The position numbers and the translations under genes were made by a program. From Gracilinanus agilis (taxonomy: Eukaryota), in contig NC_058130.1 in the NCBI RefSeq assembly GCF_016433145.1, forward strand, positions 710,237,874 through 710,301,873: a DNA stretch of 64,000 nucleotides, given 5' to 3'. The notes below the pieces were generated by a model. It had not been told where the DNA came from and made no database searches. It saw only the letters and a list, made by a program, of their open reading frames with translations. Shown here piece by piece: positions 1 to 64,000 of the stretch; position 1 is the first letter of the stretch, and each line of letters starts with the position of its first letter.

Positions 1-274
1 CACATAGAGCAGTATCCAGATACCCCCTCCCAACCATGTCCACCCTCAGATGTCTATACAAGAAAACCACTAGTTCACCCCTCCTCCACACACACTTGGA
101 GGTGATCCTTCTCCACAGAATGGAACTACAGCTAGACTAAACCCAGTTTGTTCCCCCTGCCCCCACCCTGAGTATCTTCCCTCTCTGAACCCAAGTGTGT
201 CTACAAGCCCTTGTCTTCAAGGGTCTCTTGTCCGAGTCCAGGCTCCCAATGTCAGGAGACACTTCAGAGTCTAA

Positions 275-425
275 ATTAGGAGCTCTCAGTCTTCTTTGTG
301 TGTGTCATGGACCCCTTTGGCTGTCTTGGTGAAGCCTATGGGTATCTTCTTTTTTAGATGTATAAAATAAAATATACAGGGTTACAACAGCAAATTATAT
401 TGAAATATAGTTACCAAAATATGAG
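275..425 (+). mobile_element. Ancient hAT-Charlie non-autonomous element fragment
   Basis: GTCATGGACCCCTTTGGC..GGTGAAGCCTATGG...TAAAATAAAATA..TTATATTGAAATA..GTTA.CAAAAT resembles recalled MER-type Charlie elements. Confidence 0.45.
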
Positions 426-2229
426 AGAAAGGACAATTGGATTGATTCCCTATCTACATCTCAGGCTTTGAAGATTAGGGCATGGTAGTGGTTAATATAG
501 ACACACATTTGTATTTGAGCCTCAGCTTTTCCCTCCACAAGGTGGGAATAATAGCCCTTATGCTGTTCTTTTCTCTCCACAGACTTAAAAAGAGTACATT
601 ATAAACATTAAAGCTAGAGATATTGATGATGTTATGAACAGATACTTCGGGGATGGGGGGAAGGAGTTGCTGAGCAGAGGGCAGGAGGGGCATCTATGAT
701 TAGGGAGCTGGGAGCCACAGCTCCTGGAGGAGCCCCAGGCCCAACCCCACCGCCCAAAAAAGGAAGTGGGGTAAGAAATATGTGCCTGGCTGCTTGGGTC
801 TCTTCTCTCCGTCTCTTTCAATCTCTTTGCTTTTCTGAGTCTTTTATCTGCCCGGGAGTAGGGGGCGGTCGGAGTCTGACCCAGGGAGGAGCTCTGGCTA
901 TGAAGAGATGGGAAGAGGGCAATGTGCCAAATGAGGAATAAGATGGGGCTGATGAGGGAGGGCGGCTGTATGGTGTGGACGGGGGAGTCCGTGTGTTTCA
1001 GAGAGATGTACAGAGACTTGTACGCGAGCCTAAGCCTAAGAAGGAGATGGGTTTAAGCAGCACTGGAAGGGAGCTATTGGAGCGCCAGGGGCGGGAAAGG
1101 GACTCAGTGCGTGACGGGGAAAGCTCTGTCTGCGTGACGGTAAAAGGGAGGGATCTGTGTGCGTGACGGAAATGCCGCGTGCGTGTGAGGGTGGGGAAGG
1201 GATCCGTGTGCGTGCGTGCGTGACGAAGAATGCGTTCTCGTGGGGAGTGGGAATCCGTGGTAGATGGGGAGGGACCGAGTGCATCTGGGTTTGTACGCGT
1301 CTGGGGAAAACGTGTGCTTCGGTCCCGAGGGGGCTGGAGGAGGGGCGGTGGTAGGAGGATCTGGGAAGGCTGAGCTCGAGGTCGGTTTCTTCCGTCCTTC
1401 CTTCCCACCCCCCACCCCCGCCTCCTCACGGCGTGCGAGCCCCATCCCACACCTGCCCCCGCTGCCCCCCTCTCCTTCCCTCCTCCCCGTTCGGAGGGGC
1501 TTTTCAGATTGTTGTGAAACTGGGAGAGGAGGGTAGCTGTTAACCCCTTCCTGCCGGGCTGAAACCAGGCAGGGGCTTCCCCAGGCTGGGACGACGGGGC
1601 CACCAGCTGCGCCCCCATCTCCATGGGAACCGTGACTTCCGGCCTTTTCTACTCCCCCCCCCCCCCTCTCCTTCCAGAGCTTCCTATGCTTGCCCGGGCT
1701 TGGAGAGTTGGGAGTGTGTGTGTAGGGGGGAACCCTCTTTTCCTGACCCGCCCTGACTGGCCTGGGATGAGAGGGTTCAGTGCCCTTCCCTCTCTGGCTG
1801 TGACTCAGACCCCAGGGTCCCCAGCATCCTGGGGGGTGGGGGGATCCACCCTATGAATCATCTCTTTAGAGGCTTTCTCGATAGTGAAGAGGTTGGGGGT
1901 CCCTGAGGGTCTCAGCCCCCTTCACTCCACCTCGACATACAGCCAGATAGCCCCACTTTGACGAGAGACCAGAGAGTTTGGGCTGAAGCACAGAGTGCAG
2001 TACAGTGGGAAGTCCCATTGTGGCCACCCCATCCTGTGTGGTAGGGATGGAGTGGGGTGGGGAGCAGCTGGAACCCAGACTAAGGAGGGGACTTTGAGTC
2101 CCAGCCTAGGACTATTAGTGGAAGCCCAGATGTTTAGATCACATCTTTCCAGCCAAGGGCTGGAAATCAGGACCCAGGTGGCTGTTTTGGCCCCACTCTC
2201 CCCACAGGATCTGGGAAGGGCCAATATGG

Positions 2230-2232
<3 letters not shown>

Positions 2233-2277
<45 letters not shown>
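2233..2277. repeat. (TG)n microsatellite
   Basis: About 22 perfect TG units. Confidence 0.99.
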
Positions 2278-2279
<2 letters not shown>

Positions 2280-4689
2280 GGAGGGGTGACTCACCCACGC
2301 CTGGGGAGGCCTTGGCCTCTCACCCAGTGGCCCCAGATCATGGGCCCACCAGCATAAGTAAACATGCTTTTGCTGTGCCCCAATGCCCATCTCAGTCAAG
2401 TCAACATACAAGCCCAGGAGCCACTCAGTATAACATATATGAGGCAGCTTGTATGATAAGCAGTATGTCATATACATGAAAAAGTCATGTGTGCAATAAC
2501 CATCTGGGAACAAACATGAAGCCTGGGGGAACCTGCTCCCCATCAGACAGGAAGTTTTTGCAGAGAGAGCTGGTAGAGAAACAGTTAAAAACTGTTATCC
2601 TATTCATTCCTGTCCTAACTTCAGAGCTAAAGTTATCTGCTGATGTCCCCCCCCCAACCCCTGCAACTTGGGCTCTGACTCAAAACATCTTACCTCCTCT
2701 CTCTTGCCTCACATCAGGCCCCAGCCCCAAGAGGACACAGACATCAACCCCCAGCTCAGCCCCTTCTCCTGTGGTCCTGCCCCTGCTTAGCAACTGACAG
2801 ACTGAGACCAGCCTCAGCCTGTTTGCTATTCCCTGTCCAGTGGATCTCTTATCTGACCCAGAGAGCCCTAGATAGAATAGGGCTAGTTGCTAGAGGTTCT
2901 TAGCCCTGATCTTCCCCCTCCCTTTCAATTCTCAGGTCTGTCCCTGAGGCCCAGGATTCTCCTCCAAGAACACAACACATATCTCCCATTCTTCAATTCT
3001 GGTCCTAAAGACTCTCCCAGAGGGCTCTACATCCTCCCATTTCTGGCTTTGAGACCCTCTGGAGATCCACTTTCTTTAGTCTTTGTCACAGGAAACTCCC
3101 TCCAGCTCTGGCCATTTCCTGTCCTCAGGTCCCTCGTTCCCCCTCCCGGTCATATTCTAAGGTCCTGAGGAGTGGGTCTCCTCAAAATCTGTCTCTGAAG
3201 GCCCAGAACCCATTCCTCTTTACCCCAGGCCACAAGGTCTAGTCCTACCACCCCCAGGTCTGGCCCTGAGGCCTTAGTTCTCCACACCCTACCACCACAC
3301 CCCTCCCCCCCATCCCCACCTCCTGCCATGCACCCAGGAAGTGAGAGGCGGTGGGAGGAATGAAGAGGAACCCGTCTGGCCCGTTGGGGGCCTCCTCCCT
3401 GCCACCCTCATTCCCCAGCCCTGACACAGCCCCGCCCCCAGGAGCTGAGGGCATAGAATGCCTGGGTCCCTGTGGAGAGGCTTCAGGCTAGCCAGCCAGA
3501 GCCGTGGGGGAAGGGGAAAAGGAGGAGGAACTGAAGGATGAAGCCCAAGTCTGGTCTGGTGTCTCGGGAACATCCTGTGGACTGGAGATTCCCGGCGGCT
3601 CTCCCCTCATCCCAGCCCTTCCTCCCCCCTAGACATCAGCTTGGGCCATCAGACAGTGAAATAAGGGTCACCAAAACCCTGACACACAGCTGGAAGGACA
3701 CACACACATACACACACACCCCATACTTATCCAAGACACAAATATAACCCAGTCATACATACACAAACATTCAATGTAAACACGTATAGGCAAGAGATAC
3801 AAACACACACACACTCACCTCTAACCTGGACATTCAATCACCCACTCAGAACAAAACTCAGTACACAACCCCAGGAAAGCTGTGTACAACTGAGCACCTA
3901 TCCAACCCAGGGAGGACACAGAGCCAGACTGACACCCTCACCAGAGAACATATTAGAACACATCCAACCTAGACACAACCACTAAACCAGCCCTGACCTT
4001 CCTGCTTCCCTGATCTCCCCCTCCCCCCCCCCCATCCTGACAGCAGCACTGATGTTTCCTGTCTCAAATCAATTGAAACTGGTTCTTCCCTCCCTCTCCA
4101 TGAGTATTCTGGGGCCTGGGTTGGGGGGGGGGGGCTGATAATGAGGCAGAGGGAAATTACTAGTAACTTCTTCAGGCTATCTGTCCCACCAATCTATCAG
4201 TCCTTGTTCCTACTGGAGCACCCTCTGAGTCTCCACTTGGTTTGTGGGGTTTCACATTCAACATCTTGCTAGAACAATTAATTCCCTGTCAATTTAAGAC
4301 CTTAATCCTGTGTACCCCCAATGAGAGGTAGATGGGTATTAGATTTATGGGAATCATTTCTTTTCCCAACCTAGGCATTGGTCTCTTCTCTCACATCTTC
4401 AATGAGGATGAATCGGAGGGAAGAGATTGGGCCCAGCAGTACTTCCTACTTCCAGGAAAGATTGGGAGCCCTGGAATTGAGGAATGGGATAATAGATTGG
4501 CCTGCCTCACCCAAGTATTGACTGAAGCTTTGCTTCCTGCACTGAACCTCAGGCACTCAGAGTGGGTATGGCTTAGAAGCTAATTTTAACTACTCCAAGA
4601 AACTTTGGGACCGGGATGGATGAATTCCCTCAAACTCTTTTATCAATCTCAACCTCTTCCTCTTTTTCTTATGGGCTTAATCTGATTTA

Positions 4690-5165
4690 AAGCTGGAAGG
4701 GACATTGGAAGTTATCTAGTCCAACTCCCTCATTTTGTTGAATAGGAAACTTGAAGCCCAGAAAAAGGGAAAGGACTTGCCCAAGGTAAACTCACACAAG
4801 TACTGTATTAGGAGCTGATTCAAGATTTGAACTAATTTGAAATCCAAGGTCATTTTTATTTCATCCCTCTGCCTCTCAATCTTTCCTTCTTTTAATCTCC
4901 CTCTCCATCTCTTTCTTAGTCCATAGGGTAGGAGTTGGAGGGCTGAAGATAGATCAGACTTTCAAACTCCCCCTTGAACTCAGCTAAGATTCATTTTCCC
5001 ATCCTCATTGGTTTCACAGGATTTAAAGCTGGAGGGACAATATTGCCTAATTCAGCTCCTGAAATTTACAGATGAGGAAACTTGAGGCCCAGTTGCTTGT
5101 TCATAGTCACACAGGACATAACAGAAGTAGGATTTGAATTCAGGGCCTATAGCTCCAAATCTAGC
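4690..5165. mobile_element. Two MIR/CORE-SINE fragments
   Basis: GAGGAAACTGAGGCCCAGA-type CORE motifs. Further MIRs at ~7560-7690, ~9530-9730 and ~48000-48230. Confidence 0.65.
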
Positions 5166-8100
5166 CAGCCACCTGCCTCCTCCTCCTGGGTTTCCAGAAC
5201 AGGCAGAGAGGGAGGGGCCCAACCATCCCCAACTCCCCATAGAGTTTGACCTCTTCCTCTTTCTCTACTTCCTCTCCTGCCCTGCCCCCTCCCCAGCACT
5301 TACTTCCTGGAGCTAGGAAGTCTGCCTTCTGGGTTCTAGCGCCAGCTGGCCTGCTTGCTGACTGCACAGGGGGACTCTCCTGTCCTCCTCCCCCCACCTC
5401 AGTTTTTTTGGTGGGGGGAGTTGGGGGAAAGGGTCACTAGGCTATTTATAAGAAGGAGAAGTCAGGTTGCAGGGCATGCTGCCCAAAAGCCCCAAAGAGT
5501 CCCGTTCTGGGGGGAAGTCACTCCAGCCTCAAGGGCTTCCTCTTTCCAAGAGGTCCAGAGTCCTATGGATGGTGCCTATCTCTCTGGAGCCTGGGCAGTG
5601 TTCATAGTGCCAGGCACTGGGTGAAGGGGGTGGGGGGAAAGTCTTTTGTCCACGCCTACCTGGCTGTTGGTGACTTTGGCGCCAGCAGGGCGGCTGGAGG
5701 GGTGGTGGTGCCCAAGAAACACAGGCCACAAGGGTGAGGCTGTCCTGAGCCTGGAACCTGCCTAACTAGCCCTCTCAAGGAACTGGTGGGGACAGAGAAA
5801 CAGGGATGGTCTTCCATTCTTCCCATTTTCAAGATGTCTGGACCTTTACTCTATCCCCCAACAATCCTATCCCCATTCTCATTCATTTCCATTAAATAAA
5901 AATGAACATTCACCAAGCACTACTGGATGCTCCCAGAACCAGTTATTGTACTGGTGATCCAACCTCTTCCATCCCCTTCCTTCATCATTTATCATTTCAT
6001 TCCTTTTGCCACCTCCCTTTTGTTCCTGACCTAATACTTAGTCTACTTTCTCTGTTTTAAAACTTTTGATACTTAACTCTTTACAAATAAATATCTTTAG
6101 ACATAAAAAGGTCTGTGGGTCTGCATGTCTCTCTTTCTTTAGTTTCTTTCTCTGTGTTTCTGTATATTTCTATTTCTTTGATCAGCTACATATGATTTTT
6201 GAGCAGAGCAGACCAACTACAAAGCTATTCTTCAATTCCTTTCCTGTCTCTCTGCATCTGTTTTTCTGTGACTATTGCCTACCTCTCTCTAACTCTGTTT
6301 CTATCCCCAAAACAAAATCTTAGTTAAGGAGTTTTGGGGAGGAGTAGGTACTCTATATCCCTGATCCTCTTTCTGTGTTATATTCTCTCCCTCTTTCTCC
6401 TGTCTCTGTCTTTCTCTTCCTTCCTCTCTTTCTGTCTTTAAAATATGTGTCTACTTCTGTCTTTAGATCTCATTTTCTTTCAGTTTTTTTCCCCGTTTCC
6501 TATTCCTTCAACTTGATATCTATCTCTCTAGCTGACCAGGGCCTACTGTGGGAGCTGAGTCACCAAAGCCTCTGGGTCCCTGCCCACCCCCGGCCCTGGA
6601 CTGGGGAATGTGAACTCCTGTGAACAGTGGGTGGATGTTGGGCAAAAGAAGGGGGGCCTGGGCTAGCCAGTGAATGAGAGTCTGTACCCCTCCCCCAGCA
6701 GTCATTTTGCCTATCCTCTCAGTTGCTCTCTCCCCCCACTCCATCCCCTCCCTTCTCTCTATCATGGGAAAGCCCCAGTAGAGGCCCTGGCCTCCCCCAA
6801 CCCAATGGTCTTGCCAGGTGTCAGTCAGGGAGTCATTAGCATGGGCGGGAGACAGGGAGGTTGGCAAAGTGCCGGCCAGACAGAGCCCGACTCACTCCCC
6901 CTCCCCATACTCACCCATCCTTACTGGCTAGCCAGGCACAGCCTGGGATATATACAGAAGGTAGAGAATGGAGAGAGGGACCAAGTTGAGGAGAGCTGAG
7001 GGCTTGAGACACTGGGCTGGAGGCCAAGTTGAGGAAAAAGAAGCAAATGCAGGGATCACCCTAGGGATAGGCAGATACTTAGGCCAAACAGAGCTGTTGG
7101 GGATTGAGGGTCGAAGATAGAGTTCTTGTCCTCTTTCCTAGCCCTCCTCAGTATCTTTGATTGCCTCCTTGCCCCACCAGCTACACTCACTCCTCTCTTT
7201 ATCTGCCTTTTTAAAATCTTGTCTTCAGCACTGTAGGTATATCTGTCTTGCTCACTTAGTCTCAGTTTCTCTTTCCCCTCTTTCATTTTCTTACCCCACA
7301 TTAAACCAACCCTCTGCCTAGCCTTTAATTCTTCAGTTGGCTCCTCTGTCTGCCTGCATCTCTGCCTCACTGTTTCTCTTTCCATCTGTCTTTCTGTTTC
7401 TACGTGCCCCTCTAGCTCTGTCTTTCAGTCATTTTTTTCTATCTCTCTGGTCTTTTCTGTTTTCTGTCTCTTACTTCCCAGGGTTTTTTCTTAATGTCTA
7501 TCTTTTTTTCTAGCTATGTCTTCCTCTCTTCCAAATTTTTGTTTCTGTATGTTATCAGAAAAAGATTATATAATACAAGTCTTCAATTTACAAATGAGGA
7601 AACTAAGGCCCAGAGAGGGGAAGGAGTCAGTCTTATACTAGTAAGTGGCAGAAATGGGACTAAAATGCAAATGTCTGTGTCCAGACTCTGACACAAGGTT
7701 CCTCTCCTTGCAGAAGTACTCCTTGGGGAAAGTGGGGGCTGGACAGCTCCCTCCAAAGTCACCTCAGCCATCCCCTGGCTGCAGCTCTGGGCCTCTTGGG
7801 AAGGGAAGTGAGACTTCCTTTTTGTTCCAGAGACACACACCCTGACAGCCGGGAAGTCCCACCTCTGGTCTGACATGATGCCTCACCATCTTAGCCCTAA
7901 CCAATAATTCCAGCTGTCCTGTGAAATGGGAACTGTCAATCTTTGTCCCTCTTTCCCACCTTAGGCCCCAGGCTCTCGGGCTACGCCAGCGCCCCGGACC
8001 TTATCCTTCTGGATGCTTTGCTTTCCTCCTACTCATCCCAACCTCCGCCCCAGGATGGGGTGAAGTCTAGCCCAAGCTCGGCTAGGCTCCCCTGGGATCC

Positions 8101-10356
8101 TGCCCCAGGGCAGGGGGACAGGACCTGGCTGGGTTGGGCAGGGTGGGGCAGGACAAAGCTGGAGGCCCCGGGGGCGGGGGGGGGCTGTCCGGGGGCGGTG
8201 GCCGAGGCTGGTTGAAACTAGCCGGAGAGGGGCCCGGCTCGGCCCCTCCTTAGGACCTGGCAGGAACCGGGTCTCCAGGCTCTGGGCCCCGCCCCTTCCT
8301 GTGACCTTATTTGGATTTAGAGCTGAGACTGGGAAGGCGGAGTCAGAGAGTCCGAATGGGGGTGGGGGGGAAAGGGGGCAGGACCCTGAAGGACCAGCTG
8401 GGCCGAAGTCCTGAGTCCGAGAGCTGGAGGTGGAATTACGAGGACCAGAGCTTGAATCTGGCGGGACGCAGGCTTAGGACGCTGAGCGGGGGTCTGGGAG
8501 TTGTGGTGGAATTTGACCAGGCAAAGACTGGAGGAAAACGGAGGGAAGCGACTTAGAGGAAAGACCCACGGGGTACTAAGGGGCAGAAATTCCGAGGCAG
8601 GGGGTCTCAGGGCCAGGGTTTAGGGATCTTCTTCGAGGGATTTGGTGGACAAAGGTTCAGAGACAGGACAATTCTATAGGGTCTCAAGGGTCTGTAGAAG
8701 AGATCTGGAGAAACAGGAATAAATAAGGGGTACCTGATAGGGCAGAGGTTTAGTGGCCTGCATAAAGGTCAGGCATCTGGTGGGCAGGATGTCCCAATTA
8801 ACTTTCAGACTGTGCCCCTTCGTCTCCCCTGGAAGCCAGGGGCAGACAATATCCTAGATTCCCCCTTCAGTTACTATAGCAATGACAAGAGCTGGGGGGG
8901 GGGCATTCCCTTCTCTAAGGTATATCACCCCAATCAGGGCTCTATTGGGAACCCCCTTAAAAGGATCCCATGACTATAGGGGGCAGTTAGGGTTCATCTC
9001 ACTTCTCTGGCATCCTTCCCATCCCTGACTTCTGAGACCTGCTGGGTTTGGGCAGGGAGGGGGAAGCTGTCTCACAGGTGAATTAAACTCTAGTCTATTC
9101 AGGCCTCCCCCTCAAGCCAGCCAATGACACAAGAGACTAAAGATGAAGACAAAAACACTATGTAGCCTTTTCTCCCAAGTCCAGACTTCCTGCATCCTTC
9201 CATCCTCACCAGAATCCCAGACATTTTGGAAACACCCAGAAGAGTTGGACTATTGGGGGGTGCTTAGAGAAGGGGCTCATTTACTTTCTGAGGCAGGTCT
9301 GAACCTTTTCCAGTTGTGGAAGGAAGGTGGTCCTATCTATGCCCCCTGCTTTGGGAGGAGCCATTTGTGTACCTGTTCCCCCTGGCTCTCCCCAGATCCC
9401 AGTCCCCTTCAGACCCATTGCCACATTTCCGGCAGTTAGCTCTTTCTTAAGCAAGTTTCCCAGGAAGAAAGGCAGGGATAGGAGCCACCCTGGGGAGTTG
9501 TCCTGGATACCAACCCAGAGCCCAAGGGGGAGGAAGTGAGGTGAAAACAAGCTTTAGGCTTGGAGTCAGGGAATTTGGGCTCTAGGCAGCTCTCTGCTTC
9601 TTACTTACTACCTTTGAGCCCTTGGGCAAATAAGTCCCTGCCTCCTAGATTTCCTACCATAGAATAAATGGGGGGAAGGGGATTGATTAATTTAATGATT
9701 TCTAAGACATCTTCTAGCTCTGATAATCTGTGATTCTTTGGGGATAGGAACCCAGGCATCCCCACCCCTCCGGTCTGGCCTCTTATTAAGGGAGCAAGAG
9801 GAACTAGAGTTGGGGGCTAAGAGGGGTGACCAGATGCTGGAGTTCCCAATTCACAGATAACCCCAGCCACCCCCCCCCACTTGCCTGCTTCTCAGTTCTA
9901 GGTCCTCCGGTACCCCCTCCCAATACACAAGCAGTAGGCATATCTTTGGGTCTTTGGACTGTGAGGCTGGAGTACTAGTATGTGAGGATCAGGCAGGCAC
10001 CAAGTAGGTTACAGACATTGTGTGACAGGGAAGGGGGATGGGTTGGTGGGGGGGGGTAGGAGGTGGGTGGCTCTTTGTAGTAGAGGGGTCGATGAATTTC
10101 AGTGGGAGCTTATTACAGCAGCTTCTCGATTCAGAACTTCATGGCTTCCGACTCCCCAAGTTAGTCTTTGGACCCCCCCTCATAGATCACTGTACACCAG
10201 GGCCCCTCTACCTAGCTCTGTCTCCCAGACCCTGTTTCTCCGCCGCCCGGCTTCCAGCCCCCTACTCCGGCCCCTAGTTCCCCGATCTCCCAGGCCCATC
10301 CCAGTACAGTCCCAGCCCAGCCCTGTCCTTGCCCGGCCCTGTCCCGCCGCCGCCGC

Positions 10357-10529
10357 TGTTTACAAGGACACGCGCTTCCTGGCAGTGACGCCAGCCTCCT
10401 CCTCCCCTTCCCCACGCCGAGCCCCGGCATACTGGGCGGGGAGGGGGAGAGTGGGGTGCGGGAGGAGGCGGGGGCCTGGTTCCCTGCACGACCAATCAGC
10501 AATCGCTTACGCAGCCACTGCCGTATAAA
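10357..10529 (+). promoter_or_regulatory. JUNB: JUNB proximal promoter
   Basis: Motifs seen: TGTTTAC (10357-10363); ETS + CRE-like composite GCGCTTCCTGGCAGTGACGCCA (10372-10393), matching the known junB IL-6 response element layout; GC boxes; CCAAT (~10492); TATAAA (10524-10529). Confidence 0.85.
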
Positions 10530-10992
10530 GGCTCCGGGGTACGCAGCGAGGCCGGCAAAGAAGCGGGGAGTCCGAAGGCAGTAGGCTCGGAACAGGAGCT
10601 TGAGAACGGCAGCCATAGAACCTTGATCGTCCGAGCGAGCTAACGAACTGGGCGCGGCGCAAAGAAGACCGACTGGACCAGGCCAGGACTTGGGTGCCTG
10701 CTGTCAGATCAGTCTCTCCAACATAAGAGCCTTGCCACTGTTTTCTGGGGACTTTGGGAGGTGGGGACGGCCGTTGAAGACAAGAGTCCGGGAAGAGTAG
10801 AGCATTGCAGGGGAACCCCGGCTTAGCACTGAGGCGCATTCCGGAAGCCAGAAGCAATAGATCAGACTTAAGCCTCTCAAGGCGTGCCCCGAGGACATCC
10901 AGGCATCTGATCTCCAGTGCCTCAGTGGTCTGTCTCCTCCTCCCTGCCAAGGGGGGCGTCGGGAGCAGCCGGCTAGGCGCGCGGGCGCCTGA

Positions 10993-12057
10993 ATGTGCAC
11001 GAAGATGGAACAACCTTTCTACCACGATGACTCGTACCCGGCCGCAGCTTATGGCCGGGGAGGTCCCGGCCCACTCGGACTCCACGACTACAAGCTGCTG
11101 AAACAGAACCTGGCTCTCAATCTGGCCGCTGCCACTGACCCCTACCGCGGCCTCAAGGCGCCAGGGCACGGTAGGGGACCGGGGCCAGAGGACGCGGGTG
11201 GCGCCTACTTTTCGGGACCGCCACCTCCTCCTCAGAACGAGGCCCCAGCGGGCTCGTTGAAGCTCGCGTCTCCGGAGCTGGAGCGCCTCATAGCGCAGAA
11301 CAGCAACGGGCTCATCACCACAACGCCCACGCCGCCGGGCCAGTACTTCTACTCACGCAGTGTGACGGAGGAGCAGGAGGGTTTCGCAGATGGCTTCGTC
11401 AAAGCGCTTGACGACCTGCACAAGATGAACCACGTGACGCCCCCCAACGTGTCACTGAGCAGCAGCAGTGGCAGCTCCGGGACCGCAGGGCCCCCAGCTC
11501 CTCCTAGTAGCGTTTATGGTCCCTCGGCTCTGGGCCCTGAACCACCTCCTGTCTACACCAACCTCACCAGTTACAGTGCCAGCGGAGGTAGTGGGGGTGC
11601 GGGCGCAGGGGCCGCGGGCGGCTACCCTACTGCCACCATCAGCTACCTCCCACACGGACCGCCCTTCCCCGGGGGCCACCCAGCAGCGGTGGGGCTGAGC
11701 GCTCGGGCTGCGGGGCCGCTGGCGGCCTTCAAGGAGGAACCTCAGACGGTGCCCGAGGCGCGCAGCAGGGACGGGACACCACCAGTGTCACCCATCAACA
11801 TGGAGGACCAGGAGCGCATCAAAGTGGAGAGGAAACGACTGCGAAACCGGTTGGCTGCTACCAAGTGCCGCAAACGGAAGCTGGAGCGCATCGCGCGACT
11901 CGAGGACAAGGTGAAGACGCTCAAGTCCGAAAACGCTGGGCTGTCGAACACGGCCAGCCTTCTCCGTGAACAGGTGGCGCAGCTCAAGCAGAAGGTGCTG
12001 AGCCACGTCAACAGCGGCTGCCAGCTGCTGCTGGCCGTCAAGATGCAGAACTTCTGA
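10993..12057 (+). CDS. JUNB: Transcription factor JunB (AP-1 bZIP), intronless, 354 aa
   Basis: The ORF starts [15 protein letters not shown] and has the delta region [54 protein letters not shown] and the b[42 protein letters not shown]. Synteny with PRDX2 and RNASEH2A supports the call. Confidence 0.99.
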
Positions 12058-12399
12058 GCCCACGCGCGGCCCACCCACGGACCCGGCTGCGTGACTGACT
12101 CTCCCCCTCACGCCCCCGACGCGCGTGATTCTGCCCGGGTATGGGCGGGCCGCAGACTCTGAGACGCGAGAAGGGAGGAGGGCAGGGCTACCTGGAGGGC
12201 ACTGGACTGGACTGAGGGGCCCCGCCCAGCGCGCCTGTCGGCTCGCTCCCTTCCTTCCCTACTCACCCATCGGTTCCAATCTCGAAGTTTACAAGCCCCA
12301 CCTTGGCCCAGGCCTTCACATCTTGGGGCGACCCTCTGTACTTCTTGTTTTGTACGGTCTTTGTTGTGTTTTTTTTTCTGCTGGAAACAGACCCGATTC

Positions 12400-12680
12400 A
12401 TATTGAATATAATATATTTGTGTATTTAAGAAAGAAGTTCTATCCCCGCGGCGGAGCTGGCCCCGCCGCCAGTACATGGCCCCAGCGGTAGTGGGGAATG
12501 GAGTGGAGGGGGCCCCTAGGAAGGGACGCTCCTGTCCTGCCCACCCTGCCTGCCCCGAGGGCTCTATCGGGTCTCCCGAAGCACTTGGGTTTTAAAGTTT
12601 ATTTTATCATTTTTGTGCGTTTTTGTTGTTTTGACTTTTTATTGAATTTATTTAAGTAAAAAAAGACTGTTTATTATTTA
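12400..12680 (+). terminator. JUNB: JUNB 3' UTR AU-rich elements and variant poly(A) signal AGTAAA (12655-12660)
   Basis: AU/U-rich blocks with ATTTA typical of immediate-early mRNAs. I saw no canonical AATAAA; AGTAAA is followed by T-rich sequence. Confidence 0.6.
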
Positions 12681-13219
12681 TTACTCCCTGGCGTCTTAAT
12701 TTTAAGATTGGGAATGGGGTGGGGGACTCATTTGAACCTTCAACCTGCTTTAGCACCTACGCCCGTGCTGTGACTGCCTCCTGAACCTATGGGTGTCTCA
12801 CTGTTCCTGGATGTCTCTCCCTCTCTATCCTTGTAATAGATCTATCTATCTTTATCACTCTATCTATCCATCTCCTCCCCCTACCCCCAAAGATGTATGT
12901 TGTAGGAATCCTTGGGTTTTTCCTGTCTTGATCCCTTAGCTCTAGTTTCCTTTTTTTTCTATGTCTCTGTTTTCTCAGTCTCTGTAGCGTCTTTGTGTCT
13001 CTCCAGTCTGTCTCTGTTTCTTAGCTCCTCATATTAATCTCTTCGAGTGTCTCTAACTGCAGTCTGTGGCCCAGGGCTGTTCCAAGCCGCAGGGGCTGGC
13101 TGTGACGTTGTTGGGGCTTTTTCTTGCCTTGAGGCGGGACCCAAACCTTTCTCTTGCCGAGAAAAGGACCCAACAGGGGAGCTAGAGTGGGCCTTTGGCT
13201 GCGCAAGCGCGGCCCCTCG

Positions 13220-13380
13220 CGCCAGGGGGCTTTTCCCTATGACGCACAGGAAGCCATGCCCATATATGGGCCGTTTCTGCCCAGTGACGCGCCGGCGGTC
13301 AGGCCTATTCCGGGAATCCCCTCCCACGTTGCCCGGCCGACCCTGAGCACCGGGAAGAAGGGCCGGGATTTTCCCAGAGC
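13220..13380. promoter_or_regulatory. JUNB: JUNB downstream (3') enhancer
   Basis: Motifs seen: NF-kB-like GGGGCTTTTCC (13226-13236), ATGACGCA, ETS CAGGAAG, CArG CCATATATGG (13260-13269), TGACG, STAT TTCCGGGAA (13308-13316) overlapping NF-kB GGGAATCCCC (13312-13321), and NF-kB GGGATTTTCC (13365-13374). This matches the known SRE/CRE/NF-kB/STAT3 junB 3' enhancer architecture. Confidence 0.85.
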
Positions 13381-14920
13381 AAGAAGTGGGGCGGCGGCCC
13401 AGCCCCGGCTCGGGTCCAGGCCAGGAAACCCCCCTCCCCTGTGGCAATGGGCGGGATTCAGAGCTGGGAAGCCAGAGCCAGTGGTGTTACATGCAGTGTC
13501 CCAAGGATCAAACACGGGAGGCACAGCGCTAGGGAACCTGTTAGGTTCTGTGGCAAAGAAGTCGTCTGCTCCCCTCCTCCCCCGCCCCCAGCCTGGCGCC
13601 TTAACCCGTCTGCCAGGACCGACCCTGAAGCCAGCCTGGGACTGGGGGAGGGGAGGCGGGGCCTTTCAATGCCCGGCTGACCAGAAAGGGTGGTGATTGC
13701 CTCCAGTGTGTACGCCTTCCCACACCCGCCTTAGTCCCAGGTGGTGGGTGGTGCCAGCTTCCCATGCCAGGGCGTCCAGGTCTGGTCATGCCCTGTCGGC
13801 TCCTCGGTGCCCCACCAGCGACAGGCGCCGATGCTGCCTCGCCCACTACCCCAGCCTGGGGCTCAGGCAGGGCAGGCCTAGCACCTGGGATGGGGGTGGG
13901 GGGTGGGGGGAAGGGAACCTAATAGACTAGACATACAGGCGGCTACCCATCTTCTCTAGCAGTTATGCCCAGGGCTGCAACACTCCCCCTTCCCCCAACC
14001 CTTGGATTGAGGCAAGGGCCTGGCACTTGAATGGTAGAGAGGGGAAGAGACCGGATCAAAGAATCAGGAAGGCTGGTGTTCAGGAAGGTGTTAGGGGGCA
14101 GTCTTTCTGATGACCCTAGAGGCAGCTTCTCTTCCCACTGTGGACTTAGGTCTGGTTAGGAGCCCAAGAAATCCTTGATGCCTAGTTCCCTGGTCTGCCT
14201 TCTTCCCATAGGTACCAGTCACAGGAAAATAGGATAGGCACATTATTGGGGTTTCAGAGAGAAATAGGGGCCAGTTGTACTGCCCCCAAGGCCCCCCCCC
14301 CCAATTCCTTTTCTCCATCTTAGGAAGGGATTGGGGCAGGATAACTCTTTAGAAATGTAGTCTCAGGAATAGGTTGTGAGATCTCAAGGGAGGCTTCTAG
14401 CCAAGACCCTATAAGCCTCTTCAGCTGAAGGAACAACTCAGACTTGGGCTGGTGCCTTATACAGACACACCCCAACATCTCCTTGAGTTTCCCCTCTCCC
14501 TTCAAATGTACCAGAAACACTGGGAGATAGGAAGGGCACACAGCAGGGAAAAGGGGGTGATTTTCTCCTGGTCATACAGCAAGGGTAGGGAGGTGATTTT
14601 CTTTTGAGACACACTGCAGGGGAAGGTGAGTTTCTCCTGGAGAACAATGCTCCGAGTTCTCCCTTTCCTCTCCTGGTGAGAAAACCAGTCCCTAAAATTT
14701 CTGATTTCATTCAAACTCATGGTCCCAGTTACAGACTGTCCAGGCCAAGCAGTATACCACTCCACCCTCAATTTCTTCTCTTAAAGAAATCACACCCCAA
14801 ACTCAAGATCCCAAACATTCATTCATCTCTTCACTCTCCCTCCACTCTGCCACTCAATGAAGTTCTTTCACCAGTCATTTTTCCCCTCCTGCTCTTCCCA
14901 ACTATGGGAGCTTGAGGCAA

Positions 14921-14938
14921 GGCCACCCTCTGGTGGCA
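14921..14938 (-). promoter_or_regulatory. CTCF-like site between the convergent 3' ends of JUNB and PRDX2
   Basis: Reverse complement reads GCCACCAGAGGGTGGCC, close to the CTCF core CCACCAGRGGGCRC. Confidence 0.6.
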
Positions 14939-15233
14939 AAATGTAAGAGCTGCATAAATCAGGTGTCTAAAGGCCCTGCCTTCTTTAGTCACGTGGATTG
15001 GCTACTTGGGTCAGGATGGACAGAAAAAAAGAATCCCAGATGAGGGTACCAAGTCGTAAATTCTTGGAGAGAGCCTCTTCTCACTCCAGCACCCAGGCAT
15101 ATTACCAGGCCCACAGAAATACAGCACAGCTTATTAGAGATTCAATTGTGTGCTAGGCTAAGCTAAGGAACAGAGAATTCAGAGTCCAACTGCAAGAAAG
15201 ACTCCCAAAGGTATGTTTGATTTTCCCAGAGAA

Positions 15234-15239
15234 TTTATT
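15234..15239 (-). terminator. PRDX2: PRDX2 poly(A) signal
   Basis: AATAAA on the minus strand, about 160 nt after the stop codon. Confidence 0.7.
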
Positions 15240-15399
15240 AGACACAGGCCCCTTCCTCCCCTCCCATACATGCCCCTCCATAAGGAGGAAGAGATTAAGA
15301 CAGGATTTGGGGCAAGGGCCACTACCCAAGAGGGGCAGAAGCCTCCTTCACCATCTCGAGGTTTGCCACCGGAGCAAATAAAGAGGCAGCACTTCTTGC

Positions 15400-15485
15400 C
15401 TAGTTATTATTAGAGAAATACTCCTTGCTATCCTCCACATTGGGCTTGATAGTGTTTCCTCCAGGCTTCCAGCCTGCAGGGCATA
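15400..15485 (-). CDS. PRDX2: Peroxiredoxin-2, last coding exon (86 nt)
   Basis: ttctccccctcacag|TA TGC CCT GCA GGC TGG... encodes [28 protein letters not shown], with the resolving Cys and the YF motif. Confidence 0.97.
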
Positions 15486-15678
15486 CTGTGAGGGGGAGAA
15501 AAAGAAAATAAGTGGTAAGGGGCAAGAGACAGTTATCCCAAGCCCTTTGTTCAAAGCTGGAAGGGATATCAGCTCAGGCCTCAGGGAGTCCATAGAGTAG
15601 CTACCTAGGGAGGAGGGAGTATAAAACACACATAACTAGGGGTGGGGGTAGGATGGAGAATAAATATACAAGGCTCAC

Positions 15679-15809
15679 CTTCCCCATGCTCATCTGTGTA
15701 TTGGAATGCTTGCACTAGCCTCAAAGTCTCATCCACTGAGCGCCCAACAGGCAGGTCATTGACAGTGATTTGGCGGACAATCCCCTTTGCATCAATAATA
15801 AATAGGCCC
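15679..15809 (-). CDS. PRDX2: Peroxiredoxin-2, coding exon 4 (131 nt)
   Basis: Encodes [43 protein letters not shown]; AG/GT boundaries are in phase. Confidence 0.97.
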
Positions 15810-16475
15810 CTGGGTAAATAGATAGGGAATAGCATAAGACCCTGGAAGCTACCCAGACCAGAATAACACCTTATACAGTAGAAAGAAGACTAGATTTTCA
15901 TTCAAAACCTATTCTCCTGCCACATCTGTAAGGGTTGGGGCTTAACTTCCTTTTTTGGGAAGTTAAGTCTGGCTTTTCCAATCTACCCCACCAAATCTGA
16001 ATTCTGGCTCTGTATTTATGTGATAAGTCATTTAATCTCTCTATAACTCAGTTTCTGCCCCTGCAAAATGAAATCTGACAATATGACTTCTAATGTCCCA
16101 TCAAGTACTAAAACCTTCCCGATCTCTCCTGTTTCTGTCTTTCTACAACAGAAGGTAAGAGTTTTTAAAAAGAATCAATACTGTATATTGGTTCCAAGGC
16201 AGAAAATCAGGAGAGACTTAAGTCGCTTGCCCAGGATCACACAGATACAGGAAGTGTCTGTGACGGAATGTGAACCCAGATCTTTAGGCCTGGCTCTCAA
16301 TTCAGTGAACCATCTACTTTCTGCTGTTTCTACAAGAGACTGTTTTGTTTTTTTTTCCATGACTTTAAAAGTGGGAGTGGTAAAAACTAAGAACAATTCA
16401 GAATGGGGAGTCTTACATTGTTGAGGATCAAGAGCAGAGCAGGACATATACTTATAGATTGCCCCTCCCCAATAC

Positions 16476-16598
16476 CTGTAGGCAATGCCTTCATCCTCCT
16501 TCAGTACCCCATAATCTCGAGCGAGGTTTCTGGTTACATCTGCCAACAGGGGGATTTTCAAAGGTCCCAGGCCACCCTCTTTTCGAGGAGTGTTGATC
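16476..16598 (-). CDS. PRDX2: Peroxiredoxin-2, coding exon 3 (123 nt)
   Basis: Encodes [41 protein letters not shown], including the GGLG motif. Confidence 0.97.
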
Positions 16599-17292
16599 CT
16601 TTTTTGGGAAGATAGATGTTTCCAGGTTACTCCCCTGCTTCTCCTGCATGCCTCCCCCCCAAGGGGCCACCTTTCTCAGTATTCAAAGAGTCTCAATTTT
16701 GCCCAGCTGGCTCCTCCCTGGCCCTCACCCATCCACCCACCCAGAGTGGTAGATAAGGGTGGATCAAAGGGGCCAGAGTAGGTGATAAAGGGGTTGCTGG
16801 CACTGCTGTCAAAGCCCAAACCTACCACACCCAGAAGGGAGTGGAAAGAGGGGGGGAGGAGGAAGATGCTGCTCCAAATTTCTAAAGAAGATGGAACAGA
16901 AAGTACAGCCCAGCACAATGGAAACAAGCAACAGCTGGACCTAATGTTGAAAGAATTGAATTCAAGCACCAGCTGTGATACTTGGGAGATCAGTAATCAT
17001 TGCTCTTAACCTCTCTACAGCTGTTTCTTCTTAACATGATAAGGCCTAAATGAAATGCCCTCCAAAGTCCCTTCCAGTTCTAAAATTACCACAAAGGGAT
17101 CTTAGCAACTCACCTTTGGGAACTGTTTTGTCCCAAATTCAAGAGTAGTGACAGGGGCAGGGGATATTCTATAGCAATGAAAAGGAGGCACCAGCCAGGG
17201 ACCCTCCAGTGTCTACTGGTACTGGAGTAGTAGGAGAAGCAGAAAGGGCAGGGTCCCTTCTCCATCCTAATCCTCCTAGCCAAGAATCCTAC

Positions 17293-17446
17293 CAGGCCAG
17301 GTGAGTGAACTGGGAATCCACAGACACACCAAGGACTTCACAGCCCAGATGATGGAAATCAGAGACACGGTCACTGAAGGCAATGATCTCCGTGGGACAC
17401 ACAAAGGTGAAGTCCAGGGGATAGAAAAAGATGATCAGATACTTCC
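17293..17446 (-). CDS. PRDX2: Peroxiredoxin-2, coding exon 2 (154 nt)
   Basis: Encodes [52 protein letters not shown], with the peroxidatic Cys in FVCPTE. Confidence 0.97.
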
Positions 17447-17604
17447 CTAAAGCAGTAAGAACAAAAGGAGTGAGAAACAGGTGCTGGGGCCTCCCCCTCC
17501 TCCCCGCACTCCAGCTGACAGAATTCCTCCTCCATACCCTGGCCTCCAACCTGCAGAAAAGGTGAAGGTCCCTGTGTCCCCAGATTCTAAGGCTGTTCTC
17601 TCAC

Positions 17605-17707
17605 CTTTATAGTCTGACAGCTTCACCTCCTTGAAAGCTCCATCCACCACAGCAGTGGTATGGAAGTCAGGAGCTGGCTTTCCAATGTAAGCATTTCCAG
17701 AGGACAT
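17605..17707 (-). CDS. PRDX2: Peroxiredoxin-2, first coding exon (103 nt)
   Basis: Encodes [35 protein letters not shown]|gtgag; acceptor ttttcttccag|tcATG. The full CDS, complement(join(15400..15485,15679..15809,16476..16598,17293..17446,17605..17707)), is 597 nt = 198 aa. Confidence 0.97.
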
Positions 17708-18349
17708 GACTGGAAGAAAAGATTTCTCCTTAGGGTCAATTAGGGCACCTGAACCGCATTTCCCCAGGCTGTGCAACCCAGCACTACCTCCCTTCCCCCA
17801 CTCCCTTTCTGAGGCAAGGCTGGGCACGTGGGTCAGACAAAGATGGTCACATGCAGCCCCCCCTTCTCCCCTCCTCCTAGGGCCTAGGCTACACACAGGC
17901 CAGACTAGGCTATGCCCACAGGGAAAGGGGCAATTCAGACCCAGCCTTCCTGCCTCCTCTGCGCTGCCCCCACCCCACCAGGGAAACTGGTCTGGGCACC
18001 GGGGCACAGGCTGCAGTCTCTTCCACCTCCTCCCAGGACACAGATTCAGGCTGAGCCAGGCCTTCAGGGGAGGAGCAAAGAGATGCCTAGATCCCCCCTT
18101 AAGGCCTAAGGCTCAGTGGCGCTGCTGAGTGGGGGGACATGTGGAGCGGGGTTCACCTGGGTTTCGTTCCTAATCGCCCACAACCGAACAAAGGCTGCGA
18201 TCTGGAGGAAGGGGGGCGGGGTTTCTTGTTCCGTTTCTAGCAGGGGGAGATTGGGACCGGGATGGAACACAATCAACACAATCACAATCTAGCTGAAAAA
18301 AGGGGACTCGCAGACTGCCTCCTTTGCTTTCCTCTCCCTTTGCCTAGAC

Positions 18350-18890
18350 CTGGCCCAAGCCTAATTGAGCAGCACCGTATTGTACCTTACCGCACTGAGT
18401 CGCGCCGCACTGCACCGTACAGTACCTGCAAAGGGGGGCGGGCTCCAAGCCTACAAAGACTGGCAGCTCGTGCTCCAAGACCGCAGCCGCAGCAGTCGGA
18501 AAACCAAAAGTACGATTCGAGCGGCCTCCGCCCGCTCCTTTTATCCGCGGCCTGTACCACCTAGAGTCAGACCGTGGGGGGGGAGGGGGCAGGAGGAGGA
18601 GTAGGAGGGAGGGGCGTACGAGAGCGCTGCTGGGGGCGGATGGGACACGCCTGGGCGGGCCTACTGATGCGTCGTAGGGGTGTGGGGTGGGGGCAAGGAC
18701 AAGAAGCCAGATCGCCCTGAAGCTGAAGGGGCAGGGGCTCGCGATGTTTGCTCTCCCCTTCCTCTCCTCTTCTCGCCCGACCCCCCTGCAAGGGAGCTCG
18801 GATAACGGAGCGCCGGGAGAATGCTTGGACAGCAGCTAACAGCGGTTAAGGGAGTGCTACTGATGAGAGGAGGCGTTGACCGTGGATGGC
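18350..18890. promoter_or_regulatory. CpG island: bidirectional PRDX2 (-) / THSD8 (+) promoter, probably containing the non-coding PRDX2 exon 1
   Basis: CpG-rich with GC boxes. A candidate minus-strand donor ctctag|gtggta lies at 18561/18560. The THSD8 ATG is at 18886. Confidence 0.6.
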
Positions 18891-19009
18891 CAGGCTGCAG
18901 CTGAGGTTGCTTCTGCTTTTCCTTCTGGCCTGGTCCACAACCTGTCTCGACCTGGACTATCACTATTTCGGAGAGCAAGGCTCAGGAGATACTTGGGAGA
19001 AAGAACTGG
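18886..19009 (+). CDS. THSD8: Thrombospondin type-1 domain-containing 8, exon 1 (signal peptide)
   Basis: Encodes MARLQLRLLLLFLLAWSTTCLDLDYHYFGEQGSGDTWEKEL G|gtaagg. It has a hydrophobic signal peptide, and DYHYFGEQGSGDTWE resembles recalled human DYQYLGQQGEGDSWE. Syntenic position fits. Too short for the ORF track. Confidence 0.88.
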
Positions 19010-19199
19010 GTAAGGGGTTGAGATCCCTCGACCCCTAGGGCCCCCAGATATGCCCTCCCCAAATATTACAGAGAAATGAGCAGCAGTAACTCAAGGAATC
19101 TTCAGGGAATGGGGGAAGGGTGAGGAACAGGGCTCAGGTTTGTCAATAAACTCAGAATCACTTATAGCATACCCCTCACCCCCTTATCGCTTAGCAAGA

Positions 19200-19410
19200 G
19201 ATTTTTTTAATAGCTTTTACCCTCCTTTTTAGAATCAATACAGTGTATTGGTTCCCAGGCAGAAGATCAGTAAGGACTAGGCAATGGGAGTTAAGTGACT
19301 TGCCCAGGATCACACAGCTAGAAAGTGTCTGAGGTCAGATTTGAATCCAGGGCCTCCCCCCATCTCTAGGCCCAGCTCTCTCTCCACTGAGCCACCTAGC
19401 TGCCCCCTTA
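19200..19410 (-). mobile_element. Opossum SINE in the THSD8 intron
   Basis: Reverse-complement SINE2_Mdo-like sequence ending CCTAGCTGCCCCC. Other copies at ~16140-16330, 21170-21312, 25030-25210, 29890-30080, 40800-41000, 43710-43900 and 50100-50260. Confidence 0.75.
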
Positions 19411-19595
19411 GCAAAGATTTAAATCACCCCCAAACCACATGAAATATGCCTAGATTCATCCCCAGGCCCTCTTACTCAATTCAAATGGCTTGGCACATTG
19501 GGAAATATCCTTCCCAAGCCTGGAAATCTCAGGCTGAGGAGAAATCCCTGCCTAGGCTCAGACTCCCTAGCTGAACAGTCTTTTCTTCCCCCCAG

Positions 19596-19795
19596 AACCA
19601 GAAGAATTGCCTCTGGGCCCGTGGAGTCCGTGGAGCTGCCAGTGTCAGCAGGGAGTGCAGGAGCGGAGGCGGGAAGTGGCAGGGGAGTCTGCCGGCCCAG
19701 TGTTTCTGGACATCAACAGCCTGGTGCAGCGACAGCCTTGTAGTCACAACGACTGTCCTAGCTGCTCACTGAGTCAGTGCAACTGGAGGGCTTGA
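19596..19795 (+). CDS. THSD8: Thrombospondin type-1 domain-containing 8, exon 2 (TSP1 domain)
   Basis: ttttcttccccccag|AA CCA GAA... encodes EPEELPLGPWSPWSCQCQQGVQERRREVAGESAGPVFLDINSLVQRQPCSHNDCPSCSLSQCNWRA*, a TSR W-x-x-W-x-C...G-x-Q-x-R-x-R pattern. 124+200 nt = 107 aa. Possible ATTAAA at 20073-20078. Confidence 0.9.
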
Positions 19796-21419
19796 GAAAG
19801 AGGAGAGAGCATGGCATCCCTGTAGCCCAGAGAAGGAGAAAGGAGGCTTGAGATCCTTCCTGTTGCCCTTGTTTATCCCAGTCGGATTTGGGGTAAGGAA
19901 GAGAGAAAGATCTGAACTTAGAAAAGGGAACAAGGCTCTGGTCTGGGGACTCCTGGGTTGATGTTGCCCTTGTCAGTCTCCTGCCTGTTCAGCTCGGTTT
20001 TTCCCCTGAGGCCCACCCCACCCTGAATACTTTGTAGATCAGTGTGGCATCATCCCTATTATTACTATTGCTATTAAAGGTAATTTTAAACCTTTCTGTA
20101 AAGCCACTCTAGCAGGTCCAGGAGGATCCGTAGCCACACCCACTATGAGACCCAGGGGAGGGCCAAGTTAAAAATCCACCTGAGAGAAGCCGGTGGCAGT
20201 TTGCCTACCCAAGTTGGGACTAAGAAGGTGGAGCCTGGTTCTTTGGAGGCAGGGCCTAGTCTACTAGAAGCCTCTCCAGGGGCTCTGAGGCAGCAGAAGT
20301 GGAGAAGATAAGTGTTTGCTGAGAGGGCCTGATCCTGTAACTGGCACTTTCTTAGATTTTGGCTTAGTTCCTAGGCAGGCCTCTGAGGCTGGAGGGCAGG
20401 ACAAAGAAATTAGATACAATGAAAAGAACATTGCTCTGCCTGAGACTGAGTCAAAAGAACTGGGCCAGAATCCTAGTTGCACTTAATATCTCTGTGATAC
20501 TGTGCAAATCCTTTCCCCAGTCTGGTTCTCAGGTTCTCCACATGTCAAATGAGATGGTTGTATTAGACCAATCCAATTGAGTGATTGCTTAATTGAGAAG
20601 CATTTATTAAGCAGAATCTGAAAATACAAACAAAAATGAAAGTCCTTGTTCTTGAGGATCTTGCATTCTATTGTGGGAAAATATGCATATGTATGTAAAA
20701 ATAGATACAAGATTAATTCACAGGTGAGGAAGAAAAAGAGTTATGGGCTCTGGCAGTATTTTGTGTAGAAGATAGTGTTGGAACTGAGTTGTGAAGTGAA
20801 GGATTCTAAAAAGTGAAGTTGGAAAGAGAGCATTTTGGGGCTGTGTAAAGTCAGGGGAAATGAGTGAGGAACAGAAGGAAGTCAGTCAGTTTGGCTGAAA
20901 TGCATGAAGAGGAGCTATGAAAAAGCTGGGAAAGGTAGGTGTCCAGTTGTGAAGGGCTTTAAAAATGCTAAAGGAGTTTTGTAATAGAAGCAACAGGGAA
21001 CCACTGGAACTTTAATTGGAAAGTGCCTTTATGAGGGTTAAGCAGGGAAGTTAATACCTTGGCATTAGAGATTGTCAGGCTCTGTAGGTGGATAGAGGCT
21101 GGCTGATATTCCAAGGGGAGATTCATGCTTAAGAAGAAAGGTTAAGGGACAATTAGAAGGTTCAATGGATAGGGAGCCAGATCTCAAGACATCCTGAGTT
21201 CAAATTTGGCCCTGGGCAAGTAACTCAACCTCAGTTGCCTAGGACTTACCATACTTCTGCCGGAACCAATATCTATTATAAGACAAAGAAAGTAAGGGTT
21301 TAAAAAAAAAAGTTGAACCAGCTGTTTTTGAGGTCTTTCCCAGCTCCCGAAATTCTAAGTTTCTGCTTTTCCAAGTCTTTTTACAATGCTTAACAATTCT
21401 GATTGACTTGGGGGACACA

Positions 21420-21580
21420 CGCCTAGGTGGCGCTCTTGTTAATGAACTACAACTCCCAGAAAGCTAGAGGACAAACAGCACGCTTAGGATTGGCTTGGAA
21501 ATTTCCGGGGCGGGGAGCGCGCTCTGACCCGCGCAGTTGCGGATTCTCTTAGTCTGTGTTCGACTCTGTTTACTGCAAGC
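21420..21580 (+). promoter_or_regulatory. RNASEH2A: RNASEH2A promoter
   Basis: Motifs seen: ZNF143/THAP11-type ACTACAACTCCCAGAA (21446-21461), CCAAT box (ATTGG ~21490), GC box GGGGCGGGG, and CTCF-like CCTAGGTGGCGC (~21422). Confidence 0.7.
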
Positions 21581-21707
21581 ATGGATTTGGGAGACTTTGA
21601 GCGGGATAACACGGGCAGCTGCCGTCTGAGTTCGCCGGTGCCAGAGCTGTGCCGCACCGAGGACTGCTGCCTGGGCATCGATGAGGCCGGCCGGGGGCCT
21701 GTCCTGG
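21581..21707 (+). CDS. RNASEH2A: Ribonuclease H2 subunit A, exon 1 (127 nt)
   Basis: Encodes [43 protein letters not shown]|gtgg, with the catalytic DEAGRGP. The full CDS, join(21581..21707,21959..22030,22160..22286,24417..24504,24588..24725,24837..24924,33417..33540,33789..33948), is 924 nt = 307 aa. Confidence 0.97.
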
Positions 21708-21958
21708 GTGGAGTTGGGGCTCGGAGTGGAGCCTACGGGCTGGGGGAGGATTGTATCCGGGTTGGGGGATTGCCCTGGCGTGGTAGGACGGGCTCCGGGG
21801 TGATAATTTAGCTGGAGGTGGACCCTGGTTGTAGGGCAATTAGACTAAGGGATCATATGAAATTGGCCTTGGCTCTGGGCAGGTGGGCAGGATATGGGCC
21901 AGAGGAGTCAGGATGCCAGGATTGGAGGCATCTGACCCCAGCTCTTACCTTTCGACAG

Positions 21959-22030
21959 GCCCCATGGTTTATGGCATCTGCTTTTGTCCCTTGTCCAGAT
22001 TGGGCGAACTGGAAGCCCTGAAGGTGGCAG
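21959..22030 (+). CDS. RNASEH2A: RNASEH2A exon 2 (72 nt)
   Basis: cag|GC CCC ATG GTT TAT... encodes [23 protein letters not shown]; donor |gtgagt. Confidence 0.97.
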
Positions 22031-22159
22031 GTGAGTCCAGAACTGGAACTGTGCCCAAAAGGCTTCCCAAGAGGCTGGGGAGGATGGGGGAGAGGACTGG
22101 ATTGTGTACTTCTGACTTAAGTCTCCACTCTGCATTTCTTCTCTTTTCCACCGGACCAG

Positions 22160-22286
22160 ATTCAAAGACTCTGTCAGAGGCCGAGAGGGAGAGACTCTTT
22201 GGGAAGCTAGACCAGGCTCGGGACTTTGTGGGCTGGGCCTTGGACATTCTGTCCCCAAACCTCATTTCCAACAGCATGCAGAGGCG
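22160..22286 (+). CDS. RNASEH2A: RNASEH2A exon 3 (127 nt)
   Basis: Encodes [43 protein letters not shown]; donor |gtaag. Confidence 0.96.
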
Positions 22287-23606
22287 GTAAGGGCTGTGCA
22301 TGGGTGGGCAGCAAATGGACTCTTGGGCCACTCAAGGTGTATGTAGTGGCAAGAACGCTATATTGCAGGACACAGTGTTTCGGAGTCCGAAAGGGACCTC
22401 AGGGATCATCTAGCCCATCTCAAATCCCCTCCAGACATGCATAGAGTGGTCACCTATTTTTACTTGTCTACTTACAGTAGGGTAGAACCTATTTAACCCT
22501 GCCTGAGGCAGTCCATTTCTCTTTTGAATAACTCTAATTGATATAGGAAGTGCTTCCTTAATTGACCCTACATTTGACAATTAAGGATTATTGATTTACT
22601 GCTGGAAGGGACCACAGAGGCCATCAAGTCCATTCCTTCATTTTACAGATTAGGAAACTGAGGTGTAGAGAGGTTAAATGCCTATGTACCCTAAGCTCAC
22701 ATAGCTATGAAGTTTCCCCAATATATTTTTTATTTCATTAAATATTTCTCAATTATACATAAAAAGATTTTTTAACATTTGTTCCTTTTTAGATTTTGAG
22801 TTTCAAATTCTTTCCCTCCCTCCCTCACATCTCTCCTCCTTTAGAAGGCAAGCAATTTGATCTAGATTATACATGTGAAATCATGCAAAACATAAATGGT
22901 GAAGTTTCTGAGGTGCATTTTTAAAATTCCATTTTTTAAGCTTTTAAAATTTTTTCCATGGTTGTATGATTTATTTTCTCTTCCTCCCCTGTCCTGGAGC
23001 TGTCATAAGAAAATTAGGGAAAGTTTAGCAAGAGGCATAAGTTAGCTGGATGGCTGACAGAGAAGGTTCCAAGCATGGAATGGTGGAGGGAGACTTTTCC
23101 TGAGGCATTCTCTGGATGCAACTGCTAGGAGTTAGGCTAGGCTTTCCTTAGCTGCTGGAGGTAAAGAACCCAGAAAAAAGAGTCCCTCAGGAAAAAAAGT
23201 CTCCCTCCACCATTCCATGCTTGGAACCTTCTCTATCAGCCATCCAGCTAACTTATGCCTCTTGCTAAACTTTCCTTAATTCTCTTATAACAGAGCTGAC
23301 AAGCAATTCCACTGAGTTATACAAATGTTATCACTTGATACCTATTTCCATATTATTCATTTTTGCAACAGAGTTATCTTTTAAAACCAAAACCCCAAAT
23401 CATATATATATACCCATACAAACAAGTGATAAATCTTATGTTTTTCTCCTGTGTTTCTACTCCCATAGTTCTCTCTCTGAGGTGGAATTTAAACCCAGTT
23501 CTTGCTGCCTCTCAGACAAGTCCTCTTGTCCACTCCAAGGTCTCTTACCTGGTTTTGCTCTGTGGAGCCAAGAAGAAAAAGACTAGTCCTTCTTCCTGAT
23601 AGCATT

Positions 23607-23955
23607 CTTTTTTTTTTTTTTTTTTTTAACCCTTACCTTCTGTCCTAGAATCAATGCTAACTATTAGCTCTACCGCAGAAGACCGATAGGAGCTAGGCAA
23701 TTGGGTTCAGTCCCTTGACCAGGGTTGCATGGCTATGAGGCCAGATTTGAACCTAGGTCTTCCTGACTCCAGGCCTGTGCCACCTAGCTGCCCCTCAATC
23801 AACTTTGAAACACTGTAAGGCCTACAAAAGACCTCAGTTTCAGCCACTTCCCAGCTGTGTGACCCTGGGCAAGTCACTTGACCCCCATTGCCCACCCTTA
23901 CCAATCTTCCACCTATGAGACAATACACCGAAGTACAAGGGTTTAAAAAAAAACA
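23607..23955. mobile_element. Two opossum SINEs in opposite orientation (minus-strand copy, then a plus-strand SINE1-like 3' half)
   Basis: Poly-T plus a reverse-complement SINE ending CAGCTGCCCC, then CCCAGCTGTGTGACCCTGGGCAAGTCACTTGACCCCCATTGCCCACCC...AAAA. Confidence 0.8.
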
Positions 23956-24416
23956 AAACAAAATAAAAGACCTCAGTTTGACTCATAGGGTCACCAATTT
24001 AGAGCTGAAAAGAGACCTCATAAGCACAAGATAAATAACGTGGGGTTCTATCTTCTTGCTTAGGGCCATATCATAGTAAATATCAGAGGCAGGATTTGAA
24101 CCCAGATTTTCCTCCCTCTGATTCAAGTACTGTTTACTCCATGACATTGCTTCCCCTCCCTTACTCACTAGTTGGGTGACTTTGAATAAGTTCTTTCCCC
24201 TTTGTGAGCCTCAGTTTCTCCCAGGATAAAATGGTAATTGGCTGATGTTCAAAGTCCTTTCCAACTATAAATGAGGCTGCAAAAGACTCATCCTTGGGAA
24301 GACTCATATTGGGTGATGGGGATCCTGAAAGTAGCCTTAAGGAAGATATTTGATTGCCCCTTAATAAGGAGTGGGGCCAGGCAAAGTCTGAGTGGGCTCT
24401 ACATATTTCCTTTTAG

Positions 24417-24504
24417 GGCCAAGTATAACTTGAACTCCCTTTCTCACGACACTGCTATGGCTTTGGTGCAGTTGGCCCTGGATCAGGGTGTGAAGGTCAC
24501 TCAG
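24417..24504 (+). CDS. RNASEH2A: RNASEH2A exon 4 (88 nt)
   Basis: Encodes [29 protein letters not shown]; donor |gttagt. Confidence 0.96.
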
Positions 24505-24587
24505 GTTAGTGGGACCTATTCAGGGTAGGGGAAGTTGGGCTGCCTTGGGCTACCCTGCCTCTGACCCACATCCCCTGGTTTTTATAG

Positions 24588-24725
24588 GTGTTTGTGGATA
24601 CAGTGGGGCCAGCTGACAAGTACCAGCAAAAACTTCAGGAGAGGTTTCCAGAGCTAGAGGTGACTGTTCGACCCAAGGCAGATTCCCTCTTCCCTGTGGT
24701 CAGTGCTGCCAGCATTTGTGCCAAG
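24588..24725 (+). CDS. RNASEH2A: RNASEH2A exon 5 (138 nt)
   Basis: Encodes [46 protein letters not shown], with catalytic Asp residues in VFVD and KAD. Confidence 0.97.
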
Positions 24726-24836
24726 GTCAGTCCCCCTACCACCTTGTTGTCTGGACTCCCCTGACCCAGAGAAGTGCCTACTATGTACCCACCTGCCTTG
24801 GTTCCATACCCACCTTTACTCAGCCTACCCTTCCAG

Positions 24837-24924
24837 GTTGCCCGGGACCAGGTTGTGAAGAGATGGAAGTTTCTGGAAGACCTTGGGGACATGAAAATGG
24901 ATTATGGGTCTGGCTACCCCAATG
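24837..24924 (+). CDS. RNASEH2A: RNASEH2A exon 6 (88 nt)
   Basis: Encodes VARDQVVKRWKFLEDLGDMKMDYGSGYPN; donor |gtgagt. Confidence 0.97.
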
Positions 24925-26262
24925 GTGAGTACTCCAGTCAAACCAGTGGTCTCATTCTCCCTTATTCCCTGGGGAAGCCAAGATTGGGTGAAAGAGGGTA
25001 CTAACCTAGGGAGAGTAGGTACCACTATGGAGTGCCAGGCCTGGAGTCAGGAGGACCTGGGTTCAAATCTGGCTTTAGACATTTGCTAGCTGCATGACTC
25101 TGGGCAAGACACTTAACCCCCCCAGTTGCCTAGTTCTTACCACTCTTCTGCCTTAGAATTGCTACTTAGTATTCATTCTAAGACAGATGGTAAGGATTTA
25201 AAAAAAATAAAGGAGTACTACCCTGCAGTATGGCTACAAGAGGGCATGGGGCCAAGAGACAAAAGTCTGAGAACCACATTCTAAAGATGGAAATAAACAT
25301 AGAGGTCCTACTATCCCCAGTTGCCATCATTTTCTAGATAAGAAGACTGAGTCCCAGAGAACGTAAGGGACTTCTCTGGAATCACCCTGAGAACTACTAG
25401 GAGCACTGAGATCGGAACCCAGATTCTCTGATTTCCAAACCAGTGCTCAGCTCAACTCAACCAGCATTTATTAAACAATTAAATTGTGACTCTTGCCCTG
25501 TGTGAGGTGTTGCAGAGGCAGAAATGAAACATACCCTTTTCTTTCCCTAGAGGTTACCTCAAGAGGGTGCAGTGTGGGTTCAGGGTTCTGGTAGGAGGTG
25601 ACTTAAGCCTTAAAGGAAGCTAGGGACCTTAAGAGGTGACGGTGAGTAAGAAAAAGATTCCAGGTATGAGGGAAAAGGGAGATATGAACAGCCTGAACTA
25701 AAGGCCAAAAGTGGAAAATCCAGTGCTGAATGGAGGTGCTAAGCCTTTGGCCAGCCAGTAGAGAGGGGAAGGGCAGGCATATGGAAGATCTGGAGAAGCT
25801 CCGTGGAGGCTTCTAAATCCTAGAGTCACTAGGGAGCCACCATAGGTTTCTGTCAGTTGTTTGGAAGAAGGATTGGAGAAAGCAGAGATTGGAAACTGCC
25901 AGAGTAGTTAAGAGGCTGTTTGAGTAGCTCAGGTGAAAGGTAATGAGGGTGGTGGCCTCATGCTAGAGAAACGAAGAGACAGGTGGAGGCGGAGGCGTTG
26001 TGGAGGCAGGGTCAGCAGCTGTACACATGATTAGATGGGGGAAAAGAGTGGAGGAATTACAGCTGTGGCTGTAAATCTGAGCTAGTGGAACAGTGGTGGT
26101 TCCCAGCAGAAATTTAAAAAGAAAAGGTGGGGTAGGGAGAAAAATGATGAGTTCTGTTGTGGACATGTGGGAGTTTGAGGTACTGATGGGACAGGCAGTT
26201 GATATGAAGTAGGACAGAGTTTTAAGGCTTGCAAAACAATTCGAAAACTTGCTGGGGCAGCT

Positions 26263-26500
26263 AAGTGGTACAGTAGATAGGGCACCAGGTCTAGGGTGAG
26301 GAAGATGAGTCTTGAGTTCAAATTCAGCCTCAGACACTTACTAGCTATGTGACCCTGGGCAAGTCACTTAATCTTGTTTGCCTCAGTTTCCTCATCTGTT
26401 AAATGAGCTGGAGAAGGAAATTGCAAACCACTCCAAGATCTCTGCCAAGGAAATCCCAAATTGACTCATGAAAAGTCAAGCACAACTAAAAAACAACAAC
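26263..26500 (+). mobile_element. MAR1-like CORE-SINE
   Basis: GGGGCAGCTAAGTGG head, CORE, and GAGCTGGAGAAGGAAAT..CAAACCACTCCA tail. Similar copies at ~31225-31480 (+) and ~53510-53750 (-). Confidence 0.75.
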
Positions 26501-26689
26501 AATTACAAATATTATCTCATTTAATCTTTACAGCATCTCTGGATGGTAGATGCTGTTCTATTTATCACCATTTAACAGATGAGGAAACTGAAGTAGACAG
26601 AGGCTAAGGGATTTTCCCAGGGTCATATAAGTAAGTAAGTATCTGAGGCTGAATTTGAACATAGGTCTTCCTGATTCTAGGTGAAGATT

Positions 26690-28830
26690 TGGGAGTCATG
26701 TGCAAGATGATAATTTTTAAAAATTTCCCCCCAATTACATGGGAAAAAAGTTTCCAACATGTTTCAAAGACTATTCAGTTTCAAATTCTCTCCTTACCTC
26801 CCACCCACCATGAGATGATAAGCAATGTCATATAGATTTTACATGTGCAATCATGTAAAACATTTTTCCATATTAATCCTTTTGGGGAAGGAAACTTAAG
26901 TAGAAAAAAAGTTAAGAAAGTTAAAATAGTTTGCTTTGGTTTAGATTCAGACTCAGTTCTTTTTCTCTGGAAATAGATGGCATTCTTTTATCACGAGTCC
27001 TTTAGGATAGTTTTGGATCATTGTTTTTCTAAGAACAGTTGTTATTCAGTTGTTCATTATAAAGTATTTGTGGCATATACAATGTCTGGTTCTGTTTATT
27101 TCATTCTGCTTCTGTTTGTATAAGTCTTTCCAGGTTTTTCTGAGCTCCTGCTCATCATTTCTTATAGCACTGTAGTGTTCCATTACAGTTATTTATACTA
27201 TAACTTACTTAGCCATTCCCCTGTTGATGGGTATCTCCTCACCAAATTTTGCTTCCACAAAAAGTGCTGCTTTAAGTATTTTTGTACACGTGTGTTCCCC
27301 CCCCCCCTTTTTTAAATCTCTTTGGGATCCAAACCTAGTAATGGTATTGTATTGCTGGGTCAAAGAATATGTACTGTTTTATAACCCTTTGGGCACATAT
27401 CCAAATTGCTCTCCTGAATGATTGAATTGGTTCATAGCTCCCTCAACAATTCATTCTTATTCTAGCTTTCCCATATGCCCTCTATGTTTGGTCATTTTCC
27501 TTTTCTGTTATAATATCCAACCTGATAGGTGTGGGGTGGTACTTCAGAGTTATTTTAATCTGCATTTCTCTAATAATGATTGAGAATTTTTTGCACGATC
27601 ATAACTTTTATGTTATTTGAGAACTGCCTGCTCATATCCTTTGGCCATTCATCAATTGGAGAATGACTTGTATTCTTCTATATTTAATTCATTTCTCTAT
27701 GTATTTGAGAAATGAAGCCTTTATTAGAGAAACTTTAAAAAATCTTGTACCATTATGATTATTGTGTATTTCCATCCTATTTACCCCATTTCTGATCTCC
27801 ACCTCCCCCGATTTGCCCTTCTCTTATCTCCTCTTCTTTGGATTTTTGTGCTTTTTTTTTTTTTTTACCAGTGGTCTTAAGGCATTAATTTTTTCAGTAT
27901 TTTTTGTGCCTTGTCAAGCTATTGACTCTTTTTTTCCCCCATGGTTTTCCTGTATCACTTTCATTTCTTTTCCCAATTTTTCTTCAACCTTTATTTTTAA
28001 AATCCTTTTTGAGCTCCTCTTTTTTTTGTCTTGAGAGCAATTTATATTTTCCTTGGAGGCTTTGGATGCAGCAGTGTTGAGTTGGTTGTCTTCTTAGTTT
28101 GAATTTACCCTGTCACCAAAATAACTTTTTATATTGTTTCTTTTTTGTTTGTTTTCTCATTTTCTTGTCTTTTTCTTTTAGTTTAAAAATCTATTAAAAG
28201 TTGAACTCTGTAACTGTGGTGGAGGGAGCACTGTTCCAAGCTTCAGGTTCTTCGTTTAATTATCTTCAAAGTTGGCACTAGGGTTCTATCTGCTTTCAGT
28301 CTTCCTAGGTGGCATGATGTAAGGAGAGGTGTGTTTAATACTCTCCAACCCTGTGCTCTGGTCTGTGAGTAGCTCCAAGCACTCTTTTAGTCCTCGGAAC
28401 TGTAACCAGGGTCCCCCGTGGCTGCAAGTGCTGGTGTATGATCCTCCTCACCCTGTGACTGTACCCCAGGACTGCAACCTGGTTCTGCATATGGGCAATT
28501 CCACTAAAGTCTTGCACCCAGAGCCAGCAAAGGGACTCTTGTACTCTTCTGAGCAATTGTCCGATCCCCGCTTACCACCTGTGGCCGAGAGCCCTAGAAG
28601 CCTTGGCTGCTGCTTCAATTGTGCCCCAAACCAATTGCCTTGGTGGCACCTGCCCTGGCATGCTCTCTTCTCCCTCCACCCTGGTGCACTAGATCCCTCA
28701 TGCTGGCCTTCTAAGTTGTTTTGGGCTGAAAAATTACTTTATCTTGTCTTTTTTGTGGGTTATGCTCCAGAATTCGTTTTGAGGTATTATATCATAGTTT
28801 TTTGGAGGGTAATTTGGTAGAAATTAGATG
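26690..28830 (-). mobile_element. Degraded L1 fragments in RNASEH2A intron 6
   Basis: L1 3'-region motifs at ~26700-27760 and a 5'/ORF1-like region at ~27900-28830. Confidence 0.65.
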
Positions 28831-28879
28831 GGTCCCTGTACCTTCTCCACCAACTTGGCTCTGTCTCAGGATGATCGTT

Positions 28880-29082
28880 GGGGCAGCTGAGTAGCTCAGT
28901 GAATTGAGAGCCAGGCCTAGAGATGGGAGATCCTAGATTCAAATCTGGCCTCAGATACTTCCCAGCTGTGTCACCCTGGGCAAGTCACTTAACTTCCATT
29001 GCCTAGCCCTAACCACTCTTCTGCCTTGGAGCCAATACACAATATTGACTCCAAGATGGAAGGTAAGGATTTAAAAAAAAAA
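28880..29082 (+). mobile_element. Full-length tRNA-derived opossum SINE (SINE1/2_Mdo-like)
   Basis: GGGGCAGCTGAGTAGCTCAGTG head, core, A-tail, and TSD ATCGTTG (28874-28880, 29083-29089). Confidence 0.85.
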
Positions 29083-29179
29083 ATCGTTGATATGATAGAT
29101 GCTCATTGAGCCCATGGAAACTGATAAGATCTCCAAGAAAGTATAGAGAAGAAGAGGAGAACCTTCTTGGGATTATCAC

Positions 29180-29835
29180 TGTAAGGAATAAAATTTAGGT
29201 ATTTATAGATATATATTAAAAATATGTGGCCGCCAGGAATCAACAATTTAGGTTGATTCCGTAATTAATTCAGACCCAAGTCAGCATCGGGTTGAAGAGT
29301 TTATTTACAATCGGTAGGTAAAAGTAGGAATAAAGAGAAAAGTAGAGGCTAGTCCAGGCCAAAGGCCTGGACGGAGGGAGAAGGTTAGAAGGCTAAATAA
29401 ATGAAGCTGTAAGCCACAGGGCCCAACAGCCAGATAGGCAGAGTTTAGAATTGGCCCAGCTAGGCCAAGGAAGTCAGCCTAACTTACCCACGTGACAATA
29501 CAGAGTGTAAGCTGTCTGTGGTCTCAGGAGATGCTTCTTCCTCCAGTTCCAGAGGGCAACTGCCCCCACAGGAAGTTCACTCACTTACTTAAAGAGATTG
29601 TGTCTTTCATCACTTCCTGTGGTCCACCTCTAATTCAAATGGACAAATGACAGTTTCTACATTGATTTGGACTGCCCAAAGGGCAGTCCCTTATTCTTGA
29701 TTTGTTACTTATTGTCACGTGTGGGTAACTCTCCTCTCCCCTCCCCACTAAGGGAGGTGGGAGTGACATCATTAGCACGCCTGGGTTGAGTAGATTTTTG
29801 ACTATTTATGGGATCTGGCTAATTCTATTTACACA
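29180..29835 (-). mobile_element. Solo ERV LTR 'A' in RNASEH2A intron 6
   Basis: TGTAAG...TACACA termini, 4-bp TSD TCAC, minus-strand AATAAA. Homologous to LTR B in inverted orientation. Confidence 0.8.
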
Positions 29836-31494
29836 TCACCCTAGTCCCCTCACTTTCTTTTTATTTTCTTCCTCTAAATTAGTTTTTAAAACCCTTACCC
29901 TTTTGGCCTTAGAACTGATATTAAGTATTGGTTTCAAGGCAACTGAGCAGTAGGGGCTAGGCAGTGGGGGTTAAGTGATTTGCCCAGGATCACAAAACTA
30001 GGAAGTGACTAAGTCCAGATTTGAACCTAGGACCTCCCATCTCCAGGCCTCTATCTATTGAGCCACCTAGCTGCCCCTCTCCTCACTTTCAATTCTTCTA
30101 CCTATTCACTTAGTTTTTGAATCTTATTATTTCTACCTTCACAAAATCTCTTCTGTTTATCCCCCCTTATCTCCAAACAAATACCACCTTAGTTTGGCCC
30201 TTCTCACCTGGACTATTACATTAATTGCAGTAATTTCATTATCGATGTCCCAGCCTCAAGTCTCTCCCCTCTTCAGTTCTTTCTTTACACAGCTGCCAAA
30301 CAACAAAAAAAAGTTTTTTAACTCTTACCTTCTGTCTTAGACGAGTAGTAAGGGCTAGGTAATGGAAGTTGCCCAAGATCATACAGCTAGGTAGTATCTG
30401 AATTCAGATTTGAATACAAGACCTTCCAAATCAATTTTCTTGAAGCAAAAAATCTGACCATGCCACACTCCTAGTCGTTAAACTCCAGTGGCTCCCTATT
30501 GCTTTCAGGTTTAGATATATTTTCCTCTGGTCAGCATTCAAGCCTTTTATAGTCTTGGCCTCAATTGTCTTTTCCTTTCTTATTGCCCATTATTCCTGTT
30601 TATATATACTTTGGTTCAAGTAGGCTGACTTTCTTGCTGTTTCTTATGCCCAGCAATCTGTATCTGGCTTCCTGCTTTTTGTCTGGCTGTCTCTCATTTA
30701 TGTAAAACACTCCCTCCCTGATCTTCATCTGCCAGAATCCCAGTCCCTAATTTCATTCAAGGCTTAGCTCAGGTGCCATCTTCTCTATGAGACCTTTCTT
30801 GGTGCCTTCCCAGCTGCTAGTACCTTCTCCTGAAAAGTACCTTATATCTATATGTAATTATCTCCTATATGCCTGTAAAGGCAGTCAGGTGGCATTTCCA
30901 GATAGAACTATGGGTTTGAACTCAAAAAGACCTGAATTTAAATTATCCTTTAGATGCTAGCTATTTGATCCTGGCAAGTCACCTCTGTGAGCCTCAGTTT
31001 TCCCATTTGTGAAATGGTGTAGATAATAATTGTACCTACTACACAGGGTTGTTGTGAATCTCAAAAGAGAGGGCATGTGGAAACACTCTGAGGACTTTTA
31101 AATGCTAGTTTTCTTCATTCCGGTATGTTTTATCTATACCTATATAGGTATGTGCTATTTTTCTGAACAGAAGAGCTCCTCAAGCTTCGGATCTGTTTTC
31201 TTTGTTCTCTTTGTATCCACAGTGCCCAGGGATAGCTAAGTGGTGCAGTGGATAGAGCCCTGGGCCTGGAGTCAGGAAGAATCCTCTTCCTGAGATCCAA
31301 TCTGGCCTCATACACTTATTAGCTATGTGACCCTGAGTGAGTCATTTAACTTCTCTCTGCCTCAGTTTCCTCATCTGTCGAATGAGCTGGAGAAGGAAAT
31401 GACAAAGTACTCCAGTATATCTGGCAAGAAAACCCCAAATGGGGTCATAAAGAGTTAGGCACAACTAAAATAACCAAACAACAAATCTGCAGTA

Positions 31495-32872
31495 TGTAAA
31501 AGGGAAAAATTGTGGTTGGTTGAACTAAATATTTAAAGGAGTGATCACCAGGAATTGAATAAATATCAATTCCAAAATGATTTTTTAGTAATTTATTTAT
31601 AAAATATAGGAGAGAGTGAAAGTAAAGAAATGAGAATAGGATAGAGTAAGAGATCTAGCTTAATGAGCTAAACTGTGTGCTTGATTCCTGGCTTTACTCT
31701 GGCAGGGCTCCAGAGGCACTAGCTGGAGAGCCTAAAAGTCAATTAACAAGGATTTTAGCCACGAGGTCTCCTAATCAAGGGCCCCTCCGGAGGCTAGTAC
31801 CTCCAGGGAAGCTAAGGGAGTGAGCCTTTTTCACTCACCATGTGTAGTTCTCAGGGAGAGATTTAATAACAGTCTCACCAAGTCCAAGGTCCTAGCCAGT
31901 GCTCCTCCACGTCCAGTTCCAGATGAAGAAGTGAAGAACTTGCTCACAGGAAGTTGTCACTCCCTTTTAAAGGTGCTTCTTTTGCGTCACTTCCTGTGTC
32001 TTCCTTCTAGTTTACATGTCCAGTCACAACAGGTGCTTTACTTAGGACTGCCCAGGGGGCAGTATGTAAATAAAATTAGCTCTAGTCCATTCTATAGTCA
32101 ACACTCTACCTACCTGAGATGAGGTCATTCCCTCCTCCCTTAGTGGGGAGGGGAGACGAGTTACCCACACGTGACAATAAATAACAAATCAAGAACAAGG
32201 GACTGCCCTTTGGGCAGTCCAAATCAATGTAGAGACTGCCATTTGTCCACTTGAATTAGAGGTGGACCCACAGGAAGTGACAAAAGACACTATCTCTTTA
32301 AGTATGTTGGTTACTTCCTGTGGAGGCAGTTCCCGCCTTGAATCTTGGTGCTGAAGGAGCTCCTAAGACCACAGACAGCTTCTACTCTGTATTGTCACGT
32401 GGGTAAGTTAGGCTGACTTCCTTGGCCTACCTAGGCTGCTTCCAAAACTCTGCCTTAAATAGGCACTAGCCTATCTGGTTGCTAGGCCTTGTGGCTTGCA
32501 GCCTAATTTATTTAAGCTTTTAACCTTCTCTCTCATCTAGGCCTCTGCAGGCCTGGAATAGCCTCCCCTTCCTCTTTATTCCCATACCTTTACCTTCCTA
32601 AATGTCAATAAACTGCCTAACCCAATGCTGACTTGGGTCTGATTTAATTATGGAATCAACCTGAATTGTTGATTCCTGGTGGCCACACTTTAAATACATA
32701 TTTATATAATACCTAAAATTTCCCTCTTACAGCAGTCAGTCAATTCTGATTTGTCATTCACTCTTGCACATGTGGGTCACAGACCTCCCCACTTGAGAAT
32801 TAAGTGGTAGTGTTTACATTTTTAGTGATTAAATAGAAAAATGAACTGGGTAGATTTAATCTCATTATCACA
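31495..32872 (-). mobile_element. Older related solo LTR 'C', split by the insertion of B
   Basis: TGTAAA...ATCACA termini with 4-bp TSD AGTA. It shares the CAGGAAGT...CACTTCCTG and GGACTGCCC..GGGCAGT blocks with A, and its sequence resumes colinearly after B. Confidence 0.7.
32063..32731 (+). mobile_element. Solo ERV LTR 'B' (same family as A), nested inside LTR C
   Basis: Reverse-complement homologue of A along its length, 4-bp TSD GCAG, AATAAA at 32607-32612. Confidence 0.8.
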
Positions 32873-33416
32873 AGTACCTAGCCTATTAAAGGTATTGCCA
32901 AAAAGAAAGGCTCATTGGTTAATTGATTGGGGGGGGAGACAGATACTGGTTGGTCATCCAGTAAAGGAGATTAAGGAATAGATAAATCCAAAGGGAACCC
33001 AGAAGGGGCAGAGTTAAGGAATTAGACTCCAGGAGCAAGGTTGATTGACAGAGTCACAAACTGCTCCCTCCACTCTCCTGTGTGTCCCAAGACATCCATA
33101 ATCTGTAGTTATCGGATCCTTGAAGCTGGCTACTCTGATGCCCTTCTACATATGAGGAAGTTTCCCTAGAGAGAGGCTAGAGCTTGCCCAGGGTCACGTA
33201 GCACTCATTCTGACTGGCAATTTCAGGCTGACCCACCACCTTTTTTTCCTTGGTAATGAAACCACAAAGGAGAGAATTGAGGCACACAGGGAGGGACTTG
33301 GGGTATATGTAGCAATGGACCCTGGAATCTTGGTCCAGCAGATCCCAAGATCTGTTCCTCATGGTTGTGTCCTGCCTAGGTTCGGCCTTTCATTTTTGAT
33401 CTCCCTTCTTCCTCAG

Positions 33417-33540
33417 ACCCCAAGACTAAAGAGTGGCTGTCCCAGTGCTTGGACCCGGTCTTTGGTTTTCCCCAGTTTGTCCGATTTAGCTGGAGCACTG
33501 CTCAGCTCATCCTGGATGGACGTGCCGTGCCTGTGCGCTG
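33417..33540 (+). CDS. RNASEH2A: RNASEH2A exon 7 (124 nt)
   Basis: Encodes [42 protein letters not shown]; donor |gtgggt. Confidence 0.96.
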
Positions 33541-33788
33541 GTGGGTTGACCCTGGGCTCCCCTGGGGGAGGAACGAAGGGACTAGCTGGCAACACGTTGA
33601 CTTTGGCACTTACCTGCTTCCTGGGAGAATCCCAGCCCTAGGGTTCTGGCCTTGGAGACAGATGAAAGGGGTGGCAAGAGGTTGTTGGGGACCAAGGATA
33701 ATTGAGGCTGGAGGGGTGGGAGTGGTGGATGGGAATCACTCTGGCTTATATATCACTCTTCACCATTGCACATTCCTCCTCCATGCAG

Positions 33789-33948
33789 GGAGGACTCGGA
33801 GGAAGAGGCGGGAGATCCACCGGCTGCTGGCAGGGGTTCTAGCACCCCCTCCCTGCTATCTTACTTTGCCCGTAGACAGACTCCCACAGAAAGACAGTCT
33901 CACCGGTTCTTCCATGAAAGGGGGTTGGAGACGGTGGCTGACCTGTAG
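33789..33948 (+). CDS. RNASEH2A: RNASEH2A exon 8 (160 nt, last coding exon)
   Basis: Encodes [58 protein letters not shown] lies at 34049-34054. Confidence 0.95.
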
Positions 33949-34460
33949 AAATTGTTGGGGAAGTGGGTACAGAGAGTGGCAGTGTCAGGCAGGCATGGAC
34001 AGTAGTGCTGCTTTGTGTCCTTGTCTTTTTTCCTTCCCAGTGGTTCATAATAAAGTCTCAGGAACATCAGTGTCTGTCTTTGTCTGGATTGAAGGGATGG
34101 GTAGAGGGAGGGGGTAAGTGAAGGATGCTTGAGCCTGACTGCACAGAATGTGAAATCATACTTTTGGATAGCACTAGAAAACTTTTCCTTATGTCCAACT
34201 GAAATCTGCCTCTGGAACTTCCCAGGAGGACTGTACTTAGAATCAGTTGCCCTGGGTTTACTTTTTTTTTTTTTTAACCCTTATCTTTTGTCTTAGAATC
34301 AGAACTAACCAAAGTTCCAAGACAGAAAAGCAGCACGGGCTAGGCAATTGGATTTAGTGATTTGTCCAGAGCCACAGCTGGAAAATGTCTGATGCCACAT
34401 TTGAATCGAGGACCTGTAAAAATATGGGCACCAGGGATGTTAAAATATAATCTAAATGGT

Positions 34461-35185
34461 TGTGGGTACACACACACTGGTTTGAAGGAGAGACAGGACC
34501 AGAATAGGGAGACCAGAGTACACAGCTAAGCTGCTGCTTACTGTCACCCAGCTCACTACTAGGCCAGAGTCTTTGAAACCAGCAGGCAAGGTAAAAGGTT
34601 TTAACAGTTTTAATTATGTTCAACTAAATAAAGGTGGGATAGGGGATTCTACACTAAAACCTAAATGGCAAAACCACAGGGCAAGGGGAGGACTTGACTT
34701 CTCTAATCTTAGTGATCTAAACAGGCCGGGGCCAAAGGAACAGCACTGGAGTCTCTGGGAGGCTCCTTCAAACCTGGTTCCAGCCAGGTTTGACCAGCAC
34801 AGCTAAAGGCCTGAGGGTGGCTTTGAGGGTTCTCACAGTAATCCACAGATGATCACAGGATGCCAAAAGCCAAGATGGTCCAAGGTATCCAAGTAGAGAG
34901 AGTGTGCTTGAGATGCTGTCCACCAGATCCCAAACTCCTCCTCCACTTGGTGCTGCTCTGCAGGTCTTGTCCACTTGCTAGAAGCCACCACCACTCAGGA
35001 TCCCAGGGAATCAGGATGCAGGTCTGAGATCTCCCAGGGTTAGCAACAGTTTGTGCCAACCACTAATGGAGTCTCTCTCAGAGCACAAGCCCCTACTTCC
35101 TGCTCCTTCATTCCATCTTGGAATGCTCCAGCCCTTCCTGCTAGGTCCAACCTTAATACTTAATTACTAACTAATCTTCCTCACA
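34461..35185. mobile_element. Probable solo LTR just downstream of RNASEH2A
   Basis: TG...CA termini and LTR-like composition; TSD not found. Confidence 0.4.
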
Positions 35186-36543
35186 ACAGACCAACTATTC
35201 CTTGACCTGGCCCTCTGGTCACTTGAGTCACTTAACTGCCCCTATTAGGTTTGAATCCAAGTGTTGCTAATATATGCCTCTGTTCTCCTGTGAAGTGAAA
35301 TGATTAGATAACAAGCTTGGAGTAGAGGTTAGAGTTGTTGAACTTATATTCAATGAAATGTCTCAAAAAGCATTGAGTGCTTCCTGTGTGCTAAGCAGAC
35401 AAAAGTAAAAGCAGTACCTGCATTTGAGGAGTTCACATTCTAATGGCCATGGAGAGACAACAGGGAAATAACTAGCCATCTACAAGATTTATACAGTGTA
35501 GATGGAAGGTAATCTCAGAGAGGAAAGACTCCTGAAGAAGATGGGATTTGAGCTGTTTGAAAATTAGGGACATGGATTTGGGGAGAGGCAGGAAATAAAC
35601 GTTTATTTAATACCTACTATATACCAGGCTATATGTTTGATCTTGACACAGCCCTGTGAGGTAGGTGCTATTATGATGCTCATTTGGGGGAAACAGGCTG
35701 ACAGAGGTTAAGTGACTTGCCCAGGATCACTTAGCCAGGAAGAGTCTGAGATCATATTTGAACTCAAGTCTTCCTGACTCCAGGTCTAGCATTCTATCCA
35801 CTGGAGAGTCCTGCTGGCATGAGAGATAATGGTGCAAAGGTCTGCAGATGGGGATGGCCAATAGGTTAGTGGAATTGGGTGCTAAAGTGTGGAGAGTAAA
35901 ATAGTACTAGAAAAGAACTTTTGGTGCTCTCAGAGGATTTCATATTCTATCTGTGGGGAAAAGGGTACCATTGGAGTTTATTGAGCAGAGGATAACGTTA
36001 TGGGGCCTTTGCTGTAGGATAATTATTGAGTCTTCTCTACCCACATGGCCACCATTATCATTCAGTCCTCACTCAGCTGGATTATTGCAACAGCCTCCTA
36101 ACTGGAGTCTCCCACTCTAATCCATGCTGCATATTGCAGCAGCTGCCTAAGTTCCCTTATGCTTAGATATGACCTTGTGACTCCCCAACTCGAAAGACCC
36201 CAGTGACTTCCAATTACCTCTAAGATAAACTTTAAACCCTTTTTTGGGGCATGTTAAAAATTCAATATATATACCACCAAAAAGGGTTATCAATTCAGAT
36301 AATCTATGCAAGCTATGCATAAAAGAAGTGAAATGAAATACTAAAAAATATATAAAATGGGTTAAATATGCAAACGTAACAGGCCTGTTGTGGGGTCTGA
36401 TCTTTCACGAATGGGAAAAATTACCTTTGTAATAGAGTTTGATTTTTTTTTTATATGTAATTTTTTTTAACATTTATTAATATTCATTTTTAACATGGTT
36501 ACATGATTCATGCTCCACCTTTCCCCTTCAACCCCCCCCCCCC

Positions 36544-36941
36544 NNNNNNNNNNNNNNNNNNNNNNNNNNNNNNNNNNNNNNNNNNNNNNNNNNNNNNNNN
36601 NNNNNNNNNNNNNNNNNNNNNNNNNNNNNNNNNNNNNNNNNNNNNNNNNNNNNNNNNNNNNNNNNNNNNNNNNNNNNNNNNNNNNNNNNNNNNNNNNNNN
36701 NNNNNNNNNNNNNNNNNNNNNNNNNNNNNNNNNNNNNNNNNNNNNNNNNNNNNNNNNNNNNNNNNNNNNNNNNNNNNNNNNNNNNNNNNNNNNNNNNNNN
36801 NNNNNNNNNNNNNNNNNNNNNNNNNNNNNNNNNNNNNNNNNNNNNNNNNNNNNNNNNNNNNNNNNNNNNNNNNNNNNNNNNNNNNNNNNNNNNNNNNNNN
36901 NNNNNNNNNNNNNNNNNNNNNNNNNNNNNNNNNNNNNNNNN
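36544..36941. other. Assembly gap (398 N)
   Basis: Run of N flanked by a poly-C tract and a 21-bp tandem repeat. Confidence 0.99.
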
Positions 36942-37382
36942 ATTTTCGGCTATAATCTTTTGGTTTTCGGCCATAATCTTCTGGTTATCGGCCATAATCT
37001 TTTGGTTTTCGGCCATAATCTTCTTGTTTTCGGCCATAATCTTCTGGTATTCCTTTTCAATCTGGTCATTTCTTGTGTTCAATTTGCTTATCAGTTCATT
37101 TGGTTTCTGAGCCTCGCTTTCCAGTTGCAAGATTCTACCTTTTAAACTGTTATTTTCTTGCCAGATCTCTTCCATTTTCCTCAAAATCTCAGTTTTGAAC
37201 TCTTCCATAGCTTGTGAGGAGTTTTCCTTATTTGGGGAGGGTCTGAATGGTTGTTTGTTCTCCTCCTCTGTTTGCTCGGTTGTCTGGATTTTCTCTGTGT
37301 AAAAGCTGTCGAGTGTTAAAGACTTCTTTTTTTTGTTATTATTCTTTCTCTTCTGAATTTCCTGTGACTGATTAGCCATCAT
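36942..37382 (-). CDS. L1 ORF1p N-terminus / coiled coil (truncated by the gap)
   Basis: MMANQSQEIQKRKNNNKKKK...MEEFKTEILRKMEEIWQENNSLKGRILQLE...(QKIMAEN)n; the frame is open up to the N run. Confidence 0.85.
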
Positions 37383-39117
37383 TAGCCCAGCAGCTTCTCA
37401 GGTTTATCCTCGCGCTCAGTGTCTGTCTGAGATCTATTGGCTCCTGAGGTCTGAGTTCTAGTTTTTTCCAAGGTCAAGCCCTCTGGTGGATTCCCTTGCT
37501 TGATCCTCTGCAGGAGGTTCCTTTACAAGTCTCAGGAGCTACTTCCACAGTCGTATACCCGTCTGCACTGGTTCCCCACTTAGGCTTTAGTTCCTGGCTG
37601 TGTCTGCCTCCACCCACGCCTCTGCTCAGCCGGCACCCACGCCTCTGCTCAGCCGGCACTCTGCGCCCAGCGTCCACTCTCTGCTCCCGAGCGCTCAGAT
37701 TTCGCGTGCGTTCTTGACTTAATGGGGTCCTAAGTCTTGCTGCTCTCAGGAACAGGTCCCGGAGCTGCTGATGACTCGATGGGTGCCCCAAACTTGCTCT
37801 ATTTCTTTTTAGCTGGGTTTGGAGCTATAGGTGAGTGTGGAGGGGGTGGGGGTGGGGCGGTTACTCAGCCCGCGATTGAGTGAGAGCCCTTTTTAGCCTG
37901 GAAATGTCTCGATTCCACGTACCTTCCACGCTGTGCCCTGTTGTGGGGTTCCTCCGTTCGTCTGGACTTGTTTTTATGTCCCCTTGAGGAGTTTTGTGTG
38001 TTTCGGTCAGGAGAGGTTAAGAGCTGCTTCTTACTCTGCCGCCATCTTAACCCGGAAGCCTAGAGTTTGATTTTTGAATTCACAAGAAACAGCATGATAT
38101 GACTAAACAGTAAGCATTTTTAGTGAATCTATAATTGCTAAATAACTGAAATGTGTATTCAAATAACATTCTAATCAACTTTACCATTTTAAGAGTCCAT
38201 CCAGATATCTTTATAGATCAAAATCTTTTTTTTTTTACTCATGGAAATTATCAAGAAATATTTGATAATTAAAGTACCTGACTCAGAGGACCGTCTATTT
38301 ACGTTTAAATTCCTTATACAACCTGGTTCCAACATTTCTTTCCATACTTTGGACATGAGTTGTATTGAATGAATCTGGGGAAATTGGCCTTTTCTTTTCT
38401 TCATAAACAATGCTCCATTTCTCAGCTCCCCTGAGTCCCTGGAATTCACTCCCTCCTACCTCTACATCATAGAGTTCCTTTCTCTTGAAGCAGTTCAAGT
38501 GCTACCTTTTACCAAAAACCTGCCTTGATCCTCCCCTAATGCCATTGGCCTCTCTCTCAAACTATCTTGTATTTAGCTACTTATTTATTTTAACCCTTAC
38601 TTTTTGTCTTGGGCAGACAGACTTAAGTGAGCTACTTTCTATATACTTGTATTTACTTTGTGTTTATAATATTTATACATGTCTTTCCCACTAGAATGTA
38701 AGTTTTTTTTTTGTCAGTAGGAATTATTTCATCCTTTGTATTTGAATCCAAAAGATAAGGAAGGTGCTTATTAAGTATTTGTTGATCTAATTGGGGGAAG
38801 GATTAGGAAAAGGAGGGAGAGACTCAAAGCAGGGAAATCCATGAAGAGACTTACTTCCAGGTAAGAGGTGATGAGGGCCTAAACTAGACAGAGTGGAGAG
38901 AATTGGAAATACTTCCCTAAGAGTTGTTCTAAAGATAAAAAGATTTTGCAGTAGATTTGTTTTCAGGAGTGAGCAGGAGTGGGGAGGTGACTACTACGTT
39001 CAGGTTGTGAGCTTTGGTAACTGAGATGTGAGTTGCCAGTACTCTCAACAGTTAAAGGAAAGTTGGGAAGTGGAATGGATTGTGTGTTAAGGATAATGAG
39101 TTCTGTATTAAACTAGG

Positions 39118-40690
39118 TGCGAGGAAATATAGGAAATATAAGAATTTAAAATTAGGTTTTTATACTAATATGAGAATTCTAAGGTAATATTATGGCTACT
39201 GATTTAAAATATAGCTCAAGTCAAAATGACTTTTAGTAGCATTTATTTACAAAGAGGTGGAAAGAGTGAAAGTAGAGAAATGTAAGAAGAGGGTAAAGAA
39301 AATATTTAGCCTATCACACTAAGTGTTGTTCTGGTGTCTGGCTCAGCCCTGGCAAGGTTAGTTAACCCTCAGTGGTGTCTTATGCAAGGGTCCCACCTAC
39401 TCAGCCTCCTCCAGGAAAGGAAGGCCCCCCCCCTGGAAATAATCTCTCCAGAAGCCAGGAAAGGAAGGCTAGCCACTCACTTACCCAAGATAAGGTCCAA
39501 AGAAGATCTAGGAGCAGTCCTTGGAAAAGCAGCCCAAGAACCAAAGTCAAGGTCCAAGCTGTTATAGGCAAAGTTATAAGGTAGGATATAAAGATAGGTA
39601 AAAAAGATATGTAGTAATGCACAGGCAGCAGGAGGCAAGATCTTGGCTGAGTGGCATGGAAATTCCGTGTAGAATGCAGCAGGAGCTGGAGAAGGTGGTT
39701 GAGTTGGGGACTGTCAAGAGCTAAAGTAAGGAGCTTGGCAGCTGGGATCCTGTTAGCTGTCTGTATCCTGAAACTTTGGAGACCTTGGGTGAGAACGTCG
39801 AGCAAGTGCCTAGACTGAGGAAAGGACATGCCACTAATTGGGTGGACCAATTACAGAGTGCCTTTAACCTTAGTTTGTGGATTTACTAGCTGACCAAGGA
39901 CTTGTTCCAGTACCTGTAACATCAAGGATTCAGCTTGGAGCAGTATCTCTTGTGGCGAAAGAAATCCCCTTGTCTCCAAAGCCCTTAGCAGCCACTCCTG
40001 TTCTGGCCAGACTGTCTGTGCTAGAGCCAGAGAGAAGCCAATCATTCTGACAGTTGGCTGTGCCCTCTTTATTAGTTTAGTCAAAACCTCTTCCACCTTC
40101 CTTCCCTTAACTTTATTAAATAGTTTATATAACTTCCTATTTGTTTCTTTCTCCACAACCAACAAGGACCCACTATTATATAGTTTAACCCCTGGCTAAA
40201 GTTAGAGGGACAGTTTGTCTCAACTGCTACTCTCTAAGTCGTCATCATTCATTCCCAAGCTCTGTCCTTTATTTGTGGGAGTGGGTGTGATTCCCTTGTG
40301 TTATTTGTGTCCTGGCAGTTAACCAACTCACTCCATCATTCCTCCTTCTCCCTTTACTACTTCCCAGTTTTTTATTTATCCGCTACATTGCCGAAGGTCA
40401 AGTCCAAAGCCACCTCCAAAAGCCAAGTCATCAGGAGAAGCTACTTGGACAGGAAGTTCAGGACTTTTTATAAGTCCTTTCCCCCTGTCACTTCCTGTCC
40501 CTTCCTCCACTTTATGGGAACTAATTGCAGCCTTTCAATTTTCCCAGGGGGTAGTCCATAGCCTCTGGAGTTGTCACTCACTTTAGTGACTTGGGGACTC
40601 CCTTACTTAGTAGGGGTATTTAAGGTTTTGGTTGATTAATTTTAAAATTGCTGATTGATAGACAAAGAAAATTTGATTCATTCTTCACAA
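39118..40690. mobile_element. LTR/ERV-derived sequence (boundaries uncertain)
   Basis: Same paired CAGGAAGT/CACTTCCTG layout around a TATA-like box (~40450-40500), LTR-like TG/CA ends; no matching TSD found. Confidence 0.45.
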
Positions 40691-42039
40691 CACCTATAAC
40701 ATGTTCCATTCTGTATGTCCAGAAAGTAGTTGATTTAGTGCTGTAGCTCAGGAGAACTAAGGCTGGATATATAGCTATAGGAATTATCTATAGAAAAAAA
40801 TTGGGGGACAGCTAACTAGGTGGCTCAGTAGATAAAGTGCCAGGCCTAGAGTTGGGAGGACCTGGGTTCAAATTTGCCCTTTCTAGCTGTGTGACCCTGG
40901 GCAAGTCACTTAACCCCCATTGCCCAGTGCTTAGAATTGTATTCTGTCTTAGAATTGTATTCTAAGATGGAAGATGAGTGTTTAAAAAAAAAAAAGGATA
41001 TTAACTGAACCCATGGAAGCTAACAAAGGCTTGAGGAATACCTACAGTGAATGTGACATGAATGAAAAGGCAATCAAGGCTGAAGAGAGGTCAGAGGTAA
41101 GAAGAATACCAGGAGAAAGCAGTGTCCCAAGAACCTAGAGAAGAGAAAATATCCAGGAGAATATGGTAGTCTACAATGTCAAAAGCTTCCAATAGGGCAA
41201 AATGAATAAGGAGTAAGAAAAGGCCAATAGACTTGGCAATGAGATCATTGGTAACTTTGGTGAGAGCAGTTTTGGTTCAATAATAACGTTGGAAGCTATA
41301 TTGCAGAAGATTTAGGAGAGTGAGAGAAAAAGAAGGGAAGGCACCTAGCGTAATTGACTTTCTTAAGAAGTTTAGCTGCCCCTGAGAAGAAGACATTTTA
41401 GAATAGCCATTTTGGAGAGTTGGCTAGTGAATCTATAAGAAAAGAATAAGATAATTTCCTTGTTGTCAGTTATGGTACAAGCATTCCAGAGGGCACAGGA
41501 AGAGATAGGTAGACCTGAGGTAGGATATTGGGGCACTCAAGTTGACTTGGGTGGGAGTTAAGGAGTGAGCAATTAGACATCACCAGAGTTTGTTCATCAG
41601 TACTAAGTTTAGAATGACTGAGATGGGGAGTATATCACGGGGGTGGGAGGATATAAGTAAGTCCAGGCAGAGTAGTAGTGGTTGGAAAGAGAACCATTGA
41701 AGATATTAGAATATTCACAGTCCTCCTTCATAGTTTCAGCTGCCAGACTGATGTGTCTTGTGAAGGCTGAGGTCTGATTCATAGGACTAGGTATAGAAAC
41801 TTAACTAAGGGGCAGCAATCCTGGGGCAAGTGGAGTGAATGGAAGAGGGCAATTGAGGGGAACTTATATGAGGGGAACATGGCAGATTGGAGAAGGTGAA
41901 TTTGAATCCAGATTTTCATTTCAGGGCTATTTAAATCATTACCACATCTTGTTCATGTTTTTAAATATGACAATATTGATTTCTTCAATTTTGCTTTAAA
42001 ATTTCCACGAGTCTCTCCTTTAACCTTGGAAATATTCCA

Positions 42040-42525
42040 GAACCCCTGCAACTAACACTCATGGATGTCTATGTACACTGTATATTAAGTTTCAAGCATG
42101 CTGCTTCCATTGTCCTTGCTAGAAAAAGCAGCTTATAATAACTTTTTTGCAAATCTTTTCCATTTTTCTTCTGTTTGTTGCCCCATTGTTGTTCTCAAAT
42201 GCCTTGAGGTGGGGTGTGTCTTTGCTTAGTTGGTTTCTTGCCAAGCTTCTCTTAAACTTCTTTCGCCTATCACTGATTCTCTCTAATTTATGAGATGATA
42301 CTTCTAATGAGCCTTGAACGCTTTTATTTGTAAGATTTTATAAACAAGTTTACACGCTAACCAAATGTTACCTTTGGCAACTCTCTCTGTTTAGCAAATA
42401 AGTCAGAGGTTTACTGATTGCTCTGTTTTCTCAGCACTCTCAGTCTCCTTGCACCAACTAATTTACCTTTAAAGTGCTGCATAAAATTCTAATGGTGACG
42501 ATGGCATTTCTGGTGTCCCAGGTGT
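42040..42525 (-). mobile_element. RTE-clade LINE ORF remnant
   Basis: Broken translation resembling KLREAWQET..SK...LKAFENNNG..NRRKMEKICKKYY, typical of RTE-like elements between the EN and RT domains. Confidence 0.45.
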
Positions 42526-43244
42526 GCTTCTAGGGGGCAGAATTGGCATTAATAAGGCCAGAAAAGGGGAAAACAGCCAGATTTAGCTCAAGAGGTAACA
42601 GCCATAAAGGTATTGGTGGGGAGGGGGACCAAAGAAGGTATCTAGAATAGGGGAAAATACTAAAGACATGAGAAAATTTCAAGACCATATTCACATATGA
42701 ATAAATAAGAGAAAAGTAATAACTATTACCTAGGGCCCTGGTTTCTCTTCTATATGAAATCTTTATGAGAACCATCTAAATAGGAATGAAAGGCATCTTC
42801 AAGGAGGATAGTTAGTAAGAAATAAGCAGGTTTTCATAAGCCATACTCAACTATGAACTTTGTTTACTATTTCACAACTGCCTCAGAGGTAGAGAATCTA
42901 AGGCACCACTGTGCTTTTCCCTTATTGTTTGCTGGTTATAAATAAACATTTCATTTCTTTGGTGGAGGAAAGTGAACTTTGTCATCCCTTATAGAACAAA
43001 GTATCCTTCATCTATACATTAAAATAAAATCATCCAAGATTTATTGAAAGATATATATATATATATACATAAATATAAAGATTTTCCAATCCCAAACCCT
43101 GGTGGAAGAATAAAAAGAAAAAAAGAATTAAAAAAGCTAGTTATGCTCACAAAGGTGTAAGCCACTGTGATGGGAGAGATGTAGTACAAAGTCCAAGTTG
43201 AAGAGATTCCCTTCAGTTTGGGAGATCTTCCTGATGCTCTTGTT

Positions 43245-43442
43245 CAGTGTGGTTCCCAAACTTTTTTGGCCTACCGCCCCCTTTCCAGAAAAAATATTAC
43301 TTAGCCCCTTGGAAATTAATTTTTTAAAAATTTTAATAGCAATTAATAGGAAAGATAAATGCACCTGTGGCCATCATCACCCCCCACCCCTATCGCTGCA
43401 GCACCCACCAAGGGGCGGTAGCACCCACTTTGGGAATCACTG
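43245..43442. mobile_element. hAT MITE (different family)
   Basis: TIRs CAGTG(T)GGTTCCCAAA and TTTGGGAATCACTG; no clear 8-bp TSD. Confidence 0.7.
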
Positions 43443-43989
43443 CATGGATGGCATTGTATTTATTTCATCAATCCCTGGAAAACTGAAAAGCCTCTTGGAA
43501 GAGATCATTAGTCATTAATAGGAATCTGGTCAGTGAAGTGGTTCAATTGATACAGTGCCAGGCTGGGAGTTAAGAGGACCTGGGTTCAAATCTATATTCA
43601 GATACTTCTTAGCAGTGTAACCATGGGCAAATCACTTAATCCCATTTGCCTTTAAATTAAAAAAAAATTTTGATGAGGAAAAAAGCAAATTCATGAAAGA
43701 CCAAATAGATGGGGGCAAGTAAGTGGCTCGGTGGATTGAGAGCCAGGACTAGGTCCTGGGTTCAAATCTATCCTTAGATACTTAACTGTGTTACCCTGGA
43801 CAAGTCACTTAATCCCCTTTGCCTAACCCTTACTGCTCTTCTACCTTGGAACCAATACACAGTATCGATTCTAAGATGGAAGGTAAGGATTTTTAAAAAG
43901 AGACCAAACTGGCAAAATATTTTTTATCTAGAATTCACAATAAATTTCTGATTTAAAATTACGAATTTTTTTTAATCAGCAAAAATTTA

Positions 43990-44585
43990 ACTTTTCATCC
44001 TCCCATTCCCAACTACTCCTTTCCTCTTAAGAACAAAAGAAAACAAAACCCCATTATATACTTGTGTAGTCAAGCAATACAAAATTCACATTGTCCAGGT
44101 TAAAAAAAATCCATCTCATTCTGCCCTTTGAGTCTTTCACCTCTCTCTCAGGAGGTGAGTTCATCATTAGCCCTTTGAAATTGTGGTGGATCATTACATA
44201 GCTAAGAATTTCAAATTATCTCAAAATTGTTTGTCTTTACTGTGTTGTTGCCTTTGTATAAATTGTTTTCCTGATTCTGTTCATTTTACTCTGCACCAGT
44301 TCATATGAGTCTTCCAGGTTTTCTCTGAAACCGTCCTTTTCATCATTTCTTACAGCAAAATAGTATTCCATCACATTTATATAGCATAATGTGTTAATCT
44401 ATTCCTCAATTTATGGGTGCTCCCTCAGATTCCCATTCTTTGCCTCCTCAAGAGTTATAAATATTTTTTACATCCTTAGAATGTTTTGCTTAATCCCTCC
44501 TTTATTCTTTTATATGACTTTATATAAGACTTTATATGAAAGTCTTATGACTTTCCTTTTGAGTGAAATGCATTTCTGTATCCAC

Positions 44586-44622
<37 letters not shown>

Positions 44623-47580
44623 CTTTCCTTTAATCAGTTCAGATAAGAGTGAGGTTCACATGTTAGCTCCTCCCTCTAATCCTCCTCCTTGTTTGTATAG
44701 ATATCTACTTTAACACCTTCATTATATAATATAATTTTCCCTAAAATTCCTTTTTCTTTCCCCCTCTGCCCGCATGGTAGTTCTATTCCTCTCTTTTTCC
44801 ATTCTTCTCTTAAGATGATCAAAAACTAACAACTACTTTCAGGCCTTGTCTATTTAGATTCCTTCAATGACTCCTGATGATAGAAATCAGAAGGGACAAA
44901 GGTATGATCTCCTTATATTTGAATGTAAACAGTTTATTCTTATTTAACCTCTTATTATTCATTCATGTTTACCTTTTAATGTTTCTTGTAATTCCTGTGT
45001 TTGGATTTCAAAAATTCTATAAAGCTTTATTGTTTTTGTTGTGTTTTTTTCTTGTATCAGGAATGCTTGGAAGTCCTCTGATTCATTAAAGATCCTTCCC
45101 CACTCCCCCAGCATTATACTGTTTTGCTGAGTAAGTTATTGTTGCTTAAGGAAACTGCTAAATCATGTATGATCTTGACTTCAGCTCCTTTGAAACTCTT
45201 TCTGTCCTGCTGCTCTAAAGTATTTTTTTTTACCTTCTGTCTTAGTATCAATTCTAAGATAAAAGAGAATCAAGGCTAGGCAATTGATGTTAATTGACTT
45301 GCCCAGGGTCATAGGTAGGAATATGATTTCTTGAAATATGACATCTAAGGTCTTTCCTTTCAGTCATAAAGTCCAAATATTCTAATGTTTGTAAATTGTT
45401 TTTATTCAATGTTTTCTAGGTCAGTTATTTTTGCTATTAGATACCTTATGTTTTATTCTTTTTTTAATCACTTGATTTTTTAAGTATTTCTTGTTCTTTC
45501 ATAGAGCAATTGGCTTCTTCTTGGTCCATCTGAATTATTGCTTGGGCAAAGTTTTGTACTTGTGCCAAATTGTTCATTTCCTTTCCAAATTTTTCTTCTA
45601 TAGCATGCATTTCCTTTCTACTTTTATCCTCAAGAATTTTTATTTGTTTATGAATCTGGAGCACTAGATCTCCAATATATCGAAACTCCTTGGACAATGA
45701 AGTGTTTTTCATTTATTGTTTCAATTCATTCTTTGCAACCTAACTATGTTGGAACAAGTCTGGAATTAAAGTCTAAAAAAAGTTAACAAAAAATTTACCT
45801 AATAAAATATTATAATTTTAAATAAATTATAAATTTACAATTGATGAAAACATTTAAAAATGTTTGCTTTATCTCTTCCAGGAATTCTAGTTGACTTTGT
45901 ATCCCAGCTGTGTTTTTTTCTAAGGCTTTGCTTGTAGATATTTTAGAGCCATTCTCGTCTGCGTTCCTGCCACCATAATAGCTCATTATGTTGGAATTAT
46001 TTTTTTTATTTACTCATTCTTCCAGTGTACTTCCTGACTTTGGACTTGATCTTGTGGTGCTAGACTTTGCTGCGCTTCTGGAAGGCAGGTCTAACTTGAT
46101 CCTGCTACAGCCTTCTTTGGATATTGTGTTGTGTTATTCCAGGATTTTAGGGATAGTCCGGGGACCCTCAAGCTTTTGGTGCTCTCAAGTTGATGTGGTC
46201 CAGGGCAAAATCTGATTGCTACTACAGGCTGCTAGACTCCACCCCTCTCAATCAGCTGAAAAGTTCTTCTGGTTCAGTATGCAATACTACATGTTCCCCT
46301 TTGGCCTAGATTTCTAACTTGGTAATCCTCTGTAAACTGGCTAGATGCTGGAACTGAGACACTGCTCTCCCCATGTGGGGCTTGAGCCACACCATTGCTG
46401 CTGACTTCTGAACGTCTTCCTTTCTAGTTATACTGTCCAGGGCTTCTCAATTTAGGAACACCCCCTAGCATGGATCTCCCTTTCAATCCCAGCCCCTTCC
46501 CCCTCACCCATTGATTGGAACTAGATGAAAAAACTGCCAGTTGGCACCTGTTCCTGTTATAGTGCCCTGGTATGAGTCTGGAACCTCTTCTTGCCCTGGT
46601 GCACAGCTTCTTCCTTGGTCTCCATCATCCTGGCCTGTCTGTCTCCTTCTGCTGACCTGGGCTGGACAAATAACTTGTGATTTCTTCTGGATTTCTCCAT
46701 CAGGATTCAGTCTGGTGGGCTTTCTAGGTCCATTTGGAAAAGTTTTGTGAAGGGCAGCTTAACTACTCTGCTTCCTGCTATTCTATCATCTTGGTTTCGC
46801 CTCCAAAACACAATGAATTTTATTTTTATTTTGCAAATCATTTTTATTTTTATAACAAATTTCCACATAAGTTTTTCCAAAGTTATATGATCCAAATAGC
46901 CTCCCTCCCTTCTCCCCTTCCCACTCCCAGAGTTGGCAAACAATTCATTCTGGGTTATACATGCATTATCACGCAAAACATATTTCCACATTATTCATTT
47001 TTGTAAGTGAATGATCTTATAAAACCAAAACCCCAAAGGATATACCCAAATAAACAAGTGATAAATCATCTGTTTTCACCTGCATTTCTCCTCCAACAAT
47101 TCTTTCTCTGTAGGAAGATAGCATTCTTTTTCATAAGTCCCTCAGAATTGTTCTGGATCTTTGTATTACTGTTAGTAGCACAGTTTATCACATTTGATCA
47201 TTCCAAAATATTGCAGTTACTGTGTAAGATGTTCTCCTGATTCTGTTCATTTCATTCTTTATCAGTTCACGTAGGTCTATCCAGCTGTTTCTGAAATCAT
47301 CCTGTTCATCATTCCTTATAGCACAATAATATTCCATTACCATCTATACCACAATTTATTCGGCCATTCCTCAATTGAGGGACATCCCTTTAGTTTCCAA
47401 TTTTTTGCCACCACATAAAGAGCAGCTCTAAATATGTTTGTACAAGTAGGTCCTTTCCAATTTTTTAAAAATCTCTTTGGGATACAGACCTAGTAGTGGT
47501 ATTACTATATCAAAGGGTATACACTGTTTTATAGCCCTTTGGACATAATTCCAAATTGCCCTCCAGAATGGTTGGATCAG
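43990..47580 (-). mobile_element. Cluster of degraded L1 fragments
   Basis: T-rich L1 3' UTR / ORF2-end motifs and an ORF1/5' region (~45350-46740) on the minus strand. Confidence 0.65.
44587..44619. repeat. (TG)n microsatellite
   Basis: About 16 TG units. Confidence 0.99.
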
Positions 47581-48785
47581 CAAAACACAATGAATTTTAA
47601 AGGATAACTTAAAGAGTTTGGATACAACAGTACAAAAGTATAAGGAACTGGACAAAGAAATTGAACAAAAGAAAGGAGAGTAGGCTAAATTGACTTCAAA
47701 AGATTACAAAAGCCCTTTAATATTAAGCACTAAGCTTCTCATGAAAGTGAAGGCCCATCTTTTTAATAGTAATGTTCTATTGGCATTGCTATCAGGCAAC
47801 AAAATAGGAATATAAGAGTCTCTGAAGAAAAGTATGTGTGGTGTGGTGTGAATGAGCTATAACACAAAACCAGTGTTGAGCCTTGAAAAGTAGGACTAAC
47901 TGATGTAAAAAAGAAAAAGAATTGTATGCTAGGAAGAGAAGATGGTTTGGTAGTGTGACAAGGATCAGGGTTGACAAATAGAAAGCTAGGATGCCCCAAA
48001 GCAGCTAGGTGACACAGTGGATAGAGTGCTAGGCTTGGAATCAGGAAGATATTTGTTCAAATCCAGTCTCAGAAACTAACTATATGACCTTGGGCAAATC
48101 ACTGAATGTCTGTTTTATCAGTTTCCCTGATTGTAAAATGGGGATAAGAATAGTACCTACCTTCTGGGTTTTTTTGAGGATCAAATGAAATAGTAAAGCA
48201 CATAACACAGTGCTTGGCAAATAATAGATACTACATATGTGCTTATGTCTTTCCCTTCCCCTTCCCCAGAAGCTTCTTGAGTATGGCATCAAGAGTATGC
48301 CCTTGAAGATAACAGAGTGATAGGGAAAAAATATAGCAAACTCCTTCTCTCCCACCTCCACCCTCAAGCAGATCTAGAAAATGCAAGTTCTCATCAGGAA
48401 ATCCAAGAAAAAAAAATCAGTGTGTCATTTTTTCCAGGCCAGGTCAGGAGAGGGAGGCACAGAGGTCTACTAGTCAGAGCATGCCTACATAAGGAGAGTC
48501 TGTGCTTTAGAATGGGAAAAGGTCCTAAATCTAGCCCAAAGGGGACTAAACTTCTGCAGGGTTCAGGAAAAGATACAAAACTAGCATATATTTGCTTATA
48601 ATCCAGTTCTGGATCTCAGGTCCAGGGTGGCCTGAGGAGGAGACCTACATGTAAAGGAGTGGTCAATGGCTCTAGGATATATACTGATTAAGAAGCAAGT
48701 TCAAGGAAGCAGTAGTGTGGCTCAGGCCCTAGTCATGGACTATGGTCTTAGTTCTTATTAATAGCCCAGCCTGAAGCCTATATAG

Positions 48786-49001
48786 CCACTTTGGGGAACC
48801 TATGGCATATGTGCCAGAGGAGGCTGCTCCCCTCTCCTTCTCCACAAGTGCCTGAGGACATTTCTCACTTCACTTGCCCCTCTGCCCAACAGCCCGATGG
48901 GAGCACTTCCTCCCCTGTCTAGGGTAAGGTGGGAGGCTCACATGCTGCATGAGGAGGGTTGCAGTTTGGGCACTCGGTCTCTAAAAGGTTCACCATCGCT
49001 G
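48786..49001 (+). mobile_element. hAT (Charlie-type) MITE
   Basis: Perfect 8-bp TSD CTATATAG at 48778-48785 and 49002-49009. 3' TIR AGGTTCACCATCGCTG; degenerate 5' TIR ...GAACCTATGGCA. Confidence 0.8.
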
Positions 49002-49804
49002 CTATATAGGAATAATAGGCATCCCAGAACAAAGAGGAGCCTACAGTTCTGTCATTCTTTACCAAAAGAGATTTCTAACTATGACAGTGCCTGAGCTTAG
49101 CAACAGTCTATTAGAACTCAAAATGGGGCAAACCCATAAGTATGATGCTCAGACCCAACTCCAGGTCAGAAACTTTCAGGACTCAGACTAGAAAGGCAGG
49201 AATACAACTTTTCCTGGATCACAGAACTTTTGGGACACTGCTGTAGTTGTCTCTGAGATTCTGGAATAATGCAACAGTTGATACCTCAAGAAAACAGTAG
49301 CAGAACTAGTCTACACGTGCCCTTCAGTGTGCAGAGACCAGCCCTAAAGTCCAAAAGCAAGAAGTAAGCCAGAAAAATGAGTAAGCAAAAAAAGAATCCT
49401 ACTATAAAAAGCTGCTATTATGGTGATAGGGAAGCTCAAGGCACAAATCTAGCAGAAGAAAATGATTCCAAAGCATTTCAATGACTCAAAAAAAAAAAAA
49501 AAAGATACCTTAAGTACAAATTTAACAAACTGTTTGAAGAGATAAAGCAAGATGTAGGCCTTAAAGAATTTAAATTACATTTTATTTTATCAATTATCAA
49601 ATATTTCCTTTTTCTCCCTCAACGTCCCTCCTCTATTCCACTGAACAAAAAGGAAAACAAAATACTTATAACAAATATGCATCATCAAGTAAAACAAATT
49701 CCCATATTGGTCATTTCCAAAAATGTATGTTTCATTCTGCATCTTAAGTCCATTAACTCTCTAGCAGGAGGTGAGCAACAGGTTTCACCTTTTATGCTCT
49801 AGAC

Positions 49805-50070
49805 CAGTGATGGCAAACCTATGGCACAGTTGCCAAATCTGGCATGCAGAGCACTGTTGGCACTCAGCCACCCTCCTTCCCCTGTCCACCCCCATCCCCC
49901 CAATGTTATTACTACTAGAAAGGCAGAAAGACGGGCTGAGCTGCTTCTCTCCCCCTCTTCATTGTGCCTGAGGACATTTTTTTCACATCCCTCGCCTCTC
50001 TGCCCAGCAGACCAATGAGAGAGCACAGCAGGTAAGGTGGGCAGCTCACAAGTGGCAGAGATTGAGAGGA
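49805..50070 (+). mobile_element. Second copy of the same hAT MITE family (3' end missing)
   Basis: 5' TIR CAGTGATGGCAAACCTATGGCAC is preceded by the Charlie-type target CTCTAGAC. The internal sequence is homologous to 48786-49001. Confidence 0.75.
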
Positions 50071-50316
50071 GTGGAGCCAAACAATTTTGTTTTATTCTTG
50101 AAAACTCTTACCTTCTGTCTTAGAATTGATATCCGTTAGGGGCAAATGAACTGTAAAGGGCTAAGCAATCGGAGTTAAATGACTTGCCCAGGGTCACACA
50201 GCTAGGAAGTGTCCAAGGTTAGACTTGCCAGGACTCAGCTCTCTCTCCCCTCCTAGCCACCTTGGGTATCCCAAAGCAAACACTTTTGAAGGATTTAAGA
50301 ACCCTGGGCAAGACAA

Positions 50317-50400
50317 TGAGTCACCTGACTCATGAGGGGCGGGGTCACGCGCATGCTCCAATCCTGATTGGATCCGCGCGGCCCGCAGCCACAAGTCGAG
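50317..50400 (+). promoter_or_regulatory. Compact promoter-like module directly upstream of the V-ATPase d retrogene
   Basis: Motifs seen: TGAGTCA (50317-50323) and TGACTCA (50326-50332) forming a palindrome, GC box GGGGCGGGG (50336-50344), GTCACGCGCATGC, CCAAT and ATTGG. The patch is CpG-rich within otherwise CpG-poor DNA. Confidence 0.6.
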
Positions 50401-51456
50401 ATGTTTTCTTTCGCTGAGCTCCACTTCAACGCAGACAACGGCTACTTGGAGGGGCTGGTCCGGGGCTTAAAGACGGGCTTGCTAACCCACTTCGATTACA
50501 CAAACCTGGTGCAGTGCGAGTCGCTGGAGGATCTGAAACTCCACCTCCAGACTACAGCCTACGGGAACTTCCTGGCGAATGAGGTCTCCCCACTCTCTGT
50601 GTCCATCATTGACGACAGAATGAGGGAGAAGATGGTGTCAGAGTTCTTCTACCTGAGGAACCAGGCGTATGAACCGCTGAGCAAGTTCCTGGACTTCATC
50701 ACCTACAGCTACATGATCGACAACGTCATCCTGCTGTTAACGGGCACCCTCCACGAGCGCTCCATCTCCGAGCTCATGCCCAAGTGCCACCCTCTGGGCC
50801 ACTTTGATCAGATAGAGGCCGTGAACATCGCTCAGACACAAGAAGAACTGTACAACGCTATCTTGGTGGACTCTCCGCTCGCTATCTTCTTCCAGACCCA
50901 CTTTTCCAAGGAGGAGCTCCAGCAGCTGAACATCGAAATCCTCCGCAACACGATGTACAAATCCTACCTGGAGTCTTTCTATCAGTTCTGCACCCTGCTG
51001 GGGGGCACCACAGCAGAGGTCATGAATCCCATCTTGGAATTTGAGGCCGACCGCAGGGTCTTCATCATCACCATCAACTCGTTTGGCACCGAACTCTCCA
51101 AGCAGGCCCGGGCCAAACTCTTTCCGAATTGTGGGCTGCTCTACCCGCATGGTCAGGCCCTGCTGGCACAGGCGACTGAGTTCAAGGAGGTCAAAGCTGT
51201 GGCCGACTTCTACCCACAATATAAAGAGCTTTTTGAAGCGGTTGGCTCCAATGCTGGAGGTAAGACCTTGGAGGACCGATTCTTTGAGCACGAGGTGAAC
51301 CTGAACAAGCTGGCCTTTCTCAGACAGTTCCACTTTGGCATCTTCTACGCTTTCGTGAAGCTTAAGGAGCAGGAGTGCCGGAATGTTGTGTGGATTGCTG
51401 AGTGCATCGCCCAGAACCACCGCAACAAGATCAGAAATTACATTGACATCTTCTAG
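50401..51456 (+). CDS. ATP6V0D1-like: Intact intronless V-type proton ATPase subunit d1-like retrogene (351 aa)
   Basis: The protein runs [24 protein letters not shown]...[17 protein letters not shown]...PKCHPLG...ILEFEADRR...[12 protein letters not shown]...[32 protein letters not shown]. It has the same length as d1, no introns, and no stops or frameshifts. The ORF-track TTG at 50368 is not the likely start; the ATG at 50401 aligns with d1 Met1. Confidence 0.93.
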
Positions 51457-52184
51457 CCTCCTCTTCCGATTCCTGGATTCCATGGGGCTCTGTGGGTATG
51501 GGTCCTCACATGTCCATGGTACTGGGCATGCATTCTACTGTTCTGGCCTATTCCATATATACCTAATGTTGAAGTAGAGTTCCCTCTTCCTTCCCCCAAA
51601 TGGACTTGGTCCTCTGTAGCTATCTAGAGTGGTGGGGGACTAAAATCCTAGCATCAGCGCTGAACCCCTACCCCCACCAATAGCCTCTGTAACATCTGTG
51701 TTGTTAAAACTCTTGCTCTAGGAGATAAATACAGGGGTCCCCCTGTCTCAACATTTACAGCTGTTTAAGGCATCTTGGTCACACTTTGATACTCCTTTAG
51801 GGAAAGCCAGTTTGATTGCCCCATATGTTACCTGGCTCTTCTTGCCAGTCTCCTCCTCCTAGCTGCTGCCCCAACACTCTATCCCCAGTGGAAGAAGGAT
51901 ATCTATGTTTTAGGGGCAGGAGAGTAACCCAGATAATCATCCCTCTTCCTGACATATACACATACACATATATAAGTACACACGTACACAACAGACTGCA
52001 CTGCTTCTCCCCAAACCAGCACAAGCCAGGACTCTGGCTCTGGCAACTAAGGAGCTTTGCCTCTCCCTACCATCCTCAGGCAGGAGATTTTGGGATAGAA
52101 GTCAGGGGACTGTGCAGATTCTCCTCCAAATCCTGAGATATCTTTCTTCTTTCAAACACTTTGAGTTTTTTTGTTTCTCTTAAC

Positions 52185-52222
52185 AATAAAGTTGCCTATT
52201 CTGTGAATAAATAAATAAATAA
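52185..52222 (+). terminator. Poly(A) signal and possible decayed poly(A) tail of the d1-like retrocopy
   Basis: AATAAA at 52185-52190 is followed about 16 nt later by (AATA)n, ~730 nt after the stop codon. Confidence 0.5.
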
Positions 52223-52999
52223 ATGGCATAGTTTTTAAAAAAAGGACTTGAGAACTGATCAATATAATGACCAACCATGATTCCAGAAGACTCGTGATGA
52301 AACATGCTCCCCACCTCCTGATAAGAGAAGTGAAACAATGTGGATTGACATATTTTTCTCTACAGGACCAATGTAGGTTTTTGTTTGTTTGACTATCCAT
52401 GTTTGGAACAGAGATTTTGTTCTTTCTTTTTCACTTGGAAGGAGGGAGGAAGTAAGAGAGAAGACAGATTTTTGTTGATTGAAAAAAAATTTATTTTTAA
52501 AATGTAAAAAGAGGATATGTTTGTTAATTAGACAAAATGGATGGCTGAAAGGAGAGAGACTGCCCTGCTCCTACATACCTGTGACAAAACCTTGAAATTT
52601 GCACCAGATGAGTAAGGATCAAGAAACCTAATGAGAAACTCCAGAGATTTTTTCTCAGAGTTGTAGAAGAGGTCAGTTAGAAACCCAAGAGAGAAAGAGG
52701 GCTACCAGTAAAGCCAGTGCAAGTGTTCAGTAGCTTCCTAGTGTGACCAGAAGCAGGCCAGAGAAATGTTTAGTTTGCAGGGTTCTGGGTCTGCAGGCAG
52801 CAGGAGCAGAAGGATTCCTCAAGAAAGCTCATGGGAGTCAGAAGGCCCCTAAGTAGGAACCTTGGAAGCCCTAGAGAGAAAGGCAGCAAGAAACATGGGG
52901 CTGCAGTACTCAGATAGGGACATCCCAGGGCCTCTGAGGTGTCTTAATGTTCTGGCCTGAGATGCCACAGAGGATCCTAAAAATCCATCACTCTGAACT

Positions 53000-55900
53000 T
53001 CAGAGATTCAGGAGAGCCTAATCCTGGGAGGTAGAGTGAAGGCAGGAACCCAGAGGAACCAGACTGAAATCAAACATGGCTTACCTCATCATCAAGAAGC
53101 ACAGAAGAATGGGAGTCATGTCTTGCCTCAATGCCCCATTTCAAGAGTTAAAGCTGAGAAAACAAAACACAGGCCAGTAAAACAATAACAAAATCATAGC
53201 TCTAGAGATATCCCAAAAGACTCCTGTAAAGGAGATGCTCAAATGGAGAAAAAAATTTCCATACAAATTCCACAAATAAGGCACAACACTGTAGTACTTC
53301 CCTATGTGACCCTGGGCAAGTCAACCTCAATTGCCTAGTCCTTGCTGATCTTTTGTCTTAGAATTGATTCAAAGAAGGTAAACATTTAAAAAAAGAATTC
53401 CATGAATGAATAGAAGAAATGAAGTAAACTCTGGAGGGAAAGAAATGGAAGGATAAAGTTTTGAAGAGAAAATGTTAAATCTTAAGTAACGGATTCTAAA
53501 AACTTGCTCTTGCTGTCGTTCAGTTATGTCTGACTCTTCAGTGACCCTGTTTGGGCTTTTTTGGGCAAATATACTGAACAGATTTGCCAAGTCCTTCTCT
53601 AGCTCATTTTACAGATGAGGAAACTAAGGCAAACAGAGTTAAGTGACTTCCTCGTGGTCACACAGCTAGTAAGTGCCTGGGACTGGATTTGAACTCAGGA
53701 AGATGAGTCTTCCTGGTTTCAGGCCCAGGACTGGATCCACTGTGCCGCCTTATTAAAATTAGAATATTAGAATTTGAGAGAGCAAGAAATATTGAAAAAA
53801 ATATCTGTCCTGGGAATTAGGACAAAGAGAAACAATTTAAGAATCATTGTATCTCCTGAAAAATATGGTCCCCAAAACATTATAGACACTGTATTTTAAT
53901 AAACCATAAGTAAAAACATAGATCTATTAGAATAAGAAGACAAAATGAATGGAATCTATCCAACACCTCCTGAAAAGACCCCCCCCAAAAAAAGTCCCAG
54001 GAAAGTCATAGCCAAGATCCAGAGCTCCCACATTAAAAAAATACTGTAAACCTTCAGAAAGAAACAGTTTAGGTATCAAGTAACTGCAAAAAACTTCTAC
54101 TCTAAACAAGGGGGGATATTAGAATACCATATTCTAAAAGGCAATAGATATAGGCTTACAACTGAGAGTGATTTACTACGCAAAGCTAAGTATAATCCTG
54201 CAAAGGGGGGAAAAATCACCTTTTGAAGACTTCCAAGAATTTATGATGAAAAGACCAAAACTGTGTTGTAATTTTGAATTGCAACCATAAGAATCAAGAG
54301 GAACATAGAAAGGTAAAATTGATTTGAGCAGTTGGAGGGAACTCTGAGATGATGTATAGTTAACATTTTTAAAAAATGTTAATATTCTAATGAAGAAGAA
54401 ACCTAGAAGCATAATAACTTTGAAGAATATTGAGTGAATTCAATAAGAAAGAGAACCTGGTGGTGGATTGGTTCAGTTCTGATAATTTTAAAAGGAGAAA
54501 GAGTCAAAGGAATATACTAATATAGAAAGGAAGAAGAGGGTGGAACTTGCTATTTCTCCTTCTTAGGGGTGTGTGAAAAGAAGAGTATACAACCATAGAA
54601 GAAGGGGTATAGGCAGATGAATCTCACTCTTATCTGAAATGAGAGTTAAACACATACGGTTTCATAGAAATCCATTAAATTCAACAGGGAAACAAGTGTA
54701 GGGATGGGAAGTTTGTGGCATGATGAATAAGGACAATAATGAGGAGGGAATTTGTTGCAAACAAAATAAGATTCCTGATTCTGAGGGGAGGAAATTAAAA
54801 AGGAGAAAGTAAAAGTAAAACAACAACCTAGAGGCCTAGGGGTGTGGGCACCTTGACTCTTAAACAATCCAGAATGATTGAACAAATTGTTCAGTTATGT
54901 GAATTATGAATATAATTGATTATTATTGTATTTTAAGGAATGGCAAAGGATGATTTATGAAAGCCCTGGGTGACACAAATTAATGAAGCATGAAATGAGA
55001 AGTGTCAGAAGAAAAATTTATACAAAGATAGTAACATTGTAAAGAAAAACCACTTTTTAAGACTTTAGAACTCTGATCAATGTAATGACCAAATATGCCT
55101 CTAGAGGACCAGCAATGAAGCTAGTTATCTATTTTCAGATAGAAAGATGATGGGTAATAAGATATAGAGGTATACATTTTTAAATATTAACTTTGGGTGG
55201 ATTTCCTTTTTTTCCTATGCTTGTCACCAGGACTTTTTTCTTTCTTTGTCTTTAATTTGAATGGAGGGTAGAAGGAGTTAGCAATAATGATGACAAAAAA
55301 AGAGAGTTGGCATATTTTTAAATGCACAGAAGAGAACAAGAAAGTGGAAAGAAGCATAATGGCAGTTTTGAGAATAGCAAGTAGAATTTATTATATACTT
55401 AAAAAAAGAGAAAACATGGCATGCATTCTCCAACATATAATGGTCAAAGAATATGAAGTTTTCAGAAGAAATCAAAGCTATCAGTCTCAAAAAATGCCAA
55501 AAATCACTATTGATTAGAGAAAAGCAAAAACAACTCTAAAACATCACATCACATCTATCAAATTAGCTAACATGATAGAAAAGGCAAGTGACAAGTTGGA
55601 GGAGGTATGGAAAAATAGGGACACTAAGGTATTATTGGTAGAGTTGTGAACTGGCCCAACCGTTACAGGGAACAATTTGGAACTATGCCCAAAGGGCTAC
55701 AAAACTATCCATACACTTTGACCTCACAATACCACTACTAGGTCTGTATCCCAAAGAGATCAAAGAAAAGGGGAAAGGCTTTATATGTACAAAAAATATA
55801 TATAGCAGCTATTCTTTGTGATATAAAAGAATTGGAAATTAAGGAGATGTCCATCAATTAGGGAATATCTGAACAACTGTGGTATAAAATTGTAATGGAA

Positions 55901-56640
55901 TTCTTTTATGCTGTAAGAAATAATGAGCAAGATGCTTTCAGAAATACCCGGAAAGGCTTACGTGAACTAATGCAAAATGAAATTAACAGAGCCAGGAGGA
56001 TATTGTACCCAGCAACAGCAATACTGCATGATGATCAACTGTGAGTGACATAGCTATTCTCAGCAATACAGTGATTGATGGCAATTCCAAAAGTCTTATG
56101 ATAGAAAATATTATCCACTCCCAGGGAAAGAACTAATGAAGTCTGAATGCAGATTAAAACATACTTTAAAAAAAACACCTTTCTGCATGGGTTGGGGTGG
56201 GCATGATTGGGGATGTGGACTCAAAACTACCACACCAATCCAACTATCAACAATTTGGAAATAGGTCTTGATTGATGACACATGTTACAACCAGTGGAAA
56301 TGCGCATCGGCCATGGGTGGGGGGAGAGTGGGGGTGAAGGGGAAAGTAGGGGCATAAAGCATATAAACATGTTAAAAATGAATATTAAAAAATGTTTAAA
56401 AAAACACCTTTCTTTTTCTTGTTGGGTTTTTTTTTGGTCTGTGATAACATGATAAATATGGAAATGTATTGCATGACTGCACATATACAACATACCAAAT
56501 TGTTGTTTTCTCAATGAGTGATGAGGGGAGTAAGAGAATTTCTAACTTGAAATTTTAAAAAATGAAAGTTATACATTGTTTTTAGATGTAATTGGAAAAA
56601 ACTAAAATGTAATTGAGAAATATTTAATGAAGTAAAACAT
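53000..56640 (+). mobile_element. Degraded older L1 (ORF1 remnants, ORF2 end, 3' UTR) interrupted by SINEs
   Basis: A-rich sense strand, ORF1 C-terminal remnants (~53780-54350), L1 3'-region motifs (~55520-56160). Confidence 0.7.
56185..56399 (+). mobile_element. 5'-truncated young L1 3' end inserted in an older L1
   Basis: TSD AAAAACACCTTTCT at 56171-56184 and 56400-56413, at a TT/AAAA site. The tail is homologous to the 3' end of the L1 at 36448. Confidence 0.8.
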
Positions 56641-57187
56641 AAAAATAAAAAATACATATGTGGCATGAAATGGAGATTCAGTTTCCTATAGGATCCTATT
56701 TTATATTCTACTAAGTACTTGGATATATCTCCTTTTTCATATTTAAGTTTAGAATTTTATAATCTTAAATGAAAAAATAAAAAAGTATGTGATTCTTTAG
56801 GTAAACCTGAGACTGCTCAAAACTCTAGTTGTCTCTTCTGCTTTGCGTTTCCTTCCCTGAGCACAAATGACTAAACAGTGATCCTGAGATGACATGTCAA
56901 ACTTTGGCATCTCTATAGGACCCTTAAGATGTCTAAAGTCATTGAGGTGAATGGCAGCAGGACATAATTTCTAATCTCCTTGAAGGATCAGATGACCACC
57001 TGGTCAGTCCTGATGAGCCTGCCCTGACACCAGAAGATAGGACCTTGAACGTGCTGTTTGGACAGTATAAAGTCTAGGGTAAAGCAGTCCAACAATGTTT
57101 TAAGCATCAACCTGCATGGAGCAGAAGAGTTATGAATTACTTAAGTATTCGTCAATACGTGCTTATAAGTCTTTTAGATTTTAAATA

Positions 57188-57618
57188 CAGTGATCCCTCA
57201 TCTATTGTGGAAGTTACATTCCCCTGTGATAGGTGAAAATTCGTGAAGTGGGGGCATTATATTTATTTTATTCTTTATATATATTTTAAGGCTTTATAAA
57301 CCCTTCCCGTTCTCCTATAAACCTTTTCCACACTTATTTTCCACTGAGCCAATCAGCGCCCAGGATACAGAACACAGTGCTGTGGTTGGTCACTTTTCAT
57401 TCCATCAGCCAATAGCATGCCGTGTACAATTTCATGTTGGCAAACTTGGTGCAAGTGGTAGTGGCCGACTGCATTTCCATTGTGTACAGTATGATTTTCA
57501 TCCACAAAATCGTGATAAAGGGAAAACTCCATGATACAGAATTAGATATATATTTTTTAAAAACACGTGATACAGTGAAGCCACAATAAGTGAACCAAGA
57601 TATAGTGAGGGACAACTG
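57188..57618. mobile_element. TcMar/Tigger-like MITE
   Basis: TA|CAGTGATCCCTCA ... TGAGGGACAACTG|TA: imperfect TIRs with a TA TSD. Confidence 0.75.
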
Positions 57619-58393
57619 TATTTCTTTTGTAGTGGAGGAAGGATACTGTATTAAATGCCTTATTAGATGAGATACTGTCACTCTCTTTTGGGAAAACCCT
57701 AGACATGAGACAAACCTAAGATATGTTTTAAAAATTTCCCTAAAGTTCTATTCTGGGGTGGGAGTATAATAAATGAGAGACAATATAAAAAAAATCTGAC
57801 CCTTCTTTTAGAAGCCAGACTACCCCAGGACTTGGTTCCAAATGGGGCCAGAACCAGGAACTATTAGTGTCAGAGAAAGACTGAAATCTTTGGATAATAG
57901 TGTGTGATCGAAGGTGAAGTGAGGGTTTAGGAAAGGAATGGTGTAGGGAATAATCTAAATCAAAACATGGAGGTGCTATGGCACCAATCAGGTCTTTAAA
58001 ATTGTAGTCCAACTCCCACCTTTTACAAATTGGAAAACGGACCCAGAGAATGTAAGTGACTTTCCCAATGTCACATAGGTAACAATAACCAGAGTTTGGA
58101 TTCTAACCTAGGTCCTCTGTCTCCAAATCAAGTATTTTCCCCAGTTTTAGCAGGGAGAAAGCCCACATTGAAAGATATATATATATATATGTATATATAT
58201 ATATCTAATATCTAATAATGTATAATCTAATATATCTAAAGGCTAATATATAAATCTGAAGACTGGGAAAGTGGAGGGGGAGGGAGTCCCAGGCCCCATT
58301 CCTATCCCCCAGGCTACAACTTGGGACTCCCCAGACTCTGGGAAGATTTCTAGACTATTATGTCTTCTAACCTTTCCCCCCTGCCCTCCCCCA

Positions 58394-58394
<1 letters not shown>

Positions 58395-58439
<45 letters not shown>
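58395..58439. repeat. (CA)n microsatellite
   Basis: About 22 CA units, just beyond the RTBDN poly(A) signal. Confidence 0.99.
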
Positions 58440-58441
<2 letters not shown>

Positions 58442-58481
58442 CACAAGAAGCAACTGAGTCTTGGGCTCTGTAGCTGTGCAT

Positions 58482-58487
58482 TTTATT
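58482..58487 (-). terminator. RTBDN: RTBDN poly(A) signal
   Basis: AATAAA on the minus strand, about 235 nt after the stop codon. Confidence 0.65.
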
Positions 58488-58721
58488 CAAGGAGTCACTG
58501 TTGTACCCTATTCCCCCGAGCTGATCAGGCCAGGATCTGAGGACAAAATCTGGGGGCACAGCATGGGGAAGCCAGTGGGAGGTAGCTGGAGTTGAGGGAA
58601 GGAAGGCTGCTGAGAGGTAGTTTCTCATTGACTCCACTGAGGTCCTGAATGTCAAGGTTCCCAGCTCTCATCTAAATCCTCCTTCCTTTCCAGCTCCCTG
58701 CACCTGAACAGGGTGCACCCT

Positions 58722-58988
58722 CTAGGGGCCGCTACCGCTACCGCTGCCCCCGCTGCCACTGCCAAACCCCACTGGAGGGAGGAGCAGTGAGCGGCGTCTG
58801 AGCCGGTTGTTCCGGGGCCCTCGAGGTCGGGGCAGTCGCCCGGCTGGGCAGGCGGTGCTGAATGGGGTCTCTGGGCCAGGTGGCTTCGAGTCAGAGATGG
58901 AGAGCTGAAGGCAGGGACAGGGAGCAGGTGCAGCAACCAGGTAGTCTCCCAGAGCAGAATTGCACAGGTCTCGGGCATCCAGGAAGGT
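58722..58988 (-). CDS. RTBDN: Retbindin, last coding exon (267 nt)
   Basis: ctgcag|ACC TTC... encodes TFLDARDLCNSALGDYLVAAPAPCPCLQLSIS...RLRRRSLLLPPVGFGSGSGGSGSGSGP*. It shares the human-like LC.SALG motif and terminal GSGSGP. Confidence 0.92.
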   Translation of the reverse strand, partial: TFLDARDLCNSALGDYLVAAPAPCPCLQLSISDSKPPGPETPFSTACPAGRLPRPRGPRNNRLRRRSLLLPPVGFGSGSGGSGSGSGP

Positions 58989-59349
58989 CTGCAGGACCAG
59001 ATCAGGATCAATAGCATTTGAGGGTCAGGGTTAGATCTCTATTTAGTTGGGGAAGGAGGTAAGAGGTGAGACTAAGGGTAGAGGAGAGGAGCTAAGCAAT
59101 CAATGAAGTGGGGAACCAGGATAACAAGAGAATAGAGCCCTGCTCATAGGATGAGGGCCAGATATGAACCAGGTGGCAAGGGAGGCGGTGAGGTTCATGT
59201 TTAGTGTCTTTCTGAGAACCTGTAGGCTCAAGGAGAGAGGGGGAGGTCAGATAGGGGCTGGGCCAAGACCATGGGAAAGTAAAGTATAGAGGACCATGAC
59301 CCTGTAGGACCTGGGGCCACTTGGACTTGGACTTTTGGTGGGTCCTCAC

Positions 59350-59446
59350 CTGGTCAAAGGTGAGACAGCCACCCTCACAACTCCCTCCTTCTGGTTGGAA
59401 GAGCCAATTCCGGCCACAGGTCAGGTCATCTCTGCAGGCTGAAAAC
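59350..59446 (-). CDS. RTBDN: Retbindin, coding exon 4 (97 nt)
   Basis: Encodes FSACRDDLTCGRNWLFQPEGGSCEGGCLTFDQ; donor |gtgagg. Folate receptor / riboflavin-binding protein Cys pattern. Confidence 0.93.
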
Positions 59447-60275
59447 CTGAGCAGGGAGAGAGACAACTAGGGAATCAGGGTCTCAGAAATGGAAGTTTTG
59501 CTAGTGTAGTCCTACCCTTTCTTTCAACACTCCAGACTCAGGGGACAGGGGTCTGAACTGACAAAACTAACCAGCCATAATTGGAGCTCAGGTGTCCTGA
59601 TCCCAATCCCAGACTCTTGTCCCTTCTCATGACTGGATTACTAAACAAATGACTTCTCAGAAACCAAGTTTCTGTCTTCAGTGGATGCTGCCTAAGCAGT
59701 TTTATTTGCTTTCCTAAAGTTAGGCTTTGGCCATATCCTTTCCCCACTTCAGTCGAAAATACTCTGTGGCCACAAACTCCAATCCAAATATTCAAAATCC
59801 TCTGACTTGTGGCCCATTCTCCAACCCTGTTTCTCACAGCCTCCCTATTCCAATCTCCCTAGGCTACCCATAGCCAGGCAAGTCTCTATACCACCTCCCC
59901 TCTCCTCACCTACCCCCTGTCCCACCCCCCACATGAAGGTGCCCCAGGTCTTCCTGCCTCTGGAACTTAATCACCATGGCCCCACCTGGAATGACCCACT
60001 GGGGTCTCAGCTTCTTCCACCTTCTACCACAGCTAGATTAATAGCATCATTTGGTCAAGGATGACCAGGACAGAACTCTACAGCAGGCTCCTTTGCACCT
60101 TAATTGAAATTTCTGCCTTCCTTGTGGACCCCCCCCCCCCCCAGTACTGTCTCATTCCTGCCTCCCTCCAGTCAGGTCCCTCCCCTCAAACTGCCTCAGA
60201 CTCCTAACTATATTTCTACCCTAAGGCAAGCTCTCAGAAGGGCCCATTCATGCCCTTGAGTTTATCCACTCTTAC

Positions 60276-60404
60276 CACTGGTCACAGAAAGCAGCACAAA
60301 CTGGCAGGGCCTGGACACTTCCATGTTTCTCAGGATGGGCCCAGTTGCCTGCCAGTGATGAGCAGTAGAGGAAACGGGAGAGGCTTTGTAGAAAGGTTTC
60401 ACAC
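60276..60404 (-). CDS. RTBDN: Retbindin, coding exon 3 (129 nt)
   Basis: ctccag|G TGT GAA... encodes CETFLQSLSRFLYCSSLAGNWAHPEKHGSVQALPVCAAFCDQW; donor |gtaag. Confidence 0.9.
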
Positions 60405-60706
60405 CTGGAGGAGCCCAGGAGAGATTACAGATTAGAGAATGCAGAGCCTCAGACAACTGACTCTGAAGACACATAACCAGCAGAGTAGCCTAGGGCAGCA
60501 GGGACTGTAGAGTGTTCGGAGGGGGAAGTAATTGAAGCCCAGATTTTTTTTCTAGGTTAGACTTAAAGTGATGTGGGGCATCACTATGGCTGTGTCCTTG
60601 AGTGTCTTCAAATACATGTAAAAAGCATGCAAATCCTCTAGTGCATCAATTATCCATCTATTCCAGGATGGTCCAGCAGTGGAAGGGATGGAAGGACTAC
60701 ACTCAC

Positions 60707-60767
60707 CTGGGGCTCAGGCCCCCACAGCGGTCCCAAATGAGGCAGATGCCTGCCATTATGGGGGAGC
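60707..60767 (-). CDS. RTBDN: Retbindin, coding exon 2 (61 nt)
   Basis: ttttctcttccaccccag|GC TCC CCC... encodes GSPIMAGICLIWDRCGGLSPR; donor |gtgagt. Phases match both neighbours. Confidence 0.8.
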
Positions 60768-60949
60768 CTGGGGTGGAAGAGAAAAGGTAAGTTTTGCTGG
60801 AAGAGGGACTGTCACATGGGATGGAGGACATCAGCTAGGACTGCCCTCCCCTGAAGTTCTTTGGTCCTGGAATGTGAGAGGGACTCTTGTTGCTCTTGGG
60901 GCCTCCATGGGAAGCAAGATTATGGTGACTTGAGTCAGCCTTAGGGTAA

Positions 60950-60952
<3 letters not shown>

Positions 60953-60985
<33 letters not shown>
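60953..60985. repeat. (GT)n microsatellite in an RTBDN intron
   Basis: About 16 GT units. Confidence 0.99.
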
Positions 60986-60986
<1 letters not shown>

Positions 60987-61082
60987 TTTTCCTAAATGAA
61001 TTCAGAGAGGTGGGAAGTCCAGAGAGAAGGGGAACTATCTGTCTATCCTAGGAAGATCAGAAAGGGGAGGGATATCACTTAC

Positions 61083-61269
61083 CAGTAGAACGGAGTCCAC
61101 ACCAACTTGGTGCCCCATCAAACTTGGGCTCCTTGTTGACTTGTTCAGTGCCTAGGCATTTGGAGCTAGCAGCACCACCATCATTTCCAGCCAGCCCTAA
61201 GGTCCCTGGGGTCCCCAGCAGACTCATAGCCCAGGCTAGACCTAGGACCCAAGTCACGCTGCCTCTCAT
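61083..61269 (-). CDS. RTBDN: Retbindin, first coding exon (signal peptide; 187 nt from the ATG)
   Basis: ctcag|GTG GAC ATG (as in the human ...SQ|VDM junction) leads to MRGSVTWVLGLAWAMSLLGTPG...KCLG...WCGLRST G|gtaagt. The full CDS, complement(join(58722..58988,59350..59446,60276..60404,60707..60767,61083..61269)), is 741 nt = 246 aa. Confidence 0.85.
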
Positions 61270-62047
61270 GTCCACCTGAGGATCAAAAACTGAACTGAGT
61301 CACTGCACCAGAGTCTTCCTTCATAGTGCCTTTGGGGATAACAGGCTTATTGTCCTTTCTGGTCTGTCTTGGTCCTTCTCTACTACCCCTCCTCACAGCA
61401 ATATATAGTCTGGGTGGGGGGTCCACCTGGAAGATAAGTTTTTTCAGGGCACCCAGCTTATCCTGCCTAGTGCTGCCTTATCATCCCTAGGATCCTTGAT
61501 TTTCAACACATTTTTAACTCTTTCTCCTTCACCAGGGACCCTGCCTGCCAGTCCCATACCACATGTACCAAACTACTGCCTCCCAGATCTACACTACCAG
61601 CAGGATCCTGTCTTACTGATTTCCAGACTCCTCAGCTCTGCACCTTCATCCAGGTTCTGCTCTAGTCTAAGCACTGGTGACCTTGACAAAAGCCAGGGCC
61701 ATGGTTACCACAACCCTACCCCCCATCCCTCCTTCATTCTGCTAAGGCAAATCGGCTTAGCTGTAGCTGCTCACCCTCAACCCTTCGCACTGTCTGGGCC
61801 ACGTGTGACCACAGAGAGCCCCATCTCTGCATCTAACTAGTTGCCTGGCTCAATTAGGGCTCAGGTAAAAGAGTTTGGGAGAGCAAACTCCAGGAGAACC
61901 CTAATCCCCAGAATCAAAATATTTGCTCCTCCAAAGGAATTCCGGGGCTAACCGAAAGGTTAAATCCCAAAGAGGAGGTCAAGGGAGGGCTCGGACTTGT
62001 CTCTTGCTCCCTCTAAATCCCAAGACCTTGGCCTGGTGGGATTTTAC

Positions 62048-62210
62048 CTGGCTCCAACCTTTCCAGGTAGCACTGTCCAAGGTTTGATGCTCCCTGTTTC
62101 TTCTGCAGTTGAGCTAGTGAGGGCTACTCGACTTAGGCAGAGAGGGAGGGGCGGAGCAGGGAGAAGGAGGGACTGAGTGGAATGGGGCGGGGAGGTCAGG
62201 AAGATGAACG
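62048..62210 (-). promoter_or_regulatory. RTBDN: Candidate RTBDN non-coding exon 1 and promoter
   Basis: Donor ggagccag|gtaaaa at 62048/62047, with GC boxes at ~62148-62205. No in-frame ATG was found upstream of the donor. Confidence 0.4.
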
Positions 62211-64000
62211 AAGCTAGGGTGGGGCAAAAGCCAACTAGGGTCCGCCCCCAAAGCCCAGGAGGCAGGTTTACTGGGTTGGTTTATCGAGGTTTGGTGAAAT
62301 GCACAAAGTGAAGAGTGGCTGAGTTTCAAAATGTGTCTCTATGTAAGCCTGGATGTTTCTCTCTGTCTATCTCTCTGTTTCTTTCTCTCTGTCTCTCTCT
62401 CTAGAAGATAGGATGTGGACCAGACCTGAGTCTTTGTCATTATTAGTGAGGATGGGGGAAGGAAATGGGAGAAGTGTCTCCCAAGTCATCATATATGGAT
62501 GTGTCTGTTTTCTGTAGTGTATTGTGGAGAGGACATAACAGAGTGAGTGTATCTTTTGTATAATAGATATTTGTGGCAGTTTCTACATGTTGTTCTGTGT
62601 TTTAGGGGCTACAGAAGTGTCACAAGAGCCAGGAGCCTGCACTTTCCCCTTCCAATTCTCTTGACTATTCTTTTATCCCCAGGGAGGTGAGGGAGGAGCT
62701 TGAGCCAAGAGCTGAGAGCATTTGAGAGCTCTTAGATGAGGGAGGGATGAAGTAGCAGAAGAATCTTAGAGCACTGGTCTAATAGGATGCTGAGAAACAT
62801 CCTCTGTCCCCTTCACTAAATCAGGAGGAGGACCCAGGTGCCTAGAATGCCTCAGGTTCTGTCAACAGCCCTTGTTACCTCACACCAGCTCCACCCCAGC
62901 CCGATCTTATTTCCTAGGTCTGGGACTAGTGGAACTGCATGAAATCAGCACCGTGGAGAGCGACAAGGAGAGAATTAGAGGGACAGAAACAAATATACAG
63001 AGCAAGAAAGGTAAATACACAGAGAAATACGGAAGGAAGAGTGAAGCAAAAGTGGAATCAGTAGATAAAATGGGAGTCCATTCAGACGGAGAAATACAGA
63101 GGGAAGGATGCAGAGAGAAAGATAGTGAGGCACCTAGCTGCCGGTACTAAAAGATTCAGAGGAATAGAGATAGAAATACGGAGAGTGACACAGACAGACG
63201 GAAGAGACCGAAACAGAAATACTTTCCCCCACAGCCTTCTAGACCCCCAAGATCTGGCCGGCAGGTGGCGTTTGTGCACAAGGTGACCCCAGTCTGACAG
63301 TTCCAGCTTCTGGGGTCAGGAGCTTAGCTTCCCCTAGGGACCTGGCCTTCTGTTGGTCGAATTGAAGACAATTCCTGAGACCAAGTCAACTCCTTCCTTG
63401 GTCCACTCTGTGGCATCCCAGAGATTCCAGTCTTTTCACTATTTCATCTTGTCTTGGCTCTGGTCCTGAGACTCCATTAGCTGAGAACAAAAAGCTGGGG
63501 TCTTTTATAGAAGAGAAATGCAATGAGGAAGGAAGAGAGAAGAGGAGAGAGAGAAGGGTGAGGCTATCCTGTCCAACCCAGAGAAGCCTTTGCCCGCCTT
63601 CACTTGGAACCAAAATATTTCAAAAGGTGGTTGGACTGTAGAAAGAACTTACTATATGAAGACAGAGCACAGAGAAAAGACCCTCCAATATGCACCAGGA
63701 GAAACAACAGAAAAACCACAGGCAAGGGGGTGGATGGACTGACTCCTAGGATGGGCTCCTTCCCTATTTTGGAGGCTTACTCTTTCCTCCATCTCCCCTA
63801 GTTGGATCCTAATCTGACCTATAAATCCTGTCCAGCTCCGCCCAACTTACAGTAATCCCCTGGGAGAAGGGTGGATGTGGGCATCCCTGTGAGGGAGTCT
63901 ATGTCTTTCAAGGGGGGGGGTGTCCTTTTTAGGGGGGTGATGCCACCGAATGGGAAGAGGGGGGAGTTCTTCATAGGAGATCTCCGTGAAAACGTCTTTG

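Follow-up and report, generated by a model that had tools for sequence, protein, structure and literature searches.

An old, intact ATP6V0D1 retrogene in marsupials, a candidate third isoform of V-ATPase subunit d

Background

The mammalian V-ATPase nomenclature names just ATP6V0D1 and ATP6V0D2 as genes for subunit d (PMC2835735). An intronless reading frame for a third such protein in Gracilinanus agilis raises the question whether it is a dead copy, a relic on its way out or a working gene, and in the last case what its protein might do. We have analysed the stretch of 64,000 nt that holds this frame in assembly GCA_016433145.1, hereafter called the window, together with the corresponding loci of other marsupials. 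An earlier note on the window had proposed an old, functional and lineage-specific third d isoform, and in what follows we report how far the evidence carries that proposal.

Results and discussion

An intact reading frame for a V0 subunit d

A program-made ORF list gives a plus-strand ORF at 50368..51456, the single long one ending at 51456. Its CDS starts with the ATG at 50401, ends with the TAG at 51454-51456 and contains neither stop nor frameshift.

50401..51456, plus strand: CDS of 351 codons and a TAG stop, intact; V0 subunit d paralogue (d1-like, candidate d3)

The predicted protein matches Pfam PF01992 (vATP-synt_AC39) over residues 16-347, which cover positions 1-339 of the 339 in the model (E=8.9e-97). 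Of the solved chains human d1 matches best (6wlw_Q, E=1.2e-184), aligned gap-free from 3-351 against 3-351, and rat d1 from solved V-ATPase structures likewise aligns gap-free (E about 1e-184). The ORF, the Pfam match and the d1 alignment agree with the full-length, intronless V0 subunit d of 351 aa that had been reported for this site. Identity to d1 is about 76%, and we counted 81 positions that differ from camel d1, in line with the roughly 80 substitutions estimated before; the core motifs quoted at that time, including KLKEQECRN, are all found in the window protein. On the opposite strand an ORF of 248 aa (50737..51483) is the kind of shadow that GC-rich coding frames usually cast.

An AlphaFold2 model of the window protein was obtained with pLDDT 81 and pTM 0.83. 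Foldseek aligned this model to the rat, human and bovine d1 chains in V-ATPase with TM 0.92-0.93 and rmsd 2.2-2.3 A, and to the higher-resolution yeast d chains with TM 0.81-0.87. As modelled, the window protein retains the all-helical d-subunit fold.

The residues that are kept or lost can be read against columns invariant across d1, d2 and invertebrate d. The window protein keeps 172 of these 192 columns and has changed the other 20, D53A, D166T, C167H, E170K, D174Q, E175Q and L252Q being among the changes. Taken over the six copies of the gene described below, 7-10% of the residues invariant in all other sampled animal d subunits are replaced, several of them acidic residues within 166-175 (E170K, D174Q/E, E175Q/H). 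The replacements are concentrated in residues 148-175 and 252-273, and conserved charges are lost. As the acidic residues of 166-175 are replaced, coupling or partner binding may differ from that of d1.

A processed copy of the ATP6V0D1 mRNA

The parental d1 gene has eight coding exons of conserved sizes over about 38-99 kb (camel, horse, bird and three dasyurid assemblies). It has AGRP upstream in camel, horse, bird and dasyurids, and HSD11B2 downstream at the camel and dasyurid loci. All seven parental introns are missing from the window copy, and the gene range of the copy equals its CDS length in each of the six species that have it. Parent and copy lie on separate chromosome records of the same assembly both in Antechinus (CM028218 and CM028217) and in Sarcophilus (CM109175 and CM109174). 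Their neighbours differ as well, the copy being found upstream of an RTBDN-like gene and the parent between AGRP and HSD11B2.

The limits of the copy were set against the dasyurid parent, the camel 3'UTR and promoter being too diverged. Homology to the dasyurid parent starts near -112 of the parental leader and reaches as far as the parental cleavage site, and this leader and 3'UTR homology along with an A-rich tail gives a retroposed unit of about 50303-52245. The unit and its 3' parts are as follows.

50303..52245, plus strand: whole processed retrocopy of the ATP6V0D1 mRNA, with leader, CDS, 3'UTR and poly(A) remnant
51457..52205, plus strand: inherited 3'UTR, aligning to the parental mRNA 3'UTR
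52185..52190, plus strand: inherited AATAAA polyadenylation signal, in the context TTAACAATAAAGTTGCCTATTCTGTG that matches parental CTAACAATAAAGCTGCCCGTTCTGTG
52206..52245, plus strand: degenerate A-rich tract, a poly(A) tail remnant adjoining the end of parental homology

Nucleotides 1-785 of the parental 3'UTR can be aligned to the post-stop region in all six copies. For the window copy, parental nt 64-785 match post-stop nt 27-750 with 66.5% identity over 780 columns (E=1.6e-47), and the Trichosurus copy matches the parental 3'UTR with E=1.4e-73. The polyadenylation signal is mutated to AATGAA in the dasyurid copies. Homology to the parent ends at ...AACAATAAAG(C/T)TGCC..TTCTGTG, where TTCTGTG corresponds to 52199-52205; beyond this point the copies are A-rich (AATAAATAAATAAATAAAT...AAAAAAA) and the parent reads AGTCCAGTG. 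At the other end, a SINE insertion in australidelphians blurs the 5' boundary of the copy. After more than 70 My, target-site duplications would not be expected to survive.

Judged by its sequence, the window gene is a textbook processed retrocopy of ATP6V0D1. The absence of the parental introns and the presence of parental 5' leader, 3'UTR and poly(A) remnant bear out its earlier description as a retrogene.

Surroundings, orthologues and age

Downstream of the retrocopy in the window we find one gene that serves as an anchor for synteny.

58722..61227, minus strand: folate-receptor-family gene, synteny anchor (gene call with Pfam Folate_rec)

We take this gene to be RTBDN, and on that assumption the earlier placement of the copy next to RTBDN holds. 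A minus-strand gene of the same family is also found downstream of the retrocopy in Trichosurus and Monodelphis. The surroundings had been called TE-rich, and the flanks do give many multi-copy SINE-like blastn matches. RNASEH2A, named earlier as the upstream neighbour, was sought among ten long ORFs at 21.9-39.8 kb, and these had no Pfam match, which is expected of short exons; an Rfam scan of 44-56 kb gave no match.

Intact intronless orthologues are present in Monodelphis domestica, Dromiciops gliroides, Trichosurus vulpecula, Antechinus flavipes and Sarcophilus harrisii. With Gracilinanus these six species span four orders (Didelphimorphia, Microbiotheria, Diprotodontia and Dasyuromorphia), and on either side of the gene the flanks are collinear across the six loci. 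The Monodelphis protein differs from the window protein at 12 aa. No orthologue among those examined is disrupted, and collinear intact orthologues in four marsupial orders agree with the great age that had been claimed for the gene. Neither the best 120 matches nor the dasyurid cluster included an intact orthologue of the copy in koala, wombat, wallaby, bilby or dunnart. This gap in koala, wombat, macropod, bilby and dunnart may reflect lineage loss or merely missing annotation.

The retrocopies form a monophyletic clade (support 97/98). In a tree rooted with bird d1 this clade is sister to marsupial d1, and camel and horse d1 fall outside; the sister grouping has support of 99.6/96 under the codon model and 99.9/100 under the nucleotide model. 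The lineage specificity suggested previously is thereby seen in the tree, the clade being separate from eutherian d1. The 3'UTRs give a similar picture: those of the copies align along their whole length to the marsupial parental UTR, and eutherian and marsupial parental UTRs have just an island of 24-44 nt in common. Collinear orthologues and the rooted tree together place the insertion on the marsupial stem, later than the separation from eutherians and earlier than the radiation of the crown group, an interval that we take to be roughly 160 to 80 million years ago.

All copies also have a set of derived residues in common. Of the 332 columns invariant in the set of gnathostome d1 sequences compared, all six copies have replacements at 20, and at 10 of these the new residue is identical.

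Replacements common to all copies (ten): S51T, M85L, H88Q, A148E, E170K, Q254L, R257Q, E262K, Q263E and E273Q

Selection on the protein

Pairwise dN/dS between copies is 0.10-0.27 for the six species, and the bootstrap intervals, computed for ten pairs in five species, are all below 0.4. Under the GY model in IQ-TREE the six copies have an omega of 0.166, and the fit with omega=1 is rejected (lnL -3526.0 against -3387.8 when free, 2dlnL=276). Omegas for single branches were obtained with purpose-written GY94 pruning likelihood code, which reproduced the one-ratio lnL and omega of IQ-TREE. Least-squares estimates of per-branch dN/dS from distances were discarded because dS was too noisy.

d1 parental branches: omega 0.008
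Retrogene clade: omega 0.17-0.18, above the parent (p=8.5e-29)
Stem from the insertion to the marsupial crown: omega at least 1, above the later clade (p=0.022); against 1, p=0.64
Didelphid stem: omega 0.28-0.35, above the rest of the clade (p=0.004-0.006)
Didelphid crown: omega 0.08; Gracilinanus-Monodelphis pairwise dN/dS 0.10

The Gracilinanus and Monodelphis CDSs are 95.6% identical, against about 87% in flanking DNA, and differ by 13 nonsynonymous and 33 synonymous changes. These comparisons of coding sequences show purifying selection on the retrocopy protein. An omega of 0.17 along with the rejection of omega=1 fits the functional gene that had been postulated, and values far below 1 are found where a relic would give values near 1. 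It should be noted that the constraint on the retrogene is about 20 times looser than on parental d1.

Most retrocopies are dead on arrival, and the repeat-rich intergenic location of this one would suit a neutral processed pseudogene whose frame had survived by chance, or selection acting at the RNA level alone. Against such an origin of the frame stands its integrity in all six lineages. Stop codons would be created by 3.4% of random substitutions in the retrocopy CDS, synonymous divergence among the copies reaches a pairwise dS of about 1.1-1.2, and by a rough estimate neutral evolution at this dS would give dozens of stops across the six lineages. Further, the rejection of omega=1 points to selection on amino-acid sites and not on nucleotides alone. 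We regard the neutral explanation as refuted as far as data of this kind can refute it, and would hardly give it any credence.

The didelphid branches raise another concern, namely that the gene was once functional, has become dispensable and is decaying in some lineages, with the window copy on its way out. The elevated omega on the didelphid stem would be expected if this were so, as would a didelphid amino-acid change about twice that of the australidelphian path. Australidelphian copies are 79-85% identical to d1, the window protein with its about 76% being the furthest diverged of all, and several marsupial genera are without an annotated orthologue among the matches listed. Yet the ORF is intact in both didelphids, omega on the didelphid stem remains under 1 (p=0.026 with 7 taxa and 3e-8 with 9 taxa), and the low dN/dS between Gracilinanus and Monodelphis together with the crown omega shows didelphid constraint to be strong now. 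Decay of the window copy hence appears very improbable to us.

On the stem of the retrogene clade nearly all changes are nonsynonymous. One reading of this burst is that the copy came to encode a functional protein outside the canonical rotor role, for instance an assembly, regulatory or competitive factor, a factor acting independently of V-ATPase, or one that binds V0/V1 only in part. A V-ATPase-independent role in cell fusion has been proposed for d2. The stem omega of at least 1, which exceeds that of the later clade, and the ten replacements at gnathostome-d1-invariant sites, fixed for the whole marsupial radiation, would both be in accordance with such a shift. The same can be said of the clustering of changes in 148-175 and 252-273, which removes charges kept in all sampled d subunits, and of the loosened constraint relative to d1. 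Set against this, about 90% of the universally invariant d residues, the full length and the predicted fold are kept, and the stem omega is not distinguishable from 1, so that simple early relaxation accounts for it equally well. A role away from the rotor thus seems unlikely, though it deserves to be borne in mind more than the two preceding explanations.

The 5' leader, its CpG-rich domain and transcription

The sequence upstream of the CDS is derived from the parent and contains several short elements.

50303..50400, plus strand: parent-derived 5' leader with homology to the parental leader, candidate inherited promoter or 5'UTR
50320-50329: E-box GTCACCTGAC in the 5' leader
50336-50344: GC box GGGGCGGGG in the 5' leader
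50344-50356: GTCACGCGCATGC in the 5' leader
50358-50362: CCAAT in the 5' leader
50367-50371: ATTGG in the 5' leader
50201..51000, no strand: CpG-rich, island-like 5' domain, from the CpG observed/expected ratio (o/e)

The leader block, which has a second TCAC(G/A)-type box besides the E-box GTCACCTGA(C/T) and the GC box, can be aligned across the six copies and the dasyurid d1 genes, and the E-box core TCA..GA does not vary. GTCACCTGA itself is retained by five of the six copies. The same E-box is found in the camel and dasyurid d1 genes, the camel gene reading CGCGTCACCTGAT at -114..-102. Parental positions -112..-74 align with the Trichosurus, Antechinus and Sarcophilus copies, in Trichosurus over 39 nt with 89.7% identity (E=1.5e-10). 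A segment of the parental leader is kept in the didelphid copies and deleted in the australidelphian ones.

In each of the six species CpG o/e lies in the range 0.35-0.86 over the stretch from -200 to about +600. Elsewhere the values are lower, 0.13-0.23 for whole loci, mostly 0-0.3 in flanking bins and about 0-0.3 in the 3'UTR. The 3' half of the CDS is CpG-poorer under equal protein constraint, which would argue for a germline-unmethylated promoter of the island type and not for codon constraint alone. The inherited leader block may also be plain 5'UTR instead of promoter.

With respect to transcription, 15-17% of the sampled 31-mers were found in each of 23 small runs from 11 studies of a related organism, for which the label as RNA is a guess ('RNA?'). 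The share of 31-mers that the Monodelphis orthologue could contribute is 16.0%, mostly in the CDS, and the parental CDS shares at most 0.4%. As the fraction in the runs equals that shareable with Monodelphis and the parental share is tiny, these data sets contain the orthologue itself, essentially complete. When the search was limited to TRANSCRIPTOMIC and RNA-Seq libraries, no run with 31-mers of the copy was detected.

Relation to ATP6V0D1, ATP6V0D2 and other retrogenes

A canonical multi-exon d1 is present in the dasyurid assemblies that also have the copy, and d2 is present in Monodelphis and Macrotis. Since marsupials retain canonical d1 and d2, the retrocopy is a true third paralogue. 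The possibility raised earlier, that this might be the only d1 or d2 gene, does not hold, and the count of three isoforms that had been put forward stands.

The copies resemble ATP6V0D1 in belonging to the same Pfam family over the full length and in having 351 aa without indels, at 74-85% identity to marsupial d1 in the six copies, compared with 62-65% to marsupial d2. At the nucleotide level the copy and d1 are about 75% identical. The copies also have the whole 3'UTR and part of the 5' leader motifs in common with d1. They differ from it in being intronless and on another chromosome, in an omega of 0.17 against 0.008, and in the replacement of 20 d1-invariant sites in all copies, besides the full set of differences counted in the window copy.

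With ATP6V0D2 the likeness is one of position in the family, the retrocopy likewise being an extra d isoform besides the ubiquitous d1. d2 is the tissue-enriched isoform of kidney, osteoclast and other cells. The copies bear the d2 residue at 4-9 of the 53 columns that separate d1 from mammalian d2, which indicates some parallel change. Where columns are fixed but different in d1 and d2, they have the d2 residue at 1-2 of 15, and the majority residue of non-mammalian d2 is matched by 1 of the 20 shared derived changes and by 2 of the 29 didelphid-specific ones. In contrast to the retrocopy, d2 is an old multi-exon vertebrate paralogue, and its continued presence in marsupials leads us to reject the idea that the retrogene took over from a lost d2. 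Orthology of the copies to ATP6V0D2 was considered and rejected as well, as they branch with d1 and the d2 clade is separate at 100/100.

PGK2 is an example of a long-lived mammalian retrogene for an alternative subunit or isozyme. As in retrogenes of this type, we see a processed copy of a housekeeping mRNA, an early burst of amino-acid change and purifying selection for tens of millions of years. The rationale of movement out of the X chromosome is not evident here, as the parent is autosomal in placentals and lies in the same AGRP-HSD11B2 block in marsupials. A difference from PGK2-type retrogenes is that the copy seems to bring along parental promoter-proximal sequence, not a foreign promoter.

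The protein itself is already listed in public annotation as 'V-type proton ATPase subunit d 1-like' by NCBI and UniProt, and Ensembl predicts it as well (for example XP_056678665.1 and F7G807). A full-text literature search returned no paper describing a marsupial d1-like retrogene. With long-lived retrogenes a known class and the protein already predicted, the advance is incremental and not categorically new.

Proposed origin and function

The explanation that we favour, with a probability of roughly 70%, is that the window holds a functional protein-coding retrogene of ATP6V0D1, inserted upstream of RTBDN on the marsupial stem, using an inherited promoter and providing a third d isoform on the c-ring. 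A full-length ATP6V0D1 mRNA was reverse-transcribed and inserted there on the marsupial stem. The parental 5' leader with its block of E-box and GC box was kept along with it and may supply or have seeded the promoter, and this block now lies inside the CpG-rich domain maintained in the six species. Soon after insertion, about 20 replacements built up at sites otherwise frozen in vertebrate d1, with steady purifying selection on the protein thereafter. The retrogene protein would then replace d1 in some cells or conditions as the single-copy c-ring 'socket' coupling the D/F shaft of V1 with the rotor of V0.

Further, we may speculate on a more specialised 'd3' rotor socket, in which, in a cell type or life stage peculiar to marsupials, the remodelled surface would alter the efficiency of coupling, the reversible disassembly of V1-V0 or the binding of partners. 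The loss of acidic residues in 166-175 and the charge swaps in 254-273 could form the basis of such a surface. Specialisation of this kind is doubtful at present, and we would rank it below a role outside the rotor and above decay of the gene. If it were true, the V0 sector of marsupials would exist in a variant specific to their lineage.

Conclusions

The V-ATPase rotor has one copy of subunit d, whose sequence is nearly frozen, with 332 of 351 d1 positions identical across camel, bird, ray and shark. A third paralogue retained through the whole marsupial radiation is a natural experiment on it, showing which 'invariant' d residues may change while the protein remains useful. As an example of retroposition the locus is clean and datable, its hallmarks being preserved and parental promoter-proximal sequence apparently having been brought along. 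The maintained CpG-rich domain around the copy illustrates in a concrete case how retrocopies may avoid being dead on arrival. For V-ATPase biology, the retrogene adds a candidate for lineage-specific specialisation of the pump.

Sequence surrounding the retrogene

Upstream of the ATP6V0D1 retrogene, a block at 48501-49800 of the window shows 88-98% identity to Monodelphis in nearly all 100-nt bins (one bin is at 81%), while the nearby flanks lie below it in the same comparison, at roughly 85-88%. The block can also be aligned to Trichosurus and Dromiciops, at 72-77%. The Rfam search over 44-56 kb gave no match, and no Pfam-bearing ORF was seen in the block. The block may represent a conserved non-coding element, or it may belong to the 3' end of the upstream gene.

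Two further features of the window lie on the strand opposite to the retrogene:

50737-51483, (-), antisense ORF of 248 aa within the retrogene CDS
58722-61227, (-), folate-receptor-family gene, taken as RTBDN, 3' of the retrogene

The antisense ORF most probably arises as a side effect of the composition of the coding frame. The models of the folate-receptor-family neighbour are unlike between the two didelphids: the one in the window has 232 aa, and the Monodelphis one has 356 aa and extends past the end of the locus.

Silent-site changes in parent and retrogene

Since parent and retrogene split, synonymous changes, measured by branch lengths, have built up in the marsupial parental d1 (represented by the dasyurid loci L009-L012) to about half the retrogene's number. 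This suggests that silent sites are constrained at the parental locus, or that the local mutation rate is lower there.

Changes at the 3' and 5' ends of the orthologues

Dromiciops alone carries a SINE insertion in the 3'UTR of its orthologue (about 11365-11560 of locus L001); the element ends in an A-rich tail of its own and leaves the ORF untouched. The Antechinus and Sarcophilus copies (L002 and L005, about 11.9 kb) carry AATGAA in place of the inherited AATAAA, and just 3' of it a second AATAAA is present within the old poly(A)-tail remnant. This second AATAAA may have replaced the mutated signal in the dasyurid copies.

At the 5' end, the inherited leader of the australidelphian copies is adjoined by a SINE poly(A), about 100 nt 5' of the ATG:

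L002 and L005 (Antechinus and Sarcophilus), about 9880-9930, SINE poly(A) abutting the inherited 5' leader
L003 (a further australidelphian copy), about 9880-9915, SINE poly(A) abutting the inherited 5' leader

These copies have also lost about 18 nt of the parental leader, which the didelphids retain as GTCACGCGCATGCTCCAA. Through the SINE poly(A) and this deletion in australidelphians, the promoter-proximal context of the retrogene differs between the two marsupial branches.

What the first reader, a model, noticed from the sequence alone, without database searches (positions are those of the whole stretch)
50401..51456. The d1-derived retrogene carries many d2-like residues
The backbone is d1-type: [51 protein letters not shown], and 351-aa length. 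Compared with recalled human d1 and d2, many of its changes match the d2 state instead: A5, L27, T29, T51, M74-R75, Y84, S94, L176, L181, S188, E206-V207, L254, Q257, F261, A280-V281, G287, R309. Inference: this could be convergence toward properties of the specialised d2 pump (osteoclast, kidney and epididymis plasma-membrane V-ATPase), or it could simply mark the tolerant positions of the fold.
Basis: inference. Interest (0 to 1): 0.7.

Follow-up and report, generated by a model that had tools for sequence, protein, structure and literature searches.

The report
Old marsupial proton-pump subunit d retrogene
This is an intact, intron-free copy of the proton-pump gene ATP6V0D1 that marsupials have kept for their whole radiation; its resemblance to the specialised d2 isoform is real but small and scattered, about twice what chance predicts, so it is better read as parallel drift than as a d2 mimic.

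Summary

It is an old retrogene. Intronless copies sit at the same locus in Monodelphis, Dromiciops, Antechinus and Trichosurus. dN/dS is 0.10-0.27. The clade lies inside d1 (support 99-100).

Measured against real mammalian d2, the copy is not d2-like overall. It is 62-65% identical to d2, while d1 itself is 66-69%. At 57 d1/d2 diagnostic sites it keeps d1 at 37, has d2 at 10 and something else at 10.

The identical states still exceed simulated nulls: 15.9 observed against 5.1 (LG+G4), 9.6 (C20, P=0.008) and 10.6 (C60, P=0.04). Non-mammalian d2 and invertebrate controls show no excess.

The matches are scattered, mostly conservative, and avoid sites conserved elsewhere. Other marsupial orthologues show a weaker version of the same trend.

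Best reading: parallel drift at tolerant positions after release from d1's extreme constraint, with adaptive convergence neither required nor excluded.

The parts
50401..51456 (+). Intronless coding sequence (351 codons plus stop) of a V-ATPase V0 subunit d, derived from ATP6V0D1
   Evidence: The ORF is listed. Pfam PF01992 matches full-length, E=9e-97. It is 77% identical to eutherian d1 and 62-65% to mammalian d2. The AF2 model has pLDDT 86.8 and TM 0.93 to d1 chains of 6wlw, 7uzf and 6xbw. Orthologous single-exon CDS exist in four other marsupials. dN/dS is 0.10-0.27.
50291..50400 (+). Upstream block of about 110 bp conserved in all five marsupials. It holds a GC box (GGGGCGGGGTC), GTCACCTGA and ATTGG. 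It is either the retrocopied 5'UTR or a proximal promoter. Didelphids carry an extra 17-bp insert with GCGCATGC and CCAAT.
   Evidence: Alignment A1 of the 130 bp upstream of the ATG from the window and L001-L004. Function is inferred, not tested.
51457..52243 (+). 3'UTR of the retrocopy, ending in AATAAA signals (from 52185) and a short A-run (52237-52243)
   Evidence: Sequence read. blastn homology with the Antechinus and Trichosurus loci runs on from the CDS to window 52335-52382. That the A-run is a remnant of the poly(A) tail is inferred.

Best explanation
What it is. The ORF is a functional, marsupial-wide retrogene of ATP6V0D1, in effect a third subunit-d gene beside d1 and d2. One mRNA-derived copy landed upstream of the retbindin (RTBDN) gene, in what earlier scan notes place as the RNASEH2A-RTBDN interval, before didelphids and Australidelphians split. 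It has been kept intact since.

How it most likely works. It most likely still makes the boxing-glove-shaped d subunit that sits on the c-ring and receives the D/F rotor shaft. This is inferred from the fold and from 77% identity to d1.

How it evolves. Its constraint is far looser than the sequence conservation of d1 implies: omega is about 0.1-0.25, while d1 proteins stay 96-97% identical from shark to camel. All lineages have therefore drifted, and the didelphid stem carries about 0.30 substitutions per site.

The d2-like residues. These are parallel substitutions at positions of the fold that tolerate change. They were reached independently by the two lineages that escaped d1-type constraint: mammalian d2, whose stem is also about 0.30, and this retrogene. 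They number about 16, roughly 5-6 more than site-heterogeneous models predict. I attribute that surplus mainly to site alphabets narrower than the models assume, and to context-dependent alphabets set by the shared mammalian partner subunits. I do not attribute it to recruitment into a d2-type pump. The protein remains d1-type.

Shown: the intact ORF, orthology, purifying selection, placement in d1, the counts and the nulls. Inferred: assembly into V0, the cause of the surplus, and where the gene is expressed.
For: Retrogene and orthology:
- The CDS is single-exon and intact in five marsupials.
- Flanks align colinearly with all four other loci.
- A Folate_rec gene (RTBDN) lies downstream in Monodelphis and Trichosurus, as in the window.

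Selection:
- NG86 dN/dS is 0.10 for window versus Monodelphis (dS 0.16) and at most 0.27 across the deepest pairs.
- Least-squares branch omega is 0.09-0.25.

Placement and fold:
- The ML tree of 57 taxa puts the retrogene clade (support 100) inside tetrapod d1 (support 99), apart from a monophyletic d2 (support 100).
- The model has TM 0.93 to solved d1.

Not d2-like overall:
- Identity to mammalian d2 is 62-65%, against 66-69% for d1 itself.
- At 57 diagnostic sites the states are 37 d1, 10 d2 and 10 other.
- The d2 states are scattered, with a longest run of 2.

Tolerant positions:
- Positional overlap is at expectation.
- No matches lie at background-invariant sites.
- A280, V281 and G287 lie in the loop at residues 280-289; the 281-290 block has mean pLDDT 69.

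Generality:
- When an orthologue changes at a diagnostic site, it takes the d2 state in 29-50% of cases in every lineage.
- Trichosurus carries 7 mammal-d2-specific states, and Amia d2 carries 8.
Against: - The surplus of identical states is specific. It appears against mammalian d2 only, while matches to non-mammalian d2 and to invertebrates fall below expectation under C20 and C60.
- It is significant for both didelphid copies (P=0.002-0.04) but not for the Australidelphian copies.
- Ten of 54 mammal-d2-specific states are carried, against 4.2-4.7 expected (P=0.008). This is the highest hits-per-difference ratio in the panel.
- L74M, A94S and N308R need two nucleotide steps from the Australidelphian codons, which fits persistent pressure better than one-step drift.
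- Expression is unknown, so a d2-like tissue role is not excluded.
Confidence: 0.6

Rival explanations
1. Adaptive convergence. The didelphid copy was recruited into a specialised pump, either d2-like (plasma membrane in kidney, epididymis or bone) or another specialised compartment. The shared residues would then be selected to fit the same partners or the same coupling properties as mammalian d2.
For: - Identical states run at 1.5-3 times the null, against mammalian d2 only.
- The excess lies in the didelphid-specific changes: 10.9 against 6.2, P=0.018.
- The copy carries 10 of 54 mammal-d2-specific states (P=0.008).
- Some changes need two nucleotide steps.
- Rate is raised on the long internal branch (omega 0.23, against 0.09-0.12 on most tips).
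Against: - Marsupials keep their own d2 (P0183, P0186).
- The copy moved away from d2 overall.
- 37 of 57 diagnostic sites remain d1, and 10 went to a third state.
- Three matches are to eutherian d2 but not to marsupial d2.
- Omega stays well below 1 on every branch.
- The P-values are post hoc, because the pattern was picked by eye first, and they weaken as the model gets richer (0.008 to 0.04).
- The Trichosurus orthologue shows a similar trend without the same sites.
Confidence: 0.2
2. Germ-line isoform. The retrogene is a male germ-line (acrosomal) subunit, like the testis-specific E isoform of eutherians. The d2-like states would then be a by-product of fast evolution under germ-line-specific constraint.
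For: - There is a precedent for a testis-specific V-ATPase subunit needed for acrosome acidification: ATP6V1E2 (PMC11120249).
- Retrogenes are commonly testis-expressed (abstract of PMC4772013).
Against:
- The parent gene is autosomal in humans (my knowledge, not tested for marsupials), so there is no out-of-X rationale.
- The conserved upstream block carries GC-box and CCAAT motifs typical of housekeeping genes.
Confidence: 0.15
3. Gene conversion. The d2-like residues were copied from the d2 gene by gene conversion. Both genes lie on the same 538-Mb chromosome in Monodelphis.
For:
- There are adjacent pairs of matches: 74-75, 206-207 and 280-281.
Against: - The d2 states never run longer than 2 diagnostic sites, and they are interleaved with d1 states (runs test P=0.98 and 0.36).
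- Matches to Monodelphis d2 (15) are no more numerous than matches to eutherian d2 (14-19).
- Residues 84, 176 and 181 match eutherian d2, not marsupial d2.
Confidence: 0.02

Closest known systems
ATP6V0D1 (V-ATPase V0 subunit d1, ubiquitous isoform)
   Same: It has the same family, length and fold. It is 77% identical to eutherian d1 and retains mammalian d1 motifs such as FCTLLGGTT. It nests in the d1 clade.
   Different: It is intronless and sits at a different locus, upstream of RTBDN. It carries about 81-85 substitutions, where d1 proteins differ by only 3-4% from shark to camel. Its omega is about 0.1-0.25.
ATP6V0D2 (d2, kidney/osteoclast isoform; abstract of PMC2782108)
   Same: Both are fast-evolving paralogues of d1. 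The retrogene shares about 16 derived residues with mammalian d2, including M74, R75, F261, A280, G287 and R308.
   Different: It is not a member of the d2 clade. It is only 62-65% identical to d2, and 37 of 57 diagnostic sites keep the d1 state. Marsupials have a separate d2 gene. d2 is an ancient multi-exon paralogue (exon structure from my knowledge).
ATP6V1E2, testis-specific E-subunit isoform needed for acrosome acidification (PMC11120249)
   Same: It is a lineage-restricted extra copy of a core V-ATPase subunit with a specialised role. It is a plausible functional analogue.
   Different: It is a different subunit and a different clade (eutherians). The expression of the marsupial d copy is unknown.
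ATP6AP1 retrogene in the same genome
   Same: It is an intact retrocopy of a V-ATPase-associated gene in the same mouse-opossum genome.
   Different: Its parent is X-linked, so an out-of-X rationale applies. I did not examine it.

Membership tests
V-ATPase subunit d / AC39 (PF01992) | Full-length match to the family profile | tested here: met
   E=8.9e-97, residues 16-347 on profile positions 1-339 of 339.
V-ATPase subunit d / AC39 (PF01992) | All-helical subunit d fold | tested here: met
   The AF2 model has pLDDT 86.8 and pTM 0.87. Foldseek gives TM 0.92-0.93 to d1 in 6wlw, 7uzf, 6vq6 and 6xbw.
V-ATPase subunit d / AC39 (PF01992) | Assembles on the c-ring and binds the D/F subunits | not testable with these tools
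   This needs biochemistry or a complex model. No structure coordinates are available here.
Processed (mRNA-derived) functional retrogene | Uninterrupted coding sequence where the parent gene is multi-exon | tested here: met
   The ORF is single-exon in five species. That the parent is multi-exon rests on my knowledge of ATP6V0D1 and was not tested here.
Processed (mRNA-derived) functional retrogene | Located away from the parent gene, at one orthologous insertion site | tested here: met
   Flanks are colinear in four other marsupials, and RTBDN lies downstream. The parent locus itself was not seen.
Processed (mRNA-derived) functional retrogene | Poly(A) remnant and target-site duplications | tested here: inconclusive
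   AATAAA signals and a 7-A run lie at 52185-52243. An A-run lies upstream of the conserved 5' block in Australidelphians. No clear duplication was found, as expected for an old insertion.
Processed (mRNA-derived) functional retrogene | Purifying selection on the copy | tested here: met
   dN/dS is 0.10-0.27 in all pairs. Branch values are 0.09-0.25.
Processed (mRNA-derived) functional retrogene | Transcribed | not tested
RefSeq models exist in five species, but their support is not visible here.
ATP6V0D2 (d2 isoform) | Falls within the vertebrate d2 clade | tested here: not met
   The retrogene clade lies inside d1 (support 99-100), and d2 is separately monophyletic (support 100).
ATP6V0D2 (d2 isoform) | Carries the d2 states at sites that separate d1 from mammalian d2 | tested here: not met
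   It has the d2 state at 10 of 57 sites, the d1 state at 37 and another state at 10. At 12 pan-d2 sites it has the d2 state at 2.
ATP6V0D2 (d2 isoform) | Expression in kidney, osteoclast or epididymis | not tested

The most novel reading that the evidence does not exclude
Marsupials have a third, lineage-specific V-ATPase d isoform. In didelphids it has been retuned at some 5-10 positions toward the same solutions that mammalian d2 found. That would be a natural replicate of isoform specialisation, pointing to the residues that set d-subunit partner choice or coupling. It might belong to a set of marsupial V-ATPase retrogenes, together with the ATP6AP1 copy, that build a specialised (for example germ-line) pump.
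Probability: 0.2. Interest if true: 0.6.

Novelty: new member of a known kind. Interest (0 to 1): 0.4.

Why it matters
Nobody knows which residues make d2 pumps differ from d1 pumps, and no mammalian d2 chain turned up among solved structures. An independent d1 offshoot has been conserved across the didelphid-Australidelphian split. It repeats a handful of mammal-d2-specific changes: M74, R75, L176, L181, F261, A280, G287 and R308. That gives a short, testable list of candidate isoform-determining positions. It also adds a marsupial-specific subunit to the V-ATPase inventory. If the surplus is only drift at tolerant sites, the case is still a useful worked example of how simple models overstate convergence: LG+G4 expects 5.1 matches and C60 expects 10.6.

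Tried and rejected
- Ancestral-state reconstruction. I did not attempt it by any other route. I used only extant-sequence statistics with AliSim nulls.
- Large tree. A 123-taxon ModelFinder tree timed out. A 57-taxon LG+G4 tree was used instead.
- Marsupial d1. None of the three word searches or the cluster listing returned one. P0036, briefly a candidate, looks bird-like by its residues.
- Gene conversion from d2. Rejected: no tracts, and no preference for marsupial d2.
- GC-biased rewriting as the cause. GC3 is high in all five orthologues (0.62-0.77), and the changes are not uniformly AT-to-GC. Not pursued further.
- Shared loss of constraint at otherwise invariant sites. Rejected: no sites invariant in 42 background taxa changed in both lineages.
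- Literature. No paper in the library describes a d1 retrogene. The supplements of two retrogene catalogues are not held.
- Mapping onto cryo-EM interfaces. Not possible, because the tools give no coordinates.
- Human DNA. No human contig was fetched or compared. Human chains appear only as rows in the PDB hit lists.

Full report
**1. What is at the coordinates**

window:50401-51456(+) is one open reading frame of 351 codons plus a stop. It matches Pfam PF01992 (V-ATPase subunit d / AC39) over the whole profile, E=8.9e-97. Twenty of the 21 residues it listed are at the stated positions. R309 is R308.

An AlphaFold2 model built on a 45-sequence alignment has mean pLDDT 86.8 and pTM 0.87. It superposes on subunit d1 of human, rat and bovine V-ATPase structures at TM 0.92-0.93. 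A sequence search of the PDB finds mammalian d1 chains but no mammalian d2. The only chain named d2 is from citrus.

**2. What it is**

The word search found the same protein at 97% identity in Monodelphis domestica, annotated 'subunit d 1-like' and in the same 90% cluster. It also found 'd 1-like' proteins in Dromiciops, Antechinus and Trichosurus at 71-74% identity.

All four are encoded by a single uninterrupted stretch. Their flanks align colinearly with the window on both sides of the gene. A Folate_rec gene (retbindin) lies downstream on the opposite strand in Monodelphis and Trichosurus.

So one retrocopy was inserted before didelphids and Australidelphians diverged, and it has stayed intact in every lineage sampled.

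Pairwise Nei-Gojobori dN/dS is 0.10 for window versus Monodelphis (dS 0.16). It is 0.12-0.27 for all other pairs. A least-squares split of those distances onto branches gives omega of 0.09-0.25 everywhere. The long internal branch between the two marsupial groups has 0.23. The gene is therefore under purifying selection, but a much looser one than d1 protein conservation implies: d1 proteins are 96-97% identical between shark, bird and camel.

In an LG+G4 tree of 57 taxa the five copies form a clade (support 100). The clade attaches inside tetrapod d1 (support 99), apart from a monophyletic vertebrate d2 (support 100). The didelphid stem and the mammalian d2 stem are the two longest branches, each about 0.30 substitutions per site.

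By Tajima-type counts the didelphid copy is faster than Dromiciops (49 versus 22 unique changes, p=0.001). It is not significantly faster than Antechinus (42 versus 27) or Trichosurus (42 versus 32).

**3. The d2-like residues against real sequences**

I used 10 mammalian d2 sequences (Monodelphis, Macrotis, platypus and seven eutherians). I also used 16 non-mammalian d2, 8 d1 and 18 invertebrate d sequences. The window protein differs from the d1 majority at 85 sites.

- T29 is also the camel d1 state.
- T51, L254 and Q257 are shared by all five orthologues.
- Y84, L176 and L181 match eutherian d2 (Y84 and L176 also platypus d2) but not marsupial d2.
- V207 matches only some d2 sequences.
- A5 is absent from the Monodelphis orthologue.

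(All.)

Overall the copy has not approached d2. It is 62-65% identical to mammalian d2, whereas d1 is 66-69%. Of 57 sites that separate d1 from mammalian d2, it keeps the d1 state at 37, has the d2 state at 10 and a third state at 10. At 12 sites diagnostic for all vertebrate d2 it has the d2 state at 2.

**4. Is that more than chance?**

I used a statistic on extant sequences instead. It counts sites where gnathostome d1 is fixed, where both the query and a target differ from d1, and where query and target carry the same residue. I compared it with 500 AliSim replicates per model on the ML tree, using posterior-mean site rates and, for the mixture models, posterior-mean site frequencies.

Results for the window protein against mammalian d2:

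| Quantity | Observed | LG+G4 | LG+C20+G4 | LG+C60+G4 |
|---|---|---|---|---|
| Sites changed in both | 42.7 | 41.4 | 44.1 | not tabulated |
| Sites with identical state | 15.9 | 5.1+-1.8 (P<0.002) | 9.6+-2.4 (P=0.008) | 10.6+-2.7 (P=0.04) |
| Fraction identical, given both changed | 0.37 | 0.12 | 0.22 | 0.23 (P=0.004) |
| Mammal-d2-specific states carried (of 54) | 10 | not run | 4.2 (P=0.008) | 4.7 (P=0.008) |

The controls behave differently. Against non-mammalian d2 the count is 5.4, with 7.6-8.3 expected. Against invertebrates it is 3.9, with 6.9-7.5 expected. The Monodelphis copy gives the same result as the window (16.8 against 9.7, P=0.002). The Australidelphian copies do not: 6.1 against 7.2, 8.5 against 8.1, and 11.1 against 9.0. 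The didelphid-specific changes alone give 10.9 against 6.2 (P=0.018).

So there is a surplus of roughly 5-6 identical states. It is specific to mammalian d2 as the target and strongest in didelphids.

**5. Why I do not read this as a d2 mimic**

- The surplus shrinks as the site model gets richer (5.1, then 9.6, then 10.6 expected). The pattern was also chosen by eye before it was tested.
- The overlap in which sites changed is exactly as expected.
- None of the matches lies at a site invariant in the 42 background taxa. Only L74M lies at a site at least 95% conserved there.
- Most matches are conservative swaps, such as L/M, K/R, A/S, D/E, Y/F, I/L and S/T.
- A280, V281 and G287 lie in the loop at residues 280-289; the 281-290 block has mean pLDDT 69.
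- Every orthologue that changes at a diagnostic site takes the d2 state 29-50% of the time.
- Trichosurus independently carries 7 mammal-d2-specific states, and Amia d2 carries 8. The hits-per-difference ratios are 0.139 for the window, 0.113 for Trichosurus and 0.110 for Amia, against about 0.02-0.08 for most other taxa in the panel.
- Omega is well below 1 on all branches.
- Marsupials still have their own d2.

The d2 states are scattered among d1 states. The longest run is 2 and the runs tests are not significant. Matches to marsupial d2 are no more frequent than matches to eutherian d2. This rules out gene conversion.

Some points keep adaptive convergence alive. The surplus is specific to the mammalian d2 target. 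L74M, A94S and N308R need two nucleotide steps. There are no expression data at all.

**6. Mechanism proposed**

Shown: an intact, conserved, selectively constrained d1-type subunit gene with a d1 fold.

Inferred: it assembles into V0 in the usual position of subunit d. It was released from most of d1's constraint and drifted along the few paths the fold allows. These paths are partly the same ones taken by mammalian d2, because both work against the same mammalian partner subunits.

A block of about 110 bp upstream is conserved in all five species. It holds a GC box, GTCACCTGA and ATTGG. This suggests that a retained 5'UTR or promoter drives the gene. That was the subject of another note (s1-153982), and I only checked its conservation.

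A germ-line role is plausible by analogy with the testis-specific E isoform (PMC11120249). The ATP6AP1 retrogene in the same genome points the same way. This is untested.

**7. Novelty**

The gene models exist in public annotation as 'd 1-like'. I found no paper in the library describing a d1 retrogene. Two retrogene catalogues have no held supplements. I rate it a new member of a known kind: a functional retrogene that is an extra V-ATPase isoform.

**8. Limits**

- No marsupial d1 sequence was in hand.
- There was no ancestral reconstruction.
- No coordinates were available for interface mapping.
- dS is near saturation for the deepest pairs, so branch omegas are rough.

Noticed in passing
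window 50291-50400; L001-L004 about 9890-10000: The roughly 110 bp upstream of the ATG is conserved in all five marsupials. It holds GGGGCGGGGTC, GTCACCTGA and ATTGG. Didelphids alone carry a 17-bp insert (ACGCGCATGCTCCAATC) that adds a GCGCATGC palindrome and a second CCAAT. In the three Australidelphians a long A-run sits directly upstream of the block. That may mark the 5' edge of the retrocopy, which would make the motifs part of the copied 5'UTR.
   Followed up: partly
Two V-ATPase-related retrogenes in one genome might belong together.
   Followed up: no
tree; proteins P0183, P0186, P0147, P0156, P0164: Mammalian d2 has a very long stem branch (about 0.30 substitutions per site) and 54 mammal-specific states. 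Non-mammalian d2 stays about 80% identical to d1, while mammalian d2 is 66-69% identical. The main burst of d2 divergence is therefore mammalian.
   Followed up: partly
window 50083-50234: A SINE-like repeat lies about 170 bp upstream of the ATG, with many copies in all the marsupial loci. It sits in the one stretch of the 5' flank (49775-50400) that does not align with Australidelphians.
   Followed up: no
L002 and L004, whole loci: Public gene calls in Dromiciops (an abhydrolase-type product) and Trichosurus (a Ribosomal_L36e product) span the whole 21-kb locus around the retrogene. They are probably over-long models, or host genes with the retrogene in an intron.
   Followed up: no
CDS of the five orthologues: GC3 is high in all copies and highest in didelphids: 0.77 in the window and 0.75 in Monodelphis, against 0.62-0.70 in Australidelphians. 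The surrounding window is about 40% GC.
   Followed up: partly

Follow-up and report, generated by a model that had tools for sequence, protein, structure and literature searches.

In the mouse and human retina, eutherian retbindin (RTBDN) is described as an extracellular protein that binds riboflavin (Wistow 2002; Kelley 2015, both cited in PMC9298789). Flavin levels and photoreceptor health in the mouse depend on it. To our knowledge, it is not understood how retbindin can bind the vitamin when the classic aromatic sandwich is missing. The second system that has to be considered is the egg riboflavin-binding protein (RBP) of birds and reptiles. NCBI names related marsupial proteins retbindin, and gives the same name to RBP-like proteins of reptiles, amphibians and fish. 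Among the marsupial entries on record, the one from Macrotis is a predicted protein of 200 aa whose N-terminus diverges. A literature search found no paper tying retbindin or RBP to marsupials or monotremes. Here, we have analyzed a stretch of 64,000 nucleotides from the opossum Gracilinanus agilis (NC_058130.1, positions 710,237,874 to 710,301,873; hereafter the window), which harbors an intact, expressed copy of RTBDN. Since annotated copies of the gene already exist for other marsupials, the comparative result is a modest one.

The gene is located on the minus strand (61269-58722) and comprises five coding exons with a CDS of 741 nt and a product of 246 aa. The features are as follows:

Exon 1, 61083..61269, minus strand, 187 nt: ATG at 61269, end in phase 1; signal peptide and a non-RBP-like N-terminal stretch with KCLG and WCGL; based on the open reading frame with the GT donor at 61082-61081 and on the joint 60767/61083 in spliced contigs.
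Exon 2, 60707..60767, minus strand, 61 nt: product GSPIMAGICLIWDRCGGLSPR; abuts exon 1 in contig L001.
Exon 3, 60276..60404, minus strand, 129 nt: (R)CETFLQ...CDQW; phase 2 at both ends; the portion that resembles RBP most.
Exon 4, 59350..59446, minus strand, 97 nt: product FSACRDDLTCGRNWLFQPEGGSCEGGCLTFDQ; based on the joints 59446/60276 and 58988/59350 in spliced contigs and on the Pfam profile Folate_rec.
Exon 5, coding part, 58722..58988, minus strand, 267 nt with the stop (58724-58722) included: final cysteines (LCN, PCPC, TAC), basic Pro/Arg stretch, (GS)n-GP tail.
3' UTR, 58469..58721, minus strand: AATAAA at 58487-58482, poly(A) junction at about 58469.

All four introns run from GT to AG, and every junction is confirmed by spliced contigs of related opossums. 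In the cDNA-like contig L001 (993 nt) the exon blocks meet exactly, which confirms the junctions as well. The poly(A) junction is placed by a loose end with a T-run before 58469 in run X7, and L001 stops at the AATAAA. Spliced, polyadenylated transcripts are present in sequencing runs of related species. Minor forms were also seen among the contigs, namely one joint that skips exon 2 and contigs that retain intron 2.

The window exons were searched singly, while whole-protein searches and fold comparisons used a proxy opossum protein that is about 90% identical to the window product over aligned residues. Exon 3 alone matches the Pfam family PF03024 (Folate_rec) with 36.2 bits (E 7e-9; gathering score 29.8), and exon 4 contributes a further 16.5 bits at profile positions adjoining the exon 3 match. 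Among PDB sequences, chicken RBP (6hce) is matched best, with exon 4 corresponding to residues 124-143 of 6hce_A. In the tree, the opossum row of which is 84-100% identical to the window exons, marsupials are sister to 37 eutherian retbindins within a therian clade with a support of 99, and the non-mammal RBPs fall outside. The window gene is the marsupial orthologue of RTBDN. The AlphaFold model of the proxy (P0022, pLDDT 63) has 6hce, Juno and FOLR1/2 as its best PDB matches at a TM of about 0.4. Structural modelling had been proposed as a check on fold retention; the opossum and lemur models match 6hce equally (TM 0.42 each), at low-to-moderate confidence, and thus do not discriminate.

The first-pass annotation had regarded marsupial retbindin as intermediate between egg-white RBP and eutherian retbindin, and had aligned the 129-nt exon without gaps to a chicken RBP string. 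Exon 3 indeed aligns gaplessly to residues 81-123 of 6hce_A (E 1.1e-6), which are exactly that string. The exon has 129 nt in the window, in Sminthopsis and in turtle, with the same phase in window and turtle; it is shorter in marmot (111 nt) and in aardvark (84 nt). The shorter segment lacking CS...W, noted at first for human only, is a deletion found in 43/43 eutherian proteins from many orders and not in primates alone. Against an HMM built from non-mammal RBPs only, marsupials score 135-145 bits and the 43 eutherians 41-78 bits. Chicken RBP itself is matched with 209 bits by turtle, 89 by the opossum proxy and 46 by lemur, and mean identity to the non-mammal proteins is 35% for opossum and 27% for lemur. 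When the 94 columns conserved in non-mammalian RBPs are compared, 30 are kept by both the window and the eutherian consensus and 35 are changed in both; 22 are kept by the window only and 7 by the eutherian consensus only (binomial p = 0.008). From the therian node the marsupial branch measures about 0.54 and the eutherian branch about 1.4 substitutions per site. Three ancestral cysteines, C8, C16 and C18, are kept in marsupials and absent in every eutherian examined. These data support a position of marsupial retbindin that would be roughly halfway between the egg RBP of reptiles and birds and the fast-evolving eutherian retbindin. Because of the exon 3 length and alignment, the HMM scores and the three kept cysteines, the protein can be called intermediate, and not merely so with respect to primates. 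No bird or monotreme protein ids were among the matches of the word-index and exhaustive protein searches; chicken RBP entered the comparison via PDB alignments (6hce).

One might ask whether the marsupial-eutherian contrast is an artefact of mis-called eutherian splice sites, given that several eutherian entries are predicted isoforms with varying N-terminal length. However, the deletion lies inside exon 3 in the genomic DNA of marmot and aardvark, flanked by ordinary AG/GT, and its presence in all 43 eutherian proteins leaves such an artefact with a next to negligible probability.

Change in marsupials relative to RBP is a mosaic, and a considerable part of it is common to all therians. The columns of chicken Tyr75 and Trp156 hold Leu throughout the marsupials and in 42-43 out of 43 eutherians; among non-mammals, Tyr and Trp are each found in 11/12. 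We take these two to be the residues that stack on the flavin (isoalloxazine) in RBP, a role that Monaco reportedly described in 1997. This identity is corroborated only because the numbering fits the structure (after subtraction of the 17-residue signal peptide, 75 and 156 land exactly on Tyr and Trp of 6hce) and because a preprint describes a cleft bordered by Trp and Tyr. The C2-C7 cysteine pair and the DWxW loop are likewise lost in marsupials and eutherians. Exon 4 carries a 12-nt (4-codon) deletion common to all therians (97 nt vs 109 nt in turtle). An acidic/serine cluster before C18 is present in turtle, lizard, caecilian and chicken and deleted in both therian groups. In chicken, uptake into the yolk requires this cluster, which holds the phosphoserines. 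From these alignments, the vitamin-gripping residues and the egg-targeting tail would already have been lost before the split of marsupials and placentals. Since the comparison contains no monotreme, the shared changes can be dated only to before this split, and some of them could be parallel.

These shared losses bear on the idea that marsupial retbindin is still a maternal riboflavin carrier of the egg-RBP type, acting in uterine fluid, shell coat or milk and caught partway through its conversion into a retinal protein. Such a carrier would be in keeping with the retention of the full-length exon 3, of the W of YWNRCG, of the CxC pair and of the C18 partner, with RBP-profile scores twice those of eutherians and with the purifying selection on the gene. 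However, Leu replaces both flavin-stacking aromatics, just as it does in eutherians, the acidic/serine cluster seen in sauropsid RBPs has been deleted and exon 1 is without RBP similarity, and we consider a surviving carrier quite improbable. Of the evolutionary snapshot that had been proposed, the quantitatively intermediate state holds, as judged from the 22 versus 7 columns and the branch lengths, while a persisting egg-carrier job is not supported. Nor is the related claim that marsupials keep much more of the ancestral fold supported, as the stacking residues, C2-C7, the DWxW loop and the acidic cluster are gone and the N-terminus is rearranged. Expression of marsupial retbindin in uterus, shell coat or milk is speculation.

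Several of the individual motif assignments made earlier were borne out. The SPI motif GSPIMAGICLIWDRCGGLS aligns gaplessly to chicken HSPIIKVSNSYWNRCGQLS (shown with the proxy opossum protein; its exon 2 does not differ from that of the window), CPCLQL and RBP CLCLQM share aligned columns, and the distal TAC, suggested as a possible RBP partner cysteine, sits in the 18th RBP cysteine column. The gene model contains 16 cysteines, as had been counted. The window protein retains cysteine in 14 of 18 RBP columns, having lost C1, C2, C4 and C7; two cysteines are at new positions. L001 and Sminthopsis have only 15, and since the number thus differs between marsupials, the disulfide network is not strictly fixed at its periphery.

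The equation of KCLG and WCGL with C5 and C24 of RBP has to be abandoned. Exon 1 scores only 0.2 bits against the non-mammal RBP profile, no detectable similarity, which together with the turtle and aardvark exon boundaries leads to rejection of the assignment; in the proxy opossum protein, phmmer alignments to chicken RBP begin only at exon 2. The assignment fails because the N-terminus has been rebuilt in marsupials. WCGL sits in a marsupial-only extension of exon 1 of about 14 codons, and the KC cysteine of KCLG is missing in Sminthopsis. The 5' end of exon 2 is 39 nt shorter than that of turtle exon 2, the ancestral CC pair at its start is gone in marsupials and kept by most eutherians, and the exon carries a marsupial-specific cysteine (ICL). 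The marsupial N-terminus is therefore more rearranged than the eutherian one. A candidate relic of the old exon 2 5' end in intron 1 ('PCDSP', in-frame before the acceptor) was rejected, as the frame is not conserved in Petaurus and Sminthopsis. Local alignments of intron 1 to turtle and aardvark exon 2 were not clearly better than those of shuffled sequences.

All four complete marsupial models (window, L001, Petaurus and Sminthopsis) have an uninterrupted reading frame, and together they cover approximately the whole living radiation. Among marsupials dN/dS is 0.26-0.38 overall, with 0.38 for the two opossums; in the core it is 0.15-0.19 for opossum vs Australian marsupials. The protein encoded by exons 2 and 4 is almost invariant among marsupials. 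For exon 2, the window, L001 and Sminthopsis agree at every residue and Petaurus has one change, and comparisons with or between Petaurus and Sminthopsis give 0-1 nonsynonymous and 5-7 synonymous differences. Exon 1 diverges at about the intron rate. As judged from these rates, marsupial retbindin is under purifying selection. The opposite reading, that the gene is decaying in marsupials and that its RBP-like look reflects slow neutral drift, could draw on the odd cysteine number (15) in two marsupials, the value of 0.38 between the opossums, the intron-like divergence of exon 1 and the contigs that skip exon 2 or retain intron 2. Set against this are the four intact frames, the low core dN/dS, the near invariance of exons 2 and 4 and the correctly spliced, polyadenylated transcripts, which make decay very improbable. 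Two candidate photoreceptor promoter motifs, a GGATTA and a CTAATTG site, are located about 590-640 nt upstream of the ATG and were rejected, neither being conserved in Petaurus or Sminthopsis. A scan of the upstream region found no oestrogen-response element, and the upstream motifs give no evidence either way on the tissue of expression.

The window gene is probably a functional marsupial RTBDN orthologue, a slower-evolving retbindin and not a surviving egg RBP; it is the losses on the therian stem together with the slower marsupial evolution that lead to this reading. The protein would be a secreted, cysteine-rich member of the folate-receptor fold that descended from the gene for the vertebrate riboflavin-binding protein. 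It would have moved away from the egg-carrier form mostly on the stem to marsupials and placentals, where the flavin-sandwiching Tyr/Trp pair, one disulfide, a four-residue loop and the acidic/serine cluster were presumably lost. After the split, the eutherian lineage would have evolved about 2.5 times faster, deleting part of exon 3 and losing three more cysteines. The marsupial lineage would have kept exon 3 and these three cysteines under purifying selection, and its N-terminus may have been rebuilt by changes in the exon 1/2 boundaries and the gain of two cysteines. By orthology only, a role in extracellular flavin handling as in the mouse retina may be assigned. It is highly unlikely that the protein has a second job outside the retina, as a carrier of riboflavin from mother to embryo or in milk, and thereby represents the long-reported, never-cloned mammalian 'riboflavin carrier protein' of pregnancy; if it did, the eutherian acceleration would reflect the loss of that job.

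The comparison would give a dated order of steps from an egg vitamin carrier to a retinal protein, in which pocket and egg-targeting tail changed before the split and unusually fast divergence of the placental protein followed. The version found in marsupials is conservative, in that it has the ancestral exon 3 and three more of the ancestral cysteines, and the opossum protein should therefore be a helpful and better-behaved substitute in structural and binding studies. The result is a comparative detail of some use and no new kind of system.

Among the known systems, folate receptors alpha and beta and Juno (IZUMO1R) share the PF03024 family and probably the fold with the window protein. They are the next-best PDB matches of the opossum proxy, with 22-35 bits vs 89 bits for RBP, and unlike them the window protein is devoid of a GPI-anchor signal and has a different C-terminus. 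Chicken RBP shares the probable folate-receptor fold, the gapless exon 3, 14/18 cysteine columns and the ACRDDLTC.RNWL and PCxCL motifs. It differs at an identity of about 35% in the Tyr75/Trp156 to Leu changes, in C1, C2, C4 and C7, in the DWxW loop and acidic/serine cluster that are deleted in the window, and in the N-terminal 60 residues, which are unrelated in sequence. The dibasic site and GSGSG C-terminus of the window protein are as in reptile and fish proteins. Eutherian retbindin belongs to the orthologous clade and has in common with the window the five coding exons and their phases, the 97-nt exon 4, Leu at both stacking positions, the loss of the C2-C7 pair and a C-terminus in which (GS)n-GP comes after a basic stretch. 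However, the identity is only about 38%, and the marsupial protein evolves about 2.5 times slower. In contrast to eutherian retbindin, the window gene has a 129-nt exon 3 (111 or 84 nt in eutherians), C8, C16 and C18, an exon 1 of greater length and two cysteines specific to its lineage, and it is without the CC pair and the N-I-S glycosylation motif.

The retbindin gene (RTBDN) of the window consists of five exons on the minus strand, and every intron is of the GT..AG type.

Exons of the retbindin gene in the window
61269-61083, minus strand, exon 1, 187 nt
60767-60707, minus strand, exon 2, 61 nt
60404-60276, minus strand, exon 3, 129 nt
59446-59350, minus strand, exon 4, 97 nt
58988-58722, minus strand, exon 5, 267 nt with the stop codon

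The coding sequence of 741 nt encodes 246 amino acids including 16 cysteines, and the start and stop positions of the first-pass annotation agree with this model. The single N run of the window (36544-36941) does not touch the gene. Logan contigs from two related organisms (90-95% identical) were aligned to positions 58300-61700 and join 58988 to 59350, 59446 to 60276 and 60767 to 61083, while a loose contig end at 60707 leads on to the first bases of exon 3. A run of T in the contigs puts the poly(A) tail near 58469, shortly after the AATAAA at 58487-58482. The whole coding sequence is also found in L001, a 993-nt cDNA-like contig from the assembly of a close opossum relative, in which the five exon blocks abut exactly (boundaries between 207/208 and 209, 269 and 270, 398 and 399, and 495 and 496) and whose 3' end coincides with the same AATAAA. 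Since both the Logan joints and the L001 blocks fit the model, a different exon structure in cDNA is not what these sequences reveal.

Several further observations concern the transcripts and their surroundings. One contig from one related-opossum run has exon 1 spliced straight onto exon 3 (60403 to 61083), skipping exon 2 and shifting the frame, and other contigs retain intron 2 (region 60274-60768); both probably represent isoforms that are minor or unproductive. L001 lies in genome assembly GCA_029782595.1 as a complete intron-less copy of the retbindin mRNA that begins close to the start codon and extends to the AATAAA. For so short a contig, a cDNA that entered the assembly and a young processed retrocopy are the two candidate origins. 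Monodelphis retbindin isoform X3 (P0001, 277 aa) uses an acceptor further upstream for its last exon and reads that exon in another frame, so that unrelated sequence stands in place of the final cysteines and GS tail; a matching open frame of 128 codons lies at 59038-58655 on the minus strand of the window. The Petaurus annotation uses an acceptor 12 nt upstream (L002, the Petaurus gene, 6980-6991) that adds four residues (GSSR) before exon 3. The counterpart in the window is in frame and has no AG, and opossum RNA contigs splice at the downstream acceptor. Upstream of the gene we find a TATATAT motif (61407-61401, minus strand, about 138 nt from the ATG) and several GATA-like motifs (GATAAG/CTTATC) within 200 nt (region 61330-61480), and (AC)n/(GT)n microsatellites occur just past the 3' end (58383-58449) and inside intron 1 (60946-60994).

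For the family assignment the window exons were searched singly, and the opossum retbindin P0022, about 90% identical to the window exons (84-100% per exon), served as full-length proxy. Exon 3 by itself scores 36.2 bits, above the Folate_rec threshold of Pfam, and the profile match extends into exon 4. In a search of all PDB sequences, exon 3 has one significant match, which is also its best: chicken riboflavin-binding protein (RBP, 6hce_A), to which it aligns at residues 81-123 without gaps. The aligned chicken string is the one given in the first-pass annotation, and exon 4 carries on at 124-143. Exhaustive searching with exon 3 led through marsupial proteins to 43 eutherian and four marsupial retbindins, and to many reptile, amphibian, lungfish and fish proteins named retbindin or riboflavin-binding protein-like by NCBI. 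The maximum-likelihood tree unites marsupials and eutherians in a single clade (support 99), which lies within the non-mammal RBPs. This identifies the gene as the RTBDN orthologue of marsupials. Annotated retbindins exist for marsupials already, and the homology of RBP and retbindin has been published since 2002.

Marsupial retbindin is intermediate between RBP and eutherian retbindin by every unbiased measure that we computed. An HMM built from 30 non-mammalian proteins scores marsupials at 135-145 bits (three species) and eutherians at 41-78 bits (43 species, mean 63), with no overlap. Scores against chicken RBP are 209 bits for turtle, 89 for opossum and 46 for lemur, and mean identity to 29 non-mammal proteins is 35% for opossum and 27% for lemur, the latter equal to the published human figure (PMC9298789). 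Of the 94 columns in which 10 or more of 12 non-mammals show conservation, both groups retain 30 and both have changed 35, while 22 are retained by the window alone and 7 by the eutherian consensus alone (p = 0.008). The label proposed in the first-pass annotation thus holds across eutherians. In the tree, branches from the therian node measure about 0.54 (marsupial) and 1.4 (eutherian), the shared therian stem 0.69 substitutions per site, and sauropsid lineages from the amniote node only about 0.2-0.3; identity between the opossum protein and eutherian retbindins amounts to only some 38%. The literature yielded no paper comparing marsupial retbindin with RBP in this way, and we regard the comparison as an incremental result.

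The exon architecture is also informative.

Lengths of exons 1 to 5 (nt)
Turtle: 168, 100, 129, 109, 258
Window: 187, 61, 129, 97, 267
Sminthopsis: 172, 61, 129, 97, 258
Aardvark: 169, 85, 84, 97, 228
Marmot: exon 3, 111

Marsupial exon 3 retains the ancestral length and phase, whereas eutherian exon 3 is internally deleted, and a 12-nt deletion in exon 4 is common to all therians. With the exon 3 deletion, 43 of 43 eutherians have lost the CS...W..HP segment. The segment is therefore gone in non-primate eutherians too, and the core claim stands.

The N-terminus is a different matter. Exon 1 of turtle and aardvark stops immediately behind LG.CQL.... or LG.GQL...., and their exon 2 begins with a CC pair. 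In marsupials exon 1 runs on for about 14 codons past the counterpart LGTEQVNKEP, with WCGL among them, and relative to turtle the start of exon 2 is shifted by 13 codons. The non-mammal profile gives exon 1 a score of 0.2 bits, and in phmmer alignments of the opossum protein with chicken the match begins only at exon 2. Because of these boundaries and scores, KCLG and WCGL are not demonstrable homologues of RBP C5 and C24. The earlier observation was largely right overall, with this N-terminal homology as the part that fails. Nor do predicted structures bear out a much better preserved fold in marsupials: the AlphaFold2 models of opossum (P0022, pLDDT 63, N-terminal residues 24-56 below 50) and lemur (pLDDT 65) both have 6hce as best PDB match, with a TM-score of 0.42 each.

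Numbering the 18 RBP cysteines in order, C5, C6, C9-C15 and C17 are retained by essentially all sequences (the L001 opossum has Phe at C17, PCPC to PCPF in exon 5), and C1, C2 and C7 are gone in all therians; C2 and C7 are presumably disulfide partners, by analogy with the folate-receptor map. C8, C16 and C18 are present in all marsupials and absent from 43/43 eutherians, while C4 is present in 28/43 eutherians and Gly in marsupials. Two cysteines are new in marsupials: that of ICL in exon 2 occurs in all five sequences, and that of KC in exon 1 occurs in the window, the L001 opossum and Petaurus. In Sminthopsis (L003) a five-codon deletion in exon 1 takes away KCLG; this loss and the PCPF change each make the number of cysteines odd. 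Taken together, the sequences form a mosaic: marsupials are conservative in the centre and C-terminal end, while their N-terminus shows more rearrangement.

In marsupials the gene is functional and under constraint. Nei-Gojobori dN/dS, calculated per exon and summed, is 0.38 between window and L001 (dS 0.13); opossum compared with Petaurus or Sminthopsis gives 0.26-0.32 (dS 0.35-0.43). The cysteine-rich core gives 0.15-0.19 in comparisons involving Petaurus or Sminthopsis and 0.36, on very few differences, for the close window-L001 pair. Exons 2 and 4 are nearly invariant at the protein level among marsupials.

A C-terminal KRSVF.EDVEGSGSGF, with dibasic site, acidic stretch and GSGSG, is conserved from fish to reptiles (database proteins P0006, P0075, P0084-P0086, P0088); the therian version is RRRS...(GS)n-GP (window 58725-58800), and the chicken chain in 6hce stops earlier, without this tail. 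It looks like a proprotein-convertase site with a possible glycosaminoglycan attachment motif, and we know of no described function for it.

The first-pass annotation had considered a role in uterus, shell coat or milk. In chicken RBP the isoalloxazine ring is reportedly held between Tyr75 and Trp156 (Monaco 1997), and positions 92 and 173 of 6hce, minus the 17-residue signal, are exactly Tyr and Trp. Each column is conserved in 11 of 12 non-mammals. Both are Leu in the window and all marsupials; among eutherians the Tyr75 column is Leu in 43/43 and the Trp156 column in 42/43. The acidic serine-rich stretch before C18, found in chicken, turtle, lizard and caecilian, is absent from all therians. 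On these marsupial, eutherian and non-mammal sequences, both egg-carrier hallmarks therefore probably disappeared before marsupials and eutherians parted, or else independently in each lineage. The marsupial protein shares the derived therian pocket. Behind its intermediate character most probably lies a difference in evolutionary rate that followed a functional shift common to both groups, and not a surviving egg or uterine carrier. Mouse retbindin reportedly still binds riboflavin, both in vitro and in vivo, and therefore the therian pocket must work in a different way.
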